Shown here one piece after another: positions 1-64,000 of a stretch of 64,000 bases of DNA; position 1 is the first letter of the stretch; every line of letters begins with the position of its first letter. A program made the translations under genes and the position numbers. Below the pieces are notes generated by a model. It searched no databases. It was not told the DNA's origin and saw only the letters and a program-made list of their open reading frames with translations. This stretch comes from an uncultured Methanomassiliicoccales archaeon (lineage in GTDB: Archaea; Thermoplasmatota; Thermoplasmata; Methanomassiliicoccales; UBA472): contig CAVTBB010000005.1 in the NCBI GenBank assembly GCA_963732855.1, positions 279,663 through 343,662 of the forward strand. Reading direction: 5' to 3'.

Positions 1-323
1 GAATAGGCCAATCCCTGGGTCAGGGCGCTCCTCGGAACGAGCAGGGTATGGGTTAGTATTCCCGTCCGACCCTTCTCGTCCAGCTTGCTACGCCGGAATA
101 TCTTCGAGAAGTAGACCGCGTCCAACGAAGGCACCGCCGCTATAAGCCTGGCCTCGTTGCTGAAGATGTCGTCCGCCTTGACGTAGTTCGGGTCCAGCGG
201 TATGTAGTAGCCGAGCATCCTCTCATACTCCTCGGGGTTGATGTTCGCCGAGCGGGCCCGTTTGGAGTATCCCTTCTTCGGCACTGGCCCATAGATAAAG
301 TGCTCGACCTTTGTCGTGTTCAT
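1..323 (-). CDS. Partial ORF (3' end beyond window), GAP1-N-like (GTPase-associated protein) N-terminal domain
   Basis: Manual translation from ATG at 323 is open to the window edge: MNTTKVEHFIYGPVPKKGYSKRARSAN...SKLDEKGRTGILTHTLLVPRSALTQGLAY. The ATG overlaps the GTPase stop (TAATG). The D-x-x-GR-x-G-x-x-x-H-x-LL segment resembles GAP1-N domains. Confidence 0.7.
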   Translation of the reverse strand, partial: MNTTKVEHFIYGPVPKKGYSKRARSANINPEEYERMLGYYIPLDPNYVKADDIFSNEARLIAAVPSLDAVYFSKIFRRSKLDEKGRTGILTHTLLVPRSALTQGLAY

Positions 324-1363
324 TATTTCCCCTCGAACTCCTGCTCGTCCTTTACCTCGTCGGGCATCTTCTTAGACAGCTCGCGGAACCTGTCAATGAA
401 GCCACGGTACTCCTCGGACGAGTAGTCCAGCATGTGCATGCCCTTGACCGAGATGAGCTTCGGGATGTTATCGCCATCTTCGTTCTGCTCGGTGCGTATC
501 TCGCTGAAGAAGTAAGAGGCATGGTCGAAAGAGACGTTGGCGATCGCCCCTCCCTTGGAGAGCGCCATCGTATCGCCGTAATACTTGCACAGGATGGCCC
601 GGGCGTAATCCTCCTTGGTCATGTCCTTGTCGCCGATGAGCTTGCCGATGAACCCGCGCTTCTCCCGGTCCATGCTCTTATACGTCGTCGGCCATCCGTT
701 CTGCTTTATTATCTCCTTGTCCAGCAGGTCGAACTTGGTAAGGAAGAACACCGGGTATATCTTGGCAGCGTCCTCGTTGGTCTTGAACACCTGTGATTTG
801 TACTTGGCGACGGCGCTGATCAGGGTGGCCATGAACACGTCGTAGTTCAGCATCTCCTTGAAACGTTCCGAACGGGCCTCGGCGTTGATCTTGCTCAGGT
901 CGATGAGGAAGACCAGCACGTTGCATCGGAGCAGCTCTCGGAAGGAGTCGCTCAACGAGTCGAAATTAAACTCGCCCTTGTAAGTACCAGACGTTATAGA
1001 TTCCCGGTACTGCTCTAAAGAACGCAGGATGTCTAAATCCTCGCCAGCAATGTCGTACACAGTGAAGTCCATGATGTCATACTTAGCCGATGACTTCGAT
1101 CCGACGGAGATATACTTCTTATAACCATACTTGAAGGTGTACTTGGCAAGGTTGCCTTTGAGGGTCGAGTCCGCCCATTGCCCGGTCTTCAGGTCGGTCC
1201 TGATATCACCCAGTATCTTCTCGAAGGAGGGATCGGTTATGAAACGGAACTCCCCTGGGCCGACGTTCTCCACGTCGTTCGTATATTGCACCTGTGATTC
1301 GTATAAGAGGCTGAGAAAGATCGTCTTGCCGCAAGACCTGTCCCCAAAGATAGCTACGGGCAT
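323..1363 (-). CDS. TRAFAC-class GTPase (DO-GTPase-like)
   Basis: G1 GDRSCGKT, G2-like WADST, G3 DIAG, G4 TKFD; 346 aa, stand-alone. Confidence 0.85.
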   Translation of the reverse strand: MPVAIFGDRSCGKTIFLSLLYESQVQYTNDVENVGPGEFRFITDPSFEKILGDIRTDLKTGQWADSTLKGNLAKYTFKYGYKKYISVGSKSSAKYDIMDFTVYDIAGEDLDILRSLEQYRESITSGTYKGEFNFDSLSDSFRELLRCNVLVFLIDLSKINAEARSERFKEMLNYDVFMATLISAVAKYKSQVFKTNEDAAKIYPVFFLTKFDLLDKEIIKQNGWPTTYKSMDREKRGFIGKLIGDKDMTKEDYARAILCKYYGDTMALSKGGAIANVSFDHASYFFSEIRTEQNEDGDNIPKLISVKGMHMLDYSSEEYRGFIDRFRELSKKMPDEVKDEQEFEGK

Positions 1364-1386
1364 GTTGCTAAATGGAGTTGTTTGAG

Positions 1387-1400
1387 TTAAATATCTTTTC
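1387..1400 (-). promoter_or_regulatory. BRE-TATA promoter of the GTPase operon (probably leaderless)
   Basis: Minus strand reads GAAAAG-A-TATTTAA, ending 23 nt before the ATG at 1363. Confidence 0.6.
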
Positions 1401-1508
1401 TTGAAAAAGTAATATCGTGAGCTTGCTGGACATGACCATCACACGGTTAGCCCATTTACCGATGTACCGCATGATCCGCTACCCCCTCGCGGTGCTTATA
1501 CAAAGTGC

Positions 1509-2117
1509 ATGGATGAATCAGAATTCGGAATGTTGAAGTCCTCGAACTACCTTCATGTGTATGATAAAGGCATGGACCTCGGACTTGGATTGAACCTGGA
1601 AACAGCTGCTAAGCTAGGAATACCCACGGGCAGCGCCGTGATAGGTTACCTCCAGAGGAGAAAGATCAAAGCGCAGATCGAGAAGATCAAGGCCTCCCAA
1701 AAGATCAAGAAGGACCGCAAAAAGATGGAGGAAGAGCTGACCGAGGCGAGGAAGAAAGAGCTAAGGGATATGGTGCTCTCGGTCACCGGAGGTGTCGGGA
1801 ATGTGAACGCCGACATCATCGATCTAAATGATTCTGCGAACAAGTCCTCCGATGCAACTCTGCTCAACAGGAATATCGAAAACGACCTTGATGAAGAAGA
1901 GATCGAGAGAAGCATCTCGTTGAACGGTTCGATATGTCCGAGATGCACTAGCCCCATCCAGAAGGACTATCGTTCCTGCCCTAACTGCTCGGCCAAGTTG
2001 AAACAGGAATGCCCTGGATGCCATGAGATCCTGCCCATGAAATTCAAATCATGTCCGAAGTGTGGGACCAGGTTTTCAAAACTGTGGGACCCGATGGCCG
2101 AGGTCATGGATGATTGA
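1509..2117 (+). CDS. Double zinc-ribbon (DZR) protein with coiled coil
   Basis: C-terminal CPRC..CPNC..CPGC..CPKC preceded by a Lys/Glu-rich helix. Confidence 0.8.
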   Translation: MDESEFGMLKSSNYLHVYDKGMDLGLGLNLETAAKLGIPTGSAVIGYLQRRKIKAQIEKIKASQKIKKDRKKMEEELTEARKKELRDMVLSVTGGVGNVNADIIDLNDSANKSSDATLLNRNIENDLDEEEIERSISLNGSICPRCTSPIQKDYRSCPNCSAKLKQECPGCHEILPMKFKSCPKCGTRFSKLWDPMAEVMDD

Positions 2118-2145
2118 GAAGAGGCTGGAGAGTAATTCGTAGCAA

Positions 2146-2162
2146 AAGCTCGAAAAGAGCTT
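2146..2162 (+). terminator. Short hairpin downstream of the DZR gene
   Basis: AAGCTC-GAAAA-GAGCTT, about 30 nt after the stop. Confidence 0.35.
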
Positions 2163-2626
2163 CACCCCCTCGACAAATCTCAAAACTATCCCAAATTAAT
2201 CATTTTTGGTATATTGCCAGATTGATAGTTACCGAATATCTGGCGATGTTATCTGAAGACAATAATTTCCTTACGGCTTAAGTCGAGTCCCAGACCTTGG
2301 AACTGAAGCGGGAGGTGGAGGATGTGCATGTGTTCTAGGAGACATCATGCGCTTTCGCCAACACCGATGGTGGAAGTATCCTGTGATCCATATCAGAATC
2401 ACTTTTAACCGGCCCGAGAGCCGCAAATCATCCTTTGCCACCAAGGGTCCATTTGTATCTGATAGATAAGCCAAAATATGGATTTGAAATTCATACAGGC
2501 TTTGTTCCAGGAATTACCAATGAGGTAATCTTGGAATAGCTAGCAATGTTGTATTCCGGATTATGATCGCTGTCAATTGCCTTGCACAGATCTGCCCTCG
2601 ACCAAATAGGAATGAAAATCAAGCTT

Positions 2627-2947
2627 CTACAGTTTGCCCTTCACGTTTTGACTTCCACCCTTCTTCTTAGTCTCCGAAGAACCTTTTATCCAGGCCTTGT
2701 TCTCGTTCGCCCCGGCCCTCTTCCCGCTAACCGCTTCCTCCGAATGCGCCACGGCCTCCGCACTTGATCGCATCACACCTACTCCGGCATACTCTGTTCC
2801 TTTGCCAATTTCGATCGGCCCCTTTTTCTTGTCCATATTAGTAACGCCTTTCTCGCCCTTTGCCGCCCTCTTCGCTTCAGCTTCGGCGTTATCCGCCCTT
2901 GGACCTGTCTTGTCCCTTATATTATTTGCATGTTTCATAATATTCAA
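2627..2947 (-). CDS. Hypothetical low-complexity K/A/E/G-rich protein
   Basis: 106-aa hydrophilic ORF, no recognisable motif; start may be a few codons downstream. Confidence 0.45.
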   Translation of the reverse strand: MNIMKHANNIRDKTGPRADNAEAEAKRAAKGEKGVTNMDKKKGPIEIGKGTEYAGVGVMRSSAEAVAHSEEAVSGKRAGANENKAWIKGSSETKKKGGSQNVKGKL

Positions 2948-3193
2948 CCTATATTAACAACCATACCAGCTCAAATAAAAAACTTATCGTATGAAAGCTG
3001 GTATTTAACCAGCAAACCGGATGCTACCGAATCAATCCAATACAGAGGGATATCTGACCATTATGACCTGGACTAGCAATGAACCGCTCCAGTAGCCCTT
3101 TACCATTCAGAGTTGGATCATATGGTCAGACTAATCTCATATACTCGAACGTCTCAAGTAGTCCAATATGCAATCGACAAGGAAGTCACTGAA

Positions 3194-3520
3194 ATGGGAC
3201 TAATAGACGAACTACTGAATTTCATTACCAACGGTAACATATCGGGATTACCGACCCTAGGAGTTATGGCCATTCCCTTGGTGCTTGGATTGGTCGTGGG
3301 CTTTCTAGCCGTCAAATTTCTCAAGATAGCATTGATCATCATTGTCATTCTTGCGGTGGCCATATATTTGGGGTTCTACTCTTTGGACCTCTCCACGCTG
3401 CACCAACTAGTGCAGCAGTACGGATCATCGGCGTTTCATTTGGGTGTCCTGTTGATCGGTGTGCTTCCGCTGAGCGTCGGTTTCATAATCGGGGCGATAG
3501 TGGGGTTCATCCTCGGTTGA
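3194..3520 (+). CDS. Small membrane protein, FUN14-like
   Basis: Probable start ATG 3194 (ORF track starts 3113). GFLAVKFLKIALIII and C-terminal LPLSVGFIIGAIVGFILG fit the FUN14 pattern. Confidence 0.6.
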   Translation: MGLIDELLNFITNGNISGLPTLGVMAIPLVLGLVVGFLAVKFLKIALIIIVILAVAIYLGFYSLDLSTLHQLVQQYGSSAFHLGVLLIGVLPLSVGFIIGAIVGFILG

Positions 3521-3690
3521 TACCGATATGGAATGGTGAATGGAATATTTGCGAATTTCACCTCCTAAGATCGAATAGAGCAAGCTCCAGCGATAAGCAT
3601 TGAAGCAACTACTTTGAGCCGGATATTGTGGTCCTTGGATTGCCTCCTGGAAAATGTAAGGAAATCTAGGTTTCGATGATCGTCATCGAA

Positions 3691-4470
3691 TCATTGCAGG
3701 CGGCTCCCGCAATTTGGACAGAACTGATGCTCTGATGATGATTGCATTCCGCATCTGGGGCAAACTTTGACCCCGGAAAATGCATGGTAAGGGGCGGTCT
3801 GTTTGGGCTTCCCCCTTTTCCTCATGACAACTACCAGCACCAACACCACAACGATGATGGCTGCTATCACGCTCATTAGGATGATGATCATGATGATGTT
3901 AGACCCTGGCCCTAAATCGACGACTAGGACGTTTACGGCACCGAACTCGTAAACGATCTGGGATCTGCCATTCTCACTTAGCGGGGATGCTCCTCCTGAT
4001 GGCCTATCGGTGTTGTCGATGACGAGATAATATTCGGTCCCAGTCACCAGCTCCCCGACGGCGCTGGCTATGAAGGTCATATTTATATTAAGACGGCTCA
4101 GTCCCAGATAGGAGAACGAAGTACCCTGCTTGTAGCTCTCGAAGTTGACCTTGTCCATGATCAGCAAATCCACGTTCGGGCCATAGAGCACGGTCACATT
4201 GCAACTTAGGCCAGCATCTTCGAGTGCTTTCACACCTTTGACCAGTAGGTATGTGTCGGGCTCGATGTTCCTGATTCCGCCGTTATAAACAATGCTGAAT
4301 GTGGCGGCATCGGCCACAATAGGAACGGCCGTAAAGATCAGGAATACGGCTATCACCACCGATGGAACAAACCTCAAGGACACGCGCGTGATATCACCTA
4401 AATATTCATTCGGTTCGACCTTATTTATTTCTTGGGTTCTCTTCAACTTCGTGTGGGTAAATGATTTCAT
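3691..4470 (-). CDS. Membrane-anchored protein with cytoplasmic zinc ribbon
   Basis: Signal-like hydrophobic stretch (likely start GTG 4383), ectodomain, TM helix, RKRGK, then CPRCG..CPNCG. Confidence 0.8.
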   Translation of the reverse strand: MKSFTHTKLKRTQEINKVEPNEYLGDITRVSLRFVPSVVIAVFLIFTAVPIVADAATFSIVYNGGIRNIEPDTYLLVKGVKALEDAGLSCNVTVLYGPNVDLLIMDKVNFESYKQGTSFSYLGLSRLNINMTFIASAVGELVTGTEYYLVIDNTDRPSGGASPLSENGRSQIVYEFGAVNVLVVDLGPGSNIIMIIILMSVIAAIIVVVLVLVVVMRKRGKPKQTAPYHAFSGVKVCPRCGMQSSSEHQFCPNCGSRLQ

Positions 4471-4703
4471 TTAGGATAGTTTGGGAAGGCTCCCGCCCTT
4501 CCAAAATGATGCTTGAATGGTGATGACTCGCCGTGGATACCTAAAAACTAAAGCTAACTTATAGTAGATCAAATAAGAGATATTCGAAATCTTTAATGTC
4601 ATTCGATTCTAACAGAAATCGGTTTTTACCCATACAAAACCAAAGAGAGGCATTTCTTGTTACTTTGGGAAATCAGAGGATCTCCGATCGTTGAATGAAA
4701 CCA

Positions 4704-5165
4704 TCAAGATTTTTCTTGCATGGCTCGACTTTTTACCACTAGGACCGGGCATCCTGCGAATCTGACCACTTTCTCGGCCACGCTTCCCAGGAGGAACTTG
4801 GATACGCCAGAACGACCCAACGAACCCATCACGATCAGGTCGAACTTCCATGAATCCTGTATGATCTTGCTTGCCGGAGATCCCCATTCTAGCTTCGTCT
4901 CGACCTTGACGCCCATCTTCTCCCCTTCGGACCGGACGAACTCCACTGCCTTCTTCCCCTCATTCTCGAGGGCTTGGGTCAGATCGGGAATAGCGGTCGG
5001 CAGCATCGACCCCCAAGTCTTGGACATGTAAACGTCATCATCGATCACGAATAGTGCCATGACCTCTGCCCCGGCCATCTTGGCCAAGGCCAAGCTGTGC
5101 ATGGTTGCCGCCTCTGTAAATTCGCTTCCATCGGTTGGAACAAGAATGCGTTGATAGAGTCCCAT
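4704..5165 (-). CDS. Universal stress protein (UspA family)
   Basis: YQRILVPTDGS and DLIVMGSLGRSGVSKFLLGSVAEKVVRFAGCPVLVV. Confidence 0.95.
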   Translation of the reverse strand: MGLYQRILVPTDGSEFTEAATMHSLALAKMAGAEVMALFVIDDDVYMSKTWGSMLPTAIPDLTQALENEGKKAVEFVRSEGEKMGVKVETKLEWGSPASKIIQDSWKFDLIVMGSLGRSGVSKFLLGSVAEKVVRFAGCPVLVVKSRAMQEKS

Positions 5166-5800
5166 TTTATTTCCCAGATGTACATAGGATTTCTGTCTAT
5201 ATGCAATTACTACTCAGACGGATGATAGATGAGGGATGAAAGGCACGATGAAAGCGGTAGTTCATTGGACCGATCTGGCCATCACCATATTTAGGCTATT
5301 TACACCTTGCGATGTCATCAAGTACGCTGTCGCAACGATAGAATCTATAGATCGGTAAACTTCTCGCCCGCATTATTATATAGATATGCTCCTAGGTTGA
5401 TCAATATGTCAGGCCTGAATTGTGGACAGCACCCAAGGACCATTATTGGCCTGACACAAGTTCCGATCAAACCATGGTCATTCTGGATGAGCCTCGAAAT
5501 GGAATGACGCACATCCGAAGCTCACTCCAATCTATTCCTGCAATTGCCTCGGAACGGCCCAGTGAACCATCATGACAATTCTGGTCATTGAATGATTCGA
5601 ACTGAGGAAAAGTCCCAGACCGGTGTTCCTGCCGTATCCGCGGTAGAATTTGATATTACCTTATCCATAGGAGCCAATAGTATTATCCCTGATTGCGAAT
5701 AGCAAATGATTTCCATACAAATTCAATCGAGAAGTTGTGCTCACTTCAATTCCAGTTGGAGAAAAGGGCACACATTCATCGAAGAAAAATGAGGTGTTCT

Positions 5801-6136
5801 TTATCGTTCACGGTCACCGCTGAATCTCTCGGCGCAACGATGACAGCGTCCAATAAGTAGCTTCAGAGATACCGAACGGTCGACGACCACTTCATGGTAA
5901 AGCTCGGTCGAGAAATCGAGCGGGCTCCTGTGCTTCATTCCCCTGAAGACCATCTCTTCCACTAGTTCATCATGTCTTTGTTTGACGCTCTTCGGTTCGA
6001 TGGCGTTGATTTGAATGTATCCTTCGATGCTCCGGTCAAGCCGCAGGTTCGCCGCTATCATATGTATTTCGGCATGCTCGCCTAACAAGTGCTGACGGCA
6101 CAATATCTTCGGATCGACCATCCACATCCGGGTCAT
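5801..6136 (-). CDS. Pyrimidine-dimer DNA glycosylase / T4 endonuclease V-like protein
   Basis: MTRMWMVDPKILCRQHLLGEHAEIHM and RHDELVEEMVFRGMKH; start placed at ATG 6136. Confidence 0.8.
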   Translation of the reverse strand: MTRMWMVDPKILCRQHLLGEHAEIHMIAANLRLDRSIEGYIQINAIEPKSVKQRHDELVEEMVFRGMKHRSPLDFSTELYHEVVVDRSVSLKLLIGRCHRCAERFSGDRER

Positions 6137-6259
6137 GAAAAGTCCTAATGTGAGCATGTTCCGACCTTCATTTTAAGAATTTGGATAACGGGATGGAGTG
6201 TCGGAATTGTCCTCCCGAAAAGGATTGAATGAGCATTCAATTCGTCATTGATCCCTTGT

Positions 6260-8848
6260 TCACAGGACGAAGATCGTCAATCCAAAGTATAACGCTAGTA
6301 CTGCTAGGAAGAGGACGATGCTGAGCCGCTTCCTCCACTTGTATATCTTCCGTCCGTCCATTGGTTCAAAGGGCATCAGTGCGTATGTCGCGGTAAGAAG
6401 GTTCATCGAGGCCCCCAACGTTCCGATCGTCGCCATGTATCCCCCAAATGGGATCAGGGTCAGGAAGGCCGCAAAGACGATCAGGCTCATGCCGGGCCCA
6501 GAACCGTAAACGATGGCCTCCTGCTTGGCCGTCATGTTCTTTGCATCATTGATGGCCAGTCTGGAAGGGGACGAATACACGACTCCGAACAGGATAGCTG
6601 TAATGAACATGACGATGGTTCCCAGGAACCAGAATTTGTATTCCGTAATCACGTTGTGACGCCAGGCCATGTACCGGTGCATCAGGTCGTGCATGATGAT
6701 TGCCAGACCGGCAACGATGGTGTATAAAAACCATGTTTCGGGCGAGCCAAAATCGATCTTGTTGGTTATCATGAAAGCCAGGCCTAGGAAGATCGAGGTG
6801 AAGAATATCACGATCATCTCCAGGACCGAGAATCCGGCGAACAGGGGCATCCGCTGCACTGCGTTTGCGTCCTCGAATTCGACCTTCCGCACCTGTTTCC
6901 AGACAAGCGAACTCGCCCTGCCCCGGAAATATCCGGTAACGAAATCGATGACCTTATCCAGCCTGATCCTCCTCCTCACCCCTCCACGGGCCTGATCATT
7001 ACCTCCGTTAAATGAGCTCGAAGCGGTTGCCGCCGCTTCCGAGGCTCTGCCAGCAACGAACACGCCGATAAATGCGAGTCCGGTTCCAACCGCCACCGCC
7101 GCGACCGAGGGAACCGCCTCTTGCGCGAAGGCCAACGAAGATTTGGATGAAGATGATGGAACTACGACATAACTGCCGATCCTGAGTACATAAACATCGT
7201 CTGTTCCCGAATTGTAAGTATTTGTATTCCCTACGCCAAGGAATCCGCCATCGGCCAGTCTAGCACCTATATAGCCAGAGGCCGACACATCAACCCCGTA
7301 GACGCCGGCATGGGACATGTTCCCGTTCAGGTCGGTTCGGACCAAGAATAGCCTGCTTTGCGTCGAATTGAAGGAGGCTGTCGACCCACCGAAGACGAAC
7401 CCATCGTCCAGAGCGAAGACCATGGAACCATAATCCTCTCCCGCTCCTCCGTAGGTGCGTTCCCAGACGATGGCCCCTCCCGAATCCATCCTGACTGCCA
7501 GCATGTCATTCAACCCAAACCCTATGGAGTTGGTCAGTCCGCATATGGCAAAGCCATTATCAGGCAGTTGGACCGCTCCATAGCAGGTCGTGCTTCCGGA
7601 GGTCCCGATGGTGGTGTTGTACTGCTCAACCCCACCTGGATCGGTCTTGATCAAGAACCCTCTAGTACCAGTGCCAAAGGAATTCGTCCAACCGGTGATG
7701 GCGAAACCACCGTCCTTGGTCTGTATCAACGACTTGCCCCAATCGTCGGATGCCCCGCCGTAGGTCCGGATCCATTGCTGGTTACCGCTCGCGTCGGTCT
7801 TCATAAGGAATGTGTCAGTGGCTCGGCCAGGGACCGCCAGGTAGCCGGTGATAGCGTAGCCACCATCACTGGTCTGGATGGAGCAGAACCCGACCTCGGT
7901 CGTATCGCCATAGGTCTTGTTCCATTCCTCTGTCCCATCGGAGGTCACCTTGACCATCCAAGCTCGGAATCCAGCGGTAATGGTTGTGGTCCCGCCGATC
8001 AAGAACCCACCATCGGATGTGTAGAATAACGAATATGACCATTCTCCCAATGTTGTACCGTAGGTCCTGTTCCAGATCTCGTTCCCGTCCGAGTCCCCTC
8101 GGACCAGAAAGGCATCGAACTGTCCGCTGCCGTATGATTTGGTAACTCCCAATACCGCGAATCCCCCGTCCTGCGTGGCCACGACACCGTAACCGGTATC
8201 ACTGGCGCTTCCTCCGAAGGTCTTCTGCCACTTCATTGTCGGAGCTGCCTCTAGGGAGAAGTAGTCGTATTCCGTCGTGCCCTGCCAAGGTGCGACATTG
8301 TTCACCGAGCGGACCTCGCCGATCGTTCCGTTGTCGATGTAGCTGGAGATATACTGAGAGTTATGGTAAAGGGAGAGGTTGTTCCCTATCTTCACCATGG
8401 TCATCACATGCCATTCATCCAGCAGGATCGGGACTGTTGGAATCTGAATGACCTTGGAAGAGCCAATTGACAGAATGAACGTATTATAATAACCATCAAT
8501 CCACCAATCATATCCCCGCTGTTCTGTGGCTAGGGCTACTCCGATGGACCCGCCCCCTCCTGCGACCCATCTTCCCCTCGATTCTGCCCTCCAATCGGAG
8601 ATGCCATTCGCGATGCCGTTATAGAAGATTGGGTTGTCCTGGCCTATTCCGCTGAGAATGACAGAGCTGGTGTTGAAAGAGGTTTGCGTCGGGACCCCGA
8701 TGGCCCACCCCGCATTTGCCATCTCCTGCACCGATGAATAATCGAAATGCTCTGTCCACTGGTAGCCTGTCTGTTCCGCCCTTACCGAAGGGACTAGGCC
8801 TATCGAACAAATGACCAACACTGCAGCTATCAGCAGCGCTTTCTTCAA
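6260..8848 (-). CDS. Secreted/membrane protein: LamG-like domain, beta-propeller repeats and C-terminal peptidase M50-like domain
   Basis: Signal peptide MKKALLIAAVLVICSIG; repeats W-x-K/R-T-Y/F-G..DGG-F/Y; TM helices with HDLMH and MPFEPMDG. Confidence 0.85.
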   Translation of the reverse strand: MKKALLIAAVLVICSIGLVPSVRAEQTGYQWTEHFDYSSVQEMANAGWAIGVPTQTSFNTSSVILSGIGQDNPIFYNGIANGISDWRAESRGRWVAGGGGSIGVALATEQRGYDWWIDGYYNTFILSIGSSKVIQIPTVPILLDEWHVMTMVKIGNNLSLYHNSQYISSYIDNGTIGEVRSVNNVAPWQGTTEYDYFSLEAAPTMKWQKTFGGSASDTGYGVVATQDGGFAVLGVTKSYGSGQFDAFLVRGDSDGNEIWNRTYGTTLGEWSYSLFYTSDGGFLIGGTTTITAGFRAWMVKVTSDGTEEWNKTYGDTTEVGFCSIQTSDGGYAITGYLAVPGRATDTFLMKTDASGNQQWIRTYGGASDDWGKSLIQTKDGGFAITGWTNSFGTGTRGFLIKTDPGGVEQYNTTIGTSGSTTCYGAVQLPDNGFAICGLTNSIGFGLNDMLAVRMDSGGAIVWERTYGGAGEDYGSMVFALDDGFVFGGSTASFNSTQSRLFLVRTDLNGNMSHAGVYGVDVSASGYIGARLADGGFLGVGNTNTYNSGTDDVYVLRIGSYVVVPSSSSKSSLAFAQEAVPSVAAVAVGTGLAFIGVFVAGRASEAAATASSSFNGGNDQARGGVRRRIRLDKVIDFVTGYFRGRASSLVWKQVRKVEFEDANAVQRMPLFAGFSVLEMIVIFFTSIFLGLAFMITNKIDFGSPETWFLYTIVAGLAIIMHDLMHRYMAWRHNVITEYKFWFLGTIVMFITAILFGVVYSSPSRLAINDAKNMTAKQEAIVYGSGPGMSLIVFAAFLTLIPFGGYMATIGTLGASMNLLTATYALMPFEPMDGRKIYKWRKRLSIVLFLAVLALYFGLTIFVL

Positions 8849-9035
8849 TTGATACCCCCTCTCCCGCGAACCGATATGAAGTGTTTCAATTTGTTCGATA
8901 TATTATGGTTTCGAGAGGTTAATTTCTGAAAAAGATAGCGAGTTCGTTGATTACTAATAAAAATTCAGTCGACGCGTTCCCGAAAGTTATGTATGAGGAA
9001 TAAGATAATCTAATCGAGATTCTCCTGTTCAATGA

Positions 9036-9446
9036 GTGACGCTCGACATAAAAAGGAGAAGACCCTTGCGGGTCACCATCATCGGGTTGCTGTCCATCAT
9101 CGCCGGGTTGATCTATTTGTTTCCCGCCCTAGGGAAATATGGTGTTGGAAATCTTGTCATCCTCACCGGTCAGACGTTCCAGGATGGGCCATTCGTTCTG
9201 ACGGCATCGATCATTGCCATTGCTAACTTAATGATCGGCATCGGCTGCATGTTTGGGTGGCGGCCTGTGTGGTACTACCTGGTCATTATTTCCGTGATTA
9301 ATTTCCTGATCGCTCTTTTTGTGTTCTACACTACAGACCCGACTCAAGTGAAGAATTTTATAATTGGCATGTTCTGGCTTGGTGTTTCCGCCTATGTTCT
9401 GATCATGATCCAATCGAAGAGGACCAAGACTTGGTTCCATATCTGA
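9036..9446 (+). CDS. Hypothetical 4-TM membrane protein
   Basis: RRRPLRVTIIGLLSII start and four hydrophobic segments. Confidence 0.75.
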   Translation: MTLDIKRRRPLRVTIIGLLSIIAGLIYLFPALGKYGVGNLVILTGQTFQDGPFVLTASIIAIANLMIGIGCMFGWRPVWYYLVIISVINFLIALFVFYTTDPTQVKNFIIGMFWLGVSAYVLIMIQSKRTKTWFHI

Positions 9447-9895
9447 TCAGGAATCGATCAATTTTTCTTATCCTCCCCCATGAACTGGCAGTTATCACTC
9501 CCCAGTGGGAAATATGACCTTTAGATTATTCCTCGAAACGTGTTCGCGATAGGACGATATGAATAATTATTGCTGGAATAAAATGCATTCGACAGGTAGC
9601 GAAAAAGACTGACCAGACAAATTCCTACTGCGATATAAACGGAAAAAAATAAAGAGACCTGGACTTGCAACAGTACTAATAGGGTGCTCCGCGTAGATTG
9701 GTATCAGCGGATACATCGTCCTCACGTGAAATAGATTCAGAATGTTCTATCCTATCCGAGAGAACATCTGTCTCTTTTACGAGTTCTGGAGGGATTAAAT
9801 TGTACAGACGATCGATGAATATCCCAGTTTCCTAGGCCCAAGATTGTCAAAACATTCATTGGGATCTCATCTGAAAAGACTTCGAGAATTTACAG

Positions 9896-10306
9896 ATGGA
9901 AAAAATGAACACGTTCAATATGACCTGCGAGGACATCATCCTAATCAATCTTTACCGAAACCGCTCGCATCTGGAAGACCGCCGTCTGCCTTTCGCCGTG
10001 TGCCGTGACGGCATCAGAAAGACCGGAGGTCTGTCTATGTTGAACGTTTCCAGCGGAGTGAAGAACCTCATCAATTCAGGACTGGTTATCTTTGAGAAAC
10101 GCTATGTAGAGACGAAGCGCGGACCTTGCATAGCCTATTCCCTGACCCCGCTGGGGGTATTGAGGGCGAAACTGATTGGCACTTCCAACGCCGAAGTCAA
10201 GAAGTCGGTTGCGCTCAAGGCCGAACAATCAAATGATACTGATCTGTTGGACCGGAGAGAGAAAGCTCTGAAAGTGAAGACCGAAATAGCTCAGAATCGA
10301 GAATAG
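9896..10306 (+). CDS. Winged-helix DNA-binding domain protein
   Basis: LPFAVCRDGIRKTGGLSMLNVSSGVKNLINSGLV..YSLTPLG follows a MarR-like wHTH pattern. Confidence 0.55.
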   Translation: MEKMNTFNMTCEDIILINLYRNRSHLEDRRLPFAVCRDGIRKTGGLSMLNVSSGVKNLINSGLVIFEKRYVETKRGPCIAYSLTPLGVLRAKLIGTSNAEVKKSVALKAEQSNDTDLLDRREKALKVKTEIAQNRE

Positions 10307-10345
10307 GTCTTAATCGGAATAGGTATCTCAACGTTGTGAACCTGA

Positions 10346-11152
10346 TCATCCTAATGCATGCTGGATAATCCTAGTCATATCCTCGGTGTTGTACGTGGTT
10401 CCGCAATATGAGCAGAACTTCAGTCCCTCTTTCTTCGAAGCCCCGTCGATGGTGATGGAAGCGCCGCAGGAATGGCACTTGTATGGGATGGCGAGACCCC
10501 TCGTGCTTATCTGGTCGATAAGGTGGTTCATGTCGACCGTGATGTGTTTGATGATCTTTTCATCATCCAACCTCCTTACTCGTCCTGCTTCTTCCCAGAA
10601 GTGGTTCTTTTCCAGGATGATGGCGGATGCCTCGAAGTTTCCCGCCTTTTCCAGGTTCCTGGCTGAGTAGAGTTCCTGAACCAGAAGCTCGTTGGGTGCC
10701 TTCCCAGGGTTTGCGGACCTCCACATGTTTATCAATTTGCCCATCCAAGGGTCGCTTTTCTCGATGGACTCCACCTTGGCAGCCCATTCCACGGCCTTAG
10801 CATCGGCGGCCAGCTGATGGTTGTACGCATTATACTCGGCTATATCCTTGTCCTTCTTATTGCAGTCCGGGCAGACCATTGACGTCGGAGTTGAGCCATG
10901 TTTCATGACCAAATTAGCCCGAATTACTACTCGAAAGACAGCGAGCATGATCGCCCCCATGATGGAAATCATGAAAGTCGTCTCGAATGAGCCAAAGAGA
11001 AAGACTGTGATTTCGTCCGTTACGTAGCCATAAACGCTTATCAACCCCACAAGAAATAGGGAGACACTCGGGACGCCGAGGACAATCCCAACGACCCGTG
11101 CAGCAATGAACGACTTCGAACACTTGACACATCGGAAGTTTTTCGCAGTCAC
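10346..11152 (-). CDS. Hypothetical membrane protein with multiple CxxC zinc ribbons
   Basis: CVKC, two TM helices, CPDC, helical region, CHSC..CSYC. Confidence 0.8.
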   Translation of the reverse strand: MTAKNFRCVKCSKSFIAARVVGIVLGVPSVSLFLVGLISVYGYVTDEITVFLFGSFETTFMISIMGAIMLAVFRVVIRANLVMKHGSTPTSMVCPDCNKKDKDIAEYNAYNHQLAADAKAVEWAAKVESIEKSDPWMGKLINMWRSANPGKAPNELLVQELYSARNLEKAGNFEASAIILEKNHFWEEAGRVRRLDDEKIIKHITVDMNHLIDQISTRGLAIPYKCHSCGASITIDGASKKEGLKFCSYCGTTYNTEDMTRIIQHALG

Positions 11153-11500
11153 ATACCGCTGGAGCCGTTCTGGCTGATATATATGTTTTGAGCTGATTTG
11201 CAGATACTGGATATTGAATTTAAGTCTGTGATTTAGGTCACCGGATCCTGCGAAGTGCTCAGAGACGCCCGATCGTTCTTCCTATCTAGTTATTTTGCAG
11301 TTCTAGTGTCCTTTGAAGTTGGATTCGATCGCTTATTTGTCCTTTCCAAGTCTCCAACATCCTTCTGCACCTTTCTTCTAAGGCGGAAGGGACCCCCACC
11401 TTTTATTCGATTCCCGCTAGGATGAGAACACTCTCTGACATTCTGCTTGGGAACACCCAATAACTCGGACGAGCCAACAGCGCGCGGGAACATGATGCAC

Positions 11501-11561
11501 CTGATGATCTGGTTTATGATTGATCTGGAAAAGAAGAAGTGAAGAGATTTGTCTGGGCTGA
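11501..11561 (+). ncRNA. Candidate C/D box guide sRNA
   Basis: TGATGA (11502-07), 12 nt, TTGA, 15 nt, GTGAAGA (11539-45), 12 nt, CTGA (11558-61). No target identified and no terminal stem. Confidence 0.3.
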
Positions 11562-11563
11562 TC

Positions 11564-13980
11564 TCAGTCCCTGCGCTTACGGATCACCACAATGGCGACG
11601 ATTGTCCCGATGGCTGCCAGAATGCCTAACGTCATTAACAACGTCGTGTCACCACCGGGCGAAGGTTCATCGGTCTGGCCACTGTCATCAATGATCGAGG
11701 TCATGCTGAGCTGTTCCAGCTGATGGTCGGCTATAACAGTCACATCCTGGGTCGTTCGACCATGCCGCTGGCAATTATGTTCAGTTGCTGCTCGCCTGGC
11801 GCAACGAAAACACTGAACTGCCCTTGTTCGTTGGTGATCGCGGTCTTCCCGCCGATAGCAATATTTGCACCAGAAATTGGCTGGCCGTTCTTGTCGATAA
11901 CGGTCCCACTGACGACCACTTGTCCGAGCAGTTGTTCTCCCGAAACGACGTTGAACGACCAGGAGTAAGCATCCATGATATTACTGGCGAGATCCTTGGC
12001 CCCGGTTACTTAGACCGTATATGATGTTCCAGCCACCAGTGTCCTGCGGATCTCGTAGGTCGTGCCGTTCAATACAAATTGGGCGACCTGTCCATTCAGG
12101 TGGACCAACATCCCGTTCACGTCCACCGTCTCTGAGAATCCGAAGGATATCAGGTCCGAGGCATTGGTGTTCTCACTGGTGAGCGTTTTAGCCACGATGG
12201 TCAGGGCAGCGGTATCCACGGTCAGATTAGCATATCCAACGGTCTCGCGGCCGTTCCTGTCGTATACGGTCAGCTTGAACGAATGATGACCGTTCGTAAG
12301 GTCACCGATTGAGATGTGGATGCCGCCTATACTCCATGACCTACATCAGAGTCGATGCTGTAGGTCATTGACCCTATACCGATGGCATCGCTAACATCTC
12401 ATCGAAAACAACCATCGTGGTGTTTACTATTGTTCCGTCCGCTGGATAGATAGAATGTATGACGGCTGGGTTCAGGCCTAGCGTGAAGTTCACGCCAGAA
12501 GTCCTGCTGTTACCCGCCACGTCGGTCACCCTGACATAAATCGTGTGCACCCCTTCGACTATATGCAACAGTGCATAGGTTGCGGTTCCACGGGACTGCC
12601 ACGCACCGCCATCGACCCTCACGTCGTAAGAAGCGAGCCCGCTTCCGAACTCCATGCTCGTCCAGGTGACGTTGACATCTGGCAGGAAATAGAATCCTCC
12701 CTCTGATGGGTTGGAAATGCTGAGCATCGGAGCGATAGTGTCGATGACCACGATGACAAATGACATTCTCATCTTGCCTGAATTGTCGACTGCTATCACG
12801 TTGATTATGTGGCTGCCATCGCCCAGGTTATTGAATGCCCATCCGGTTACGCTTCCCACGTTAGTCATTTGACCGTTGTCAAGGTCTACCTCATAGTGAT
12901 GGATCCCGGAACCCAGATCGGAGCCGCTCCAGGTAATTGACACTTCGTTGACCGAATACAATGTATGGTTCTATGGGGACAATAATAACACGATGGGCAA
13001 CGTGTAGTCCACCATGATCTGTACGTTCCTCTCAACCATATTGCCGGCCTTATCGAAGGTCCTTAGGTCGATCGTATGGTAGCCTTCAGCGACTCCCATG
13101 AAAGTATGGGCAGAGGCCAAACTTTTGTTCACCCATGCCCCAGTGTCGAGCCGAACCTCTGTACGGTCAAGACCAAATGGGAATACTACCATATCGAAGG
13201 GGTACCAGGAAACCGGGATATCTTGCACGGTCACGGTGGTCCCGTTGAAGAGAGATCGAGTCCAGCTGAGGGATCGCTGAGTCAATGTAGAAATCTATGA
13301 TATACAGCTGGACATGGCCAGCACTATCATTTGTCCTTAGGTAGAATGTATGTGTACCATCGGCCAACGGACTCGTGAAAGTATAGGAATTGGCGGTCCC
13401 AATCGGGGTGTATGCTTCAAAATCCCATCCGACCATGTAAAATACCGTCCCGGTCCCCGCATCATGACCGCCCACTCGATGGTCAGGGTGTTGTCATTGA
13501 TAGCTGAGTGATTGCCCGGAGAGGTTATAGTGGCCAATGGCGGATTGATGTCTACGTAGAACATCCGGACCGCGACAGCTTCATTACCAGCGCCGTCCAC
13601 GGCCTTGACGGAGAAATTGTGTTGCCCCTCTTCTATGCCATCCCTGGTTTGAGCTTCGTTTCCATTCACTCCGACCCAGTTGCCGTCATCCATCTTGATA
13701 TCGTAGTGGTCAATTCCGGCAAATTCATCGGTAGCAGTCCATCGGAACTTGAAACTGTCCGTCTCCAAGATTATACCATCATTTTCGAGATCGGTGATGG
13801 TCAGAATCGGCAGGCTGGTGTATGCAACCCATCGACCCTTCACAATGCCCTCGTTGTCCTCGAAGTAAGCGAGGCAACCCATACTGCCCGAGACATCTTC
13901 TACATCGTCACCTTGCCATCATGCTTCTTGAAGCATTCAAGAGCCGCATCGATCTCGTAGACCTGGTGAGCGATGATGGG
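11564..13980 (-). pseudogene. Disrupted cell-surface protein gene (Ig-like/FN3 repeats, carboxypeptidase-regulatory-like domain, C-terminal TM anchor)
   Basis: ORF fragments 13337-13882, 13167-13475, 12971-13285, 12374-12961, 12010-12219 and 11740-11976 join into one protein ending LGILAAIGTIVAIVVIRKRRD* (TGA 11564). About 6 frameshifts plus in-frame TAG (12971) and TAA (12010). 5' end unresolved. Confidence 0.8.
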
Positions 13981-14338
13981 AATTCAATTGGACCCTGTTT
14001 CGTAATCATCCGCCCTTTATAGCGCCTGGTTCCTTGGCATCCGTTTCTCATCCATCTTCGTTGTGACAACGGACTGATATCTACACTGGATCCAGAAAAG
14101 GCATATCACACCCGAGCATATCGCTGCAGAACCTTCACCCTTTCCATGTCATCCGCGGTGCGTCGGAATGGACCACTTTGACTTGTTTTGCCAGGTTTCT
14201 CCTCGACCCGTCCTTGAGAAAATTTGTATAATGATTTTAGCCGGGTCACGACAACGTATCAGCTGAATAGCGCCATTTCCGCTGACAGGATGGATTTAGC
14301 AACCCGGGTCAAAAGCTGGGAATCATTAAACACCGGCC

Positions 14339-15547
14339 TTAGATATTCGCTCCTTTTTCTGACCTAACCCTTGCCCACAGTACGACCATGGCCGCAACCG
14401 TCACCATGCCCATCGCCGATATCGCCCCCCAAAATAGCCAGGCATTTGTCAGATTGTCATAGAGGAGACCGCCGATCAAGGTGGAACCGAACCATCCGAA
14501 GGAACCGATCAGGCCGAATATTCCCAGGTACTTGCCGCGCTCGGACTCGCTTGACATGCTGACCGTCAGGTCGGTGGAAACCGGTACTACGATCATCTCC
14601 CCTATGGTGATGACGACCATCGTCATTGCAAGCGATATCCCATCCCAAACCCCGGCGACAAAGAAGTATCCCAAGGCGTAAAGCGCCGTGCCCGCGGTCA
14701 TGGCCAGGTATCTATCCCTTTTTTCCAGCACCCGGGCAAGCGGCATCTGCAAGAGCACCACCATTACCCCGTTAATCCCGAAGACCAGACCGATCGTTAG
14801 CGTGTTGATATGAACGCGTTCGTTGGCGAATACCGTATAGGTTGTCCCGAACTGGCCGGCCATCAAGAACATCGGGATACAGATGAAGCAGAAAGTCAGG
14901 AACAGGACCTTGACGTTGCGCAGGTCCTTGACAAGACTGACCTTCTCCCTCGCCGGTCCCGGCTGATACGATTCTGTCAGCATGAAGGCGACGATCAGTC
15001 CCGCCACCAGGGATATAAGCGCCGAGACCAGGAACGTGACGGAGTAGGAGAACACCAGCAGTATCCCGCCTATCATTGGGCCGAACGCAAAACCAAGGTT
15101 CCAGGCCACCCGTAACAGCCCGTAGGCCTCGAGACGCCTGGCCGGTTCCACTACATCCGCCACCATGGCGTTGTTGGCCGGGTCGAACACTCCCCCGAAG
15201 AACATGCTCAAGGAAAGGACAAGAGCCACCGCCGGTAAGTCAGGCCAGTATGCCACCAGAGCCGCAAGCAAGAGGAAAGTGACACACCTAAGCATCATCG
15301 AATAGGTCATGACCCCTAGTCGGCCATAACGGTCCGCCATGAGCCCTCCGACCAGGCTGCCAACGGCACCTGCGATACCGGAGATGAGCAACACAAGTCC
15401 GACCACGACCATCGGCACCCCCAGACCTTGGTACATGAATAGCGCCAGGAACGGTCCGACGATGCTGAAACCGATACCGTCGATCAGGCGCGAGGTGAAC
15501 AAGACCCACACGCGGTGATCATAGCCCTTGAAATTGAACTTCTTCAC
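14339..15547 (-). CDS. MFS transporter (MdtH/YqjV-like)
   Basis: GGLMADRYGRLG motif A, ESERGKYLG, about 12 TM. Confidence 0.93.
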   Translation of the reverse strand: MKKFNFKGYDHRVWVLFTSRLIDGIGFSIVGPFLALFMYQGLGVPMVVVGLVLLISGIAGAVGSLVGGLMADRYGRLGVMTYSMMLRCVTFLLLAALVAYWPDLPAVALVLSLSMFFGGVFDPANNAMVADVVEPARRLEAYGLLRVAWNLGFAFGPMIGGILLVFSYSVTFLVSALISLVAGLIVAFMLTESYQPGPAREKVSLVKDLRNVKVLFLTFCFICIPMFLMAGQFGTTYTVFANERVHINTLTIGLVFGINGVMVVLLQMPLARVLEKRDRYLAMTAGTALYALGYFFVAGVWDGISLAMTMVVITIGEMIVVPVSTDLTVSMSSESERGKYLGIFGLIGSFGWFGSTLIGGLLYDNLTNAWLFWGAISAMGMVTVAAMVVLWARVRSEKGANI

Positions 15548-15801
15548 CGGATTGCCTCCTGTTATTCCTCCCGGGATCGGGAATACGACCTTCGGCCATC
15601 ATTTCCGGTTTATTTATCAGCTCTTTGTGATGACCGAAAAGGTTCCATACTAGCCGATGTGCACCTTTACACAGAGGGAGCGGGCCATCGGGCCATAATA
15701 TCGAAGTTCTGGGAACCCCGACTTTTAGGATCCGCATCCAACCGGGAATCCATTCCCCTAGACCATTCTTAAAGGTCATCGGATAGGCTGGTATATGCAT
15801 C

Positions 15802-16332
15802 CTATTTTCGCAGGTAACTCATCTGGACCAAACCAGAGGAGAATGATTCGACGCTCACTAGCTGGAGCTCGCAGGTTGGAATCCCGTTTCTGAATAGTGG
15901 AATGCCTTGACCCAGGACAACAGGATGCACCGAAATGATGAACTCATCTATCAACGCAGCCGTCATAAAATGGTAAATGTGCTCTGACCCAACGACCAAC
16001 CAAATATCCGTCCCATCAGTGGCGCGCAATCCCTCGATGAATTCCTTTACGGGGTCATTGACGAACTCGACATTCTCATCTCCACCCATGGACGAACGGG
16101 AGAAGACATAACAATCCTTCCCGGAGTAAGGGAAATCTCCCATATCCAAGACCCGGTCGAACGTCTCTCTCCCCATCACAATAGAGTCGATCCGGGTGAT
16201 GAAACCTGTATAACCGTAATCCTGATCCGTGAACAGCCAACTTATGTTCCCATCAGATCCGGCGATGTAACCGTCCAGGCTGCAGGCAATGTACAGAACG
16301 ATCTTCCTCTCTTTTCCCTTCAAGGCGACCAC
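15802..16332 (-). CDS. Dihydrofolate reductase / RibD C-terminal domain family protein
   Basis: LYIACSLDGYIA, VMGRETF, DEFIISVHPVVLGQGIPLF. Confidence 0.92.
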   Translation of the reverse strand: MVALKGKERKIVLYIACSLDGYIAGSDGNISWLFTDQDYGYTGFITRIDSIVMGRETFDRVLDMGDFPYSGKDCYVFSRSSMGGDENVEFVNDPVKEFIEGLRATDGTDIWLVVGSEHIYHFMTAALIDEFIISVHPVVLGQGIPLFRNGIPTCELQLVSVESFSSGLVQMSYLRK

Positions 16333-16391
16333 TTTCCCCTGTATTTTGGAGCGAACAATATTTGATACTCTCTGATGGGAAACTGGGTCTC

Positions 16392-17372
16392 CTAGAGCTG
16401 CAAGAGCCGTTCGAGTTTTTCCTCATCGATATTGAGGTGGCCTAGCCTCACCAGGTCCGGGGTGAACCTCCTCCAGTTTAGGTTCTTTGCGAACACCTTG
16501 CGGAACAATGGCAGCGCCTCTTCGAACCGACCGATGCTGGCCAGTGTCGCCGCATGCCAGAACATCATCTCCTCGTTCTCGGGGAATAAATCCTCGGCCG
16601 CCGAATAGTGTGACATTGCACTATCGATCTTTCCTATCTCCAGTTCCCGGTCCCCTTCATTCATGAGCTCGTAGGCCTTGTTAACGCCGAGCAGTCGCCT
16701 CAATTCCTTGAGAGGTTCCTTGTGGTCATCCACCCGGATGTCCACCTTCCTGTCCCTCCATGCTTTTCCAGAGGGAGATCCGGATAAAACCAGAAGAGCG
16801 GCTGACTGCTTGCCCCGGAAATCCCCGCCGGCTGATTGAGCGGCGTCAAGTGCCGCCATCATCCGATCGGCCAGATCACCTTGCGTCAATAGGAACGCAT
16901 GCGACATCGCTGGCAATACCTTTTCAGTCAGCATCATGTTTGCTTGGACGGAGTGACCATCGCCGACGATATTTCCAGCATATGGGACGCATCTTCGGCC
17001 AGTGTATGAAGCTGCTTCTCCCCTTGCGTTCATGACCGCAAGCTGCCTTACCTCCCTTCCCTCGTCCTTACCTGTCATCCGGTCCACGACCACGCGGGGA
17101 AGGATCCCTTCCTTGAGAAGAGCTAGCCCTTCAAGCCCATATGCAGGGTTGGTAAATGACTGGGTTGCGACGATGCCAACCCCGGCCTCGCCCCACAGGA
17201 CCACCGTGCCGACTGAGAACCAATGGGATTGGACGGCCCCACCGATATCCCCTGTATTTGGATCATAGGCCAAGATCGAGAACGTATGGGCGAACGGGTT
17301 CCGGTTCGGCGATGAGCATGGGGAGTTCGTGGACACAAGAAAGAGAACGGAGTCCGTGGATTTAGAAATCAC
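16392..17372 (-). CDS. DUF1028 (Ntn-hydrolase-like) protein with C-terminal TPR
   Basis: HTFSILAYDP, GAVQS, AGGDFRGKQSAAL, DIRVDDH..PLKELRRL, TPR-like tail. Confidence 0.9.
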   Translation of the reverse strand: MISKSTDSVLFLVSTNSPCSSPNRNPFAHTFSILAYDPNTGDIGGAVQSHWFSVGTVVLWGEAGVGIVATQSFTNPAYGLEGLALLKEGILPRVVVDRMTGKDEGREVRQLAVMNARGEAASYTGRRCVPYAGNIVGDGHSVQANMMLTEKVLPAMSHAFLLTQGDLADRMMAALDAAQSAGGDFRGKQSAALLVLSGSPSGKAWRDRKVDIRVDDHKEPLKELRRLLGVNKAYELMNEGDRELEIGKIDSAMSHYSAAEDLFPENEEMMFWHAATLASIGRFEEALPLFRKVFAKNLNWRRFTPDLVRLGHLNIDEEKLERLLQL

Positions 17373-17391
17373 TCTGGACCAGATGGAGCTA

Positions 17392-18684
17392 TTAGTACCG
17401 AGGATGCTTGCTTCTGAGGATCATTAAGGGAAATATCACTCCAGCGACCATTGCCACCGCGATGAACAGTGTTTGGAGCCCCATCTGGACCGTTCCGAGA
17501 AGTTCCGCTATGGTGACCGAACTGCCATGCTGCTCCATGGCGAATACTCCTTCAATGAACTTGATAGCAAAGTATCCAGGTATCATGGTCAAGGCGGCGG
17601 ATACTGCTATCACTATCTCCGGGACCCGGAACCTGCGGGCGAATGCCAGTGCCATCACCGTTATGAGCGAGGCCGAGACCAGCGTGGCCAGGGCTATGTC
17701 CGCACCGCCCTCCACCAGAGCCAAACGCGAAGCGCGGCCGACCGCACCACATACCGCGCAGGCAAGGAGCGGGTAGCGAGGCGTATTGAAGAGAGCACCG
17801 AATCCGAAAGCCGCCACCGCACCCAACAATGCATCATACACTATGCTGCCAGGCCAGGATAGGACCGGGACCAGTATGCCCTGTGAAGGGATGGGAAATA
17901 TCGCGATGGCCGCCGTGATACCGAACGCAATGATGGCCAGCGTGACGCTGACCATGATAAGTCTGGACACCCCCATCAGATTGTGGTTCCTCACGATCTC
18001 GATGCCCCCGTTGATTAGTTGCACCCCAGGAATGAGGAATATCACCGATACTACGAGGGCCACATCAGTGGCATTGGTGACGCCGGCCTGGGCCAGCAAA
18101 CAGGCGGATATTGCGCCTACCATGGTGGCGGCGAGAACGTTGAGATAATAATTCCAGCCTTGTCTTCCCAATACCCTGAAGACAAGGTAGGAAAGCGCCG
18201 TGGCCGGCAACACCACCAGGATTGACGATAGGTCCCCACCGTTCAGCAGGCCGAAAGAAGCCATGGCCAAAGCGGTGACGATCATCATCGGCACGGTGCC
18301 CCAGGAGCCACGGTCCCGATTCATCCTGTCCAGCTCCGCCTTTATTTTTGTGTGGTCCATTTCCGGTTTGAGCGAATGAAGCATCGAGCTGATCTCAGAG
18401 ACGATGCTATGGTCGATCATGCCGGTCGACGGGACCCTATCGATTTTCGTCCGGTATTCGGTTCCTGAGACTGTCGTGATCATGATCGCATCTGGATTGA
18501 TCAGAATGCGCAGGTCTATGCCCCCAAGGTGTCTGTTCAGGACCTGCATCGAGTCGATGATTCGTTGCGAGGATGCGCCAAATCGATAAAGGGTCCGCCC
18601 TAGGTACAGCACGAGGTCCACGACCTCCTCTGGATGGGCCAGAGATGTGCGGTTGAACACTCTAGGAGTTTCCAATTGCCTCAC
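17392..18684 (-). CDS. Threonine/serine exporter ThrE family (fused ThrE + ThrE_2)
   Basis: GRTLYRFGASSQRI, FGLLNGGD, LIPGVQLING, MIPG; multi-TM. Confidence 0.88.
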   Translation of the reverse strand: MRQLETPRVFNRTSLAHPEEVVDLVLYLGRTLYRFGASSQRIIDSMQVLNRHLGGIDLRILINPDAIMITTVSGTEYRTKIDRVPSTGMIDHSIVSEISSMLHSLKPEMDHTKIKAELDRMNRDRGSWGTVPMMIVTALAMASFGLLNGGDLSSILVVLPATALSYLVFRVLGRQGWNYYLNVLAATMVGAISACLLAQAGVTNATDVALVVSVIFLIPGVQLINGGIEIVRNHNLMGVSRLIMVSVTLAIIAFGITAAIAIFPIPSQGILVPVLSWPGSIVYDALLGAVAAFGFGALFNTPRYPLLACAVCGAVGRASRLALVEGGADIALATLVSASLITVMALAFARRFRVPEIVIAVSAALTMIPGYFAIKFIEGVFAMEQHGSSVTIAELLGTVQMGLQTLFIAVAMVAGVIFPLMILRSKHPRY

Positions 18685-19523
18685 CCCAATTCGAATGACG
18701 TTATTCCGAACACATGGTCCATATCGATGTCTGGAGTTCCACGGGTGTACATCCGCAACGTGCGGAAAGCCTCCTTCATCCCGAATCTCCGAGCCAGATC
18801 GACGGCAAAACGGTTCGGTGCCGGGATGTCGAGGATGAACTCCTCATCGGGGAATTTGGACAATAGGGCAGAGAGGAGATCAGTGGCAATGACCTCATCT
18901 TCGGCAAAAAGGGGCCCCACCTTATGCCCAGTATAGCATCGCCGAATGAGCCCATATCCCTTGATCAGACCATCGGCAATGAAGGCAAGACCGTAAGAAT
19001 CGGGCTGACTGGTCCATAAACTGAGGAAGTTTTCCCGCTCAGAAGGGAACATGCGGGCATCATATTCCGTCAGCTGAGGTAAGGGGACCGATGATATTGG
19101 AACTATTTCCAGGTTCTTCGACGGGAACGGGGCGCCTCTGCCGACATACCTGATATTGTCATGAGCGGGGATGAAACCATAGGACTCATATTTCTTTACC
19201 ATCTGGAGTACCCCATCGCATCCCAGATTGGAGTCTGCCGAATAATGGAGCATATGCGATATCAGAAGCCTCCCTATCCCCTTGTTCCTGAAGTCCGGTC
19301 GCACAATGAGGAGCCCACCGAACTTGAATCCGTTGGAATACGAAACTGTGGATATGCTGCCGACCATCTCACCGTTCCATCGCGCAGCAAAGAATCCCTT
19401 CCGGTCGGTCTCATAGAAGACTTCCGCATCGTGAAGACCAGGGTTCCACCCCTCAGCTCTTGCCCAATCCAAGCAGACTAAGGCCTCCTTCTTCGTCATC
19501 TGATCGACGATTATGTCTTCCAT
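18681..19523 (-). CDS. GNAT N-acetyltransferase (YitH-like, two-domain)
   Basis: WARAEGWNPG, VRPDFRNKGIGRLL, HKVGPLFAED, FGITSFELG; 4-nt overlap with the ThrE start. Confidence 0.92.
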   Translation of the reverse strand: MEDIIVDQMTKKEALVCLDWARAEGWNPGLHDAEVFYETDRKGFFAARWNGEMVGSISTVSYSNGFKFGGLLIVRPDFRNKGIGRLLISHMLHYSADSNLGCDGVLQMVKKYESYGFIPAHDNIRYVGRGAPFPSKNLEIVPISSVPLPQLTEYDARMFPSERENFLSLWTSQPDSYGLAFIADGLIKGYGLIRRCYTGHKVGPLFAEDEVIATDLLSALLSKFPDEEFILDIPAPNRFAVDLARRFGMKEAFRTLRMYTRGTPDIDMDHVFGITSFELG

Positions 19524-19579
19524 CCAATACCTCAGGCATCATGAGAACGTCGCTTCGGCTAAATATGTTCGATGGAGGT

Positions 19580-19678
19580 ATGATGAGCTTCAGGGTGACG
19601 TATCACTTAGGTCAGATGGAGTTGGCCGAGGTACCGGCCAGAACCTCAACGGTAACATATAATATCTATTCAAAATAA
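19580..19678 (+). CDS. Candidate 32-aa small ORF
   Basis: GGAGGT immediately before ATG; MMSFRVTYHLGQMELAEVPARTSTVTYNIYSK*. Confidence 0.25.
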   Translation: MMSFRVTYHLGQMELAEVPARTSTVTYNIYSK

Positions 19679-19679
19679 T

Positions 19680-19756
19680 GGGGGGGTAGCGCGGAGGTTA
19701 AAACTACGGGGATCTTGGGGAAAGACCTTTTGGAGGACCTCCGCGCCATTCTCTCC
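19680..19756 (+). other. Structured intergenic element (nested stem-loop)
   Basis: GCGCGGAGGT (19689-98) pairs perfectly with ACCTCCGCGC (19737-46). The stem extends through G-U pairs possible only on the + strand, and encloses an inner hairpin GGGG-A-TCTT/AAGA-CCTT. Confidence 0.45.
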
Positions 19757-20134
19757 TAATTTCTCATCATTAATAATTCTTATGTTAAGTAGCGTCGATG
19801 TGTGATGCTACCAATCTGCCTTCCCATTACGAATGCTTGACAAAATATCACATACTATCACAAGATGTACATTGATTTCTCTAATTTTGGCGCTGATTAG
19901 TAACATCTACTCATTCGGTTTCGATTTAGGGATGTTCGAGATATCAAGCCTTTTCTTGGACACCATCAAGAATAACGAATATACTCATAAACGGGCTATT
20001 CATTGCCTCGATCGCCCATGATCATCAGAGAAGGCGGCTTCCGAAAGGTCGGCGAGACGGATGTGGGGGAACGGAGGTTCACCCTGTTCCTGTATGAGAG
20101 AAGGATCGTCTGAGTCAACCTGATCGCTTTGTGT

Positions 20135-20929
20135 TCACTTTGCCCCGTACGAACGGACGTGCTTCCAGGAATCCTCAAGTGGGCCAGTTCCTTGATAGAT
20201 GTCCTTGTCGGTTCGGCCGTGCAGCCTTCTGTCCTCCCCTACTGGGCAGACCTTGATGCAAATCCCGCACGGAGATATCCCGCGCCGGTTCAGGCTTGCG
20301 TTATGGCTCAAGCATCGTCCCTTGTCCATGACATGCTCTGGATAGTCGCATGATTCGATCGCCCTAACTGGACAGTGATCCACACATCTCATGCAACGGA
20401 TGCAGAGTTTTTCTTCCATGACTTGGTCGGGCGCAATCCTGGCGCTGGTAAGGATCGAGACGAACCTCACCCTGGGTCCATAACGTTTGGTGAGCAATGT
20501 GTTGTTGACGCCGAATGTCCCCAGACCGGCAAAATATGCAGCATGACGATGCGAGAAGGCAGCTATCGGGCTCTCTTTCAAGACTTCTAGACTGGCATAG
20601 CCATCCCGGGTGATGCCGACCGCCGAATGACCTTCTTCATCCAAGAAAAGCGAGATCCGATATGCAAACTGGTCCAGCAAAAGGTTGATGGTCCTGTATA
20701 GCTCGTGATAGTAGATCGATGGTGTGGTCTCGACGATGGGAAGGATGACGGGCAAGCCGATCACGATGACCGTCTTCGTTCCAGGGATCACGTTCTGTGG
20801 ATAGAATTCCGGAGGCATCCAGGGATAGAATGGCGGATGTTCCCATCGATCGACCGGAGCGAATCCGATCAACGGAATACCTAACCCTTGCGCAAACAGC
20901 TTGATCCTAGTTTTCAGATCTTCTCCCAT
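20135..20929 (-). CDS. Epoxyqueuosine reductase (QueG)-like / reductive-dehalogenase-like 2x[4Fe-4S] protein
   Basis: Likely start ATG 20929; SHRHAAYFAGLGTFG, YGPRVRFVSILT, CIRCMRCVDHCP, CGICIKVCP. Confidence 0.85.
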   Translation of the reverse strand: MGEDLKTRIKLFAQGLGIPLIGFAPVDRWEHPPFYPWMPPEFYPQNVIPGTKTVIVIGLPVILPIVETTPSIYYHELYRTINLLLDQFAYRISLFLDEEGHSAVGITRDGYASLEVLKESPIAAFSHRHAAYFAGLGTFGVNNTLLTKRYGPRVRFVSILTSARIAPDQVMEEKLCIRCMRCVDHCPVRAIESCDYPEHVMDKGRCLSHNASLNRRGISPCGICIKVCPVGEDRRLHGRTDKDIYQGTGPLEDSWKHVRSYGAK

Positions 20930-21015
20930 TTTGCCGCCCGCCTTTGGTCTCCATTTCTCCATGAGTATGGGCGTGGGTCGATATCTAGGATTGCCCGAAA
21001 ATGAGGCACCCTTCC

Positions 21016-22728
21016 TCATGTGGCAGATTTGACCTGGCCCGGGCTCTTTTCGAACTTCCAACCACCACTTGGGACCTCGATCTCGAACCTGACCCCCTTC
21101 CCTTCCTCTCCCGTCTCGGATATGGTCAAGCCAGTGATCGCCAATATCTCACGTGCCGCATACAGCCCCAGGCCAGTATTGCTACCGAACCCCATCTCGA
21201 ATATCTTCTGCTTATTCTCCTGACCGACTCCCTTTCCATCATCCCGGTATACGAGGACCTTGAGGTTCCCACGGTCCTCGACATCCACCCAGATGTTCCT
21301 CACATTGCCGCCATGTCGTTGGGAGTTCTCCATCAGGTTGAAGAACATCCTCTCGAGCATAAGGTCCGAGAAAACCAATATTCCAGAGGTCTGGAAGTGG
21401 TATTCGATGGAACGCGACGTCATCGCCTCCTTGGCCTTCTCCAGGACCTCCCCCAGCCGTTGCCATTCTGGCGCCTTGACCCCGAGGTTTTGATACACCT
21501 TGGTGAAATCGATCCCCCGTTCGATCGCCGAAGCGGATGCCATTATCCGTTCCATTATCCGCCTCAGATCCTCATCTTCCTTTCGTTTCGATGCGATCAG
21601 CTCACCATATCCGTGTATGATGGTAAGCTGGTTCAGGATGTCGTGCCTGGTGATGCTTGACAGCAGATTGAGCTTGGAATTGGCTGTCTTCAACTCCCTC
21701 TGGTTCTTCCTTTCCTCCGTGACCTCCTGGAGCAGGATGAGCGTTCCGTTCTCCACCCCCTGATGGTTTACGATTTTGGTTATGTGTATGTCCACAAGCC
21801 TTTCGCCGGACGTCCCTGGGAACGTAACCTCCTTCTTCGATACCCCATCCCGGACCAGTTGTTGGATGGCCGGCGACACCTCTGTGAGCATCTTTCCGCT
21901 GATCTCCTTGCTTTTCAGATCGAGCATGTCCTCGACCGCGGGATTTGAATAGACGACCCGGCCCTTGGTATCCAACACCAAGGTCCCATCCTCGATCGTC
22001 CTGATGACAGAATCGAGGACCAACGGGGTCATGTCCAGCAGTTCGTAGCGGAACGACCCGTAGAACAGCACTAGGACCGTTCCGAGAAATCCAGCATCCA
22101 GCATGAAGCTCATCGGAACCGCGTCCGAGAACGTTATCCCGATGAACAGCGCCAGCATGGGGAAGGCCGCGGCACCGAGAACGACCATCACCTGCGTCCG
22201 GTGGTAGCGGCTGGGGCTGAAAAGTCCTTGGGCCACGAGCGTTACGGCCGAGACCATGATGAAGACGAAGAACGCCACCAGGACCCAGAACCCTATCCCG
22301 TAGGAATAGGTCAGGCCGTTGATCGCACCGAAGAATTTCTGGCTGCTGATATCGGCATAAAAGCCATGGATGTTGTCGTTCGTCCAAAGGAGCGTCAGCA
22401 GAGCGGCCGGTACCAGGAACAGAAGGAAAAGCCTCTTACGGTCCAGGATATCCTCCCGCCCCAGGTAAGAGACCACGAAGATCAGGAACAATGAAGGCAG
22501 AACGATGAACACCGACATCTCCAGCAGGTTCCACGCCGCCATGGTGCCCTTGTCGGGCGAAAGGATCTCGCCCAGATACCCTACCGTGAACAGGGTGATG
22601 GCGATCATCAGAAAAATGAACGGGGCCCTGATCGGAAGGGGCCTGGAGGTCCACTCCAGGGCCATCAGTGTCATCGCCACGGTTAGGGTGATCCATACCG
22701 GCAAGGTAAGGATGAATGTCAGATCCAC
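21016..22728 (-). CDS. Membrane sensor histidine kinase (HisKA_7TM-like N-terminus, PAS, HATPase)
   Basis: 7 TM, PAS, H-box ITRHDILNQLT, NLMENSQRHG, DDGKG, GLGL. Confidence 0.92.
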   Translation of the reverse strand: MDLTFILTLPVWITLTVAMTLMALEWTSRPLPIRAPFIFLMIAITLFTVGYLGEILSPDKGTMAAWNLLEMSVFIVLPSLFLIFVVSYLGREDILDRKRLFLLFLVPAALLTLLWTNDNIHGFYADISSQKFFGAINGLTYSYGIGFWVLVAFFVFIMVSAVTLVAQGLFSPSRYHRTQVMVVLGAAAFPMLALFIGITFSDAVPMSFMLDAGFLGTVLVLFYGSFRYELLDMTPLVLDSVIRTIEDGTLVLDTKGRVVYSNPAVEDMLDLKSKEISGKMLTEVSPAIQQLVRDGVSKKEVTFPGTSGERLVDIHITKIVNHQGVENGTLILLQEVTEERKNQRELKTANSKLNLLSSITRHDILNQLTIIHGYGELIASKRKEDEDLRRIMERIMASASAIERGIDFTKVYQNLGVKAPEWQRLGEVLEKAKEAMTSRSIEYHFQTSGILVFSDLMLERMFFNLMENSQRHGGNVRNIWVDVEDRGNLKVLVYRDDGKGVGQENKQKIFEMGFGSNTGLGLYAAREILAITGLTISETGEEGKGVRFEIEVPSGGWKFEKSPGQVKSAT

Positions 22729-22835
22729 GTCGGATTTGAGGGGCTACTGCTATAATAACTGACGGTGGATTCAATCGGGATCGACCAGGAAATACCCTTA
22801 TTGTCCAAACGGTGCAGGTCTTTTGCCGTGAACGG

Positions 22836-23393
22836 TCAGTCTCGTGGTTCCCAGTTGGAATCCTGCCAATCGCTCCCGACCCGTTCCCGGCATTCGGCGA
22901 TGATGGCGTTCACCTGTTTGTCATGCCGGACCTCCTGGGCGATATCGGTGATGAGCTCGTTCGTATAGCGCCGGTGACAAGCAGGGCAGAGGGTCTTGAG
23001 ATTCCCAGGGTGATCCGAACCGCCCCTGGAACGGGGGATGATATGGTGCACCTCGAGCGATTCGAGGCGGGTCCCGCCTCTGCCTCGCCTGAGGGTCGGG
23101 TCATAAACCTTGATGCGGCCCCGCTCAAAATTGACCCCACAATCCTGGCATATGTACTTGTCACGCCGGAGCACCGCCGACTTGATCTTGGGCCATAGGA
23201 CCCTTCGTACCAGGTCGGACGTCTCTTCGGCATATGGCTGCTGCTTTGTGCCAGTGAGGTAATATTTGCGCAACCCGGGGAAATCGGCCCTCATCTGTTT
23301 GAGCGCAGCCTTGGTGGATGCCCATGCCTCACAGATCATCCTGGAGTTCGAGTCCCGACGATGCCTGTGCCCGCAGTGTGGGCAGGGGACCAT
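22836..23393 (-). CDS. HNH endonuclease
   Basis: Likely start ATG 23393 (MVPCPHCGH); RRDKYICQDCG, EVHHIIPRSRGGSDHPGNLKTLCPACH. Confidence 0.9.
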   Translation of the reverse strand: MVPCPHCGHRHRRDSNSRMICEAWASTKAALKQMRADFPGLRKYYLTGTKQQPYAEETSDLVRRVLWPKIKSAVLRRDKYICQDCGVNFERGRIKVYDPTLRRGRGGTRLESLEVHHIIPRSRGGSDHPGNLKTLCPACHRRYTNELITDIAQEVRHDKQVNAIIAECRERVGSDWQDSNWEPRD

Positions 23394-23718
23394 CGTCCTC
23401 TTAGAAGACTTGTCTGAAATGGCCACACGGAATGGGCAGACCGCGGCCAGTTCTGGACCGCACACGATCGGTCTGCTCTCATCCGCCCCATGGAAGACTA
23501 GAGAGGGAATCGCTCCCTCGGTATCAGCCAGGCGTCTGCTCTTCATCAGGCAGTAGCTGTTCTCCGCGGCTGTCAGTCGAAAATTGCAGACCGGTTCTGA
23601 TCGTTCCATCCTTTCCCTAGGATGATGCACTGGCCTAATAGAATTTTTCACCGGAGGGGGATTGTCGTGTTCGATGGGAACGATTATCTACCAACGGGAC
23701 CCCTAGTCAAGTTCAGTT

Positions 23719-25080
23719 ATGGTCGCAGCGAATGATTGGGACTGGCAGTTGTATCCGGAGACCGAGACCCTCCTTTCCGGATTGGTCCGCTCGTTCCTGA
23801 AAGGGAATCGCTATGCCGATGTAGTCCGGGGAGAGATAGAGAATACCAGCTCAACCCGTTTCATCGATTGGGTGGACAGCATGGAGATTCCGAAGGGAAC
23901 CGCGACCGATGAGCACCTAACAAGGCTGGGATACATCAAGGAGCGGACCATTGGCTTGGACGGTGAGGCGTATAGACATCATGGTGGGGCATTCTTCCCG
24001 ATAATGCTGCGAGACGACCAGCGATATAACCTCTCCTTGAAAGTCGATGATTTGGAACGATTCCTCGGTGCGAACCACATGACTCAAAAAAGGATTCTCG
24101 GAGAAAGGAACGCTCCGCTCAGAAAGGTCGAACTGAACCGTGAGGACGTTCACTCTTTATGCGTTGTCGAGAGGCATGGGAGCATATCGTTCGATATAGA
24201 CCAGGCAATTGACCTCAAGGAATATGCTGCCGCCCTGAACATCCTGTCCTCCAGGAAAAGGACCTTCGAGTACGACATCGATGGCATCGAGGATCTGAAA
24301 GACAAGATCGGAGCCCTCAGGGATACCTTGGCCGCAGCGCGCCTGGCGGATGTTTTCTTCCGTGCTGAGAGGGCCTATTGGCTATCGAGGAACCGGGCCG
24401 GCATGGTGCAGTACAAGCGCCAGGAACATCTTGGTCTTGGATGGGGGAACCACGACCATCACACGTTCCGGTGCTCGAGGGAGAACTTCGGCAATGTCGT
24501 AGACATCTTCGAAGAGATGGGGCTGACGAAACGCGAACGTTTCTTCGCTGGGACGCAAGCCGGCTGGGGAGCTCAGGTCATGGAACAGCCAGATTCCGAT
24601 CTGGTGATCTTTGCCGATGTGGACCTGGGACCGGATGAGGGCCATACAAATTTCGTAACCCAAGAGCTCGAACCATTGGAGAAACTGGGCACAGTGGGGC
24701 TGTGGGTCGGACTGCACGGCGAAAGCGTCTTGGACTCGGGAATGCACCATCTGTCTGTCGGGTCCGATTTCAAGGGCATGCGGGAGGACCTGGGTGCCAG
24801 GGAGGTTATCTCTATGAACCCGTTCTCGAATTTCGATTTCCTCAAACAGTCTTTCACTGAGGCGGAGCAATGGATGCCCCGGAAGGAACGGATGGACCGT
24901 CTGGTGGAGGCGAACTATGTCCCTGAGAAACAGGCTGCCCGGTTCGTCGAGTATGGGGCGGTCGGAAGTCACCTTGAGATCGTCCAGAGGGACCGCGGTT
25001 TTAAGGGTTTCAACCAGGATTCGGTGAGCGCGATAATCCGGATGACCGATCCGCGGAAACGGTCAGAGATCGGAGCTTAG
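23719..25080 (+). CDS. VOC-fold protein, distant DUF1338/HglS (2-oxoadipate dioxygenase/decarboxylase)-like
   Basis: NHDHHTFR, VIFADV, GMHHLSV, LKQSFT, HLEIVQR and GFNQDSVSAII are colinear with the DUF1338 motifs as I recall them. Confidence 0.65.
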   Translation: MVAANDWDWQLYPETETLLSGLVRSFLKGNRYADVVRGEIENTSSTRFIDWVDSMEIPKGTATDEHLTRLGYIKERTIGLDGEAYRHHGGAFFPIMLRDDQRYNLSLKVDDLERFLGANHMTQKRILGERNAPLRKVELNREDVHSLCVVERHGSISFDIDQAIDLKEYAAALNILSSRKRTFEYDIDGIEDLKDKIGALRDTLAAARLADVFFRAERAYWLSRNRAGMVQYKRQEHLGLGWGNHDHHTFRCSRENFGNVVDIFEEMGLTKRERFFAGTQAGWGAQVMEQPDSDLVIFADVDLGPDEGHTNFVTQELEPLEKLGTVGLWVGLHGESVLDSGMHHLSVGSDFKGMREDLGAREVISMNPFSNFDFLKQSFTEAEQWMPRKERMDRLVEANYVPEKQAARFVEYGAVGSHLEIVQRDRGFKGFNQDSVSAIIRMTDPRKRSEIGA

Positions 25081-25082
25081 GA

Positions 25083-26576
25083 ATGACAACGAACGATATC
25101 CTATCGATCAAAGGGAAAGTGATAACGGACGAGAGGCAACTGGAGAGATATAGTAGCGACCTCAGCCACTACTACATGAGACCAAAGATCGTGGCTATCC
25201 CATTGGACGAGCACGATGTCGAGGTGGCTGTCGAGTTCGCCGTGAAATCCGGGACCGCGATAACCCCCAGGGGCGCTGGCTCAAACCTATCCGGTTCGGC
25301 GGTAGGCGACGGCATGGTCATCCTGACCCGGGAGCTGGACCGGTTCGTCAAGAAGGACGAGAGCATCTATTCCTGCCAGCCTGGAATGGTGTTCAACAAT
25401 CTGGACAAACAGGCCAGGACAGATGGGTTCTTCATTCCATACGACCCCAGCTCCCGGGCGTTCTGCACCATCGGCGGGAACGTCGGAACAAGGGCGAGCG
25501 GCATCCGTTCGCTCAAGTACGGCAGTGTCGACAACTGCCTGGATTCATTGCGCTTCGTCAACCCCATCTTTGGCCTGGTCGATACCGCCAAGGAACTGCC
25601 CCCGGAGCTACGGCTGGCTTTGGATGATATCACCTCGCGATTCCGTGAGGACGAAGAGATGCTGTTGTTGATGGAGAGCCGCGCAAACCTAAAATCCAGC
25701 AGCGGATACAACCTGGGGGCGATGCTGGAAAAGAAGGATATGAACCGGGTCGCAGCCCACCTCATGGTTGGTTCGGTCGGAACTCTCTCCGTGTTCACCG
25801 AGGTCCGTCTCAGGCTGAGGCCGATCCACAAAGAGAGGGTGCTTTATATGGCATTCTTTGACTCGCTGCCCAAGGCGGTCCGGAAAATGATGCCCGCGAG
25901 AGTGTTCGGGCCATCGGCATTCGAGATGCTGGATACATTCGGGGTCAGGAACATGTCCGCCCTGATGCCTGTTCCGCCTGAAGCAAAGGCAGTGATCATG
26001 CTTGAGTTCGACGAGGCGCTGAGCGAGGCAGAGTCGAAGATGTCGGCACTGCTGAAGGGAACAGACAGTAAGGATCTGGTCTTCCGGGACCAGACTCTCA
26101 TCGACAAGATCTGGGCGGTGAGGGAGAGCAACCTGCTGCGCATCAAGCACGAGCTGGAACGGCCGGAGCTCAAGTTCTTATCCTTCATCGACGACCTGGC
26201 GGTGCCCCCGGACCGGTTGCCAGAGCTGATCGATCGCCTGGATTCAATCTTCCGGGATGAGGGGACTCAGGTGATCATGTACGGTCACATTGGCGAGGGG
26301 AACCTGCATGTCCGTCCCTACATCAAAAAGGAAGGGTGGGAAGATCTCACCAAGAGGTTAGCCGACAAATGCTTCCATGCGGTGCTGGAGAATGATGGCA
26401 CCATCACCGGGGAGCACGGCATGGGCCGGAACCGATCAAAGTACCTTCCAGAAGAATGGGGTAAGCGGGCATTCGCCTATTTCGAGGAGATCAAGCAGCT
26501 ATTCGACCCGGAGGACCTGATGAACCCTGGAGCGGTGTTCACCAAGAACGATCTGACAGAGCATCTCCGGTTCTAG
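25083..26576 (+). CDS. FAD-linked oxidase/dehydrogenase (GlcD / D-2-hydroxyglutarate or D-lactate dehydrogenase family)
   Basis: TPRGAGSNLSG, TIGGNVGTRASG, GHIGEGNLH, TGEHGMG, DPEDLMNPG; no Fe-S domain. Confidence 0.92.
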   Translation: MTTNDILSIKGKVITDERQLERYSSDLSHYYMRPKIVAIPLDEHDVEVAVEFAVKSGTAITPRGAGSNLSGSAVGDGMVILTRELDRFVKKDESIYSCQPGMVFNNLDKQARTDGFFIPYDPSSRAFCTIGGNVGTRASGIRSLKYGSVDNCLDSLRFVNPIFGLVDTAKELPPELRLALDDITSRFREDEEMLLLMESRANLKSSSGYNLGAMLEKKDMNRVAAHLMVGSVGTLSVFTEVRLRLRPIHKERVLYMAFFDSLPKAVRKMMPARVFGPSAFEMLDTFGVRNMSALMPVPPEAKAVIMLEFDEALSEAESKMSALLKGTDSKDLVFRDQTLIDKIWAVRESNLLRIKHELERPELKFLSFIDDLAVPPDRLPELIDRLDSIFRDEGTQVIMYGHIGEGNLHVRPYIKKEGWEDLTKRLADKCFHAVLENDGTITGEHGMGRNRSKYLPEEWGKRAFAYFEEIKQLFDPEDLMNPGAVFTKNDLTEHLRF

Positions 26577-26709
26577 AATCGACACCTACCCGTCTCTGCA
26601 ATTCTGTAGAAGCATTCGATCAGTTCAGACGATTATCAAACCATGCACATAGACTGGCGAACATTATTAACCGCCGACAAACTTCGAACAATATCGGAGC
26701 TATACGGGC

Positions 26710-27069
26710 TTGCCACTTTCTGACCTCCTAAAGAGCCGGACTAGGATCATCTTCCTGTTGCTCATTATCGCTGGGATAGCGGTGACGGTCTCCTCTCTGG
26801 CAATGGCCTTTACGATCAATCCAGGCGATTCCATGGACCTGTACGCGGTGGAATCGGCGGGAATGAGCATGGGCATGGTGATGCTCTGCCTCGGCATCAT
26901 ACTCATGAAGAACGGCGAGGATATCCTAGGCACGAACATAACCGAGCTGGAAAAGCAACGCATGCATGATGACATGCATGACCAGGTCATGGCCGAGATG
27001 CGTCTTTCTGAAAAAGACCTGGAGATCCAGAAGACCATTCAAGGTACGGATGACGAACTGTTCAAATGA
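26710..27069 (+). CDS. Hypothetical 2-TM membrane protein
   Basis: Two hydrophobic helices and an acidic tail. Confidence 0.65.
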   Translation: MPLSDLLKSRTRIIFLLLIIAGIAVTVSSLAMAFTINPGDSMDLYAVESAGMSMGMVMLCLGIILMKNGEDILGTNITELEKQRMHDDMHDQVMAEMRLSEKDLEIQKTIQGTDDELFK

Positions 27070-27198
27070 AGGTCCTCGAATCGCCTCGGGACAAGACTAG
27101 GGGCCGTTCTCCGGTTCCTCAAGAATGAAATGGTATGGAACCGCTCGGAGGAAGAACGATGAGTCGGGGTGGACTCCCCGCCCAACGTAAATGATTAC

Positions 27199-28305
27199 CT
27201 AGCTCTTCATGAGATGGCTTGGTGTCTCCGGCTTCGGTGAGAAGCAAAGCTCTGAGAAATCCTCCATTTGGACTTCCATTTCCGAAGCGGTTGAGGTCAC
27301 AATACCCTCGAAGAAGTCCTTTAGGTCCTTGGGTGAGGCAGAGACCCGGGCATTCAAAATCAATCTTCCATCGTTCTTGAGATATCTTCCACCCCTTATC
27401 CCATCGGTCTGAATGGAATCCATCACCAGGCTCATCTTGACCGCCGCTTCCCTTGACTCGACCAGGACCTTAACGTGAGCGATGGCCTCGCTCCCGAATT
27501 TGGAAGAGACCTTTTTCAGGAGCGATTTAATAAAGACATAGAGATCGACCGGGGTAGAGGCATGCAGGTGCGCAGTGGCGTTATACCAGCCCATGGAGGC
27601 TTTCTCCATAGCGAACATGCGATTGTCTGTCGGAGCGGCCGCCTTTTCGCTCAATCTATCCGACAATATGACATCGATGATCTGGTCCACATTCGTCATG
27701 GATTTGGATGAGAACACTATCACTGTGGCCTCTGGGACCTCCAGTTTCACATGTCTGGTGGCTTCCTCGATCTGTTCTTCGGTCAATCTGTCGGCCTTGG
27801 AGATCAGGACATATTCCGCCTCATGAAGTTGATGTGCAGGGATTATCTTGCTTGACCCCAACCCGAAGCCTTGAGATTTTTCCAATAGTTCCGATATTCT
27901 GGTCCCGTCGAGGACCACCAGAAGAGGTGCCACTTCGAATTCTTCGGGATACATAGTCCTCATCGGCACCACGACTGAAGCGAGGATGTTCGTCGAGGTC
28001 CCGATAGGTTCCGCAATAATGATGTCCGGCCTCCCTACTTGCACCAAGCTTCGGGCATTCTTGACAAAATCATTGAAATTGGAGCAAAAACAACCTCCCA
28101 TGACATCCATGACGTCGAACCCCGCGTTCCTGACGAATTCGGTGTCCACCAATACGTTGCCCTGGTCATTTGTTATTATGGCAACTGATAGGTCGTGTTT
28201 TTCCTTCAATTCCCGGCCAATTGCGGTGGCCAGAGTTGTTTTTCCAGCCCCGAGATACCCACCAATGATTACAAATCTGGTCCTTAGGGCGGCTCTTGAC
28301 GTCAT
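27199..28305 (-). CDS. CobW/COG0523 (G3E) GTPase fused to a C-terminal partner domain
   Basis: GGYLGAGKTT, NDQG, GGCFCS, AEPIG, SKAD; C-terminal AHVK domain. Confidence 0.88.
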   Translation of the reverse strand: MTSRAALRTRFVIIGGYLGAGKTTLATAIGRELKEKHDLSVAIITNDQGNVLVDTEFVRNAGFDVMDVMGGCFCSNFNDFVKNARSLVQVGRPDIIIAEPIGTSTNILASVVVPMRTMYPEEFEVAPLLVVLDGTRISELLEKSQGFGLGSSKIIPAHQLHEAEYVLISKADRLTEEQIEEATRHVKLEVPEATVIVFSSKSMTNVDQIIDVILSDRLSEKAAAPTDNRMFAMEKASMGWYNATAHLHASTPVDLYVFIKSLLKKVSSKFGSEAIAHVKVLVESREAAVKMSLVMDSIQTDGIRGGRYLKNDGRLILNARVSASPKDLKDFFEGIVTSTASEMEVQMEDFSELCFSPKPETPSHLMKS

Positions 28306-28574
28306 AGGGGGAGGTATCTCGCCAGGTTAGTTATGCTTTACACTAGGATTGAATATGAAAGGCGACGTTCTGATCGGCATCCGATATGCTTCACTGCGAT
28401 CTGGACAAGAGGGATGGGTAAACCGGTCCGAATGATTTGAGACCTCGTCCTGTATCGTACTGAATGTAATGAAGAACGGAGAACACGTGGATATCCGTAG
28501 TGAAGGACGGCCTTATTTGGAAGGTTATGTATCTCTTGCCAGTTGAATCCACATAAACAAACCTTTTTAAACGG

Positions 28575-30386
28575 TTGCGTAATGGCAGCGTTATGATCAT
28601 CCGGGCCGATTCCATCTCACGCGCCTTCAACGCCAAGGAAGTGCTGCGCTCGGCCACTTTGCAAATCAACGAAGGGGACCGTGTCGGGCTCGTAGGAAGG
28701 AACGGCGCCGGCAAGACCACGCTTCTGAAGATCCTTATGGGTGAGATCAAGCCGGACACCGGCGAGATCGCTATCCGAGCGAAGAAGATATGCTATCTGT
28801 CGCAGTTTGCTCAGGAAGGAGGGCCGGACAAGGTAGAGGATCTCCTGAACAGCACCTCCACCTCGACCAAACAGGAGACGAGGATGGCCGAGCTGGAAAA
28901 GATGATGGTCGATGGACCGGAAAGCGGCGGCATGGACTGGGATTCGCTCATGGAGGAATACAACACCCTTCATGAGGAGATGGCCAAGACCGGCTCAAAG
29001 GGGACAGGGGCCAAAACAAAGGACGCTCTCGTATCGGTCGGTCTCGAGCACATGACCGAGGGCCTCATGTCTGAGATGAGCGGGGGGGAGCGCACCAAGG
29101 CCCGCATCGCCCAGATCCTGATGCAGGCCGAAGATGCTGACCTGATCATCCTTGATGAGCCCACCAGCCATCTTGATATCGATACCGTTGAGTGGCTCGA
29201 GGAGTATCTCATGACCATCGGTTCCGGGCTCCTGATAGTGTCCCACGACCGTTATTTCATGGACCGGGTCGCGAACCAGATCGTCGAGCTCGAAGAGGGG
29301 GTCACCAACCAATACTCCGGCAACTACACCCAGTTCGTGGAAAAGAAGGAACTGGAATACGAGCGGTTGAAAATGGCGGCCGAGAAGTACTGCACGGAGA
29401 AGGACCGACTGGAGAAGATGGCCGAACAACAGCACGCCAAGCTTTGGTACAAGGCCACACACAAGGTCACGCTCAAGCGCATAGACCGCATGGACAAGGT
29501 CGATCCCCCCCGCGAAGAGCGCGACATCAAGATGAGGATCGAGAGCGCCAGCCGGGGCGGGCGCGAGGCTATCCGGGCAAAGAACGTGACTGTCGAGCTG
29601 GGAGGCAGGAATATCATCGACGGGCTCGATCTGGACGTCGAGGTTGGGGACAAGATCGGCATCATCGGACCCAACGGTTGCGGAAAGACCACTTTGATCC
29701 GGGCCGTGATGGGAGAGATCGAGCATTCAGGCGAACTGTGGGTGGCACCAGGCGCAAAGATCGGTTACTTCGCGCAGGGCCATGACCACCTGAACCCTGA
29801 TATCAGCGCAGAACAGCAACTGTTGCTGGACCTTGGTCCTGATGAGAAGCTCAAAGCCCGGAGCCTGTTGGCCAGGCAGATGATCACTGGATACGACGCC
29901 AACCGGCCGATAAGGACGCTGTCCGGAGGGGAGAGGGCCAAGGTCGCCCTGGCATCCCTGATCGCAGAGCGCAGGAACCTACTCGTCCTGGACGAGCCGA
30001 CCAACTATCTGGACATTCCGTCAAAGAACGCGGTCGAGTCGGCATTGGCCGATTATACCGGGACAATGGTTGTGGTGACCCACGACCGTTACTTCTTGGA
30101 CGCCGTATGCAACAAGATCTGCGAAATGAAGGACGGAAAGGCCAAAGTGTTCCCCGGAACCTACACCGAAATGAAGGGATCGAAGACGTTCCAGGAGGTT
30201 GTGGTCGAGGATGCGGGATTCTACAAGGTGCTGTCGTCGTTCACTGAATGGACCTCCAAGCGGAACTTCAAGGCCGGAGACAAGGTCTCAGTCGCGCCTA
30301 GCGAAATGCCGCTCTTCAAATGGGCATTGGACAACGGGAAGCTGAAGAAGGCCCAGGGAACCGAGAAGAAGAAAGTGCAATTGTGA
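28575..30386 (+). CDS. ABC-F family ATPase
   Basis: Two ABC domains (GRNGAGKTT/MSGGE/LDEPT and GPNGCGKTT/LSGGE/LDEPT), helical linker, no TM; likely start ATG 28593. Confidence 0.93.
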   Translation: MRNGSVMIIRADSISRAFNAKEVLRSATLQINEGDRVGLVGRNGAGKTTLLKILMGEIKPDTGEIAIRAKKICYLSQFAQEGGPDKVEDLLNSTSTSTKQETRMAELEKMMVDGPESGGMDWDSLMEEYNTLHEEMAKTGSKGTGAKTKDALVSVGLEHMTEGLMSEMSGGERTKARIAQILMQAEDADLIILDEPTSHLDIDTVEWLEEYLMTIGSGLLIVSHDRYFMDRVANQIVELEEGVTNQYSGNYTQFVEKKELEYERLKMAAEKYCTEKDRLEKMAEQQHAKLWYKATHKVTLKRIDRMDKVDPPREERDIKMRIESASRGGREAIRAKNVTVELGGRNIIDGLDLDVEVGDKIGIIGPNGCGKTTLIRAVMGEIEHSGELWVAPGAKIGYFAQGHDHLNPDISAEQQLLLDLGPDEKLKARSLLARQMITGYDANRPIRTLSGGERAKVALASLIAERRNLLVLDEPTNYLDIPSKNAVESALADYTGTMVVVTHDRYFLDAVCNKICEMKDGKAKVFPGTYTEMKGSKTFQEVVVEDAGFYKVLSSFTEWTSKRNFKAGDKVSVAPSEMPLFKWALDNGKLKKAQGTEKKKVQL

Positions 30387-30510
30387 TCCGAATGCTGGAC
30401 GTGGCATTTACCTTATTATTTTGTTTCTAAGTTTATTATTTCACGAGGCGCCTGATCATCTTTTGCATCGTGAATCTCAGAAAGTGCAATTTGGACTGCA
30501 CGCTTAAAAT

Positions 30511-33500
30511 ATGAACAAAATGGTAAAATATGGTGAATGTTCGAGGCAATCTTTGGGTCCGGGTGTAACTTTGTTTGATATACTGGTCGTAGATGACGAG
30601 GAAGGCATTCTCGAGGCGACCAAAGATTATCTTGATCTGACTGGAACTTTCAGGATCGATACCGCTACCTCCGCCAAGGAGGGTTTGAGGCTCGTCAGTC
30701 GCAAGCAATACGACGTTATCGTTTCTGACTATCAGATGAACGAGATGAATGGCATCGAGTTCCTCAAGACGCTGAGGAAGAGCGGTGATCGGGTCCCATT
30801 CATCCTTTTCACCGGCCGCTGCCACCAGGAGGTGGCATTGGAGGCGTTGAACTGCGGGGCCAATTTCCTCGTCATCAAGGGCGGCGATGAGAACGACACC
30901 AGCATGGCCGAGCTCATGATGGCGGTCAAGGCCATGACGGAACGCCGCATGGAAGAGATCGCTCTCAAGCGCAGCCTGGAACGGTTCAAGCGCATATATG
31001 GCGAACTTCCAGTGGGTATCGAGGTATTCGACAAGGAAGGGGTGCTCATCGACCTGAACGATGCTGCCCTTAAAATATTGGGAGTCTCCGACCCGAACCA
31101 GATCAAGGGGCTTAACATCTTCCGAGATCTCGAGCTATCGGACGAGGTTAAGCGGAGGATCAGACGCGGCGAATCGATAATCCATTGTTCGACCATCGAC
31201 CTCGAGCTGTTGAAACGTGTTCACGGGGTGCAATCGAGTCGTTCTGACCTCATCTACGTCGAACGAATGGTCACCCCATTAACGGGCTTAGGTCAATCCA
31301 ACGATGGGTTCTTCATGCAGATCCGAGAGATCACCGAGAAGAAGCACGAAGAGGCCCAATTACATTATCAGGCTTATCTTATCGAGAATGTACACGACGC
31401 GATCGTCGCCACCGACAGCGACCACGTCATCAATTCTTGGAATGCGGCTGCCGAAAGGCTGTATGGATGGAGGTCAGAGGAGGTCCTGGGCAAGAGCGCG
31501 AAAGAACTCTTAAGAACCCACCGCCCGCACGAGTCGACGGACTTGGCATTCCTGCTGTTAGAGACGACCGGGAGCATGTGCGGTGAGGTCATCCAGGCCC
31601 GCAAGGACGGCGTGGAGATCGACATGGAGATGACGGCGATCGCCCTGAAGAACAGAAACGAACGGGTGACCGGATACGTGGGTGTGTTCAGGGATATCGC
31701 AGAGAGGATCAAGGCGAGGAACGACAGGGAGCATTCCTTCTCCTTGCTGAAAGCGACCTTGGAATCGACAGCCGATGGCATTCTTGCGATAGATGTCGAC
31801 GGAATGATTACCGCTCACAACGACCATCTCTTGGAGATGTGGGGCGTCCCCGTCGAAATAGCCAATAAGTGCAACGAGCAGAAAATTCTGGGAATAGCGG
31901 CCAGGCAAGTGAGGGACCCGGACGAATTCATGGCCGTGGTCAATCGATTAAGAATACAGAACCATCACGTCAGCCACGATGACGTCGAACTTCTGGATGG
32001 AAGGATATTCGAACGGCATTCCAGACCGCAGAAGCTTGGCGATAAGGTGGTCGGCAGGGTGTGGAGCTTCCGTGACGTCACCAAGAGGAGAAGGGCGGAG
32101 GAGAGGCTGCGGGACTCGGAGGAAATGCTCCGCTCGATCCTCAACTACTCCCCGGACGCGATCAACCTCATCGACATGGATGGAACGATCGTCGAATGCA
32201 ATCCGAGAGCCCTCGAATTGACCGGCCTGCAGAACAAGGACGAGATCATTGGTCACAATATGCTCGAAGCTATTTCCCCGGACGAACGGGAATCCATGAT
32301 GGAGAACATCAAGGAGCTCATCGCGGCGGGCAACGCTAACCGGCTCGAATACACCCTGGTGAAGATGAACGGTGAGCCCTATTTCGCTGAGGTGACCTCA
32401 TGGGCGGTAAAGGACAAGCTTGGAGATCCGGCACTCCTAGTGTCAATGACCAAGGACATCACCGACAGAAAGAAAGCCGAGGAAGAGCTCAGAAAGAGCC
32501 GGGAGAGATTGCTGGCCGCGCAGCGCATCGCCCACTTCGGATACTGGGAATACGATCTCCTCACCGATAAACTGTACATGTCCGATGAGGTCTTCGAGAT
32601 CCTGGGATACTCACCGCAGACTTTCCAGGCTACCTTTGCCAAGTTCATCCAACATATCCATCCGGAAGAGAGGACCCTCTTTGAAGGGGTTCTCAAGGAA
32701 TCGATCAACATGAATAGGGAGATCGATGCTGAGTTCCGGGCACTGAAGGCGGACGGCTCGGAAATCTGGCTTTATGATCGGTCCAAGCCGGTACTGGACA
32801 TATACGGTCGACCCAAGATGCTGATAGGCACTCTACAGGACATCACAGAGCGCAAGCACATCGAATCAGGCATTCATCTGTCGAACCGTAAGTTGAACCT
32901 TCTCGGGGCGGTGACTCGCCATGACGTCCTCAACATGCTCACGGTGCTCATGGGCAACATCGAACTGGCAACATCGATAGCGACGGATGACCGGACCAAG
33001 AAATACCTCACTCGGTCGAAGGAAGCAGCTTTGGTGATCCAGAAACAGATGGAATACACTCGCTCATATGAGGCCCTTGGATCGAAGGGTTCGAACTGGA
33101 TCAACGTGAGCAAGGTCCTCAGGTTCAACATGCCGCACCTGAACCTGAACGGCACCAAGGTCAACATGGAGATAGGAGACTTGGAGCTATTCGCCGATGC
33201 GATGATAGACAAAGCGCTCAGCAACCTGATGGAGAACTCGGTCCGGCACGGAGTGAAGGTCAAGAACGTCAACATATGGTGCCAGGAAGATGGCTGTGAC
33301 CTGAAACTGTACATCGAGGACGATGGCATCGGCATCGTGGATGACGAAAAAGAGATGATCTTCCGCCGCGGTTATGGCAAGCACACCGGTCTCGGCCTAA
33401 ATCTCACCAGGGAGATCCTGGGCATAACCGGCATGACGATCAAGGAAATTGGTCATCCCGGGGAAGGGGCATGCTTTGAGATATGCGTCCCGAGCGGCAA

Positions 33501-33570
33501 GTATCGTATTCATGGGGCGGAGATGCCCGAAGGGTCGGCACCTGCGCTAATGGAGACGTCGGGTCGGTAA
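30511..33570 (+). CDS. Hybrid receiver-multiPAS histidine kinase
   Basis: REC (ILVVDD, VSDYQM, LFTG), several PAS/PAC, VTRHDVLN H-box, NLMENSVRHG, DDGIG, GLGL. Confidence 0.93.
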   Translation: MNKMVKYGECSRQSLGPGVTLFDILVVDDEEGILEATKDYLDLTGTFRIDTATSAKEGLRLVSRKQYDVIVSDYQMNEMNGIEFLKTLRKSGDRVPFILFTGRCHQEVALEALNCGANFLVIKGGDENDTSMAELMMAVKAMTERRMEEIALKRSLERFKRIYGELPVGIEVFDKEGVLIDLNDAALKILGVSDPNQIKGLNIFRDLELSDEVKRRIRRGESIIHCSTIDLELLKRVHGVQSSRSDLIYVERMVTPLTGLGQSNDGFFMQIREITEKKHEEAQLHYQAYLIENVHDAIVATDSDHVINSWNAAAERLYGWRSEEVLGKSAKELLRTHRPHESTDLAFLLLETTGSMCGEVIQARKDGVEIDMEMTAIALKNRNERVTGYVGVFRDIAERIKARNDREHSFSLLKATLESTADGILAIDVDGMITAHNDHLLEMWGVPVEIANKCNEQKILGIAARQVRDPDEFMAVVNRLRIQNHHVSHDDVELLDGRIFERHSRPQKLGDKVVGRVWSFRDVTKRRRAEERLRDSEEMLRSILNYSPDAINLIDMDGTIVECNPRALELTGLQNKDEIIGHNMLEAISPDERESMMENIKELIAAGNANRLEYTLVKMNGEPYFAEVTSWAVKDKLGDPALLVSMTKDITDRKKAEEELRKSRERLLAAQRIAHFGYWEYDLLTDKLYMSDEVFEILGYSPQTFQATFAKFIQHIHPEERTLFEGVLKESINMNREIDAEFRALKADGSEIWLYDRSKPVLDIYGRPKMLIGTLQDITERKHIESGIHLSNRKLNLLGAVTRHDVLNMLTVLMGNIELATSIATDDRTKKYLTRSKEAALVIQKQMEYTRSYEALGSKGSNWINVSKVLRFNMPHLNLNGTKVNMEIGDLELFADAMIDKALSNLMENSVRHGVKVKNVNIWCQEDGCDLKLYIEDDGIGIVDDEKEMIFRRGYGKHTGLGLNLTREILGITGMTIKEIGHPGEGACFEICVPSGKYRIHGAEMPEGSAPALMETSGR

Positions 33571-33593
33571 TTCGGGTTCTAGGGCCGTCCCGT

Positions 33594-34556
33594 CTAAGGC
33601 AAAGCCACCGTTCCAGCGATGCGCAGCTTCCCGCCTTCCAGCTGGGTCAAGACCGCCCTGGAGCCGGGGGGATGGATCAAGCCCTTATCCAAAGACAATG
33701 TCAGGATCGGCCTCTTCCAATCATTCCCGTTGTCCACGCCCACAACCCGGGCAGGCACGAACTGCATCCAGTGGCAGACATGTAGAACCATTCCTTCCTT
33801 GATCGATGATGGCCAGTACTTGATCAGTTCCGCCTGCACTTTGAGGGTCGTCTCGACCTTTATGGATTCGTCATTGGTCAGAACGTATCCTCGGTCCAGT
33901 TCGTCCGCTTCGATGCCCTTCAGTGCGAGCCCGACCCGGTCTCCCCGAAAGGCCATATCGAAATCGTCATCGTGTTTCTGGATCGATCGGACCAGTGCCG
34001 ACTTTGCCGTCGGGAGAACCTTCAATGTCTCATGCTTCTTCACGCCTCCAGTGGCAACATAGCCGAGGATGACCGTGCCCACTCCCTTCACGTTGAAATG
34101 GTGATCGATGGGGATGGAGCCCACCTTGGTCTGTGACAGGTCCGGTTGGAGCTTGGCCGCCATACCCATCAACATCTCCCTTATTTCGACCGGGTTGTTC
34201 TCTATATACTGGTACTTCTCCAGCTTAGTCCCCTTGATGAACGGTGCTATCTTATCTGGGGTGATGTAATTACGCAGGACGAAGAACCCCTGCTCGACCC
34301 CGGCACAATCCAGCATCAATATGCACTCGCCCAGTTGGGCATTGATCTCATCGACCACGAACAATGCCACATTGGCCATCGAGACCGAGTAGAACAGAGA
34401 GTTTATACGTTCTGGGTACTTCGTCGGCTCGATAAGGGTTACCGTGTCCTGGTCCTTCTTCATGTCATAGAGAGTGATGTCCGTGGAAGTCCCCTTCTTG
34501 GCCAGGTCCTTGGCGTAATCAATTGGCCCGATCATAGCGACATTGAGGTTTCCCAT
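33594..34556 (-). CDS. Archaeal SelB-like factor (aSelBL; EF-Tu domain II/III, degenerate G-domain)
   Basis: KKGTSTDITLY, PIDHHFNVKGVGTVILG, VRSIQKHD, GDRVGLALKG; no GxxxxGKT. Confidence 0.85.
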   Translation of the reverse strand: MGNLNVAMIGPIDYAKDLAKKGTSTDITLYDMKKDQDTVTLIEPTKYPERINSLFYSVSMANVALFVVDEINAQLGECILMLDCAGVEQGFFVLRNYITPDKIAPFIKGTKLEKYQYIENNPVEIREMLMGMAAKLQPDLSQTKVGSIPIDHHFNVKGVGTVILGYVATGGVKKHETLKVLPTAKSALVRSIQKHDDDFDMAFRGDRVGLALKGIEADELDRGYVLTNDESIKVETTLKVQAELIKYWPSSIKEGMVLHVCHWMQFVPARVVGVDNGNDWKRPILTLSLDKGLIHPPGSRAVLTQLEGGKLRIAGTVALP

Positions 34557-34580
34557 GCTGGCGAATATGACAGGACAGGT

Positions 34581-34592
34581 TTAAGGGTTTTC
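34581..34592 (-). promoter_or_regulatory. BRE-TATA element GAAAACCCTTAA upstream of aSelBL
   Basis: Its ATG-proximal edge is 25 nt from the start; an identical 12-mer lies at the same distance upstream of the Lrp gene. Confidence 0.55.
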
Positions 34593-34650
34593 GCCCCCGG
34601 CGAAGTGCCGATAGACCATCCAGACCTGGAGAATATATCTAAAACGATCA

Positions 34651-36216
34651 TTGGAACAGGTGAAAGTTGATCACGATATTCCTAATGATTCTGGAACAGT
34701 CGAATTTATGATTGAAAAGGTCCATGATATCCCGCTGGCGGTGTTTTTATTGTTGGACAAGATCGACCTATCAAAGAAACTGGAGGACAAAGAATTCTCC
34801 AGGCGGATGGAAGACTTGACCCCGAGATTAGGAGAGATGCAACGCCTGGCACGTGATGCCAATAAGCCGATCATGGTCGTCTTCGAAGGATGGGACACCA
34901 CTTGCATGAGCAAGGCCATCAACGACTACACTAGATGTCTAGACCCCCGTGGGTTCGATCTCTATTCTATCGGCGATCCATCAGAGGGAGAGAGGGCGAG
35001 ACCTTTCATTTGGCGATTTTTCGTGAAGACCCCAGAAAAGGGGAGGTTCGCCATTTTCGACCGATCCTGGTACTCAAGGACACTGGAGGAAAGGGTGGAA
35101 GGCAAAAAGGGGGATAAGGCATCACCAAGGGCATTGGAGGAGATCAAAGATTTCGAAAGGCAGTTGACAGCAGATCATTACACCATCATCAAGTTCTTCC
35201 TTCACATGAGCAAGAAAGAACACCGGAAACGCCTCGAGAAAGGAAACGGAAAGCGGTGCATCGTCTCCAGGGACGGACTGGACCATCATAAGGAATACGA
35301 GAAATATCTCCCTGCCATCGAGGACATCCTGTCAAAGACAAATACGCCCAACTCTCCGTGGACGATAATCGAGGCAGAAGATGACAACCATGCACTGGTC
35401 CAGATTGTCTCTTCAACCATCAATATCATCAAGGCAACCGTGGAAAGGAAGAACGACAGCGATTGGGCCTCCATGCCGGACGAGACCAGATACCCGTTCG
35501 GAACTACGACGCTGAAGAACCTGGACCTATCGGTGTCGATCAGTCCCAATGAGTACAAATCGACCTTGAACAAGCTCCAGGAAAAACTAGGTGAACTTCA
35601 ATGCCGGTGCTATAAAGAGAAGGTCCCGCTCATCATCGCGATGGAAGGTTGGGATGCGGCGGGAAAGGGCGGCAACATACTCCGCCTGACGGACAACCTC
35701 GATCCCAGAGGATACAGGGTCGTGCCCATCTCCGTGCCCAACGACATCGAGCTCAACCATCACTATCTTTGGCGGTTCTACATGAAGTTCCCAGAGGCGG
35801 GACATATATCCATCTTCGACCGGACCTGGTATGGAAGGGTGCTTGTGGAACGGGTGGAGAACATCACCCAGCCGGCGGATTGGAGACGAGCCTATACTGA
35901 GATCAACGAGACAGAGGAAATGCTGACCGATGCCGGGGCGGCCATAGTGAAGATATGGCTCCAGATCGACAAGGAAACCCAGCTGCAGCGCTTCCAGGAA
36001 AGGGAGAACGACGATCTCAAGAAATGGAAGATCACCCCGGACGACTGGCGCAATCGCGAGAAATGGAACCAGTATGAGCTCGCTGTGGAAGAGATGCTGA
36101 TGAGGACATCGACCAAGAAGGCGCCTTGGACGGTGGTGGAATCCGACGATAAGTACTACTCCAGGATAAAGGTGCTCAAGACGGTAATCGAAGCGGTCGA
36201 GAAAAGATTGACCTGA
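34651..36216 (+). CDS. pap: Two-domain PPK2, polyphosphate:AMP phosphotransferase
   Basis: Two PPK2 domains: FEGWDTTCMS (degenerate) and MEGWDAAGKGG; FDRSWY/FDRTWY; WKITPDDW. True start may be about 34741. Confidence 0.9.
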   Translation: MEQVKVDHDIPNDSGTVEFMIEKVHDIPLAVFLLLDKIDLSKKLEDKEFSRRMEDLTPRLGEMQRLARDANKPIMVVFEGWDTTCMSKAINDYTRCLDPRGFDLYSIGDPSEGERARPFIWRFFVKTPEKGRFAIFDRSWYSRTLEERVEGKKGDKASPRALEEIKDFERQLTADHYTIIKFFLHMSKKEHRKRLEKGNGKRCIVSRDGLDHHKEYEKYLPAIEDILSKTNTPNSPWTIIEAEDDNHALVQIVSSTINIIKATVERKNDSDWASMPDETRYPFGTTTLKNLDLSVSISPNEYKSTLNKLQEKLGELQCRCYKEKVPLIIAMEGWDAAGKGGNILRLTDNLDPRGYRVVPISVPNDIELNHHYLWRFYMKFPEAGHISIFDRTWYGRVLVERVENITQPADWRRAYTEINETEEMLTDAGAAIVKIWLQIDKETQLQRFQERENDDLKKWKITPDDWRNREKWNQYELAVEEMLMRTSTKKAPWTVVESDDKYYSRIKVLKTVIEAVEKRLT

Positions 36217-36393
36217 GACCTGGAGGGAAGGTCTCTGGCACAAGGCCAGTATCCTTCGTGAGAGGGGATATTCGGGTAAACAACGTTGCCCAGAAAGACC
36301 CACAAAATATGTGTCGACTCAAAGTCGGCTTAGAACCGATGTCTATATTACCATTGCGTGTGTTGGTGGGATATGGCGCACAGCCCCGGTATA

Positions 36394-36531
36394 ATGTTAG
36401 ACAGTCAAGTGAAAGGACGATTCAGACCGGTTTATTGTAAGGAGAAGCGAGATATCTGCCGGACCAAGAAGTGCCAGTCCTATGACCCGCACAAGCAGAA
36501 ATGCACGCTCCTCAACATCGAACTGAATTGA
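36394..36531 (+). CDS. Unannotated 45-aa Cys-rich small protein
   Basis: Manual translation MLDSQVKGRFRPVYCKEKRDICRTKKCQSYDPHKQKCTLLNIELN*; C-x6-C-x4-C-x9-C; TATA-like CTATATT about 50 nt upstream. Confidence 0.55.
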   Translation: MLDSQVKGRFRPVYCKEKRDICRTKKCQSYDPHKQKCTLLNIELN

Positions 36532-36736
36532 GCACCACCTAATTTTCCTTCCCTAGTTTCCGGAGCCTGTCGTTCGGCGGACAACATGCGGACCTCGATC
36601 AACATCTCACCACGATCACCCCAGACAGAATGGGAATCGATGGTGCTTGAAGCGTTCTTCAACATCAAGATATGGTTCTTCTAACCATCAACATGAATTA
36701 GATGCTACCATCGAATGGATGGTGGGGGGGACATTG

Positions 36737-37018
36737 ATGGAAATTACCAAGAACCTGGAGATGGGGGAAGAATTTACCATATCCTTGGAAGAGAATGCCC
36801 CCACTGGCTTTCGGTGGGTGGCGTCCCTCGACAGTTCATTTCTCAAACTGACCGGTAAGAAATATCAGAAAAAGAACAAGGCGATTGGGGGCGGGGGGAC
36901 CATTGATTTCAAGTTCCTACCATTGAAAATGGGAAAGACCGTTTTACAGCTCAGGCTGCTCCGCCCATGGGAGGGAGAGGCGATCAATGTTCTGGACTAC
37001 AAGATCGTAATCTCGTAG
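36737..37018 (+). CDS. Protease inhibitor I42 (chagasin) family
   Basis: LEENAPTGFRW, GGGGT, LRPWE; likely start ATG 36737. Confidence 0.85.
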   Translation: MEITKNLEMGEEFTISLEENAPTGFRWVASLDSSFLKLTGKKYQKKNKAIGGGGTIDFKFLPLKMGKTVLQLRLLRPWEGEAINVLDYKIVIS

Positions 37019-37206
37019 TCAAGTGTTTATAAAAGAGATTCACGGATTATTGTGGCTCATACTATCCCATCCTCTTGTTTCCGATTCCGGAATAAAAATT
37101 TCATAATAAATCCAGAACGATTTCCATTCGGTCTAATGGGTGATTTGACAGGAACCATAATCATATAAGGCAGAGTCAATATCGGACAAACAAATAAAGA
37201 GAAAAC

Positions 37207-38631
37207 GTGAATTTAATGACCGCGACTTTCGAATCACTAAACCTTGAACCGTTCATCATGAAGGCCATCGAAAAGATGGGCTTCGAAGAACCGACGCCAG
37301 TGCAGGTCGAGACGATCCCCCTCCTCATGGAAGGGAGGGATGTCATGGCCCAAGCCCAGACCGGCACCGGAAAAACAGCAGCGTTCGGGATCTCGATCCT
37401 GCAGAAGATGACCTGCGGCAGAAAGCCGTCAGCCCTAATTTTGGTCCCGACCAGGGAGTTGGGGGTGCAGGTGGCCGCTGAGATCAGCCGCCTGGCAGAG
37501 TTCATGAAGGGCGTGAGCGTGCTCCCCATCTATGGCGGGCGCTCATTGGACGAACAGTTCCGTGCCCTCGAAAGGGGTGTGGACATCGTCGTCGCCACTC
37601 CCGGCCGTCTTATGGACCATATGCAGAGACGGACCATTGACCTGAGCGAGGTTCAATTCCTTGTCCTGGACGAAGCGGACCGTATGCTGGACATGGGTTT
37701 CATAGAGGACATCGACTATATCCTTTCGAAGCTCCCGAAGGAGCGCCAGTCGATGCTGTTCTCAGCGACTATCCCTGAATCGGTGAGGAAGATCGCGGGA
37801 CAGCACATGCGCGACCCGATCAGGGTCATCATCAGCGAGGATAAGCTCGTTCTCCCTTCCACCAGACAGATCTACTTCAACATCGAGAGGAAGAACAAGA
37901 TATGGGCGCTGTGCAGGGTGCTTGACAAGTTCCAACCGAAAGCGATGGTGTTCGCCCAGACCAAAATGATGGTCAACACCATTGAACGGGTCCTAAAATC
38001 CTATGGTTATCCGGTGGCAGCGATCCACGGCGATCTGACCCAATCGAGGCGTGAGAAAGTGCTCACGGACTTCAGAGCCGGAAAGATCCAGGTATTGGTG
38101 GCGACAGACGTGGCCGCCCGAGGACTGGACATCGAGGATGTCACCCACGTCATCAACTTCGACATCCCGGAGGACCCAGAAGTCTATGTTCACCGTATCG
38201 GCAGGACTGGCCGAGCGGGCAAGGAAGGCGTGGCTATCACGTTCATCACCGCCCGCGAGATGTATCTACTGAAGAAGATCAAGGAGTTCGGCGTCGTGGA
38301 GATGTTGGAGGAGCCAGTCCCCGAATCGGGCCAGAAGGACATGGTCCGGCGCGTGGTCGATTTTGAGGCTTACTCGGATATCTTCGGAATGGTGAAGTTC
38401 CGCGTCTCCCTCGGCGAGAAGGACCATATCCGCTCGATCGATATCGTCGACATCCTGGCCCGGAGGCTTAAGGTGAACGAGATGTCCATCGGCAATATCG
38501 AGATCCATGACGACTACACGGAGGTCGAAGTGCACAAGGATGCTGCCTCCAAGGCATTGGCCGGATTGCGCTCGATGGACGTGAACGGGAAGAAGCTCCA
38601 TGTCGACATGGTGCCCGTCAAGAACTTCTAG
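37207..38631 (+). CDS. DEAD-box RNA helicase with C-terminal DbpA-type RNA-binding domain
   Basis: Q motif, AQTGTGKT, PTREL, DEAD, SAT, ARGLD, HRIGRTGR. Confidence 0.96.
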   Translation: MNLMTATFESLNLEPFIMKAIEKMGFEEPTPVQVETIPLLMEGRDVMAQAQTGTGKTAAFGISILQKMTCGRKPSALILVPTRELGVQVAAEISRLAEFMKGVSVLPIYGGRSLDEQFRALERGVDIVVATPGRLMDHMQRRTIDLSEVQFLVLDEADRMLDMGFIEDIDYILSKLPKERQSMLFSATIPESVRKIAGQHMRDPIRVIISEDKLVLPSTRQIYFNIERKNKIWALCRVLDKFQPKAMVFAQTKMMVNTIERVLKSYGYPVAAIHGDLTQSRREKVLTDFRAGKIQVLVATDVAARGLDIEDVTHVINFDIPEDPEVYVHRIGRTGRAGKEGVAITFITAREMYLLKKIKEFGVVEMLEEPVPESGQKDMVRRVVDFEAYSDIFGMVKFRVSLGEKDHIRSIDIVDILARRLKVNEMSIGNIEIHDDYTEVEVHKDAASKALAGLRSMDVNGKKLHVDMVPVKNF

Positions 38632-38648
38632 AATCAGAAAAAAATATT

Positions 38649-38674
38649 CCTTCGGGGCACCAGGCCCCGCAAGG
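38649..38674. terminator. Bidirectional hairpin terminator between convergent genes
   Basis: CCTTCGGGGC-ACCAG-GCCCCGCAAGG with an A-run shortly upstream and a T-run immediately downstream. Confidence 0.6.
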
Positions 38675-38680
38675 TTTTTC

Positions 38681-39988
38681 TCACCGCTTCTTGCCAGGAT
38701 AGTTGATAAGTGACGACCATCCGCTCTTCTTGCCCGGTCTCTTCGGCATGCCAGTCAGTACAATGTCCTTCTTGAACATGCTGACCGCGATGAACATGGT
38801 CACAGACGCAAATATCGCTTCGTAGACTATGCCGGCGATTACGATACCGCTATTGCCGAACATCAGCGATCGCATCGCGATCATCGGGTGCGAGAACGGG
38901 ATTGCGAAGACCAATGCCTGGCCAATGAATGGCAGCGTATCGAAGTCGGAGAAGATCAGCACGAACATGGGAATCAGTGCCAGGAACGTGATCGGCATCG
39001 TCATCGACTGGGCTGCCTTGTAGTTCTTGGTGAAGATGCCAAGCAGCATGCACAAGGCCAGCGCCGAGATCAACGCCAGGAACAGAGATATTCCCACCAG
39101 CACATAGTCTAGCAGGTTCAGCCCGATCCCGTACTTGCCCAGGTCTATCGCCGCCGACGCGGTCAGGGAACCCATGTAGTAACCCATGCCGATCATGTAG
39201 ATGACCGCCATGATCAGGCCGACGATCGCTGCGCCGGCCAGCTTGCCGACCACGATCGAAGTGCGGCTTACCGGCAACGTCAGCAACGTCTCCAGGGTCT
39301 TGTTCTCCTTCTCGGTTCCCATGGAGGTGATGACCATTCCCCCGGCCATGATGACCACCATGACGATGATCAGCGGGACGATGATACCCTGTCCAGACAT
39401 GACCGAGGATATCTCAGCAGGCGAAATGCCAGTCATCACACGGTCCTTGAACACGGTCGTCTCGGACAGGTGGGTTGGGTCGAGTACTACCGTCGAGGCC
39501 ACAGGGACCTTGTTCTCGATCAAGTAAGTCGAGACCTTGTAGTTCATCTGGTTGATGGAAAGTCCAACGACCGACGACTGCACCCCTTCAAGGGCGCCTG
39601 CACCTCTCATGATCCAATACACTTGCACGATGGCCGATTGGTTGGTTGAGATCCGTTGACTGAAATTTGCAGGGAATATTATCAGCGCGGCGCCACCATC
39701 GGACTGTACTTTGTTTAGGCCTTCCTGGACCTTCGCTTGGTCCGTGCCGTTGTATGAGTAGATGATCTTCGAAGTGCTGTTCAGCGAGGAGAACGCCACA
39801 CCGGAAAGGTCTGATTGACCTTGATCGATGACGCCGATAACGGGCTTCTCCGTCAATCCCTGCTGAACCCCCCCGATGACACCGCCCAATGAGGCAAAGA
39901 CCACCGCCATGATTATAATCGGAATGATCGTGGCTGGCGTTAGCAGCTCCTTGACTTCTTTCTTGATGATGTTACCGATGCTGCTCAT
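38681..39988 (-). CDS. ABC-2 type permease (NatB-like)
   Basis: IIKKEVKELL, EKENKTLETLLTLPVSRTSIVVGK, multi-TM. Confidence 0.92.
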   Translation of the reverse strand: MSSIGNIIKKEVKELLTPATIIPIIIMAVVFASLGGVIGGVQQGLTEKPVIGVIDQGQSDLSGVAFSSLNSTSKIIYSYNGTDQAKVQEGLNKVQSDGGAALIIFPANFSQRISTNQSAIVQVYWIMRGAGALEGVQSSVVGLSINQMNYKVSTYLIENKVPVASTVVLDPTHLSETTVFKDRVMTGISPAEISSVMSGQGIIVPLIIVMVVIMAGGMVITSMGTEKENKTLETLLTLPVSRTSIVVGKLAGAAIVGLIMAVIYMIGMGYYMGSLTASAAIDLGKYGIGLNLLDYVLVGISLFLALISALALCMLLGIFTKNYKAAQSMTMPITFLALIPMFVLIFSDFDTLPFIGQALVFAIPFSHPMIAMRSLMFGNSGIVIAGIVYEAIFASVTMFIAVSMFKKDIVLTGMPKRPGKKSGWSSLINYPGKKR

Positions 39989-40701
39989 TGTACCGCCCTC
40001 ACGAACACTTCCTCGATGTTTGGAACTTTATACTTCTCCTTGAGCTCGGTCGGAGAACCCATCTCGATAATCTTGCCATCATCGATGAGTGCGATCCGGT
40101 CGCACATGAGCTCCACCTCGAGCATATTGTGCGAGGACAGCAGTACGGTCGTACCTTCCTTGACGGTGTTCTTGACCGTGCGCCTGACCTCCTGCGCATT
40201 AAGAACGTCGAGCCCGGATGTCAGCTCGTCCAATATTGCCAGCTTCGGGCTGATCATGAGCGCCCTGGCGACCAGGAGGCGGCGGGCCATTCCCTTGCTG
40301 TAGGTCTCGACCTTATCATCGATCCTCTCGTCCAGCCGTGCGATCTGCAGTCCGCGCTCGACCATATGCTTTTGTTCAGCGCTCTCGCCGAAAAAGGCAG
40401 CTATGAACTCAAGATAATCCCGCCCGCTCAAGTTCTTGTATGCCCCAGCGTCCTCCGGGAGGTAGCTGATGATCTTTCTCACCTCATCGGCTTCGGTGGC
40501 TAGATCGTGGCCGAATACCTTGATCGAACCGGATGTGATCTGTAAAAGGGTGGCGAGGATCCTCAAAGTGGTGGTCTTTCCAGCCCCGTTCGGACCGATC
40601 AGGCCGAAGACCTCCCCCTCATTGACAGTGAACGATATCCCTTTGACGGCGGTTATGCCGCCGTAGCTTTTTACGAGGTCCTTTACCTCAATGGCGTACA
40701 T
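39985..40701 (-). CDS. ABC transporter ATP-binding subunit (NatA-like)
   Basis: GPNGAGKTT, YSKGM, LDELTSGLD, SSH; 4-nt overlap with the permease. Confidence 0.95.
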   Translation of the reverse strand: MYAIEVKDLVKSYGGITAVKGISFTVNEGEVFGLIGPNGAGKTTTLRILATLLQITSGSIKVFGHDLATEADEVRKIISYLPEDAGAYKNLSGRDYLEFIAAFFGESAEQKHMVERGLQIARLDERIDDKVETYSKGMARRLLVARALMISPKLAILDELTSGLDVLNAQEVRRTVKNTVKEGTTVLLSSHNMLEVELMCDRIALIDDGKIIEMGSPTELKEKYKVPNIEEVFVRAVQ

Positions 40702-40797
40702 CGATAATTCCCCCAGTTGACCGTAGTACCGGTCGAATCGGAATCGAAATTGGGATGATTAACTTTTTCCTGGTATCTATGACCCGGACATTGGGGA

Positions 40798-41274
40798 CTA
40801 CCTTATCCTCTCGACCTTTCCACGGTGGGTCGAGACCATTGATGCGTGTCGGCCCTCATCGGAGATGAGCTCTGAAAGCATTTTCATGAAAGTTTCGATC
40901 TGACCAGGAATCAGCAGCGTCTCCATGTCTGCCCCATGCAAAGACCCTCTGATCAGCGAATAGGTGTCGAGCATCAGGATCTCGGTCTGATAGAGCTCGT
41001 CCATGACCTCCAGGTGCTCTTTCCCGGTGAAGTCGAAGCGGGCCGGGGCCAATGGAACGATCTGCCGCTCTGTTGACACGTTGACCATCCTGAGCAGGTC
41101 CATGACCATCCCTTTATGCTTGGCTGATTCGGCCAGCATCTCGAAGATCAACTGGCGGAACTCGTGGTCCTTGGTCTTGACATATGCCTCCCATTGACCT
41201 ACCGATTCATAACCATCCTCGATCTGCAGCCCCCGCTTCAATAGTTCAGCTAGCTCGTCTCCGGTTCGGATCAT
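40798..41274 (-). CDS. Ferritin-like (rubrerythrin-type) di-iron protein
   Basis: QIE..ESAKH..TE..DEGRH four-helix ligand pattern. Confidence 0.75.
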   Translation of the reverse strand: MIRTGDELAELLKRGLQIEDGYESVGQWEAYVKTKDHEFRQLIFEMLAESAKHKGMVMDLLRMVNVSTERQIVPLAPARFDFTGKEHLEVMDELYQTEILMLDTYSLIRGSLHGADMETLLIPGQIETFMKMLSELISDEGRHASMVSTHRGKVERIR

Positions 41275-41512
41275 GGTAGAGGGAACAAAGCTGGTTATAG
41301 TGTATAATACCCTCTACGCCTCACCTGATTCTGAGAATGACCCCTGCATGTTGGGGTAGCCATCATCCTTGTTCCCTTTCATGCTGGATCGGGCGTTAGT
41401 GCATTGATGAAGAACGGTACGTCATCGAATCGATGAAATTGGTATGATCAGAAACACAACATATCTCCCTGATCCGGTCGTAACAGACATCATTGATTAA
41501 AAATCGGAAAAC

Positions 41513-41536
41513 GAGCGCCGGAAGACCGGCAAGCTC
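41513..41536 (-). terminator. Hairpin after the bacterioferritin gene
   Basis: GAGC-GCCGG-AAGA-CCGGC-AA-GCTC, followed on the minus strand by TTTT. Confidence 0.5.
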
Positions 41537-41553
41537 GATCATGTTTGACAGTT

Positions 41554-41997
41554 TTACTTGGTCTTGGAGGCCTTCTTGGGCTGACCCTGCTTCAGAGAAG
41601 TGAAGAAGTCATGATGTTCCTCTTCCTGTTCCAGTATCTGTTCGAAGATAAAACGAGTCGTCGGATCACCCTCTTTCGCCGCTACCTCCATGATCTCCTT
41701 GTAGAGATCGATAGCCTGCTGTTCAGCGACGATGTCGTTATCCACCATCTCCCACATCTCGCCGCCGACCTGAATAGGGGCGGGCTTGGTGGTTGGGATA
41801 CCGTCCAGGTACCAGAGACGCTCGGCGATCTTCTCCGCGTGCTGCATCTCCTGGATGGCGATGGTCTTGAACTCATCGGATACGGCGTAATGCTCCACGC
41901 CTATCCATTGAACGTGCTGCCACATGTATTGGATCGATGCCTGGATCTCCGCCGCCAAGCCTTTGTTCATGAGATCCTTGAGTTTCTGTGATGCCAT
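41554..41997 (-). CDS. bfr: Bacterioferritin
   Basis: AAEIQASIQY, QEMQHAE (ferroxidase E/H and heme Met position), AEQQA, EEEH. Confidence 0.82.
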   Translation of the reverse strand: MASQKLKDLMNKGLAAEIQASIQYMWQHVQWIGVEHYAVSDEFKTIAIQEMQHAEKIAERLWYLDGIPTTKPAPIQVGGEMWEMVDNDIVAEQQAIDLYKEIMEVAAKEGDPTTRFIFEQILEQEEEHHDFFTSLKQGQPKKASKTK

Positions 41998-42082
41998 GTC
42001 TGAATACCTCCTATGGGCCTACCCTGACCCGACGGAAATACCATTCCAGCCCTCGGTTAATATAGATTTTGGTTTGAATGGA

Positions 42083-43225
42083 CTATGCCAGATACTCATC
42101 CGGTGAACGAGGCACAACGGACCCGCTTTTGGTCCACCAGTAGACCAGGGATGACATCGTCGTGGTGGCCATGATGATGACCAATATAGACCAAACCATG
42201 AGGGTGAAATCCAACCCGATCACGTAGCTGAAAATGGTAGCAAGCGTGTTAGGCACCAGCAATGCTGTTCCTAGAACTACCATCCAGGTGAGGGCGAGTA
42301 CCATACGGTTATTGATGAGCAGTAATTGGTTATTGTAGAGAGCTTGTAACACATCCATGCCGGAGACCAGTACCTCGGACATGTTCTCAGACAGTTCCAC
42401 CTGCCGGGCCACACTCTCACTCATCAGGTTCAACCTCCCCAATATCTTCTGGTTGTCATCGATGAGCTCTGCGTCCCCGAAGCGCAGCGAGTTCATCACA
42501 TCCAGAAGGTGCCAGAGAGTGCTCAGGTACACGATCGTGGTGTGTTTGACCTGAAATATTCGTTTTCCCACGTCCTTAACGCGAACGCTCATTTCAGAAA
42601 GCTCGAAACCGACTGCATCGGCATGGTCTTGAATGAATCGAAGTTGATCGAAGTGATCGTCACAGTTCTCATTCAAAAGCCGGATTAGGAAGACAGTCCT
42701 CCTCTCAGACCGGGTTATCGATGAATGCATCTTCTTGAGGTATGTGCCCGCGTAGCGAGAGAACTGCATTAGGTGGGATGCGGCGATACCGTGGATGGTC
42801 AGGATCAGGTTGTCCCTGACCAGAAAATAGGTCGGTTCGATCTCTGGTTCAGGCCGCTCCACCCTGACGGAAGGTATCTTCAAGCCCAACTCGGTCTCCA
42901 TGTCCACATATTCGGATAGCTTGTCAGTCCTCAGTGAATCCATGATCGCCTTGGAGAATCCGAAGCTCATCGCGATGTCCGCAGCGTCCTCAATGTCTGA
43001 TGCGGTGTAGTCCGCCCACGAGAATATGCCAGAGGAGGCCATCTCGATCGCTTTGGATATGTTCAGGTCGTAATGATTGGAAATATTGCCGGAACGCTCT
43101 ATACTGACGAGAACAGTGGTGGAAACGCCGGGTGTGGCACGGCCTTTGTAAACCCTGCAGACATCCCCGATGGGGACCGATTCCCGAATCTCGTTCACAT
43201 CCATTCGTTCAGCCTCAATAATCAA
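42083..43225 (-). CDS. CorA-like transporter (no GMN motif)
   Basis: CorA soluble-domain pattern, long stalk helix, two C-terminal TMs; PNTLATIFSYV at the GMN position. Confidence 0.8.
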   Translation of the reverse strand: MIIEAERMDVNEIRESVPIGDVCRVYKGRATPGVSTTVLVSIERSGNISNHYDLNISKAIEMASSGIFSWADYTASDIEDAADIAMSFGFSKAIMDSLRTDKLSEYVDMETELGLKIPSVRVERPEPEIEPTYFLVRDNLILTIHGIAASHLMQFSRYAGTYLKKMHSSITRSERRTVFLIRLLNENCDDHFDQLRFIQDHADAVGFELSEMSVRVKDVGKRIFQVKHTTIVYLSTLWHLLDVMNSLRFGDAELIDDNQKILGRLNLMSESVARQVELSENMSEVLVSGMDVLQALYNNQLLLINNRMVLALTWMVVLGTALLVPNTLATIFSYVIGLDFTLMVWSILVIIMATTTMSSLVYWWTKSGSVVPRSPDEYLA

Positions 43226-43228
43226 ATT

Positions 43229-44368
43229 TCAGTTGACGTACTCGTCCGCTTTCGTCGGTAAGTTGACCCTCTTCTTCACCCACCAGTATGCCAGGAGCGT
43301 AGAGTTCACCGTAGAAATGGTGATGACGCCCAGCGTCCAGACCAGCGTTTGCACGTCCACTCCGAGGGCATAACCGAATATCGTGGCCAATGTGTTCGGG
43401 ACCAGGACCGCAGTGCCCAATATCGTCAGCCAGGTCATCGTGAGCGACATCCGGTTGTTCAGAATCTGCAATTGATTGTTGTACAAAGACTGGAGCACTT
43501 CCAACCCGGAGGCCAGAACCTCAGACATGTGCTCCGATAGCGATATCTGTCTGTTCAGGTCATCTGCCAGCAGACCGATCTTGTTCAGCACCTTCTGGTT
43601 GTCGGTGATGGTATCCGCATCACCATAGCGCAGTGAGTTCACCACATCGAGCGTGCGCCAGAGAGTGTTCAGGTAAGTGATGAGCGAGTGCTTCATGCCA
43701 TAGATCTGCTTTCCCACTTGGTTGCGTGGCGAGTTAGGATCGACCAGGACCTGGCTCATCTCGTCCGCCTGTTCTTCTATCTCCCGGAGCTGTTCGAAGT
43801 TACGGGTATTATTCTCGTCCAGGATGCGGAAAAGTGTCATGGTTAGCTTATCCTCCGCCGGCATGACGTCCGGGAGCTTTTTAAGGTAGATGTCCGCATA
43901 CCTGGAGAACTGGACCAGCCTCTGCACGTCGCTGTCGTGGATGGTGAGGATGAGATTCTTCTTAACCAAGATGAGAAGTGGAAATATCATAAGCTCGAGT
44001 CCGCGGACACGAACCGCAGGGACCATTATCCCCAGTTCCACCTCGCGGTCCTCGTATGCCGCATAGTAACCTTTCAGAAGTGTCGGGACTAGTGACTCGC
44101 TGAAACCATACATAGTGGCCACTGCAGTTCCGTCCTTCTCCAGATCGTCAACTCCGCAGTTTAGCCAAGAGAGGGTCGAGGCGTATACCGTTGGAATGAA
44201 GTCCCCTGGCATTTGACTGGATGATTTCACCGGCCGGTTGCTTCCCTGTGGAATGGAAACGCATATCACCTTCCCCTTCCCTTTGCCGTTCAGTTCTGCT
44301 TCCGACGCTCCGTTCATCGGTTTCGCCGACGCAGCCTCGCCAGGTTTAGATCCGTTCTCCATTCGCAC
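43229..44368 (-). CDS. CorA-like transporter (no GMN motif)
   Basis: Paralog of the downstream gene; PNTLATIFGYA at the GMN position. Confidence 0.82.
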   Translation of the reverse strand: MRMENGSKPGEAASAKPMNGASEAELNGKGKGKVICVSIPQGSNRPVKSSSQMPGDFIPTVYASTLSWLNCGVDDLEKDGTAVATMYGFSESLVPTLLKGYYAAYEDREVELGIMVPAVRVRGLELMIFPLLILVKKNLILTIHDSDVQRLVQFSRYADIYLKKLPDVMPAEDKLTMTLFRILDENNTRNFEQLREIEEQADEMSQVLVDPNSPRNQVGKQIYGMKHSLITYLNTLWRTLDVVNSLRYGDADTITDNQKVLNKIGLLADDLNRQISLSEHMSEVLASGLEVLQSLYNNQLQILNNRMSLTMTWLTILGTAVLVPNTLATIFGYALGVDVQTLVWTLGVITISTVNSTLLAYWWVKKRVNLPTKADEYVN

Positions 44369-44542
44369 CCCTCCGCGTTTAAATATAAAACGGTCTCGTA
44401 TCCGGCATGGATGATATACCTTTTTTGTTTCAATTCCTGCGACGCTGAAGAACTACAGAAGGTCTTGATTGATAGCAAAACATTCAGGACATATCAGATA
44501 GGATAACTGGCCCCATCCTGCCGACGACCCTTTAATGAGCGC

Positions 44543-45613
44543 TCATTCTTGTCGGTAACGGTAAGCAATGTTGCAGCCCCCTTCCCGCGAGACCATGCAA
44601 GGCCCCATAGGGTGCTTCGGATTGCATGCCCTGCCGAAGGCTGGGCATTCCTTCGATTCGATCAAGCCCCTAAGCATCTCGGCGCAACGGCAGTTGCCCA
44701 TATCCTCCTTGACCGCCGGTGCCTCGGCCAGAATCTTCTCGTGTACGATCCGGGCATTCTGCTCATCGAACTCGGGCCGGAACTCAAAGGCGCTCTTCGG
44801 CAATACCGGGAAGCCGCGCCAGTTCCTGTCCACCGGGACGAAAACGTCCTCGAGCATCTTGATGGCAATGGGGTTGCCTTCCGGCCTGACAACTCGAGAA
44901 TATTCGTTCTCCACCTCGGCCCGACCCTCTCGGATCTGGGTGACCATCATGAAGACCGTGACCAATATGTCCAAAGGTTCGAATCCGGCTACGACCTGTG
45001 GCACGCGCATCTCCCTGGCATACCGCTCGAAGGGTTTTGTACCGATGATCGTAGCGACATGTCCAGGCTGGATCAAACCATCGATGCGGACCTCTCCCAA
45101 TTTGAACAATGCGTCCAACGCCGGTGGCAGTATCCTATGACAGCTCAGGAAAGTGAGATTCTTTGGCACACCGTTCAAAACAACCGACGCTGTCGTGGGG
45201 CTGGTGGTCTCAAACCCGATGGCCATGAACACTACCTGCTTAACCTCAGGGGCGATGCGCAGAGCATCTTCCACTGAATAGACGACGCGCACGTCCGCTC
45301 CCTCTGCTTTGGCATCTGCCAAAGACCCGATCGGTGTCGGTACGGTGAGCATGTCCCCAAAGACCGCGATTGTAACACCGTTCTTGGCAAGTGTGATAGC
45401 CTCAACGACCTCCTTTGTGGTGGTTACGCAGACAGGACATCCCGGCCCCTGTCGGATGCGCACGCCGACACCCTTCAACATTTCCTCCAAACCGAACTTC
45501 ACCAGCGTATCCTGGTGCGTGCCGCAGACGTGCATGAACTGGAGGTCCAGGTCGTACTTGCCCAGATTCTCAATTATCTTTTTGGCCGTAGCCTCCTCTC
45601 TGAATCGGAACAT
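44543..45613 (-). CDS. hypD: Hydrogenase maturation protein HypD
   Basis: MHVCGTH, GPGCPVC, GFETT, PGHV, GPCMVSREGGC; start ATG 45613 overlaps the hypA stop (TAATG). Confidence 0.96.
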   Translation of the reverse strand: MFRFREEATAKKIIENLGKYDLDLQFMHVCGTHQDTLVKFGLEEMLKGVGVRIRQGPGCPVCVTTTKEVVEAITLAKNGVTIAVFGDMLTVPTPIGSLADAKAEGADVRVVYSVEDALRIAPEVKQVVFMAIGFETTSPTTASVVLNGVPKNLTFLSCHRILPPALDALFKLGEVRIDGLIQPGHVATIIGTKPFERYAREMRVPQVVAGFEPLDILVTVFMMVTQIREGRAEVENEYSRVVRPEGNPIAIKMLEDVFVPVDRNWRGFPVLPKSAFEFRPEFDEQNARIVHEKILAEAPAVKEDMGNCRCAEMLRGLIESKECPAFGRACNPKHPMGPCMVSREGGCNIAYRYRQE

Positions 45614-45987
45614 TATCTTTCCACCACCTTGATAGTTGAAATCCGGCAGCTCTTGCCTTTGGTCACCTTTACCCCGGAACCGCACTTTGGGCATGAGAGC
45701 TTGGGGATGTTGTTATGGAACGCCTCATCTACATAATATTCGGCCGGTCCATCAAACCCACAGTTCGAGCACGAAACCTCGGTCTTCTCGTCCTCAAAAA
45801 CCAGGGTCGACCCTTCCAAGACCGTATCCCTGGTCATGATCTCATAGGCGAAAGTTAGCTGCTCCTTTCCCAGATAGGTCAGCTCCCCCACGACCAGGTC
45901 GACTTCCTCGACCTTTTCCACATCGTGCTTCGCCAGCTCCGCCATCACCGCGTCGATGATGCCGGACATGACCGATACTTCGTGCAT
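45613..45987 (-). CDS. hypA: Hydrogenase nickel metallochaperone HypA
   Basis: MHE start, CSNC..CPKC. Confidence 0.95.
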   Translation of the reverse strand: MHEVSVMSGIIDAVMAELAKHDVEKVEEVDLVVGELTYLGKEQLTFAYEIMTRDTVLEGSTLVFEDEKTEVSCSNCGFDGPAEYYVDEAFHNNIPKLSCPKCGSGVKVTKGKSCRISTIKVVER

Positions 45988-46268
45988 TGAAAGCGCAAAC
46001 GGGCAGGTCCTATTTATTTAGTTACTGGCGAAGGGAGATTGGTTACGATGGAAAGGGAAATCGAACCTCATTTCAAAGCAAATGACCTTCACAGAAAAGG
46101 GCGAGTTCTGTCAACCTATTGTTCTCCATCTCGGAAGGAAAAAGGTTCGGATGTCATCGATCTAGCCCTTTCTGCTATCGGTCTTATAAAAAGGGGACTG
46201 GTATGAATTCTGCGAACTGACATCCCTGAACAACGCTTTAATATTCCCAGTCCGATACGAAAGGCGTA

Positions 46269-46556
46269 ATGCCAGAAGGGGAGAGGACGCGCGGGGAGAT
46301 CATGCTCGAGTCCATCATCGAGGGGAAGAAGATGGAAGCTTACGTCGAGCACTGCACCAAGGAAATGCATGTCTGTATTCTCTGCAGCACGGTCGGTTAC
46401 AAGAAGCAGCCCATGAGGCTCATCGGCAAGAAGTGGGTCTGCATCGATTGTTTAAGGCAGCTCAAAGAAACCCTGGAGACGATGGACCAATGGGAAGCGG
46501 AGATCCAGCTGCAGAAGGAGATGTCGAAGAAGATCGATGAGACCCTCGGCCTGTGA
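46269..46556 (+). CDS. Small zinc-finger/coiled-coil hypothetical protein
   Basis: CILC..CIDC followed by an amphipathic helix. Confidence 0.7.
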   Translation: MPEGERTRGEIMLESIIEGKKMEAYVEHCTKEMHVCILCSTVGYKKQPMRLIGKKWVCIDCLRQLKETLETMDQWEAEIQLQKEMSKKIDETLGL

Positions 46557-46562
46557 GCCGAT

Positions 46563-47243
46563 TCACTGATCTTTATTCTTACGCAGGTCGTCTTCAGGCA
46601 GAGCGTAAAAATAGTCACATTCTAATGCAACTGAGCATTTTTCGCATCTTGGACCCCGTGGAAGGCAAATCCTTTGCCCGAACCTGATCATGATCGCGTT
46701 GATGTCGCACCACAGCTCCTTAGGGGCAATCTTGCTGAGCGCCACCTCGGTCTCATCAGGAGACCCGGTGGTGACGAGACCGATTCGGTTGGATATTCTG
46801 TGCACATGGGTGTCGACACAGATCGCCGGAATGCCAAACCCATAGGAAAGGACACAGTTGGCGGTCTTCCTTCCCACCATTGGGAGGGTCAACAGCAGAT
46901 CGATGTCCGAAGGTACCTTATCGTCAAAATCCTCATGCAATCGTCGGCCTATCTCCTTGATCGCCTTCGCCTTGACCTGTGGGAAACCGGCTGGCCTCAC
47001 CAATTCGATCAGGTCGTCCAGTTCTGCCGAGGCGATCTCGGCCGGTGAATCGTATCGGGCAAAAAGAGCCTTCGAAGCATTGTATGTGTTCTGGTCCCTG
47101 GTACGCTGCGACAGTACTGTGGATATCAGTACATGGAAAGGGTCCCGGGCCCACACCACATCGATGTGCTCCATCGCTCCTGGGTATGCCTCGTCGCTCA
47201 CCTGTTCCCTCATTGACAAAAGCAACGGCCTAATCCTTTTCAC
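46563..47243 (-). CDS. nth: Endonuclease III
   Basis: LISTVLSQRT, HhH LPMVGRKTAN, VDTHVHRI, CLPRGPRCEKCSVALEC. Confidence 0.95.
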   Translation of the reverse strand: MKRIRPLLLSMREQVSDEAYPGAMEHIDVVWARDPFHVLISTVLSQRTRDQNTYNASKALFARYDSPAEIASAELDDLIELVRPAGFPQVKAKAIKEIGRRLHEDFDDKVPSDIDLLLTLPMVGRKTANCVLSYGFGIPAICVDTHVHRISNRIGLVTTGSPDETEVALSKIAPKELWCDINAIMIRFGQRICLPRGPRCEKCSVALECDYFYALPEDDLRKNKDQ

Positions 47244-48552
47244 GACAATCCCACCACCGCTTGGCCTCGCCGACAGTGTATAACGAACCGCCCACCACCA
47301 CCGTGTCGCCTTTTCCAGATCTCGTTAAAGCCAGCCTTAACGATTCTCCAACGTCATCATTGACGGAAACGTCAATGCGGAAGCGCCTCATCATTTCTCC
47401 GACCTGTTGTGAGGGGAAGGCTCTTTTGGTCTTCGGCATGGTCGCTATGACCGAGTCGGACACCTTGGCGAACTCCTTGGCTATACCTTCCAGGTCCTTG
47501 TCGTCCAATACCCCGAGGATGACCGTGGTATGCCCCTGCCTGATCTTCAACAGCTCCTCGACCGCCACCCTTGCACCTTCGGGGGTATGGCTGACATCGA
47601 AGATCACCAGCGGGTTTTTCTGAAGAACTTCGAGACGGCCTGGCCAGACGACCCTTGACAACCCTTCGACGATAGATTCCTCGGTTATCCTCAAACCTCT
47701 CTTCCTCAACTCTAACGCAGCCTCGCACGCCATGGCGGCATTCGAGGCCTGATATTCGCCGAGCAGCGGCAGCTGGACCGTCCTGCCGATCGATGACAAA
47801 TGGACGGCGACACCGGAAAGGTCGCTTCCCATCATTTGATATTCGAAATCGATTCCCGATCTAGACAGGTATACCCCTTTGTCCCTGGCGACAGAATCCA
47901 GGACTTTGATCGCCGCGGGGTTGTCCTCGGCAGTTATCACTGCTGCGCCGGGCTTGATGATCCCGGCCTTCTCGAAAGCGATCTTGGATATCGTATCGCC
48001 CAGATAATGGACGTGCTCCTTGCTGATGCGGGTGATCAGGCATACGTCCGGCGCGATGACATTCGTCGCATCCAATCGGCCACCCATCCCGACCTCTATG
48101 ACCGCAACCTCCACACCATTTCTGGCGAAATAGAGGAAAGCCATCGCGGTGGTCACCTCGAAGAACGTCAGTGGCCTGCTTTCCTCGTCGCTTGAACGAC
48201 CACACACATCCCGGATCTCGCGCGCCAGGTCGACGACCTCCCCCTCGGCGATCATTACACCGTCAACAATGATACGTTCCCTGAAGTCGACCAGGTGCGG
48301 GGATGTGTACAGTCCGGTCCGCAAGCCAGATGCTTGCAGTATCGACGCCGTCATTGCACTTACCGACCCTTTACCGTTGGTACCGGCAACATGCACTAAA
48401 CGGAACCTGTTCTGCGGTTCCCCAAGATCGAATAGGAGCTCCCTTACTCGGCCCAGACCCAGCTTGATGCCCATGTTCTCCAGGCTGAAGAGCCAGTCCA
48501 AGGTCTCTTGATACTCCATGCTTCCGGTTACATCAACGAACGGTATAATCAT
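47230..48552 (-). CDS. folC: Folylpolyglutamate synthase / dihydrofolate synthase
   Basis: HVAGTNGKGS, YTSPHL, TFFE, EVGMGGRLDATN, WPGRLE. Confidence 0.93.
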   Translation of the reverse strand: MIIPFVDVTGSMEYQETLDWLFSLENMGIKLGLGRVRELLFDLGEPQNRFRLVHVAGTNGKGSVSAMTASILQASGLRTGLYTSPHLVDFRERIIVDGVMIAEGEVVDLAREIRDVCGRSSDEESRPLTFFEVTTAMAFLYFARNGVEVAVIEVGMGGRLDATNVIAPDVCLITRISKEHVHYLGDTISKIAFEKAGIIKPGAAVITAEDNPAAIKVLDSVARDKGVYLSRSGIDFEYQMMGSDLSGVAVHLSSIGRTVQLPLLGEYQASNAAMACEAALELRKRGLRITEESIVEGLSRVVWPGRLEVLQKNPLVIFDVSHTPEGARVAVEELLKIRQGHTTVILGVLDDKDLEGIAKEFAKVSDSVIATMPKTKRAFPSQQVGEMMRRFRIDVSVNDDVGESLRLALTRSGKGDTVVVGGSLYTVGEAKRWWDCREKD

Positions 48553-49322
48553 TGCTCTTCAGCGAGCCGGTTCACCATCTCGCCCAATGATAGACCGTCG
48601 CGTTTCGCCATGGCCTTCATCGCTTTCATGATGCCTGAACCGTACTGCGCCGCCTTTTTCCTCCGATCGGCGATCGGGCCGAGGCCAAGCGCCCTGCCAA
48701 CGTCCCGCAGAATGGCCTTGTTCTCCTCCCCGCGGATAAGCATATCCAAGGGCAGGTCGAGCGACACCCTGACCACTTCCGGATCGAGGAACGGATGGAT
48801 CAACGTTTTTCCGAACACGTCCGCCGCCTTCTTCTCGACCCCCATACCTTGGCCGATCAACGCCTCGACGTCTTGGGCCATCGCAGATCTCATCGCCACC
48901 TCGTCCATAGAACGGTATCTGGAATAGCCAGCGTAGAGCTCGTCAGCCCCCTGGCCGCATAGAAGCAGGTCTTCTCCTGACACGCCTAGGATCAGATAGA
49001 GGGGCATCTCGAACGAGAGGGTGAGCGGTGATGTCCCGAATATCGGTACCATGCCCTTGATGGCCTGTTTAATCTCGTTCTCACCCACGACCACCCCGAC
49101 CCAATTCAAGCCCAGCCCCTCGGCGGTGCTCTTGGCAATGGTCAGGTCGTGAGCTCCCTCCACACCGACAGTGTAGAGGGTCGGTTCGGAATGACGCGCC
49201 ACCAAGGCGGCCACGACACTGCTGTCGATGCCGCCAGAAAAGAGAACGCCCGTCCTCCTTGTGAATATCTTGTCACGCACCGCCTCGTCCAACGTACCCA
49301 ACAATAGGTCGATCCGGTTCAC
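48549..49322 (-). CDS. Asparagine synthase C-terminal (PP-loop) domain-only protein
   Basis: LFSGGIDSS, GQGADELYAGY, PFLD, RKKAAQYGSG; no glutaminase domain. Confidence 0.85.
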   Translation of the reverse strand: MNRIDLLLGTLDEAVRDKIFTRRTGVLFSGGIDSSVVAALVARHSEPTLYTVGVEGAHDLTIAKSTAEGLGLNWVGVVVGENEIKQAIKGMVPIFGTSPLTLSFEMPLYLILGVSGEDLLLCGQGADELYAGYSRYRSMDEVAMRSAMAQDVEALIGQGMGVEKKAADVFGKTLIHPFLDPEVVRVSLDLPLDMLIRGEENKAILRDVGRALGLGPIADRRKKAAQYGSGIMKAMKAMAKRDGLSLGEMVNRLAEEQ

Positions 49323-49413
49323 GCTCGGTGGAAAGGAGCTGGGCCTATTTCACGTCTGCCATAGAACGCACGAAAGGATTATTGCGGGTAACACTATTCG
49401 ATAAGTGAGTAAC

Positions 49414-49869
49414 ATGGAAAACGTAACAAGGATCGGGGTGTCCCTTGAACCTGAGCTTCTGGAGAAGTTCGATAAGCTGATCGAGGGGAAAGGGTACACA
49501 ACGCGTTCCGAGGCCATCCGGGATCTTATCCGTGAGGAATTGGTCAAGGACATCGTCAAAGATGATGAGGCCAAGATATTCGGCACGCTGACCTTGATCT
49601 ACGAGCATCACAAAGGGGGTGTCAAAGAGCAGTTGATGGACATCCAGCATGGCCACCACACCAACATCTCCTCCTCCATCCACGTCCACCTCAATTTGGA
49701 CCAGTGCCTCGAGGTGCTGATCGTCTCGGGCACGGTGCGGGAGATAAAGCACCTCTCCGACGAGATCGGGAGCGTCCGTGGAGTATTGCATATGGAACCG
49801 GTGATGATCTCCGGCTCGTTGGAGGGGCATAAGCACAATGAGGCTGTCCACGGTCAGCATGCCCATTGA
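49414..49869 (+). CDS. nikR: Nickel-responsive regulator NikR
   Basis: RHH start VTRIGVSL, RSEAIRDLIR, HVHL..CLE; His-rich tail. Confidence 0.93.
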   Translation: MENVTRIGVSLEPELLEKFDKLIEGKGYTTRSEAIRDLIREELVKDIVKDDEAKIFGTLTLIYEHHKGGVKEQLMDIQHGHHTNISSSIHVHLNLDQCLEVLIVSGTVREIKHLSDEIGSVRGVLHMEPVMISGSLEGHKHNEAVHGQHAH

Positions 49870-50014
49870 CGACCTTTTCGTCACCGATATTGGTTAAACG
49901 GATAAACTAAAAGAGAGGGCTGGCAATTGTTGTCCAGCAACGAGAAAACCGCTGCAAAACCGCAGCCAGCTTACCATACTTTCTTATAAGAGAAACCTTG
50001 TTTGTGCGTTTCGG

Positions 50015-52474
50015 ATGAAGATACTAGTTATCTCTGAGAAGTCGAACGCTGCCGCCAGGATATCATATATTCTTTCCAATGCTTCGACCAAGAGGAAGAA
50101 CATGGGCGGCGTCCAGGTGTTCGAGTTCAACAGGGAGGGGGACGAATATTGGGTCGTCGGTCTGCGAGGTCACATCATCGAGATCGACTACCCCGCGGAG
50201 TTCAACGACTGGAACGCGGTCGATCCCAAGGCTTTGGTCTATGCCGTCCCGGAGAAGCGGGTCATGGCCAAAAACATCATCAGCATCCTTACCGACCTGG
50301 GCAAAGTGGCTGACCAGATCATCATCGCCACTGACTATGACCGGGAGGGAGAGCTCATAGGTCTTGAGACAGTCCACTTGCTAGGTGTCGACATGTCCAA
50401 GGTCAAGAGGTCCAAGTTCTCCGCCTTCACCAAGGTCGAGATCGAAAACGCCTTTGACAACCTCACCGACCCGGACGAGAAGTTGGCCAAGGCGGCCGAA
50501 TCAAGACAATACATAGACCTGGCATGGGGGGCGGCGCTGACTCGTTTCATATCCCTCAATTCCGGTCAGGTCGGATCCAATTTCCTCTCCGTGGGAAGGG
50601 TGCAGAGCCCGACCCTATCCCTGATCGTCGACCGTCACCGGGAGATAGCCAGTTTCGTTCCTGAACCATACTGGAACGTCACCGCCAATTTCTTTAAGGA
50701 GTCCGGTTTCAACGGTGTCCATCAGAAGAACCCGTTCCGGGTCGAGGCTGAGGCCAATGCCGCCCTGGCCCAGGTGAAAGATGCCAAGGTTGGAAAGGTG
50801 GAGAAATATGAGAAGAAGGAGAAGGACGAATATCCTCCGGCACCTTTCAACACCACCATGATGATGGCCGAAGCCAACAAGATGGGCATCTCGCCGTCCA
50901 TGGCGATGAAGCTGGCCGAAGACCTGTACACATCCGGTTACATCTCGTATCCAAGGACGGACAACACTGTCTATCCCCGGTCACTATCATTGAAGACGAT
51001 CCTGGAGAAGCTCAGGGATTCGCCGTTCAAGTCCGAGGCGGAGGAGATCCTCAAGCAGGAGTCCATCCGTCCATCTAGGGGTAAGATTGAGACCACTGAC
51101 CACCCTCCGATATACCCGACGGAGGCCGCGTCCCCGGATAAGGTCAAGGGTGACAAGTGGAAGATCTACGAGCTCATCGTCCGTCGTTTCTTCGCCACCG
51201 TGGCGCCGTCAGCCCGTTCAGAGGGAATCGACGTGACAATTCTGGTCGAGGGGGAGCCTTTCGATGCCAAAGGATACCGCATCCTCTTCGAAGGCTGGAG
51301 GAAATACTATCCCTATTGGCGTGTCACCGAGGTCTTGCTACCGGCAATGGTGCCTGGCACAGAGGTTGAGGCTAAGGGTTTCGACGTCGAGACCAAGGAG
51401 ACGCAACCGCCGCGCCGCTACTCCCAAGGTACCCTACTGCAGGAGATGGAAAAGCTCGGGCTCGGTACCAAGTCGACCCGGCATGATATCATCCAGAAGC
51501 TATACGATCGAAAGTACGCGGTAGGCAACGACCTTATACCGACCCAATCCGGCATCGCGGTGGCGACCGCTCTGGAGAAGCACGCCAAGATCGTCACCGA
51601 GAGCAAGATGACAGCGCACCTGGAGCAGGATATGGAGAACATCGCCACCGGCAAGACCACCTTGCCAGAGGTGGTCGAGGAATCCCAGGACATGCTCTCC
51701 GACATCCTGGAGGTCATGGACAAGAACAAACAGGTCATCGGGGACGATATCCGGCAGGCACTGCACGAACAGAGCTTCATCGGCCTATGCCCAGCTTGCG
51801 GTGGGAACCTTCGGGTGCTCCGTTCCAGGAAGGGGGCCGAGTTCATCGGCTGTTCTGGCTATCCAGAGTGCAAGAAGGCATTCCCCAAGCCGAGAGGGGC
51901 TTTGGTCCAGACCACAGATCAACTGTGCGACTTGTGCAAGCTTCCCAAGGTCCGTGTCATACGAAGGGGCAGCCCACCGGCGGTCATTTGCATAGACCCC
52001 GAGTGCGAGACCAACCGCGACACCACCACTGTCGGCCAATGCCCTGAATGTCAAAAGGACCTAAGGATACTCTACTCTCGCTTCGGAAAACGTTTCATCG
52101 GATGCTCCGGATACCCGACCTGCAAGAGGACCTACCCCCTGCCACAGCTCGGAACCGTGTACTCGACCGGCAATAAGTGCGAGACCTGCGGGGCACCGAT
52201 CATGGGTGTGAAGGGCGCTAGATCGTGGCAGTTCTGCGCGGACATGGATTGCGTCTCGAACAAGCGGGCGAAGAAGGAAAAGGAGATCGCAGGGGAAGAT
52301 CCTAAGAAGGCCGCCGCAAAGAAACCGGTCAAAAAGGCACCGGCGAAGAAGCCAGCGGTCAAGAAGGCCGTCGCATCTGGGGACGAGACCCCCATAAAGA
52401 AGCCAGCGGTCAAGAAGGCCGCCAAGAAAGCGCCGGCGAAGAAAACGGCTAAGCCGGAAAAGAAGACCGAGTGA
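50015..52474 (+). CDS. topA: Type IA DNA topoisomerase with zinc ribbons and Lys/Ala/Pro-rich tail
   Basis: ISEK, ATDYDREGE, GRVQSPTL, GYISYPRT, C4 zinc ribbons. Confidence 0.96.
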   Translation: MKILVISEKSNAAARISYILSNASTKRKNMGGVQVFEFNREGDEYWVVGLRGHIIEIDYPAEFNDWNAVDPKALVYAVPEKRVMAKNIISILTDLGKVADQIIIATDYDREGELIGLETVHLLGVDMSKVKRSKFSAFTKVEIENAFDNLTDPDEKLAKAAESRQYIDLAWGAALTRFISLNSGQVGSNFLSVGRVQSPTLSLIVDRHREIASFVPEPYWNVTANFFKESGFNGVHQKNPFRVEAEANAALAQVKDAKVGKVEKYEKKEKDEYPPAPFNTTMMMAEANKMGISPSMAMKLAEDLYTSGYISYPRTDNTVYPRSLSLKTILEKLRDSPFKSEAEEILKQESIRPSRGKIETTDHPPIYPTEAASPDKVKGDKWKIYELIVRRFFATVAPSARSEGIDVTILVEGEPFDAKGYRILFEGWRKYYPYWRVTEVLLPAMVPGTEVEAKGFDVETKETQPPRRYSQGTLLQEMEKLGLGTKSTRHDIIQKLYDRKYAVGNDLIPTQSGIAVATALEKHAKIVTESKMTAHLEQDMENIATGKTTLPEVVEESQDMLSDILEVMDKNKQVIGDDIRQALHEQSFIGLCPACGGNLRVLRSRKGAEFIGCSGYPECKKAFPKPRGALVQTTDQLCDLCKLPKVRVIRRGSPPAVICIDPECETNRDTTTVGQCPECQKDLRILYSRFGKRFIGCSGYPTCKRTYPLPQLGTVYSTGNKCETCGAPIMGVKGARSWQFCADMDCVSNKRAKKEKEIAGEDPKKAAAKKPVKKAPAKKPAVKKAVASGDETPIKKPAVKKAAKKAPAKKTAKPEKKTE
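52346..52421 (+). repeat. 25-bp direct repeat in the topA tail
   Basis: AAGAAGCCAGCGGTCAAGAAGGCCG at 52346-52370 and 52397-52421 (KKPAVKKA). Confidence 0.9.
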
Positions 52475-52487
52475 CCCCGGCCTTCAT

Positions 52488-52913
52488 TCAATGATTGTGA
52501 TCGCCTTCGCAAACATCGTGCACATGATCGTCCAGGTCCTCAACGGTGACATTTAGGACGTCACCGAATCCGACAACTGCCGATTTCTCGACGATGTCCT
52601 CGATGGTCTCCTTGTCAAGGCCATACTGAAGCACGTTGACTACAATTTCAAGTTTTTCAGAAGCTATACCGAAGGAGCTGGAGCAGTGAGGCTTCCCGTC
52701 TGGTGTGGTCACTGAACAAGCGATGTATTTACCCGCTTCAACCTCAGCGATGCACTTTATGTGCCCGATGAGCCTCGTTCCGGCCTCTACACAGGCCAAC
52801 GCGATCCGGGTCATGAGCGATTCCACCATCATCTGCATCTCGGCAGGCTGTATGGGGTGTTTGAAGGTAACATGGACCTTGGCAGCGCAGGCCGAAAAAT
52901 CCTCTGCCATCAT
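52488..52913 (-). CDS. Hypothetical metal-binding protein, partner of the adjacent COG0523 GTPase
   Basis: LIGHIKC; tail DDHVHDVCEGDHNH; similar to the C-terminal domain of 27199-28305. Confidence 0.8.
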   Translation of the reverse strand: MMAEDFSACAAKVHVTFKHPIQPAEMQMMVESLMTRIALACVEAGTRLIGHIKCIAEVEAGKYIACSVTTPDGKPHCSSSFGIASEKLEIVVNVLQYGLDKETIEDIVEKSAVVGFGDVLNVTVEDLDDHVHDVCEGDHNH

Positions 52914-53509
52914 GGCCCCACCATCGCTTCTACGACCTGGTCCAGGTTTTCTCCAGTGACCGCCGACACAGATATCATTCTCTTCTTGATCCCGAGCTCC
53001 TCCAGGCTGGACTTGACCACCTGGATGGCTTCCGGCCCGGACTCGTCGATCTTGTTGACCACGATCACGTCGGCGGCGTTCAGTTGGTTTTTGAGCGGTA
53101 TTGTCAATGCTTTCAAGATCAACGGGAACCTGACCGCGTCCACCACCACGAAGATCCGGACCGGATCGACCTTCGGACCTCGATACATCTTCATGGTGTC
53201 GATAATGTTCGCCGGATCCGCTATCCCCGTCGGTTCGACCAATATCATGTCAGGGGCGAAGTTGGTCGCCACCGTGTTTACGGTCTCAAGGAAATCCGAC
53301 CCGAGAGTGCAGCAGATACAGCCACTGGGCATGTCTTGGACATTCAGACCATACTTTTTCATCACGGTGCTATCGATCCCGATCTTGCCGAAATCGTTCA
53401 CGATGATAACCACCTTCTTTTTTGTGATCTCTATGTACTTACCTATCGTGGCCAATATCATTGTGGTCTTGCCAGAACCGAGAAAACCTGATACAACTAT
53501 CATGTCCAT
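52910..53509 (-). CDS. CobW/COG0523 (G3E) GTPase, G-domain only
   Basis: SGFLGSGKTT, VNDFG, SGCICC, VEPTG, NKID. Confidence 0.92.
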   Translation of the reverse strand: MDMIVVSGFLGSGKTTMILATIGKYIEITKKKVVIIVNDFGKIGIDSTVMKKYGLNVQDMPSGCICCTLGSDFLETVNTVATNFAPDMILVEPTGIADPANIIDTMKMYRGPKVDPVRIFVVVDAVRFPLILKALTIPLKNQLNAADVIVVNKIDESGPEAIQVVKSSLEELGIKKRMISVSAVTGENLDQVVEAMVGP

Positions 53510-53670
53510 AGAAGATGACTCCCTGAGATTACGGGTCGGTTGCTATCTGATGGCGCATATATAAAAGTAGGGCGATTTGGTCCGGGGACATCGAACGGAA
53601 TCGATATTCCCGCCCCGGACTGATTCTTAAAAAACGTTCTATACTGGATATTAAGAATATTTAGGGAGAG

Positions 53671-54009
53671 TCACCACTCATCTTCTTCCTTAATCCCAGT
53701 GAATGCAATGTCCTCTTCTTCCTTATCATGGGCGATGCGAGCATTTCGGCATTTTCGGCACTCAACTGTTTTGCCAAGCTTATGCTTGATTCCTACCACT
53801 GACCTGTCCAGCTCTACGATTGCACCGCATGAGCACAGGATCCGAGAGGTGGCGACCGGTTCAACCATGAGCATGGCAGATGGTCCATTCGGTCGGGCCT
53901 TTACTCTAATGACGGGCATGAACTCATCTAGATCTAGAATTTCAGTTTTCGGTTCGAGCCTGTCTGCCCCATGACCGAACACAGCATCAGCTAATTGATG
54001 GTTATACAA
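53671..54009 (-). CDS. Hypothetical small Cys protein
   Basis: CSCG..CRKC and an acidic tail; start uncertain. Confidence 0.55.
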   Translation of the reverse strand: MYNHQLADAVFGHGADRLEPKTEILDLDEFMPVIRVKARPNGPSAMLMVEPVATSRILCSCGAIVELDRSVVGIKHKLGKTVECRKCRNARIAHDKEEEDIAFTGIKEEDEW

Positions 54010-54352
54010 CCTATCCCTCCCACTCGGAAACGTCTATCTGCCATCCTTTCGCCCACAAGCTACTGGACAGCAGGAAATCTGATTATATCCCGAGTGAAAA
54101 ACACTAACACTTACGAGTATCTTAAACGTTTCGTATTAGGTTTAAGGGGTGTATGCCAGATGTCAGACACTGTTCATTTATTCCGACCATAAGGTAAGAG
54201 TGTTAACCTCTTGCCGGATATGCTCGAAAAGGTCATTGTCAGCATCGTTTGACTTCCCCATATTGTCCGTTCCGTTTTATGCCGTCGAGAGATATATTGC
54301 AGGCAATGTCATATGACTTGGCAGCGGATTTGGCAGACACTTCCTTGCGGTG

Positions 54353-54793
54353 CTACTCATCCTTTACTGTTGCGAAGGAGGCACAGGTAAGGGTCTTGCC
54401 CACACCGTCCATCTGGCGTATCTTGTCAATAACGAGGGAACCGATGCTCTCCATGGATTGACCCCGGACCTTCATCAGGATGTCGTGCTCCCCGGAGATC
54501 AGGTGCACCTCGTGGACCCCATCCAATGCCGCGATCTTCAAGGCGAGTTCCCTCTGGGACATCTTATTGTTCGGCAGGAAGGACATCAGGATGAACGCTG
54601 TAATGGGCTCACCCAGTTTAGAAAAGTCGGGCACCACGGTGAATCCTTTGATCACACCTTTCTCGGACATCCGCCTGATCCTTTCGTGAACTGTCGCCCG
54701 AGGGATGGCAAGCTCCTTGGCTATCGCTTTGGTGCTCCTTCTGGCATCCTTCTGCAGCTCCCTGAGGATGGCCTTGTCCTTCTCATCAAGCAT
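54353..54793 (-). CDS. Lrp/AsnC family transcriptional regulator
   Basis: LDEKDKAILRELQKDAR HTH, VHLISGEHDILMKV. Confidence 0.95.
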   Translation of the reverse strand: MLDEKDKAILRELQKDARRSTKAIAKELAIPRATVHERIRRMSEKGVIKGFTVVPDFSKLGEPITAFILMSFLPNNKMSQRELALKIAALDGVHEVHLISGEHDILMKVRGQSMESIGSLVIDKIRQMDGVGKTLTCASFATVKDE

Positions 54794-54817
54794 GAAGCTG
54801 TATCAAAAATGGACCTG

Positions 54818-54829
54818 TTAAGGGTTTTC
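54818..54829 (-). promoter_or_regulatory. BRE-TATA element GAAAACCCTTAA upstream of Lrp
   Basis: Identical to 34581-34592 with the same 25-nt spacing to the ATG. Confidence 0.55.
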
Positions 54830-54877
54830 CCTGTATCCACAGATTCTTAGTGAACGGTCAACCCGCACGGCGACAGG

Positions 54878-55297
54878 TTATTTCTCGATGACCTCGATAT
54901 CCATCGGGATGCCCGCCTTCACGCTCTGGGAGACGATACAGAAATCCTCGAATATCTCCTGGCACAGCTTCAGCTTGGACGGGTCCGATAGTTCCGGGTA
55001 AAGGCTGACCTTGATGTGAGTTATCCGCAACCGGCCGTGTTGGTTCCTCTCCATCCTGCTGAAGACCTCAGCCTTCAGCGACAGCATCTCGGTATGCGTC
55101 CTCCTAACGCAGAACGAGAGACTTTCACACAGGCAATTGCCGACCGCCGCGGCTAGGAACTTTCCTGCGTTCGGGTAGTTTCCGCTGCCCAATGGCTTGG
55201 GCTCATCCATTAAGATCTCCTGCGCACTGTTCATGTCGATGCGGAACCGGTATCCTTCCACCATCTCCATGCTGACCTTGAACGTCTCTTCCTCCAT
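54878..55297 (-). CDS. OsmC family protein
   Basis: DEPKPLG, AAAVGNCLC, FCIVSQS. Confidence 0.9.
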   Translation of the reverse strand: MEEETFKVSMEMVEGYRFRIDMNSAQEILMDEPKPLGSGNYPNAGKFLAAAVGNCLCESLSFCVRRTHTEMLSLKAEVFSRMERNQHGRLRITHIKVSLYPELSDPSKLKLCQEIFEDFCIVSQSVKAGIPMDIEVIEK

Positions 55298-55301
55298 GGT
55301 C

Positions 55302-56496
55302 TCACTTCCCCAGTTCCATACGCTCGATCTGCTTTATGACCTTGGAACGGATCCTCCCGCGGATGCGGCTGATCGCACACCCTCTTCCCCTTGTCAAGGA
55401 GTTTCACCTCGGCCAACTTCATCTTCCTATGGCAATGGGGACAGACTGGCATCGATTCGGGCGAGCGGGATACTCCGAACTCGTAGCAGTTCTCGCACCG
55501 GAAGGCGTATTTTCGGCCCCCGAACTTGCCTCTTTTGGCGACGTCCTTACCATCCTTCTCCACGATGTCCATGGCAAAGTCGACGGTCGGGGCATTGCTG
55601 ATGCTGGTCCCGACTCCGAAGCCGTCAGCGCCAGCCTTGGAAAGCTCATTGATCGTCGAGTCGCCCAACCCACCGGAAACGATTATCTTGACATTTTGGT
55701 AACCGCGCGAGTCCATTTCCCAGCGCACCTCACGAATTATGTCAGGGAAGTTCCCGCGTCTCGAACCCGGTGTGTCCAGACGGACCGCGAACAGGTCCTT
55801 GATCGTCTCGCACGCCATGATGGCCTCGAACTTCTCATCGCAATAGGTATCGACCAACGCCACCCGTGGGACGTCATGCTCGACTATGTCATCGAACGCC
55901 TTAAACGCCTCGCGTTGGTCGCCGATCATGATGACCAGCGCATGGGGCATTGTTCCAGACGGTTCCTGATCGACCGTCTCCGCCCCGATGATCGAGGAGA
56001 CCGAATCGCACCCGCCTATATACGAGGAACGGTCGATGACTGGCGCCAGTGCGGGGTGCATGCGGCGAACCCCGAACGATAGGACCGCCTTTCCCTCTGC
56101 GGCGATCTTGCAGCGCGCCGACATCGTTGCCACGCCGCTGGAGAAACACATGAAACCCAGGGCTGGCGATTCAAACGGACAATACTCACCATAGGGACCT
56201 TCCAGTTTCATCACCGGTACTTTGATCCCGTCGAAGCTCCGGGAGCGGAAGATAGTCCCTTCCGGGATGCCGACCAGATCGACATTCTTACCCTCGAAGA
56301 GCCTGATGACCTCCTCGGAACCACAGAACACGGCCCAGGGCCAAGGTTCCGGAAGCGATGCCACAGTGAACTCTGAAAGTGTGTTAACCCCGAGCAGGTT
56401 GCGTTCCTTGAGGACCTCCATGGTCCTCTCGAAATAGATGTCGGTCGTCCTGCCATCGGCAATGTCCTGGTCAGAAGCCCCGAAGAACTTTCCCAA
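55302..56496 (-). CDS. pncB: Nicotinate phosphoribosyltransferase, with apparent +1 frameshift near the 3' end
   Basis: TTDIYF, FGVRRMH, GTMPHAL, VRLDTPGSRRG, IVSGGL, GVGT; TTG start at 56496 after GGAGG. Removing one base at about 55353 gives REIRSKVIKQIERMELGK* ending at 55302. Confidence 0.9.
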
Positions 56497-56584
56497 TATC
56501 CCGCCTCCTTCACTGGAACGGTATCTGACTAAAGAAATGTTCGGACCGGAAAAATGGAAGGAAGCGGTTTGGAACGGCCCTCGT

Positions 56585-57862
56585 TCAATGTGATTTGAAA
56601 GCCTGGGCACCAGCGAATTTGGCCTTAGAACCCAAGGCCTCCTCGATGCGGAGAAGCCGGTTGTACTTGCAGGTGCGTTCGGCACGGCAGGGCGCACCGG
56701 TCTTGATCTGTCCGCAACCGATGGCCACCGCAATATCGGCGATGGTCGTGTCCTCGCTCTCTCCGGAGCGGTGGGAGACCATGACGTTGTAATTGCTCTT
56801 GAAGGCAAAATCAGCCGCCTCCAGCGCCTCAGTGATGGTCCCGACCTGGTTGACCTTCAGGAGAAGCGCGTTCCCGGCACCTATGGGAACGGCTTTTCGC
56901 AGCATCTTGACATTGGTCACGAAGATGTCGTCCCCGACGATCTGGAGCTTTTTACCCACGTCCTTTGTCAGCTTTGAGAATGTATCGAACGCCTCCTCAT
57001 CGAAGGGGTCCTCAAGGCTGACGATCGGATAGTCGCTCACCAGGTCCTCATAGAATCCCACCATCTGATCTGGGTCAAGGCGTCTGCCGTCAATGACATA
57101 TTCACCATCCTCAAAGAACTCGCTCGCCGCTGGGTCCATGGATAGGGACACGTCCTTGCCTGGCACGTAACCGGCCTTCTCGATTGCCTTGACCAGGGTG
57201 TCCAAGGCCTCCCTCACGGTGTTCATTGGGGGGGCGAACCCTCCCTCATCTCCGACGTTGATGGCCCCTACCCCATAGGAGTCCTTCAGGACTGTCTTGA
57301 GCGACTGGTAGACTTCGGTTCCATAACGCAATGATTCAGCGAATGTCTTTGCCCCACAGGGAGATATCATGAATTCCTGCGGACGTAGATTGCCCCCGGC
57401 ATGCTTGCCGCCGTTTATAACGTTCATTGAAGGGACCGGCAATATGTGGCTGCCTTTGCCTAGGTGCTCATGCAGAGACACACCTTTCACGATCGCGCCA
57501 GCCTTGGCGCTGGCATAGGAGACCGCGGTGGTGGCGTTGCCGCCCAGACGGGATTTGTTCTCTGTGCCGTCCAGGGCGATCATGGCCAGATCGATCGCCT
57601 TCAGGTCGGTGATGTCCATTCCGATCAATTTCGGAGCGATCATCTTACGGATGTTTTCTACGGCCTTCATCACGCCTTTGCCGCCATACCTGGCACCGCC
57701 ATCCCTGAGCTCCATGGCTTCATGCGAACCGGTCGATGCACCAGATGGTGCTATTGCGTTAACGGTCACGGTCGAGGTGCTGACCTCAGCCTCGACGGTC
57801 GGATTGCCCCTGGAATCAAGGACCTCTCGGGCCCAAACCTTTGTGATCTTAGAATCGGACAT
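56585..57862 (-). CDS. eno: Enolase
   Basis: DSRGNPTVE, PSGASTG, VGDEGG, LLKVNQVGT, VSHRSGE. Confidence 0.98.
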   Translation of the reverse strand: MSDSKITKVWAREVLDSRGNPTVEAEVSTSTVTVNAIAPSGASTGSHEAMELRDGGARYGGKGVMKAVENIRKMIAPKLIGMDITDLKAIDLAMIALDGTENKSRLGGNATTAVSYASAKAGAIVKGVSLHEHLGKGSHILPVPSMNVINGGKHAGGNLRPQEFMISPCGAKTFAESLRYGTEVYQSLKTVLKDSYGVGAINVGDEGGFAPPMNTVREALDTLVKAIEKAGYVPGKDVSLSMDPAASEFFEDGEYVIDGRRLDPDQMVGFYEDLVSDYPIVSLEDPFDEEAFDTFSKLTKDVGKKLQIVGDDIFVTNVKMLRKAVPIGAGNALLLKVNQVGTITEALEAADFAFKSNYNVMVSHRSGESEDTTIADIAVAIGCGQIKTGAPCRAERTCKYNRLLRIEEALGSKAKFAGAQAFKSH

Positions 57863-57906
57863 CGGGATCTCTCCTTCTGAAGGAACTGACCCCGAAGCAG
57901 GGTAGA

Positions 57907-58884
57907 TTACCTAATAGGTTTCGCCTGGTCCTCGCCCGTGGTATCGATGATCTCCATGTTGCGCTCGAGCAGCGCCATTTCCCTTATGCTCAACGTGCGC
58001 GGGTCCACGGAGATAATCAGGGTGGACTTGTACTCCATTACCGCTTCGACGATGTGGTGCATCATCCTCAACACCTTCTCGAAGTCGTTGTTGACGATGA
58101 GGAACTCGATCCCGTCGATTATTACGACTGAGTCCCCGGATTTCTCTACAAAGCGAATGATGGTGTCGGACAGGATGCCGATGTTGGTCGGGTTGACGTA
58201 CACCTTGCCCAGCTGGTTCGAAAGCCAGATGATAGGGGTCTTTTCCAGCTGCCATGTCTTCCGTATGGTAGTGGGGTGTTGCCGGGTGACGCACAGACCC
58301 TGGATGTTGTGAGTTACCTGGTCAACGAAAATGTCGAATGACTTCTCTGGCTTGGTTTCCTTTACGACATAACCGAAACCCTTCCTCAGGTCATACTGTT
58401 TAGCGGAACGCTTCGCCTTCTCCATACCTGCCGGCGGGGTATGAGTAGGAAGGACCTTGGAGAACAATCTGGAGAAACCGCTCGGCTTCTTCACTTCCGG
58501 TTCGATGACGATCTGGGATGGTGTCTCAAGAACCGCCTTCAAGCGCTCCGTAAGCTCCAAATTATTGAATGGCTTACGTATGTAACCGGAGACGACGTCC
58601 TGCAATCCGAAAATGTCGGTGCCGATCTCGGTGGTGGCAGTGAGCATCATCACCTTTAACTTCTCGGTCGCGCCGACCTCTTTCAATTTACGCAGGACCG
58701 TCCAGCCATCCATGTCGGGCATGTTGATGTCCAGCAAGACCAGGTCGGGTTGCTCTAAGGCCACCTTATCCAGGCAGTCCTTGCCTCCGGTAGCAGTAAT
58801 TGGGATGTAACCGGCCGAGGATACAAGCTCGGACACGATCTCCTGAATCGCCGGATTGTCATCGACTATCAGGACTTTTTTCAT
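57907..58884 (-). CDS. Receiver domain-DUF835 fusion protein
   Basis: REC (VLIVDD, LLDINMPDMDG, KPF) plus GLCVTRQHP..IWLS..IDGIEFLIVNNDF..DPRTL. Confidence 0.88.
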   Translation of the reverse strand: MKKVLIVDDNPAIQEIVSELVSSAGYIPITATGGKDCLDKVALEQPDLVLLDINMPDMDGWTVLRKLKEVGATEKLKVMMLTATTEIGTDIFGLQDVVSGYIRKPFNNLELTERLKAVLETPSQIVIEPEVKKPSGFSRLFSKVLPTHTPPAGMEKAKRSAKQYDLRKGFGYVVKETKPEKSFDIFVDQVTHNIQGLCVTRQHPTTIRKTWQLEKTPIIWLSNQLGKVYVNPTNIGILSDTIIRFVEKSGDSVVIIDGIEFLIVNNDFEKVLRMMHHIVEAVMEYKSTLIISVDPRTLSIREMALLERNMEIIDTTGEDQAKPIR

Positions 58885-59034
58885 GATACCACCAAATCAA
58901 ATTGCATTCGTTTGATGAGATTGAATGGGATGCTAAAAACTTATCCTCTGAATAATCGGCTTGGATAACGATCGGAGTATGAATTGATACGGTTGAAACC
59001 AACCGCATAAAATGGAAATTTGAAAATGGTTGAC

Positions 59035-59055
59035 GAAAGGCGCTTTACGCCTTTC
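59035..59055 (-). terminator. Hairpin overlapping the rpl40e stop codon
   Basis: GAAAGGCG-CTTTA-CGCCTTTC perfect inverted repeat. Confidence 0.5.
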
Positions 59056-59194
59056 TCGATTCCTTAGCCTTCAGGCGAAGGTGATCGTATCCGCATTTCC
59101 TGCACCGGGTGGCCCGGGGGGCGTTCCTCGCGTAGCAGTTCATGCAGACCATCTTGTTAAGAAGCCTAGCATCAGCTTCCTTGAATCGTGCCAT
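59045..59194 (-). CDS. rpl40e: 50S ribosomal protein L40e (absent from the ORF track)
   Basis: Manual translation [49 protein letters not shown]; SD-like GGAGAGG and TATA upstream. Confidence 0.97.
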
Positions 59195-59259
59195 ATGAGT
59201 CCTCTCCGCCTTGAAACATAGAAGGAATATAAAAACGTTGGCAACGTCTGAGCCGATAT

Positions 59260-60228
59260 CTAGCGGTCGCCCTTGAGTTTATCGCCCACGACAACCAGGT
59301 GCGCCAAGAGCGATTCCAGCTGGATCCGCTCATTCGAACCCTCGACAATGCGGAACTCGATCTCACCGGTCTTGTCAATGAGCATGACCTTGTCATAGTC
59401 AGGTATGCTAAGGTCGAAGAATGAACGGTGGATCTGCTTGATGATGTCCTCTCCGCTCAGCCCATAGGTGAGCAGGATCTCGTCCAGCTTGTTCCTCGCC
59501 CCGACGAAGTCGCCGGAGAGCGCGGTCTCAATCATGGCCAGGACCTCGTCCGGCCTCGCGTTGCCGGTCGTTTGGTAGACGACCTCGAGCGTGACCTCAG
59601 TGCCGATCGCCGCCGCCACCTGCAATGCGTTGATCGACTTCCTCATGTCCCCTTCTCCGACATGCACCACCGCGTCCAGCGCATCCTCGGTGATCGGTAC
59701 CTTCTCTTCCGTGGCGATGCGTCTCAGGTATTCCTTCACGTCCTCTGCCCGGAGAGGCTTGAACCGGAATACCGCGCAACGGGATTGGATCGGTTCGATG
59801 ATCTTAGAAGAATAGTTGCAAGAGAGAACGAAACGACAGTTCGCCGAATATTTCTCCATGGTCCTTCTCAGTGCCGCCTGCGCATCGGAGGTGAGCGCGT
59901 CCGCCTCATCCAGGAAAATGATCTTGAACGATGAACCGCCGATCGTAGCGGTACGGGCGAAGTCCTTGATCTTGCCACGGACGACGTCGATGCCCCTCTC
60001 ATCTGAGGCGTTCAGCTCCACGAAGTTATCACGCCAGCTCTCCTTGAACAGCTCTCTGGCCAAAGCCAGTGCCGAAGTCGTCTTACCAGTTCCAGCTGGA
60101 CCGGCGAACATCAGGTGCGGCAGGTTACCGGACCGAGCGTACGAGCGCAGCCTCTCGACGATCTGGCTCTGCCCGACAATATCGTCCAGCGTCCTAGGCC
60201 GGTACTTCTCGATCCATATCTCGTTCAT
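59260..60228 (-). CDS. rfcS: Replication factor C small subunit
   Basis: [32 protein letters not shown]; no intein. Confidence 0.97.
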
Positions 60229-60764
60229 GAGCTACCGATTCCTACTAATGACAGCGGTTATGAAAATACTTTGGGTGGGATGGGCGGAAGTGGTTCTAAT
60301 GGAGGGGTCGATGTAGACTATCTTAAGGTGCTCTCTACACGCACCCGCGAAAGGTGCGACCACGTCCTGCACTAACGTCTGCTCGGCATGCTATTTCCGC
60401 AACATTCGTCAGGTGTAATTTAGGAGGTTGCAATCAGTTTTATATTAATTTATTATGGAATGAGCATAATAGTTTGTATTTGCTACTTTGCCGCTCAATG
60501 GTTTAATGGAGCTTGATTACTTTTGAAAATGTTGGGATTCTAGATTGTTGAGTGATTGTAATATTTTTCAACCGATCAATTTTCGGAGCGTGATCCAACC
60601 CGGCAAGACATGTGCCAAGATTATTCATGTGCGACCTAGTGATAACATGCTCGAAAATCAGCTAGATTTTCTCTCTCTTCGACCCGAGGAGAAGAAGGTA
60701 CCCAATACCCTAGAGTTGGGCGGTTCTACCACAAGATTATTAACCGGTCCGCCTCTGGGCATCC

Positions 60765-61697
60765 GTGGTCCGCTGCACGAAGTGCGCCGCCGAGGCGGTA
60801 ACCTATATCCGATACAACGGGTCCAGCCTGTGCTCCAAACACTTCACCGAGTATATCGACAGGCGCATCAAGAAAGAGGTGAGGACGCAGTTGGACATCG
60901 GGCATGGCAAACATATTACGGTGGCGATCTCAGGCGGCAAGGACAGCGCGGTGACACTGTTCACGTTGGCCAAGATCCTTGGTGACCGACGGGACATCAA
61001 TTTGACGGCGTTCACCGTCGACGAGGGAATCGCCAGTTATCGCCCAGCCACCATGGACAGGGTCGTTCAACTGACTAGGAGATTGGGCATCGAACATCAC
61101 GTCGTCAGCTTCCAGGAGGAGGTCGGGACGACCATGGACGAACTGGCCCCCATCTCAGGGCATCAGTCGCCTTGCTCTTATTGCGGGGTGTTCAGACGTC
61201 GCTGCATGAACAAGGCGGCAAAGCTGATAGGGGCGGACATAGTGGCTACAGGCCACAACCTCGACGATACCGCCCAGAGCGTCATGATGAACTTCATGCG
61301 TGGGGACGTCGAAAGGCTGGCTCGGCTCGGCCCCCATCTCCGTATCCAACCAGGCCTCATTCCGCGTATCGAACCCCTGCGGCTGATCCCGGAGAAAGAG
61401 TCATATCTCTACGCCCTTCTGAACGATATCGAGTTCTCGGATGCGGAATGTCCGTACGCTGGCGGTGCCCTGCGCAATGACTACCGAGCGATGATCGACG
61501 AGATGGAGCAGAAGCACCCAGGGATCAGGTTCTCGATCGTTTCCAGCTATGACACCATACGTCCTATGCTCAAGGAGCATTTCCAAGCGGCCAACCTCAG
61601 GATGTGCGCTTGCGGGGAACCGACATGCAACGAGCGATGCATGGCGTGCGAGATGGTCGAGAGGGCCGAGAAAACACTGGAAAATAAGAAAGTATGA
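60765..61697 (+). CDS. tRNA 2-thiolation protein (TtuA/Ncs6, TIGR00269-like)
   Basis: N-terminal CxxC zinc finger, SGGKDS, CSYCGVFRR, GHNLDD, CPY, C-terminal zinc finger. Confidence 0.92.
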   Translation: MVRCTKCAAEAVTYIRYNGSSLCSKHFTEYIDRRIKKEVRTQLDIGHGKHITVAISGGKDSAVTLFTLAKILGDRRDINLTAFTVDEGIASYRPATMDRVVQLTRRLGIEHHVVSFQEEVGTTMDELAPISGHQSPCSYCGVFRRRCMNKAAKLIGADIVATGHNLDDTAQSVMMNFMRGDVERLARLGPHLRIQPGLIPRIEPLRLIPEKESYLYALLNDIEFSDAECPYAGGALRNDYRAMIDEMEQKHPGIRFSIVSSYDTIRPMLKEHFQAANLRMCACGEPTCNERCMACEMVERAEKTLENKKV

Positions 61698-61725
61698 AGG
61701 GGTTTTTGAAAAGATTTCGACCAGC

Positions 61726-63003
61726 TCAGACGAGCTCGTGGAACTTGTACGCCTCTTCGCCCTCGCTCAGGCAATATCGTATCTTGGTAAAGTTCTTCTT
61801 GAGCGCCTTGACGTCTTTCTTGACGATCTCCGGCTTCTCCTTCTTCACGACGACGCGGTAGATGAGCTCGGCGACCTCTTTCATTTCGCTCTCCCTCATT
61901 CCGACGCGGGTCAGTTCCTGCGTTCCGAGGCGTATGCCGCTGGGGCGGATGGATGACTCGTCCCCGGGCAACATGTTCTTGTTGCAGATGAGGTTGGCCG
62001 CTTCCATGTCCTTCGACGCTTGATCTCCGCCACCGTGGGCCGCGACGTTCACCGCTATGGTGTGCGATTCGGTGAAGCCCTTGTGCTCACATAGCACGTC
62101 GAAGCCCAGCTCGTTCATTGCCTGGCCGAGGGCTTTGGCGTTCTTACATATCTGGGCGGCGTATTGCTGACCGTATATCTCCCACTCGGCCAACGTGACC
62201 GCTAGAGCCGCCATCTCGTGCAGGTGGTGCGATGATGTGACGCCGGGGAATACCGCCTTGTTCAGCTTCTTCTCCATCTCTTCGGTCACGTTATCGGCCA
62301 ATAGGATCCCGTGGTTTGGTCCGGGGAATGTCTTGTGGGTAGAGGCGGTGATCAGATTGGCGCCCTCATGCAGGGGGTCCTGGAACTGGCCGCCTGCGAT
62401 CAATCCAAGAACGTGGGCCGCATCATACCAGACGGTGCAGCCAACCTCTTCGAACGTTTCCCGCAGCTCTTTGAGCGGTACCGGGAATAGGAACAGAGAC
62501 ATACCGAACTGGGCTACCTTAGGCTTGGTCTGCTTGATGACTTTCTTCGTGCCATCGATGTCAATGACCATGTCCTTGGTGTTGAACGGGTAGGTGACCG
62601 TGTTCACGCCACGGAACCCGGTGGCGCCGAACTTGGCGGTGGAGATGTGCGCTCCATTGTCCAGTGAGGCAGTGGTGATGGTGTCGCCTGGCTCGGTGAG
62701 GGCGAACAACGCGGCCATATTGGCAACGGTACCGGATATCGGCCTCACGTCAGCGAACTTGCATTTGAAGATCCGCTGCGCCAGCTCCATGCACCTGATC
62801 TCGACCTTGTCAACGTAGATGTTACCCCGGTAGTATCTCTTTCCTGGCAGGCCTTCCGCGTAGCGATCGTGAAAATCAGAAATCATCATTTCTTTGGCCA
62901 GAGGGCTCATGAGGTTCTCAGAGGCGATCATCGGGATACACTCCTCGAACCACTTGTTGTGCTCCTTGACCTGTTCAATAATCCAGTATGCATCTTCCTT
63001 CAT
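61726..63003 (-). CDS. glyA: Serine hydroxymethyltransferase
   Basis: MIASEN, YAEG, YDAAH, STHKTFPGP; likely start ATG 63003. Confidence 0.97.
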   Translation of the reverse strand: MKEDAYWIIEQVKEHNKWFEECIPMIASENLMSPLAKEMMISDFHDRYAEGLPGKRYYRGNIYVDKVEIRCMELAQRIFKCKFADVRPISGTVANMAALFALTEPGDTITTASLDNGAHISTAKFGATGFRGVNTVTYPFNTKDMVIDIDGTKKVIKQTKPKVAQFGMSLFLFPVPLKELRETFEEVGCTVWYDAAHVLGLIAGGQFQDPLHEGANLITASTHKTFPGPNHGILLADNVTEEMEKKLNKAVFPGVTSSHHLHEMAALAVTLAEWEIYGQQYAAQICKNAKALGQAMNELGFDVLCEHKGFTESHTIAVNVAAHGGGDQASKDMEAANLICNKNMLPGDESSIRPSGIRLGTQELTRVGMRESEMKEVAELIYRVVVKKEKPEIVKKDVKALKKNFTKIRYCLSEGEEAYKFHELV

Positions 63004-63098
63004 GCGGAGTCCCACAGGGACATTCATGAACGTATTAAAAAAAGGTATTGCTATTGGCTAGCGGGGTTGTTATGCTCCGCGAGCCGGGAAGACCCCAG

Positions 63099-64000
63099 TC
63101 AGTTCCCGATGCGCTTCTTGAACTCGCTTATGACATCCACGGGCATGGGATCCACGTCCCGTAACCGGGCAAGATAATAACTGACCATGTCCCCCAAGAC
63201 CAGGCCGTAGAACATATTCTCCAGGTTTGAACTTCCCTCAAGCTGCACAAGAATCGGGTCAAGACCCCTTTCGTTGAACATCTGGATGGTAACCATCGTC
63301 ATCTTCTTGATCGTGGGTTCAAGGTCGTTCGGAACAATGAATACAGGTTTGCAATGGTAAACGCTTTCTCCGCTCAACCATGCCACCATTTGATTGTGGT
63401 TCATCTCCGGTAGTTCGCCAGTGAAGGCCATTATCTTGGCATTCTCGCATATCTGGTTCTGCCAACGCACGCCGATGCTGCGGACGGACCTGGGACAATA
63501 AATCGAAGGAAGGTGGCCGTCAAGCGCCAGGGCGATCTTCTTGGCCGCGTTATTGGAAGTGGGCACCCCTGGCGCCAGCCGTTCCTGGACCGACTGGATG
63601 AATGGAATGACCTCACTGAAAGCATCGAGTGGACTGCACAGGCCTGCCGAGTCCAGGATGACTGCCACCGACCCCAGCAGGTAGCCCAAGGCGGCGCGGG
63701 GCTGAATGCCAGCCGGTACAATGATGCACGGGACCTCATTCTCCTTGGCCCTCTTAACAAGCTCGCCACCCGACGAGATACATACCGTTTTCAACCGTTT
63801 GTAGGAATCCTGGAAAATGTCCAGCGCCTCTTTCGTGTCGCCGGAATAGCTGATCACCACGACCAAGGTACCGTCATCCACCCATTTGGGCAGGGAGACC
63901 CCCCGGATCACGCTCACGTTCTTGTCGCAGAATGGCGCCAGATAGTCCAGCATGATGTCCCCGCTCATTGCTGAACCACCGATGCCGCAAAGGCATACGC
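63099..64000 (-). CDS. Bifunctional phosphoglucose/phosphomannose isomerase (5' partial)
   Basis: GIGGSAMSGD at the window edge, SYSGDTKE, QPRAA, CENAK, PEMNHN. Confidence 0.92.
   Translation of the reverse strand, partial: VCLCGIGGSAMSGDIMLDYLAPFCDKNVSVIRGVSLPKWVDDGTLVVVISYSGDTKEALDIFQDSYKRLKTVCISSGGELVKRAKENEVPCIIVPAGIQPRAALGYLLGSVAVILDSAGLCSPLDAFSEVIPFIQSVQERLAPGVPTSNNAAKKIALALDGHLPSIYCPRSVRSIGVRWQNQICENAKIMAFTGELPEMNHNQMVAWLSGESVYHCKPVFIVPNDLEPTIKKMTMVTIQMFNERGLDPILVQLEGSSNLENMFYGLVLGDMVSYYLARLRDVDPMPVDVISEFKKRIGN

Follow-up and report, generated by a model that had tools for sequence, protein, structure and literature searches.

The 64,000-nucleotide stretch of DNA analysed here (the window), from an uncultured archaeon of the Methanomassiliicoccales, opens with a compact pair of genes that is best explained overall, with a probability that we put at about 70%, as a GTPase–GAP1-like switch module, a reduced archaeal form of the known DO-GTPase/GAP1 systems. 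These 'GTPase-centric' ternary systems of DO-GTPases and GAP1-N2 proteins (Kaur, Burroughs, Iyer and Aravind, 2020, eLife, PMC7159879; Pfam families PF19993, PF19975 and PF20013) were defined in 2020 by comparative genomics alone and proposed to be conflict systems; 'a few archaea' are mentioned among their hosts (PMC7159879). No experimental follow-up of these systems was found in the literature searched. The archaeal pair has their basic layout: a TRAFAC GTPase with a glutamate after the Walker B motif, a GAP1-type gene immediately 3′, and homology of both proteins to members of these systems at the profile–profile level.

The coordinates are collected in Table 1. The original prediction had given the GTPase gene a BRE-TATA promoter of its own, and the elements are indeed present. 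Their core, GA.AA..TATTTA, is invariant at nine orthologous loci while the flanking DNA has diverged, which makes this a phylogenetically footprinted promoter. It is compatible with a leaderless mRNA. The predicted coupling of the GTPase to the next gene, hereafter the partner, is equally there: the TAA stop of the former and the ATG of the latter share one A (GGGAAATAATGAAC, TAATG, window positions 321–325). The partner, recognized by its DEKGRTGILTHTLLVP motif, lies directly downstream of the GTPase in every locus examined, with an overlap of 1 or 4 nt (TAATG or ATGA). The open reading frame is incomplete within the window: the full gene has 265 codons (L002, 16526–17323), the last 158 of which lie to the left of position 1. 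A larger system had been expected to continue in that direction. Only these 158 codons and a convergent third gene of 439 aa, beyond the partner, are found there; a second GTPase, GAP1-M or GAP1-C domains and effectors were sought leftward and none was recognizable.

Table 1. Features of the module, its promoter and the adjoining right-hand genes (window positions).
Feature	Position	Strand	Remarks
Partner gene, first 107 codons	1..323	minus	remaining 474 nt beyond left edge
DEKGRTGILTHTLLVP motif of partner	33..80	minus	residues 82-97
GTPase gene	323..1363	minus	346 aa; divergent DO-GTPase2-like TRAFAC GTPase
GTPase G4 motif, TKFD	728-739	minus	
GTPase G3 motif, DIAGED	1037-1054	minus	Walker B then Glu
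GTPase G1 motif, GDRSCGKT	1322-1345	minus	
TATA box, ATATTTAA	1387-1394	minus	23 nt 5′ of GTPase ATG
BRE-like element, GAAAAG	1395-1400	minus	promoter of GTPase
Zinc-ribbon gene	1509..2117	plus	202 aa; divergent from GTPase; C-terminal double zinc ribbon
Membrane protein	3113..3520	plus	135 aa; inside island; also in congener G218; no Pfam match
TM protein	3691..4470	minus	259 aa; C-terminal zinc ribbon; last island gene
Usp gene	4704-5165		start of conserved right flank

By sequence, the 346-aa product of the GTPase gene belongs to the DO-GTPase lineage of TRAFAC GTPases and is intact. All four predicted G motifs are in place: GDRSCGKT, the switch-I threonine (T67), DIAGED and TKFD vary little or not at all among 15 homologues. 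The glutamate in Walker B (DxxGE; here D104-I-A-G107-E108, invariant) is a feature of DO-GTPases (PMC7159879), and the Pfam-certified archaeal DO-GTPase2 proteins likewise display D[IM]AGE. PF19993 (DO-GTPase2) is the top Pfam family for all 15 homologues, with a best E-value of 1.6e-6, but their scores do not reach the cutoff, and the protein of the window, with 17.4 bits, falls short of the gathering threshold of 27. A 442-aa archaeal DO-GTPase2 protein (L008) passes that threshold with 33.9 bits; aligned with it by hhalign, the GTPase matches at 95.9% probability (E 6e-9), and the 245 aligned columns span the entire G domain. An HMM search of PDB sequences with the GTPase profile returned no GTPase at E<1, just chance matches such as pannexin. 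The protein begins directly at the P-loop strand and has no fused N-terminal zinc ribbon.

Paired GTPase paralogues occur in 38% of DO-GTPase systems (PMC7159879). In this genome, by contrast, the GTPase is single-copy: no second gene was found, nor a decayed one between window positions 2118 and 3112. Pairs do exist among its relatives, most of which have a second paralogue with degenerate catalytic motifs (the Walker A lysine replaced by R or T, G3 lost). In sister genera this degenerate copy stands on the other side, past the zinc-ribbon gene, and in distant families a tandem of GTPase, second GTPase and partner is seen.

The partner, for its part, had been predicted to resemble GAP1-N proteins, a likeness that profile–profile comparison recovers and that Pfam does not. 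It has no Pfam or NCBIfam match whatsoever. The GAP1-N2 family PF20013 does not match it, is hit by one of 14 homologues at E 0.26 and by none of 53 family members, and was not found in the genome by a six-frame search at E<0.01. A profile of the 53-sequence family was then aligned by hhalign with five archaeal GAP1 proteins, one of them a 561-aa protein (L023) that passes the GAP1-N2 threshold of 24 with 25 bits. As a search with the GAP1 N-terminus of L008 had yielded 3 proteins only, bona fide archaeal GAP1-N2 sequences were taken from a phylum-wide genome search. The match, 95.7% with an E-value of 9e-9, runs from N-terminus to N-terminus over 186 columns (9–208 against 22–225), with the GY..A.S and GR.G motifs in register. 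The DEKGR..H motif of the partner, in which D82, R86 and H92 are nearly invariant among the 53 diverse family members, falls on the conserved core of the GAP1-N2 alignment, where it pairs with GR.GA of the GAP1-N2 proteins. Such profile evidence makes the partner a distant homologue of the N-terminal ~200 residues of archaeal GAP1-N2 proteins. Canonical GAP1 proteins consist of N, M and C regions, and those of archaea measure 558–646 aa; the 265-aa partner, unlike them, lacks GAP1-M and GAP1-C, neither of which was found in the genome. A further departure from the canonical systems is that both proteins of the module stay under the Pfam thresholds.

The fold of the partner is predicted with high confidence (AF2 model, pLDDT 84.7, pTM 0.86): a longin-like domain comes first and an alpha/beta domain second, and the DEKGR motif sits in a loop joining two strands of the longin-like domain. 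Foldseek places this model closest to TagF of type VI secretion (T6SS) (9t0n, E 7e-5, probability 1.00, TM 0.46/0.40, 245 columns). Further matches are to FLCN-FNIP2, TagF of P. aeruginosa, SEAC/GATOR1 and a Lokiarchaeal Roadblock-Longin protein. The closest likenesses of the model are TagF and the longin modules found in FLCN/FNIP and in GATOR1/SEAC; the search of viral structures gave nothing meaningful. TagF (PDB 9t0n, 6iz8, 2qnu) is built in the same way, its N-terminal domain being alpha+beta and longin-like, its C-terminal domain alpha/beta. The two nevertheless share no detectable sequence similarity, their TM-score is modest at 0.40–0.46, and TagF is without a known GTPase partner whereas the archaeal protein is encoded with one.

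Eukaryotic longin-based regulators (FLCN-FNIP, Nprl2/3 of GATOR1, C9orf72-SMCR8, DENN proteins) and the Asgard Roadblock-Longin proteins have the type of fold that is predicted for the N-terminal half of the partner, and it is, like them, encoded with a GTPase that it presumably binds. An arginine finger operates in FLCN, Nprl2 and SMCR8; by analogy, the nearly invariant arginine in the partner's loop could serve as one. The client GTPase here differs from theirs in not being of the Ras, Arf or Rag type, and the likeness is structural only, with low TM-scores (0.2–0.3); nothing points to common descent. The predicted fold also connects three subjects that are otherwise separate, the bacterial GAP1 systems, TagF of T6SS and the eukaryotic longin-type regulators of GTPases.

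A prokaryotic GTPase co-encoded with a longin- or Roadblock-like regulator also brings to mind MglA/MglB, and the longin and Roadblock folds are related (PMC3521125). Together with weak MMR_HSR1 matches (E 0.007) in 7 of the 15 GTPase homologues, this relatedness would favour a housekeeping or polarity GTPase, either an Era/EngA-like ribosome-assembly factor or one half of an MglA/MglB-type pair, the downstream reading frame being functionally unrelated. Such a reading is highly improbable. Affinity to the MglA, Rab or Arf families would have spoken against the original prediction; Ras, Arf, Gtr1 and Roadblock are absent among the Pfam matches, and DO-GTPase2 is the best match every time. At about 130 aa, MglB is half the size of the two-domain partner, and the latter is strictly co-inherited with the GTPase, overlapping its stop codon at all loci. 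Nor is the distribution that of a housekeeping gene: the GTPase is present in just 14 of the order's 261 genomes (4 out of 40 genera; within its own genus, two genomes out of eight), the partner in 12 of the 401 genomes of a phylum-wide sample. The module is accessory and patchy across the phylum, as had been expected of it and as the DO-GTPase systems are.

The two remaining members of the locus set it further apart from its bacterial counterparts. The 439-aa third protein has a helical region, an Ig-like beta-sandwich that is seen in the model only, and a C-terminal alpha/beta domain. With 39–42% identity, against 75–78% for the GTPase and 70–73% for the partner, it is the faster evolving component. 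A fold search recovered nothing beyond the generic Ig-like sandwich of the PapD/ASH/MSP kind and a coiled coil; no convincing match emerged for the C-terminal domain. By hhalign the third protein is unrelated to full-length GAP1, M and C regions included (probability 0.1%). An Ig/FN3-type third component may be a point in common with the canonical systems, but this protein is a new combination of domains, related neither to GAP1-M/C nor to GASH. FN3 domains themselves turn up near the module irregularly: a protein with 11 of them sits inside one module (L010), a gene for a giant LRR-kinase with four lies 8 kb off on the island described below, and none adjoins the module in the L014–L020 loci. 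The C-terminal domain of the third protein recurs in L008 and is fused, in one relative, to a GTPase paralogue (P0019); this fusion points to a physical interaction of the third protein with the GTPase.

On the other side, the position next to the GTPase is held by the zinc-ribbon gene in most loci of the family, and a five-gene synteny of the module is kept in eight of its genomes. Most bacterial DO-GTPases, 60%, carry fused zinc ribbons (PMC7159879). The association is preserved here in another form, a separate, divergently transcribed gene that probably replaces the fused ribbons.

The predicted longin/TagF-like regulator fold of the partner makes the module a stripped-down archaeal version of a bacterial switch system that is poorly understood, and it offers a concrete, testable mechanism. 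The GTPase would be a nucleotide-dependent switch; the partner would bind it stoichiometrically, as longin platforms do their GTPases, and act as its GAP or its GEF, with R86 of the DEKGR loop as its candidate arginine finger. A role as sensor or adaptor may fall to the third protein, which evolves faster. Other products of the island (kinase, FHA, PP2C, SPFH) could provide the output; relatives could use for it the TIR, HerA, AAA+ or FGE-sulfatase domains to which their partners are fused or linked. With one GTPase predicted to be active, a partner of 265 aa and a single third protein, the archaeal module is the smallest form among those examined, and this recommends it as a minimal system for biochemical and structural work.

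The module resides on an accessory island of about 19 kb, and two congeners (G219 and G216) have the syntenic site without the island. GC content gives no signal of foreign DNA (0.56 for core genes, about 0.53–0.56 nearby), and tblastn searches of phages with the GTPase and of plasmids with the partner returned no match. The island also encodes the only two Hanks kinases of the genome, a PP2C phosphatase, a zinc-ribbon-FHA protein and an SPFH protein. Both Pkinase matches lie within 15 kb of the GTPase and belong to what may be called receptor kinases, one LRR-FN3-TM-kinase and one TM-kinase. This context suggests where the output of the module may be sought.

It also lends itself to another explanation, namely that the module serves a checkpoint of Ser/Thr phosphorylation and not defence. 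The partner and the GTPase would then gate some process of the membrane or envelope, in concert with the island kinases, PP2C, ZnR-FHA and an SPFH scaffold, as an analogue of TagF-Fha-PpkA-PppA in T6SS. TagF, the best structural match of the partner, works with FHA, kinase and PP2C partners, gene types that are all present on the island, and acts through the FHA protein Fha (PMC5995506). Strong kinase matches and the GTPase module co-occur within the genus, and the SPFH-ZnR gene forms a same-strand cluster with the third gene. Farther afield, L031, from a distant family, has an Ig-TM-kinase gene directly 5′ of its GTPase pair, a kinase gene adjoins a canonical archaeal GAP1 system (L023), and kinase and PP2C genes occur in about 10% of GAP1-N2 neighbourhoods (PMC7159879). 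Such occasional neighbours are common ground with the DO-GTPase/GAP1 systems. The kinase, FHA, PP2C and SPFH neighbours are, however, shared with a single same-genus genome (G218); in six further genera or loci belonging to the family the module has no such genes beside it. The PP2C and SPFH-ZnR genes are frameshifted in this assembly. Sequence similarity to TagF is absent, no T6SS genes are seen in the neighbourhood of the module, and a T6SS-like machine is known neither from this archaeon nor from its lineage. We regard the checkpoint as doubtful.

A joint reading would go further. The GAP1-N2 lineage, with its 265-aa minimal archaeal form and possibly with TagF, would be a prokaryotic longin-plus-DENN-like regulator acting on a non-Ras TRAFAC GTPase, as an arginine-finger GAP (through R86) or as a GEF, and wired in this genus to receptor Ser/Thr kinases, an FHA protein, PP2C and an SPFH scaffold. 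Taken as a whole this is speculative and unlikely. If true, archaea outside Asgard would have a counterpart to the longin-GTPase logic of eukaryotes as well as to the TagF-Fha checkpoint of threonine phosphorylation in bacteria.

Whichever way a reduced GTPase–GAP1-like switch is wired, a conflict or defence role may be supposed for it, and a strict form of this view would have the third protein sense an invading virus or mobile element, the GTPase–partner pair set a threshold, and growth arrest or death follow on activation through unlinked effectors or assembly of the GTPase. We hold this to be possible, if on the unlikely side. No effector is recognizable in the module or on the island, and the conserved module is devoid of an enzymatic one, in which it again differs from the canonical systems. 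Neither protein of the pair had a match in PADLOC or NCBIfam scans, no defence genes, whether of restriction-modification, CRISPR or another kind, were seen in the neighbourhood, and no experimental demonstration of defence by any DO-GTPase system was found in the literature searched. In favour of such a role are the homology to proposed conflict systems (PMC7159879), the patchy, island-borne distribution and the fast evolution of the third component. Several relatives tell in the same direction: TIR, HerA or AAA+ domains are joined to the partner domain in fusion proteins, with a GTPase gene directly 5′ of the fused partner in two loci (L026 and L027); an FGE-sulfatase-domain protein neighbours the module in L030; and L027 adjoins genes for a primase-polymerase, Cas4 and SNase.

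An intact GTPase at the left edge of the window is translationally coupled to, and strictly co-inherited with, a GAP1-N2-like partner of predicted longin/TagF-like fold (a 'mini-GAP1'); a third protein is linked to the GTPase via a domain fusion, and the module as a whole is accessory and carried by an island of the genome (G000; 2.54 Mb, 6 contigs), of which the window is C5:279663-343662. All four G motifs that the original prediction had read in the GTPase are there, invariant or nearly so (G1, T67, G3 and G4) in 15 homologues of 37-80% identity, which are named Methanomassiliicoccales or Thermoplasmata archaeon. The gene had also been credited with its own BRE-TATA. When the upstream regions of nine orthologues are aligned, nothing but the GAAAAG-ATATTTAA element and the ATG is invariant, so this element is a real archaeal BRE/TATA promoter, the mRNA being probably leaderless. 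Coupling to the next frame is equally borne out, since the GTPase stop codon and the partner ATG share one base (AAATAATGAAC), and the motif DEKGRTGILTHTLLVP noted in that frame is present (window 33-80).

Features of the module, of the DNA left of the window (L002) and of related loci and proteins
Feature	Position	Strand	Details
GTPase gene	window 323-1363	minus	346 aa ORF
GTPase motifs			G1 GDRSCGKT; switch-I Thr T67; G3 DIAGED; G4 TKFD
GAAAAG-ATATTTAA promoter element	ends 23 nt before GTPase ATG
Partner gene	L002 16526-17323	minus	full length 265 aa
Third protein gene	L002 15210-16529	plus	439 aa, convergent, next after partner
SPFH gene and zinc-ribbon ORF	farther left of third gene
TM Ser/Thr kinase	farther left in L002		510 aa
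Zinc-ribbon-FHA protein	farther left in L002		366 aa
PP2C in two ORFs	L002 10205-10988, about 6 kb left of window		139 + 120 aa
CarboxypepD_reg TM protein	beyond kinase/FHA/PP2C genes
1890-aa protein	beyond kinase/FHA/PP2C genes		8 BspA-type LRR repeats, 4 FN3, TM segment, kinase domain
Hanks-type kinase domains	G000:C5:265676-266416, 274879-275619		in genes L002 2966-8638, 12160-13692
Canonical operon of L008	L008 4035-12404		Big_6 protein, DO-GTPase1, GAP1-like, DO-GTPase2, 310-aa protein
L008 DO-GTPase1			329 aa; 29.7 bits
L008 GAP1-like protein			646 aa; weak N2 match, 16.8 bits
L008 DO-GTPase2			442 aa; 33.9 bits
Partner domain fused to TIR domain			P0058
Partner domain fused to HerA/DUF87 ATPases			P0049, P0084, P0105
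Partner domain fused to AAA+ ATPases			P0088, P0099, P0112

The proposed membership of the DO-GTPases stood in part. The best Pfam match of the GTPase is DO-GTPase2 (PF19993), below threshold (17.4 bits vs 27); this family ranks top in 15/15 homologues (best E 1.6e-6) and is a precomputed domain in one relative, P0023. A profile of the GTPase aligns over its whole G domain with the DO-GTPase2 of L008, a metagenomic, Thermoplasmata-like locus (95.9% probability, E 6e-9). The Walker B glutamate (DxxGE), hallmark of DO-GTPases (Kaur et al., PMC7159879), is invariant. By sequence, no GTPase was found in the PDB. Overall, we class the protein as a divergent offshoot of the DO-GTPase lineage rather than as a member at Pfam level.

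The claim that the coupled frame is GAP1-N-like had a similar fate. The partner matches no Pfam, NCBIfam or PADLOC model, and its family is small, as a profile search found just 76 relatives among 1.84 billion representative proteins. A 53-sequence profile of the family was compared with an alignment of five archaeal GAP1 proteins, among which a 561-aa protein, encoded after a DO-GTPase gene at locus L023, passes the GAP1-N2 threshold. The two align N-terminus to N-terminus over 186 columns (95.7% probability, E 9e-9), and, since GY..A.S and DE.GR.G..H motifs fall in register, DEKGRTGILTHTLLVP is the conserved core of a remote GAP1-N2 relationship. This profile-profile match to a five-sequence target points to a true, if remote, GAP1-N2 relative. 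GAP1-M and GAP1-C are absent, for the protein ends after about 265 residues, and GAP1-N2 (PF20013) was not detectable in a six-frame search of the genome.

The AlphaFold2 model of the partner is confident (pLDDT 84.7, pTM 0.86), with a five-stranded alpha+beta domain at the N-terminus and an alpha/beta domain at the C-terminus. A Foldseek search of the PDB ranks first Acinetobacter TagF (9t0n; E 7e-5, 245 columns), a likeness of a predicted model at a modest TM-score of 0.46, then FLCN-FNIP2, P. aeruginosa TagF, SEAC/GATOR1 subunits and a Lokiarchaeal Roadblock-Longin protein. This ranking leads to the prediction that the partner is a longin-type platform joined to a second domain, which is the architecture of many GTPase regulators. 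D82, R86 and H92, nearly invariant in the 53 sequences, lie in the model in a loop between two longin strands; hypothetically, R86 might be an arginine finger.

A second GTPase, GAP1-M/C domains and the rest of a ternary system had been expected beyond the left edge, where L002 covers 17 kb. They do not lie there: the partner ends, a convergent gene follows, and no second GTPase was found in the whole genome (E<0.01). The product of that convergent gene, the third protein, is unrelated to GAP1-M and GAP1-C. It evolves much faster than the pair: its identity is 39-42%, where the GTPase has 75-78% and the partner 70-73%. Its model (pLDDT 78.9) is helical at the N-terminus, then forms an Ig-like sandwich, whose matches are of the PapD/ASH/MSP type, and ends in an alpha/beta domain for which the structure search gave no convincing match. 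This C-terminal domain also closes a 1217-aa protein of a relative's locus, L007, and is found again in the 310-aa protein encoded last in the canonical operon of L008. A GTPase paralogue, P0019 (539 aa), carries it as a fusion, which argues that it would contact the GTPase. The C-terminal 224 aa of the 1217-aa protein and the C-terminal extension of the 539-aa GTPase share 76% identity.

A five-gene module emerges when eight genomes of the same taxonomic family are compared together with metagenomic loci; oriented as in the window, it runs GTPase2 (-), zinc-ribbon (+), GTPase1 (-), partner (-) and third protein (+). Families farther off in the phylum have a tandem of GTPase1, GTPase2 and partner, in that order. 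GTPase2 has Arg or Thr for the Walker A Lys and has lost G3 and the switch-I Thr, and is, to judge from these residues, catalytically degenerate. It is lost from G000 and its congener G218. In sister genera the degenerate second GTPase is encoded at the place that corresponds to window 2118-3112, where about 1 kb contains no convincing ORF and tblastn found no remnant of the gene. Three GTPase paralogues of this family (539, 315 and 340 aa) follow one another on L007 (166-8741).

The distribution is patchy, as foreseen. Of the 261 genomes of the order, 14 match the GTPase profile; all belong to one family, in 4 of 40 genera, and just two of the eight genomes of the window's own genus are among them. 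The partner profile has matches in five families, in 12 of the 401 genomes that were sampled phylum-wide, and canonical GAP1-N2 is found in 2/401. Two congeners without the module (G219, G216) keep the flanks, 218- and 572-aa genes at left and Usp (window 4704-5165) onward at right, around just 3.4-5.7 kb of unrelated DNA. An accessory island thus spans ~19 kb, from the LRR-FN3-kinase gene to the zinc-ribbon-TM gene (window 3691-4470). In G000 some of its genes are broken: PP2C has one extra G in a G5 run (the G218 orthologue is intact, 259 aa), and the SPFH (Band_7) and zinc-ribbon ORF (L002 13860-15193), one 443-aa gene in G218, is split by two +1 indels, one in an A7 run. These frameshifts may be assembly errors or decay to pseudogenes. 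The SPFH-zinc-ribbon gene, adjacent to the third gene in this genus only, is on the same strand as the latter, with 17-48-nt gaps.

Both Pkinase matches of the genome (E<1e-5) lie on the island, one of these Hanks-type domains in the 1890-aa LRR-FN3-TM protein. Within the genus, strong kinase matches are confined to the two genomes with the module and one that is 55% complete. In relatives, an Ig-TM-kinase gene and a PG-binding/PapD-like/CAP protein stand directly upstream at L031, and L023 has a kinase and an AAA+ gene beside its canonical archaeal GAP1 system. Given this co-variation and these contexts, the module is plausibly linked in function to Ser/Thr phosphorylation. At six other loci of the same family the module stands without kinase-type neighbours, which puts the kinases outside the conserved core. 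An 11xFN3 protein lies within the module at L010 and an FGE-sulfatase-domain protein is a neighbour at L030; with the kinases, they recall the FNIII proteins, FGS effectors and kinase/PP2C theme among the variable components of GAP1-N2 systems (Kaur et al., PMC7159879). At L008 the canonical operon is convergent on a small GTPase and partner pair, so that both system sizes coexist side by side.

The partner might bind the GTPase as a platform and modulate its nucleotide cycle, the variable third protein acting as sensor or adaptor. The zinc-ribbon protein would stand in for the fused zinc ribbons of bacterial DO-GTPases, and output could be left to further proteins of the island or, among relatives, to TIR/ATPase modules in fusions. 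The role of the module may be in conflict, or else in phospho-signalling or the envelope.

At L026 and L027 a same-family GTPase lies immediately upstream of the partner-fusion gene. On the latter, a low-GC archaeal contig (6937-16101), the GTPase (355 aa) overlaps an 856-aa partner-AAA+ fusion adjoining SNase, Cas4, NrS-1-like primase-polymerase and ArdC-like genes; these surroundings resemble a mobile element. L025 (884-2239), a short contig with no visible GTPase, encodes a 451-aa protein with an N-terminal TIR and a partner domain, then a TrkA_N/RyR-domain membrane protein. In the PtaU1.Bin124 genome (L003 2321-9903), the GTPase gene is directly preceded by a same-strand operon for a transglutaminase/Big_1 giant, a MoxR (AAA_3) ATPase, a DUF58 protein and a polytopic membrane protein.

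Follow-up and report, generated by a model that had tools for sequence, protein, structure and literature searches.

An unannotated VOC-fold protein family, predicted to act as an Fe(II) 2-oxoacid dioxygenase-decarboxylase in the role of HglS, encoded beside a D-2-hydroxyacid dehydrogenase gene in a methanogen-lineage archaeon

ORF A (453 aa; positions 23719..25080, + strand) belongs to an unannotated VOC-fold family and is predicted to function as an Fe(II) 2-oxoacid dioxygenase-decarboxylase in the role of HglS. With slightly better than even confidence, it could act as an Fe(II)/O2-dependent 2-oxoadipate dioxygenase-decarboxylase in place of HglS, the known enzyme that forms D-2-hydroxyglutarate from 2-oxoadipate, its own product passing to the D-2-hydroxyacid dehydrogenase encoded by ORF B (497 aa; positions 25083-26576, + strand). 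The strongest evidence for this HglS-like role is the gene context of the family.

A tightly linked gene pair and a family without a name

Both reading frames begin with ATG and lie on the same strand of the window, that is, the whole 64,000-nucleotide stretch of DNA analysed. The first-pass annotation had placed them 2 nt apart, as do both the coordinates and the junction TAG-GA-ATG (positions 25078..25085, + strand; read as ...GCT TAG GA ATG ACA...), in which the stop codon of ORF A, a 2-nt spacer and the start codon of ORF B follow one another; ORF B is translationally coupled to ORF A. The ATG at position 23719 is supported as the start of ORF A by the motif FDWxLYPE at residues 7-14, which is conserved in a 30-sequence alignment. 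The source genome of the window encodes McrA and the closest ORF A loci come from Methanomassiliicoccales, in agreement with the earlier assignment to a methanogen lineage.

ORF A has no Pfam or NCBIfam match at E<=0.1 and no PDB sequence match, and its named homologues are called "hypothetical protein" in every case, so the earlier description of the gene as hidden was apt: the family has neither a Pfam or NCBIfam model nor a name. Its homologues form more than 6,400 clusters at 90% identity and about 1,000 at 50%, in at least 577 species, and range from a 0.8-Mb DPANN genome through to Verrucomicrobia. Anaerobic carriers include anammox bacteria, Bathyarchaeia, Thorarchaeota and this methanogen, and aerobic ones include Verrucomicrobia, Tepidisphaerales and Tautonia. 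A model of the family would correct thousands of "hypothetical protein" annotations.

Conservation was assessed in the 30-sequence alignment, with 55% mean column identity, and in a 54-sequence alignment of the C-terminal domain. About 70 residues are invariant in the 30 sequences, including the candidate metal triad H247, H344 and E420, and among them are D246, H247, R251, R254, H343, H344, H418, E420, R424, K429, N432 and S435; in the 54 sequences every one of them is confirmed apart from position 435, where Ser occurs in 39 (72%). D300 and D302, which point to one side of strand 295-302, are likewise invariant. All motifs quoted by the first-pass annotation are present at the residues given there (DHHTFR from 246, with H247 and R251; VIFADV from 296; GMHHLSV from 341, with H343 and H344; LKQSFT from 375; HLEIVQR from 418, with E420; GFNQDSVSAII from 430), and, since their key residues are invariant, DHHTFR, GMHHLSV, HLEIVQR and the others are not chance motifs.

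Fold and candidate active site of ORF A

The AlphaFold predictions are of high confidence: the full-length AF2 model of ORF A has a pLDDT of 89.9 and a pTM of 0.91, and that of the C-terminal domain a pLDDT of 86 and a pTM of 0.83. In the full-length model, the N-terminal half (residues 1-234; positions 23719..24420, + strand) consists of two helices, a beta-rich module (strands 52-152) and a helical linker (166-236), and carries no candidate metal ligands. The C-terminal catalytic domain (residues 235-453; positions 24421..25077, + strand) is built, according to the domain model and Foldseek, from two beta-alpha-beta-beta-beta VOC modules. With the full model as query, the top 50 Foldseek matches were all HMS or HPPD (E 2e-8 to 7e-6), in alignments to these two-domain proteins spanning 450-517 columns, and HPPD/HMS were also the best matches of the catalytic domain (probability 1.0, TMq 0.45-0.57, rmsd 4-6 A against their catalytic domain). 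As the C-terminal domain also matches methylmalonyl-CoA epimerase (TMt 0.6), it can be assigned to the VOC fold, which bears out what had been expected of the catalytic part. The extra N-terminal part proposed earlier is likewise borne out, residues 235-453 being the portion that aligns with a 266-aa short DUF1338 protein.

The candidate first metal-ligand His lies in H247-H248-T249-F250-R251 (positions 24457..24471, + strand), H247 and R251, the Arg at His+4, both being on strand 245-251 of the model. The candidate second His is in H343-H344 (positions 24745..24750, + strand), both residues lying where strand 344-348 begins, which opens the second module, and the candidate Glu is within the ExxxR of H418-L-E420-I-V-Q-R424 (positions 24970..24990, + strand), where H418, E420 and R424 face the same side of strand 414-424. 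The triad is thus distributed, in the model, over the first strand of module 1 and the first and last strands of module 2, which are the positions that bear metal ligands in VOC enzymes, and we propose H247, H344 and E420 as the ligands of an Fe(II) ion. The C-terminal GFKGFNQxSVSxIIxxTDP stretch (G427-P445; positions 24997..25053, + strand) is probably a loop and helix that close over the substrate; in the 54 sequences G427, F428, K429, G430, F431, N432, T443 and P445 are invariant, and residue 437, a Ser in ORF A, is Ser or Thr in 96%.

With HPPD/HMS, ORF A shares the two-barrel layout, in which a ligand-free N-terminal barrel precedes a C-terminal barrel with His, His and Glu at matching strands; both domains were matched by Foldseek. 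The HPPD/HMS family model TIGR01263 was unmatched by ORF A in the NCBIfam scan at E<=0.1, and there was no Pfam match either; hhalign against five TIGR01263-positive sequences reached only E 0.045-0.08, aligning GMHHL with HPPD G(V)QH(I)A and the H418-R424 motif with FFEIIQR, so that H344 and E420 correspond to the second HPPD His and to its Glu. The same comparison placed residues 53-152, with low confidence, on the HPPD N-domain. The shared pattern reads G-x-[QH]-H-[IL], E-I-[IV]-Q-R ... G-F-x-G-x-N. However, the predicted pocket of ORF A is composed of Arg, Asp, Glu and His, whereas that of HPPD/HMS is aromatic and hydrophobic and suits aryl-pyruvates; ORF A has a 70-residue helical linker that is absent from HPPD; and its gene context concerns aliphatic dicarboxylates and lysine instead of tyrosine.

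HglS has an H70/H226/E294 metal triad; R74, the Arg at His+4 from H70, binds the distal carboxylate of 2-oxoadipate, and in a C-terminal loop Val402 and Ser403 contact the substrate, Ser403 also binding the distal carboxylate (PMC7286885). Like HglS/YdcJ (P. putida, E. coli and plant FLO7), ORF A has a VOC fold and a candidate His-His-Glu triad, as well as an Arg four residues past the first His (R251, invariant in both the 30 and the 54 sequences), an ExxxR at the Glu and a C-terminal F-x-x-x-S-[AV]-x-x-I-[FI] loop. The Pfam HGLS model (PF07063) does not detect ORF A at E<=0.1, and a PF07063 search of the whole source genome returned no gene, while the E. coli control was found. When the C-terminal domain was compared by hhalign with seven short DUF1338 proteins, 196 columns covering the whole domain were aligned at E 4.9e-4, with a probability of only 32%; E. 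coli YdcJ gave no signal, either by itself or combined with long-form DUF1338 proteins. In this weak alignment DHHTFR falls on DUF1338 DH(I/G)A(F/I)R (including DHIAFR), E420xxxR424 on E(F/I)xxR, and GFxxxSVxxII..TD on GF(I/L)xxSAxxIFxS(T/N), the loop of HglS Ser403; the first His and the Glu are in register, with an offset of about 5 residues at the second His. Of the solved structures, those of HMS and HPPD, not that of HglS, come nearest in fold, and no DUF1338 or HglS structure occurs within the top 50 of either Foldseek list (full ORF A or domain).

ORF A differs from HglS in its 234-residue N-terminal addition, where long-form HglS has an internal helical insertion, in the spacing from first to second His (97 residues against 156), and in the extra invariant residues D246, D300, D302, H343 and H418, which have no role in the HglS model. 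The short DUF1338 proteins (about 266 aa) resemble the catalytic domain (219 aa) in size and motif order. The earlier reading of ORF A as a divergent HglS therefore stands in part: the invariant H247, H344, E420 and R251 lie on the expected strands and the motifs align, but PF07063 gives no match and hhalign reaches only E 5e-4. The best reading of residues 235-453, on sequence and model, is that of a remote, DUF1338-sized relative of HglS.

Fourth-ligand positions are found on one strand of the VOC superfamily in glyoxalase I-type, non-oxidative enzymes, and D300 and D302, on one side of strand 295-302, are at the corresponding position. ORF A might accordingly be a non-oxidative VOC enzyme with a four-ligand site (H247, D300 or D302, H344 and E420) that isomerizes or epimerizes a 2-oxo or 2-hydroxy compound in the manner of glyoxalase I or methylmalonyl-CoA epimerase, with no O2, for instance a 2-oxoaldehyde to a D-2-hydroxyacid, or an L- to a D-2-hydroxyacid, that the neighbouring D-specific dehydrogenase would oxidize. 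The epimerase among the domain matches, the presence of the family in strict anaerobes including this methanogen, and the usual position of a D-lactate-type dehydrogenase after glyoxalase chemistry all favour such a function. Nevertheless, we regard it as improbable: the best structure and motif matches are the O2-dependent HMS/HPPD and DUF1338 enzymes, D302 aligns in the hhalign comparison (E 0.045-0.08) with an Asp that is conserved in HPPD and is not a ligand there, an isomerase has no place in the lysine operons described below, and many carriers (Verrucomicrobia, Tepidisphaerales, Tautonia) are aerobic.

Gene neighbourhoods and the partner dehydrogenase

The neighbourhoods of the ORF A family were surveyed at 78 loci. 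A D-2-hydroxyacid dehydrogenase gene adjoins the ORF A homologue in 26 of them, being of the FAD (GlcD) type in 16 and of an unrelated type, the NAD-dependent D-isomer 2-hydroxyacid dehydrogenases, in 10, and both types adjoin it within Micrarchaeota. This points to a D-2-hydroxyacid as the product or substrate of ORF A. The pairing, whose conservation the first-pass annotation had proposed to examine, is thus conserved across phyla. The order A-then-B on one strand recurs in six loci (L004, L005, L016, L051, L054, L071) from Methanomassiliicoccales, Thermoplasmatota and Bathyarchaeota. Moreover, saccharopine-dehydrogenase-like genes adjoin the homologue in 5 of the 78 loci and aminotransferases in 13.

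Lysine catabolism is the sole clearly identified pathway context. In two loci (L062, L074) L-lysine 6-transaminase (587 bits against a cut-off of 521), L-piperidine-6-carboxylate dehydrogenase and the ORF A homologue follow one another on one strand, and 8 of the 10 aldehyde dehydrogenases near family members are equivalogs of piperideine-6-carboxylate dehydrogenase (807 bits against a cut-off of 730). Verrucomicrobia and Phycisphaerae have the homologue next to lysine 6-transaminase or a saccharopine-dehydrogenase-like gene, and to piperideine-6-carboxylate dehydrogenase. HglS has the same surroundings, in that it belongs to lysine catabolism, adjoins piperideine-6-carboxylate dehydrogenase and has its product handled by a D-2-hydroxyacid dehydrogenase. 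Among 151 Planctomycetota genomes, 11 have a strong ORF A match and none of these 11 has PF07063, although this mutual exclusion falls short of statistical significance (0 overlaps against about 0.9 expected); canonical full-length HglS was found in other genomes with piperideine-6-carboxylate dehydrogenase.

ORF B is an FAD-linked D-2-hydroxyacid dehydrogenase of the GlcD/D-LDH/D2HGDH family, judging from its sequence. Like D2HGDH, D-LDH and GlcD, it contains both FAD_binding_4 (2.6e-26) and FAD-oxidase_C (6.3e-47) and retains the residues that bind Zn and the head group of the 2-hydroxyacid. In NCBIfam it scores 204 bits with glcD and 155 bits with YdiJ, all equivalog scores being far below their cut-offs, and its PDB matches comprise glycolate oxidase (9qgz, 3e-45; the best), LctD, D-LDH and D2HGDH (6lpn, 3e-27). 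In human D2HGDH, R386, H434, H441, E475 and H476 are the Zn and 2-hydroxyacid head-group residues, and Lys401 and Asn443, which bind the C5-carboxylate, are strictly conserved in orthologues (PMC7801405). A phmmer alignment to 6lpn shows counterparts in ORF B of R386, Y432, H434, H441, E475 and H476, with Ile at K401 and Arg at N443 (FIDDL, LHVR); the Micrarchaeota partner dehydrogenases keep Asn443 and not Lys401. Identification of ORF B as a D-2-hydroxyglutarate dehydrogenase is consequently supported by the Pfam domains and by the Zn and head-group residues, but not by the Lys401/Asn443 pair or by the best PDB match, which is glycolate oxidase. Within the window, ORF B has neither an Fe-S partner (GlcF or YdiJ-C type) nor an ETF partner, whether fused or adjacent.

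The best PDB match and the NCBIfam scores under every cut-off, together with the 52 of 78 loci that have no dehydrogenase adjoining the homologue, are also what would be seen if the pairing were incidental, ORF B being a lone glycolate or D-lactate dehydrogenase and ORF A a VOC-fold protein for binding or regulation, without any catalytic link to ORF B. This is highly improbable, given that Methanomassiliicoccales and Bathyarchaeota share the 2-nt coupling, that in 26 loci the same position is taken by a member of one or the other of two unrelated D-2-hydroxyacid dehydrogenase families, and that the roughly 70 invariant residues of ORF A with a full candidate metal triad indicate catalysis.

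ORF A might instead perform the same Fe(II)/O2-dependent intramolecular decarboxylation-hydroxylation on another 2-oxoacid, such as 2-oxoglutarate, the 2-oxopimelate or 2-oxosuberate of coenzyme B synthesis, or a sulfonated or branched 2-oxoacid, possibly with differences between clades, and ORF B would then oxidize the matching D-2-hydroxyacid, one carbon shorter than the substrate of ORF A. The archaeal and anammox loci point in this direction, as they are devoid of lysine genes and have only a D-2-hydroxyacid dehydrogenase or generic aminotransferases; in two Micrarchaeota loci (L017, L022) the homologue follows genes like isocitrate/homoisocitrate dehydrogenase, PrpD and ComA, and in Thorarchaeota the flanking genes encode histidine ammonia-lyase and urocanase. 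That ORF B has Tyr plus Arg where D2HGDH has its Lys/Asn pair, with Ile at K401 itself in the 6lpn alignment, agrees with it as well. Another substrate is unlikely, since the strict specificity of HglS for 2-oxoadipate comes from residues (PMC7286885) that have their match in the His+4 Arg and the Ser loop, the lack of variation in the active site from clade to clade speaks for a single substrate, and the only clear pathway context is that from lysine to 2-aminoadipate.

Proposed reaction and the O2 question

The analysis shows the fold, the conservation, the matching motifs and the gene neighbourhoods. The favoured reading, in which ORF A does the HglS job on 2-oxoadipate, goes further, and its metal and substrate, its O2 requirement and the identity and stereochemistry of the product are inferred as follows. 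A 2-oxo-dicarboxylate, most likely 2-oxoadipate, would chelate the iron of ORF A through its C1 carboxylate and C2 keto oxygens, while its distal carboxylate would be held by R251, the equivalent of HglS R74, and by the C-terminal GFxxxSV loop. O2 would then drive an oxidative decarboxylation followed by hydroxylation, yielding D-2-hydroxyglutarate and CO2, and ORF B would convert D-2-hydroxyglutarate into 2-oxoglutarate in an FAD-dependent reaction. In Verrucomicrobia and Phycisphaerae, the family would close the route from lysine through piperideine-6-carboxylate and 2-aminoadipate to 2-oxoadipate. Genes for lysine 6-transaminase, piperideine-6-carboxylate dehydrogenase and saccharopine dehydrogenase are all absent from the source genome of the window, so that a source of 2-oxoadipate in this host is an assumption.

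An O2-dependent ORF A is a poor fit with an mcrA-positive host and many anaerobic carriers; in contrast to HglS, many members of the family come from anaerobes or DPANN archaea. That a methanogen and anammox bacteria should carry an apparently O2-dependent enzyme is puzzling, since these organisms avoid O2, and the anaerobe roles put forward by the first-pass annotation (O2 scavenging, coenzyme B intermediates) are speculation. There is a rather poor chance that, in strict anaerobes, the family either catalyzes an O2-independent VOC reaction at a four-ligand or two-metal site (D300, D302, H343, H418) or serves as an O2-triggered drain from the 2-oxoadipate of coenzyme B synthesis back to 2-oxoglutarate; either would constitute a new archaeal link between 2-oxoacid chain elongation and central metabolism. 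If ORF A does the job of HglS, the family would explain the conversion of 2-aminoadipate or 2-oxoadipate into 2-oxoglutarate in many PVC bacteria and archaea that lack DUF1338, and would represent, beside HPPD/HMS and HglS, a third sequence family in the small group of Fe(II) oxygenases whose substrate is the 2-oxoacid itself.

A gene pair in a methanogen and the family of A

What is new at this locus is the sequence family, previously unrecognised, whose chemistry is most likely that of HglS, the DUF1338 (PF07063, YdcJ) enzyme that converts 2-oxoadipate into D-2-hydroxyglutarate. The candidate enzyme, ORF A (23719-25080, + strand, 453 aa), is followed by ORF B (25083-26576, + strand, 497 aa), an FAD-linked dehydrogenase, with a junction that reads TAG-GA-ATG; these coordinates were confirmed together with the motif residues DHHTFR (246), GMHH (341-344), HLE (418-420) and GFNQDSVSAII (430). 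The host, previously taken for a probable member of a methanogen lineage, is a methanogen, since its genome encodes McrA and the nearest A loci come from Methanomassiliicoccales. The public gene call for A begins 10 codons further downstream (443 aa), and the conserved N-terminal motif FDWxLYPE (W9 in at least 90%) is positioned 5' of that public start, which makes the ATG at position 23719 preferable.

A returned no match at E ≤ 0.1 in Pfam and NCBIfam, and phmmer and profile searches of the PDB gave noise (best E 0.09, a dynein-associated protein). In a word-indexed search, 6,406 homologues were found among 8,000 candidates scored, every named one being a "hypothetical protein" and none carrying a Pfam domain, and when clusters at 50% identity were scanned exhaustively with HMMER, 1,027 matched at E ≤ 1e-3, 274 of them at E ≤ 1e-30. 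The family is encoded in at least 577 species (one-genome-per-species contigs), including among archaea Methanomassiliicoccales, Micrarchaeota (ARM-1, with a genome of 0.81 Mb, being one example), Bathyarchaeia, Thorarchaeota, and Nano- and Aenigmarchaeota, and among bacteria Patescibacteria, anammox Brocadiia, Phycisphaerae/Tepidisphaerales, Planctomycetia, Verrucomicrobiota, Aminicenantes and Acidobacteriota. It is present in all seven sampled genomes of the host's genus and is patchy in the order (11/121 genomes, 3/31 genera). Directly upstream of A, a 271-aa HNH endonuclease with zinc-ribbon motifs is encoded on the − strand (22836-23651; PF01844, 5.9e-13), and this gene, beside an A-B pair of patchy distribution, may itself be a selfish or mobile element.

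A 30-sequence alignment of the family has about 70 invariant columns, among them D246, H247, R251, R254, H343, H344, H418, E420, R424, K429 and N432, and a 54-sequence alignment of the catalytic domain confirms these same residues. Large Planctomycetota genomes also contain a sub-family of divergent proteins, about 400-420 aa long (G013:C1:8634793-8635908, G154:C1:4250988-4252076 and G099:C68:59132-60217, the G handles denoting sampled genomes), which aligns with the A profile only at positions 8-382 (255-278 bits) and so lacks the E420 strand and C-terminal loop or has them altered; in G013 and G154 it occurs alongside a canonical full-length HglS. The Verrucomicrobiae genome with locus L081 has a second, broken copy of the family gene (G004:C3:489673-491027), spread over several frames with an in-frame TGA, that looks like a decaying paralogue.

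Predicted fold and remote kinship of the catalytic domain

Full-length A was modelled with AlphaFold2 on the 30-sequence alignment (pLDDT 89.9, pTM 0.91), and the top 50 Foldseek matches of this model in the PDB were all hydroxymandelate synthase (HMS) or HPPD (E 1.8e-8 to 7e-6, probability 1.0), with low global TM-scores (0.2-0.4), as expected where two domains are differently placed. The catalytic domain, residues 235-453, modelled alone with 54 sequences (pLDDT 86.1, pTM 0.83), matched the catalytic domain of HPPD/HMS (TMq 0.45-0.57, rmsd 4-6 Å) and methylmalonyl-CoA epimerase (TMt about 0.6). These Foldseek matches support the VOC fold proposed earlier, and residues 235-453 are thus predicted to form a paired beta-alpha-beta-beta-beta VOC domain. 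The ligands of VOC enzymes sit on the first strand of each module and on the last strand of the second; in the models, the candidate ligands fall on these strands, H247 on the first of module 1, H344 on the first and E420 on the last of module 2.

In HglS, the metal is bound by H70, H226 and E294, Val402 and Ser403 of a mobile loop touch the substrate, 2-oxoadipate, whose distal carboxylate forms a salt bridge with R74, and the closest characterised folds are HMS and HPPD (PMC7286885). The DUF1338 comparison set, consisting of PF07063 matches from Planctomycetota genomes and E. coli, shows the conserved motifs (D/R)H-x-A-x-R, NH-x-T, E-x-x-x-R and F-x-x-x-S-A-x-x-I-F-x-S-(T/N). With hhalign, seven short-form DUF1338 proteins aligned over 196 columns, spanning the whole catalytic domain of A, at E 4.9e-4 and a probability of only 32%; DHHTFR falls on DHIAFR, E420xxxR424 on ExxxR and GFKGFNQxSVSxIIxxTD on GFIAxSADKIFESTD, whereas the second His of A is shifted by about five residues. 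Neither long-form DUF1338 nor E. coli YdcJ gave a signal in hhalign. Five TIGR01263-positive HPPDs aligned more weakly than short DUF1338 (E 0.045-0.08), with GMHHL placed on G-x-QH-I-A and HLEIVQR...GFKGFN on FFEIIQR...FGKGNF. We read A as a separate sequence family with a remotely DUF1338-like catalytic domain and an HPPD-like overall architecture. The first-pass annotation, which described A as a divergent version of HglS bearing an additional N-terminal domain, came close, except that A, with no Pfam match at E ≤ 0.1, falls formally outside PF07063. No publication on a second HglS-type family turned up in a literature search.

Gene neighbourhoods and the dehydrogenase partner

The most informative evidence on A is its gene neighbourhood, which was surveyed at 78 non-redundant loci by calling and clustering three genes on each side. 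The proposed dehydrogenase pairing is conserved in two forms. A GlcD-type FAD dehydrogenase homologous to B directly adjoins A in 16 of the 78 loci, from Methanomassiliicoccales/Thermoplasmatota, Bathyarchaeota, Nano- and Aenigmarchaeota, Micrarchaeota and one planctomycete, and 10 Micrarchaeota and Marsarchaeota loci have, directly downstream of A, an NAD-dependent D-isomer-specific 2-hydroxyacid dehydrogenase (2-Hacid_dh_C at 1.5e-58, PGDH-like) that is unrelated to the GlcD type. The alternation of two non-homologous D-2-hydroxyacid dehydrogenases at the same position indicates that A produces or uses up a D-2-hydroxyacid.

In Verrucomicrobiota and Phycisphaerae/Tepidisphaerales, the neighbours of A are lysine-catabolic. 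Eight of the 10 aldehyde dehydrogenases adjoining A are L-piperidine-6-carboxylate dehydrogenase equivalogs; two loci (L062 and L074) show, on one strand, the order L-lysine 6-transaminase (587 bits, above its cut-off of 521), L-piperidine-6-carboxylate dehydrogenase and A, and five loci have a saccharopine-dehydrogenase-like gene beside A instead. Class I/II or class III aminotransferases are co-directional with A in anammox loci, and at least one partner (D-2-hydroxyacid dehydrogenase, lysine-catabolic gene or aminotransferase) is found at 47 of the 78 loci. The place of A among these partners is that of HglS in the lysine catabolism of Pseudomonas, which proceeds from 2-aminoadipate through 2-oxoadipate and D-2-hydroxyglutarate to 2-oxoglutarate (PMC7286885).

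Other settings occur as well. Two Micrarchaeota loci (L017, 2609-8300, and L022) have A in a five-gene co-directional cluster, preceded by isocitrate/homoisocitrate-dehydrogenase-like, MmgE/PrpD and ComA (phosphosulfolactate synthase)-like genes and followed by the NAD-dependent D-2-hydroxyacid dehydrogenase, which may represent a different pathway feeding A. In Thorarchaeota (L028, L029), histidine ammonia-lyase (PF00221, 5e-208) and urocanase flank A, a histidine-to-glutamate and not a lysine setting. In Scalindua (L003/L067:1352-5317), a fused ETF alpha/beta gene and ETF:quinone oxidoreductase lie upstream of A, and a class III aminotransferase downstream overlaps its stop; in bacteria, D-2-hydroxyglutarate dehydrogenases usually pass their electrons to ETF.

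B consists of FAD_binding_4 and FAD-oxidase_C domains; in the PDB it is closest to a glycolate oxidase (3e-45), followed by LctD, mouse D-LDH and human D2HGDH (3e-27), and all its scores against NCBIfam equivalogs are under the cut-off. In human D2HGDH, the metal and the head group of the 2-hydroxyacid are bound by R386, H434, H441, E475 and H476 (PMC7801405). A phmmer alignment shows that these five residues and likewise Tyr432 are kept in B, whereas Lys401 is replaced by Ile and Asn443 by Arg. B is thus a D-2-hydroxyacid dehydrogenase whose distal pocket is polar and cationic, with which a dicarboxylate substrate would be compatible, but orthology with D2HGDH is not accepted for it, since Lys401 and Asn443 are not conserved. 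The same Tyr/Arg pattern appears in partners from Methanomassiliicoccales, Bathyarchaeota and Aenigmarchaeota, and Micrarchaeota partners retain Asn443.

Canonical HglS, substrate source and O2

No PF07063 gene was found in the genome of the window. Among 151 Planctomycetota genomes, PF07063 occurs in 12, piperideine-6-carboxylate dehydrogenase in 70 and the A family in 14, and none of the 11 strong A-family genomes has PF07063. Such a distribution would fit the replacement of one enzyme by the other; however, it is not statistically significant, since chance alone predicts just about 0.9 overlaps, and mutual exclusion is not upheld. In Verrucomicrobiota, the A family (5/201 genomes) is too rare for an exclusion test.

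A tblastn search of the host genome for orthologues of lysine 6-transaminase, piperideine-6-carboxylate dehydrogenase and saccharopine dehydrogenase found none, so the lysine reading is not directly transferable to the host, where 2-oxoadipate would need another source. The known 2-oxoacid elongation pathway towards coenzyme B is a possible one. HglS, HPPD and HMS require O2, which sits oddly with a methanogen as host and with the many anaerobes among the carriers of the A family. The HglS mechanism has no equivalent for the invariant D246, D300, D302, H343 and H418; D300 and D302 are on the strand from which non-oxidative VOC enzymes draw a fourth ligand, although hhalign matches D302 with an Asp that is conserved in HPPD and is no ligand there. 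An O2-independent reaction of A seems rather improbable, and is kept alive by the anaerobic carriers, the host without lysine genes and these unexplained invariant residues. HglS chemistry in A remains the most likely reading. The first-pass interpretation is supported in part: the features on which it had been made to depend, namely the fold, the candidate triad, the Arg and the conserved pairing, were all found as far as the analysis could be run.

In Methanomassiliicoccaceae (L051, 8878-9720, and L054), the next gene after the A-B pair, in the same orientation, encodes Pirin, a metal protein with a bicupin structure (PF02678 1.5e-36, PF05726 2.6e-24) and of a kind often tied to O2 or redox chemistry, which places another O2/redox-linked type of protein next to the pair in an anaerobe. 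In the window, a CobW/COG0523-type GTPase with a long C-terminal extension is encoded on the − strand (27199-28305; PF02492, 1.4e-24), and this gene is kept three genes downstream of A in loci L004 and L005.
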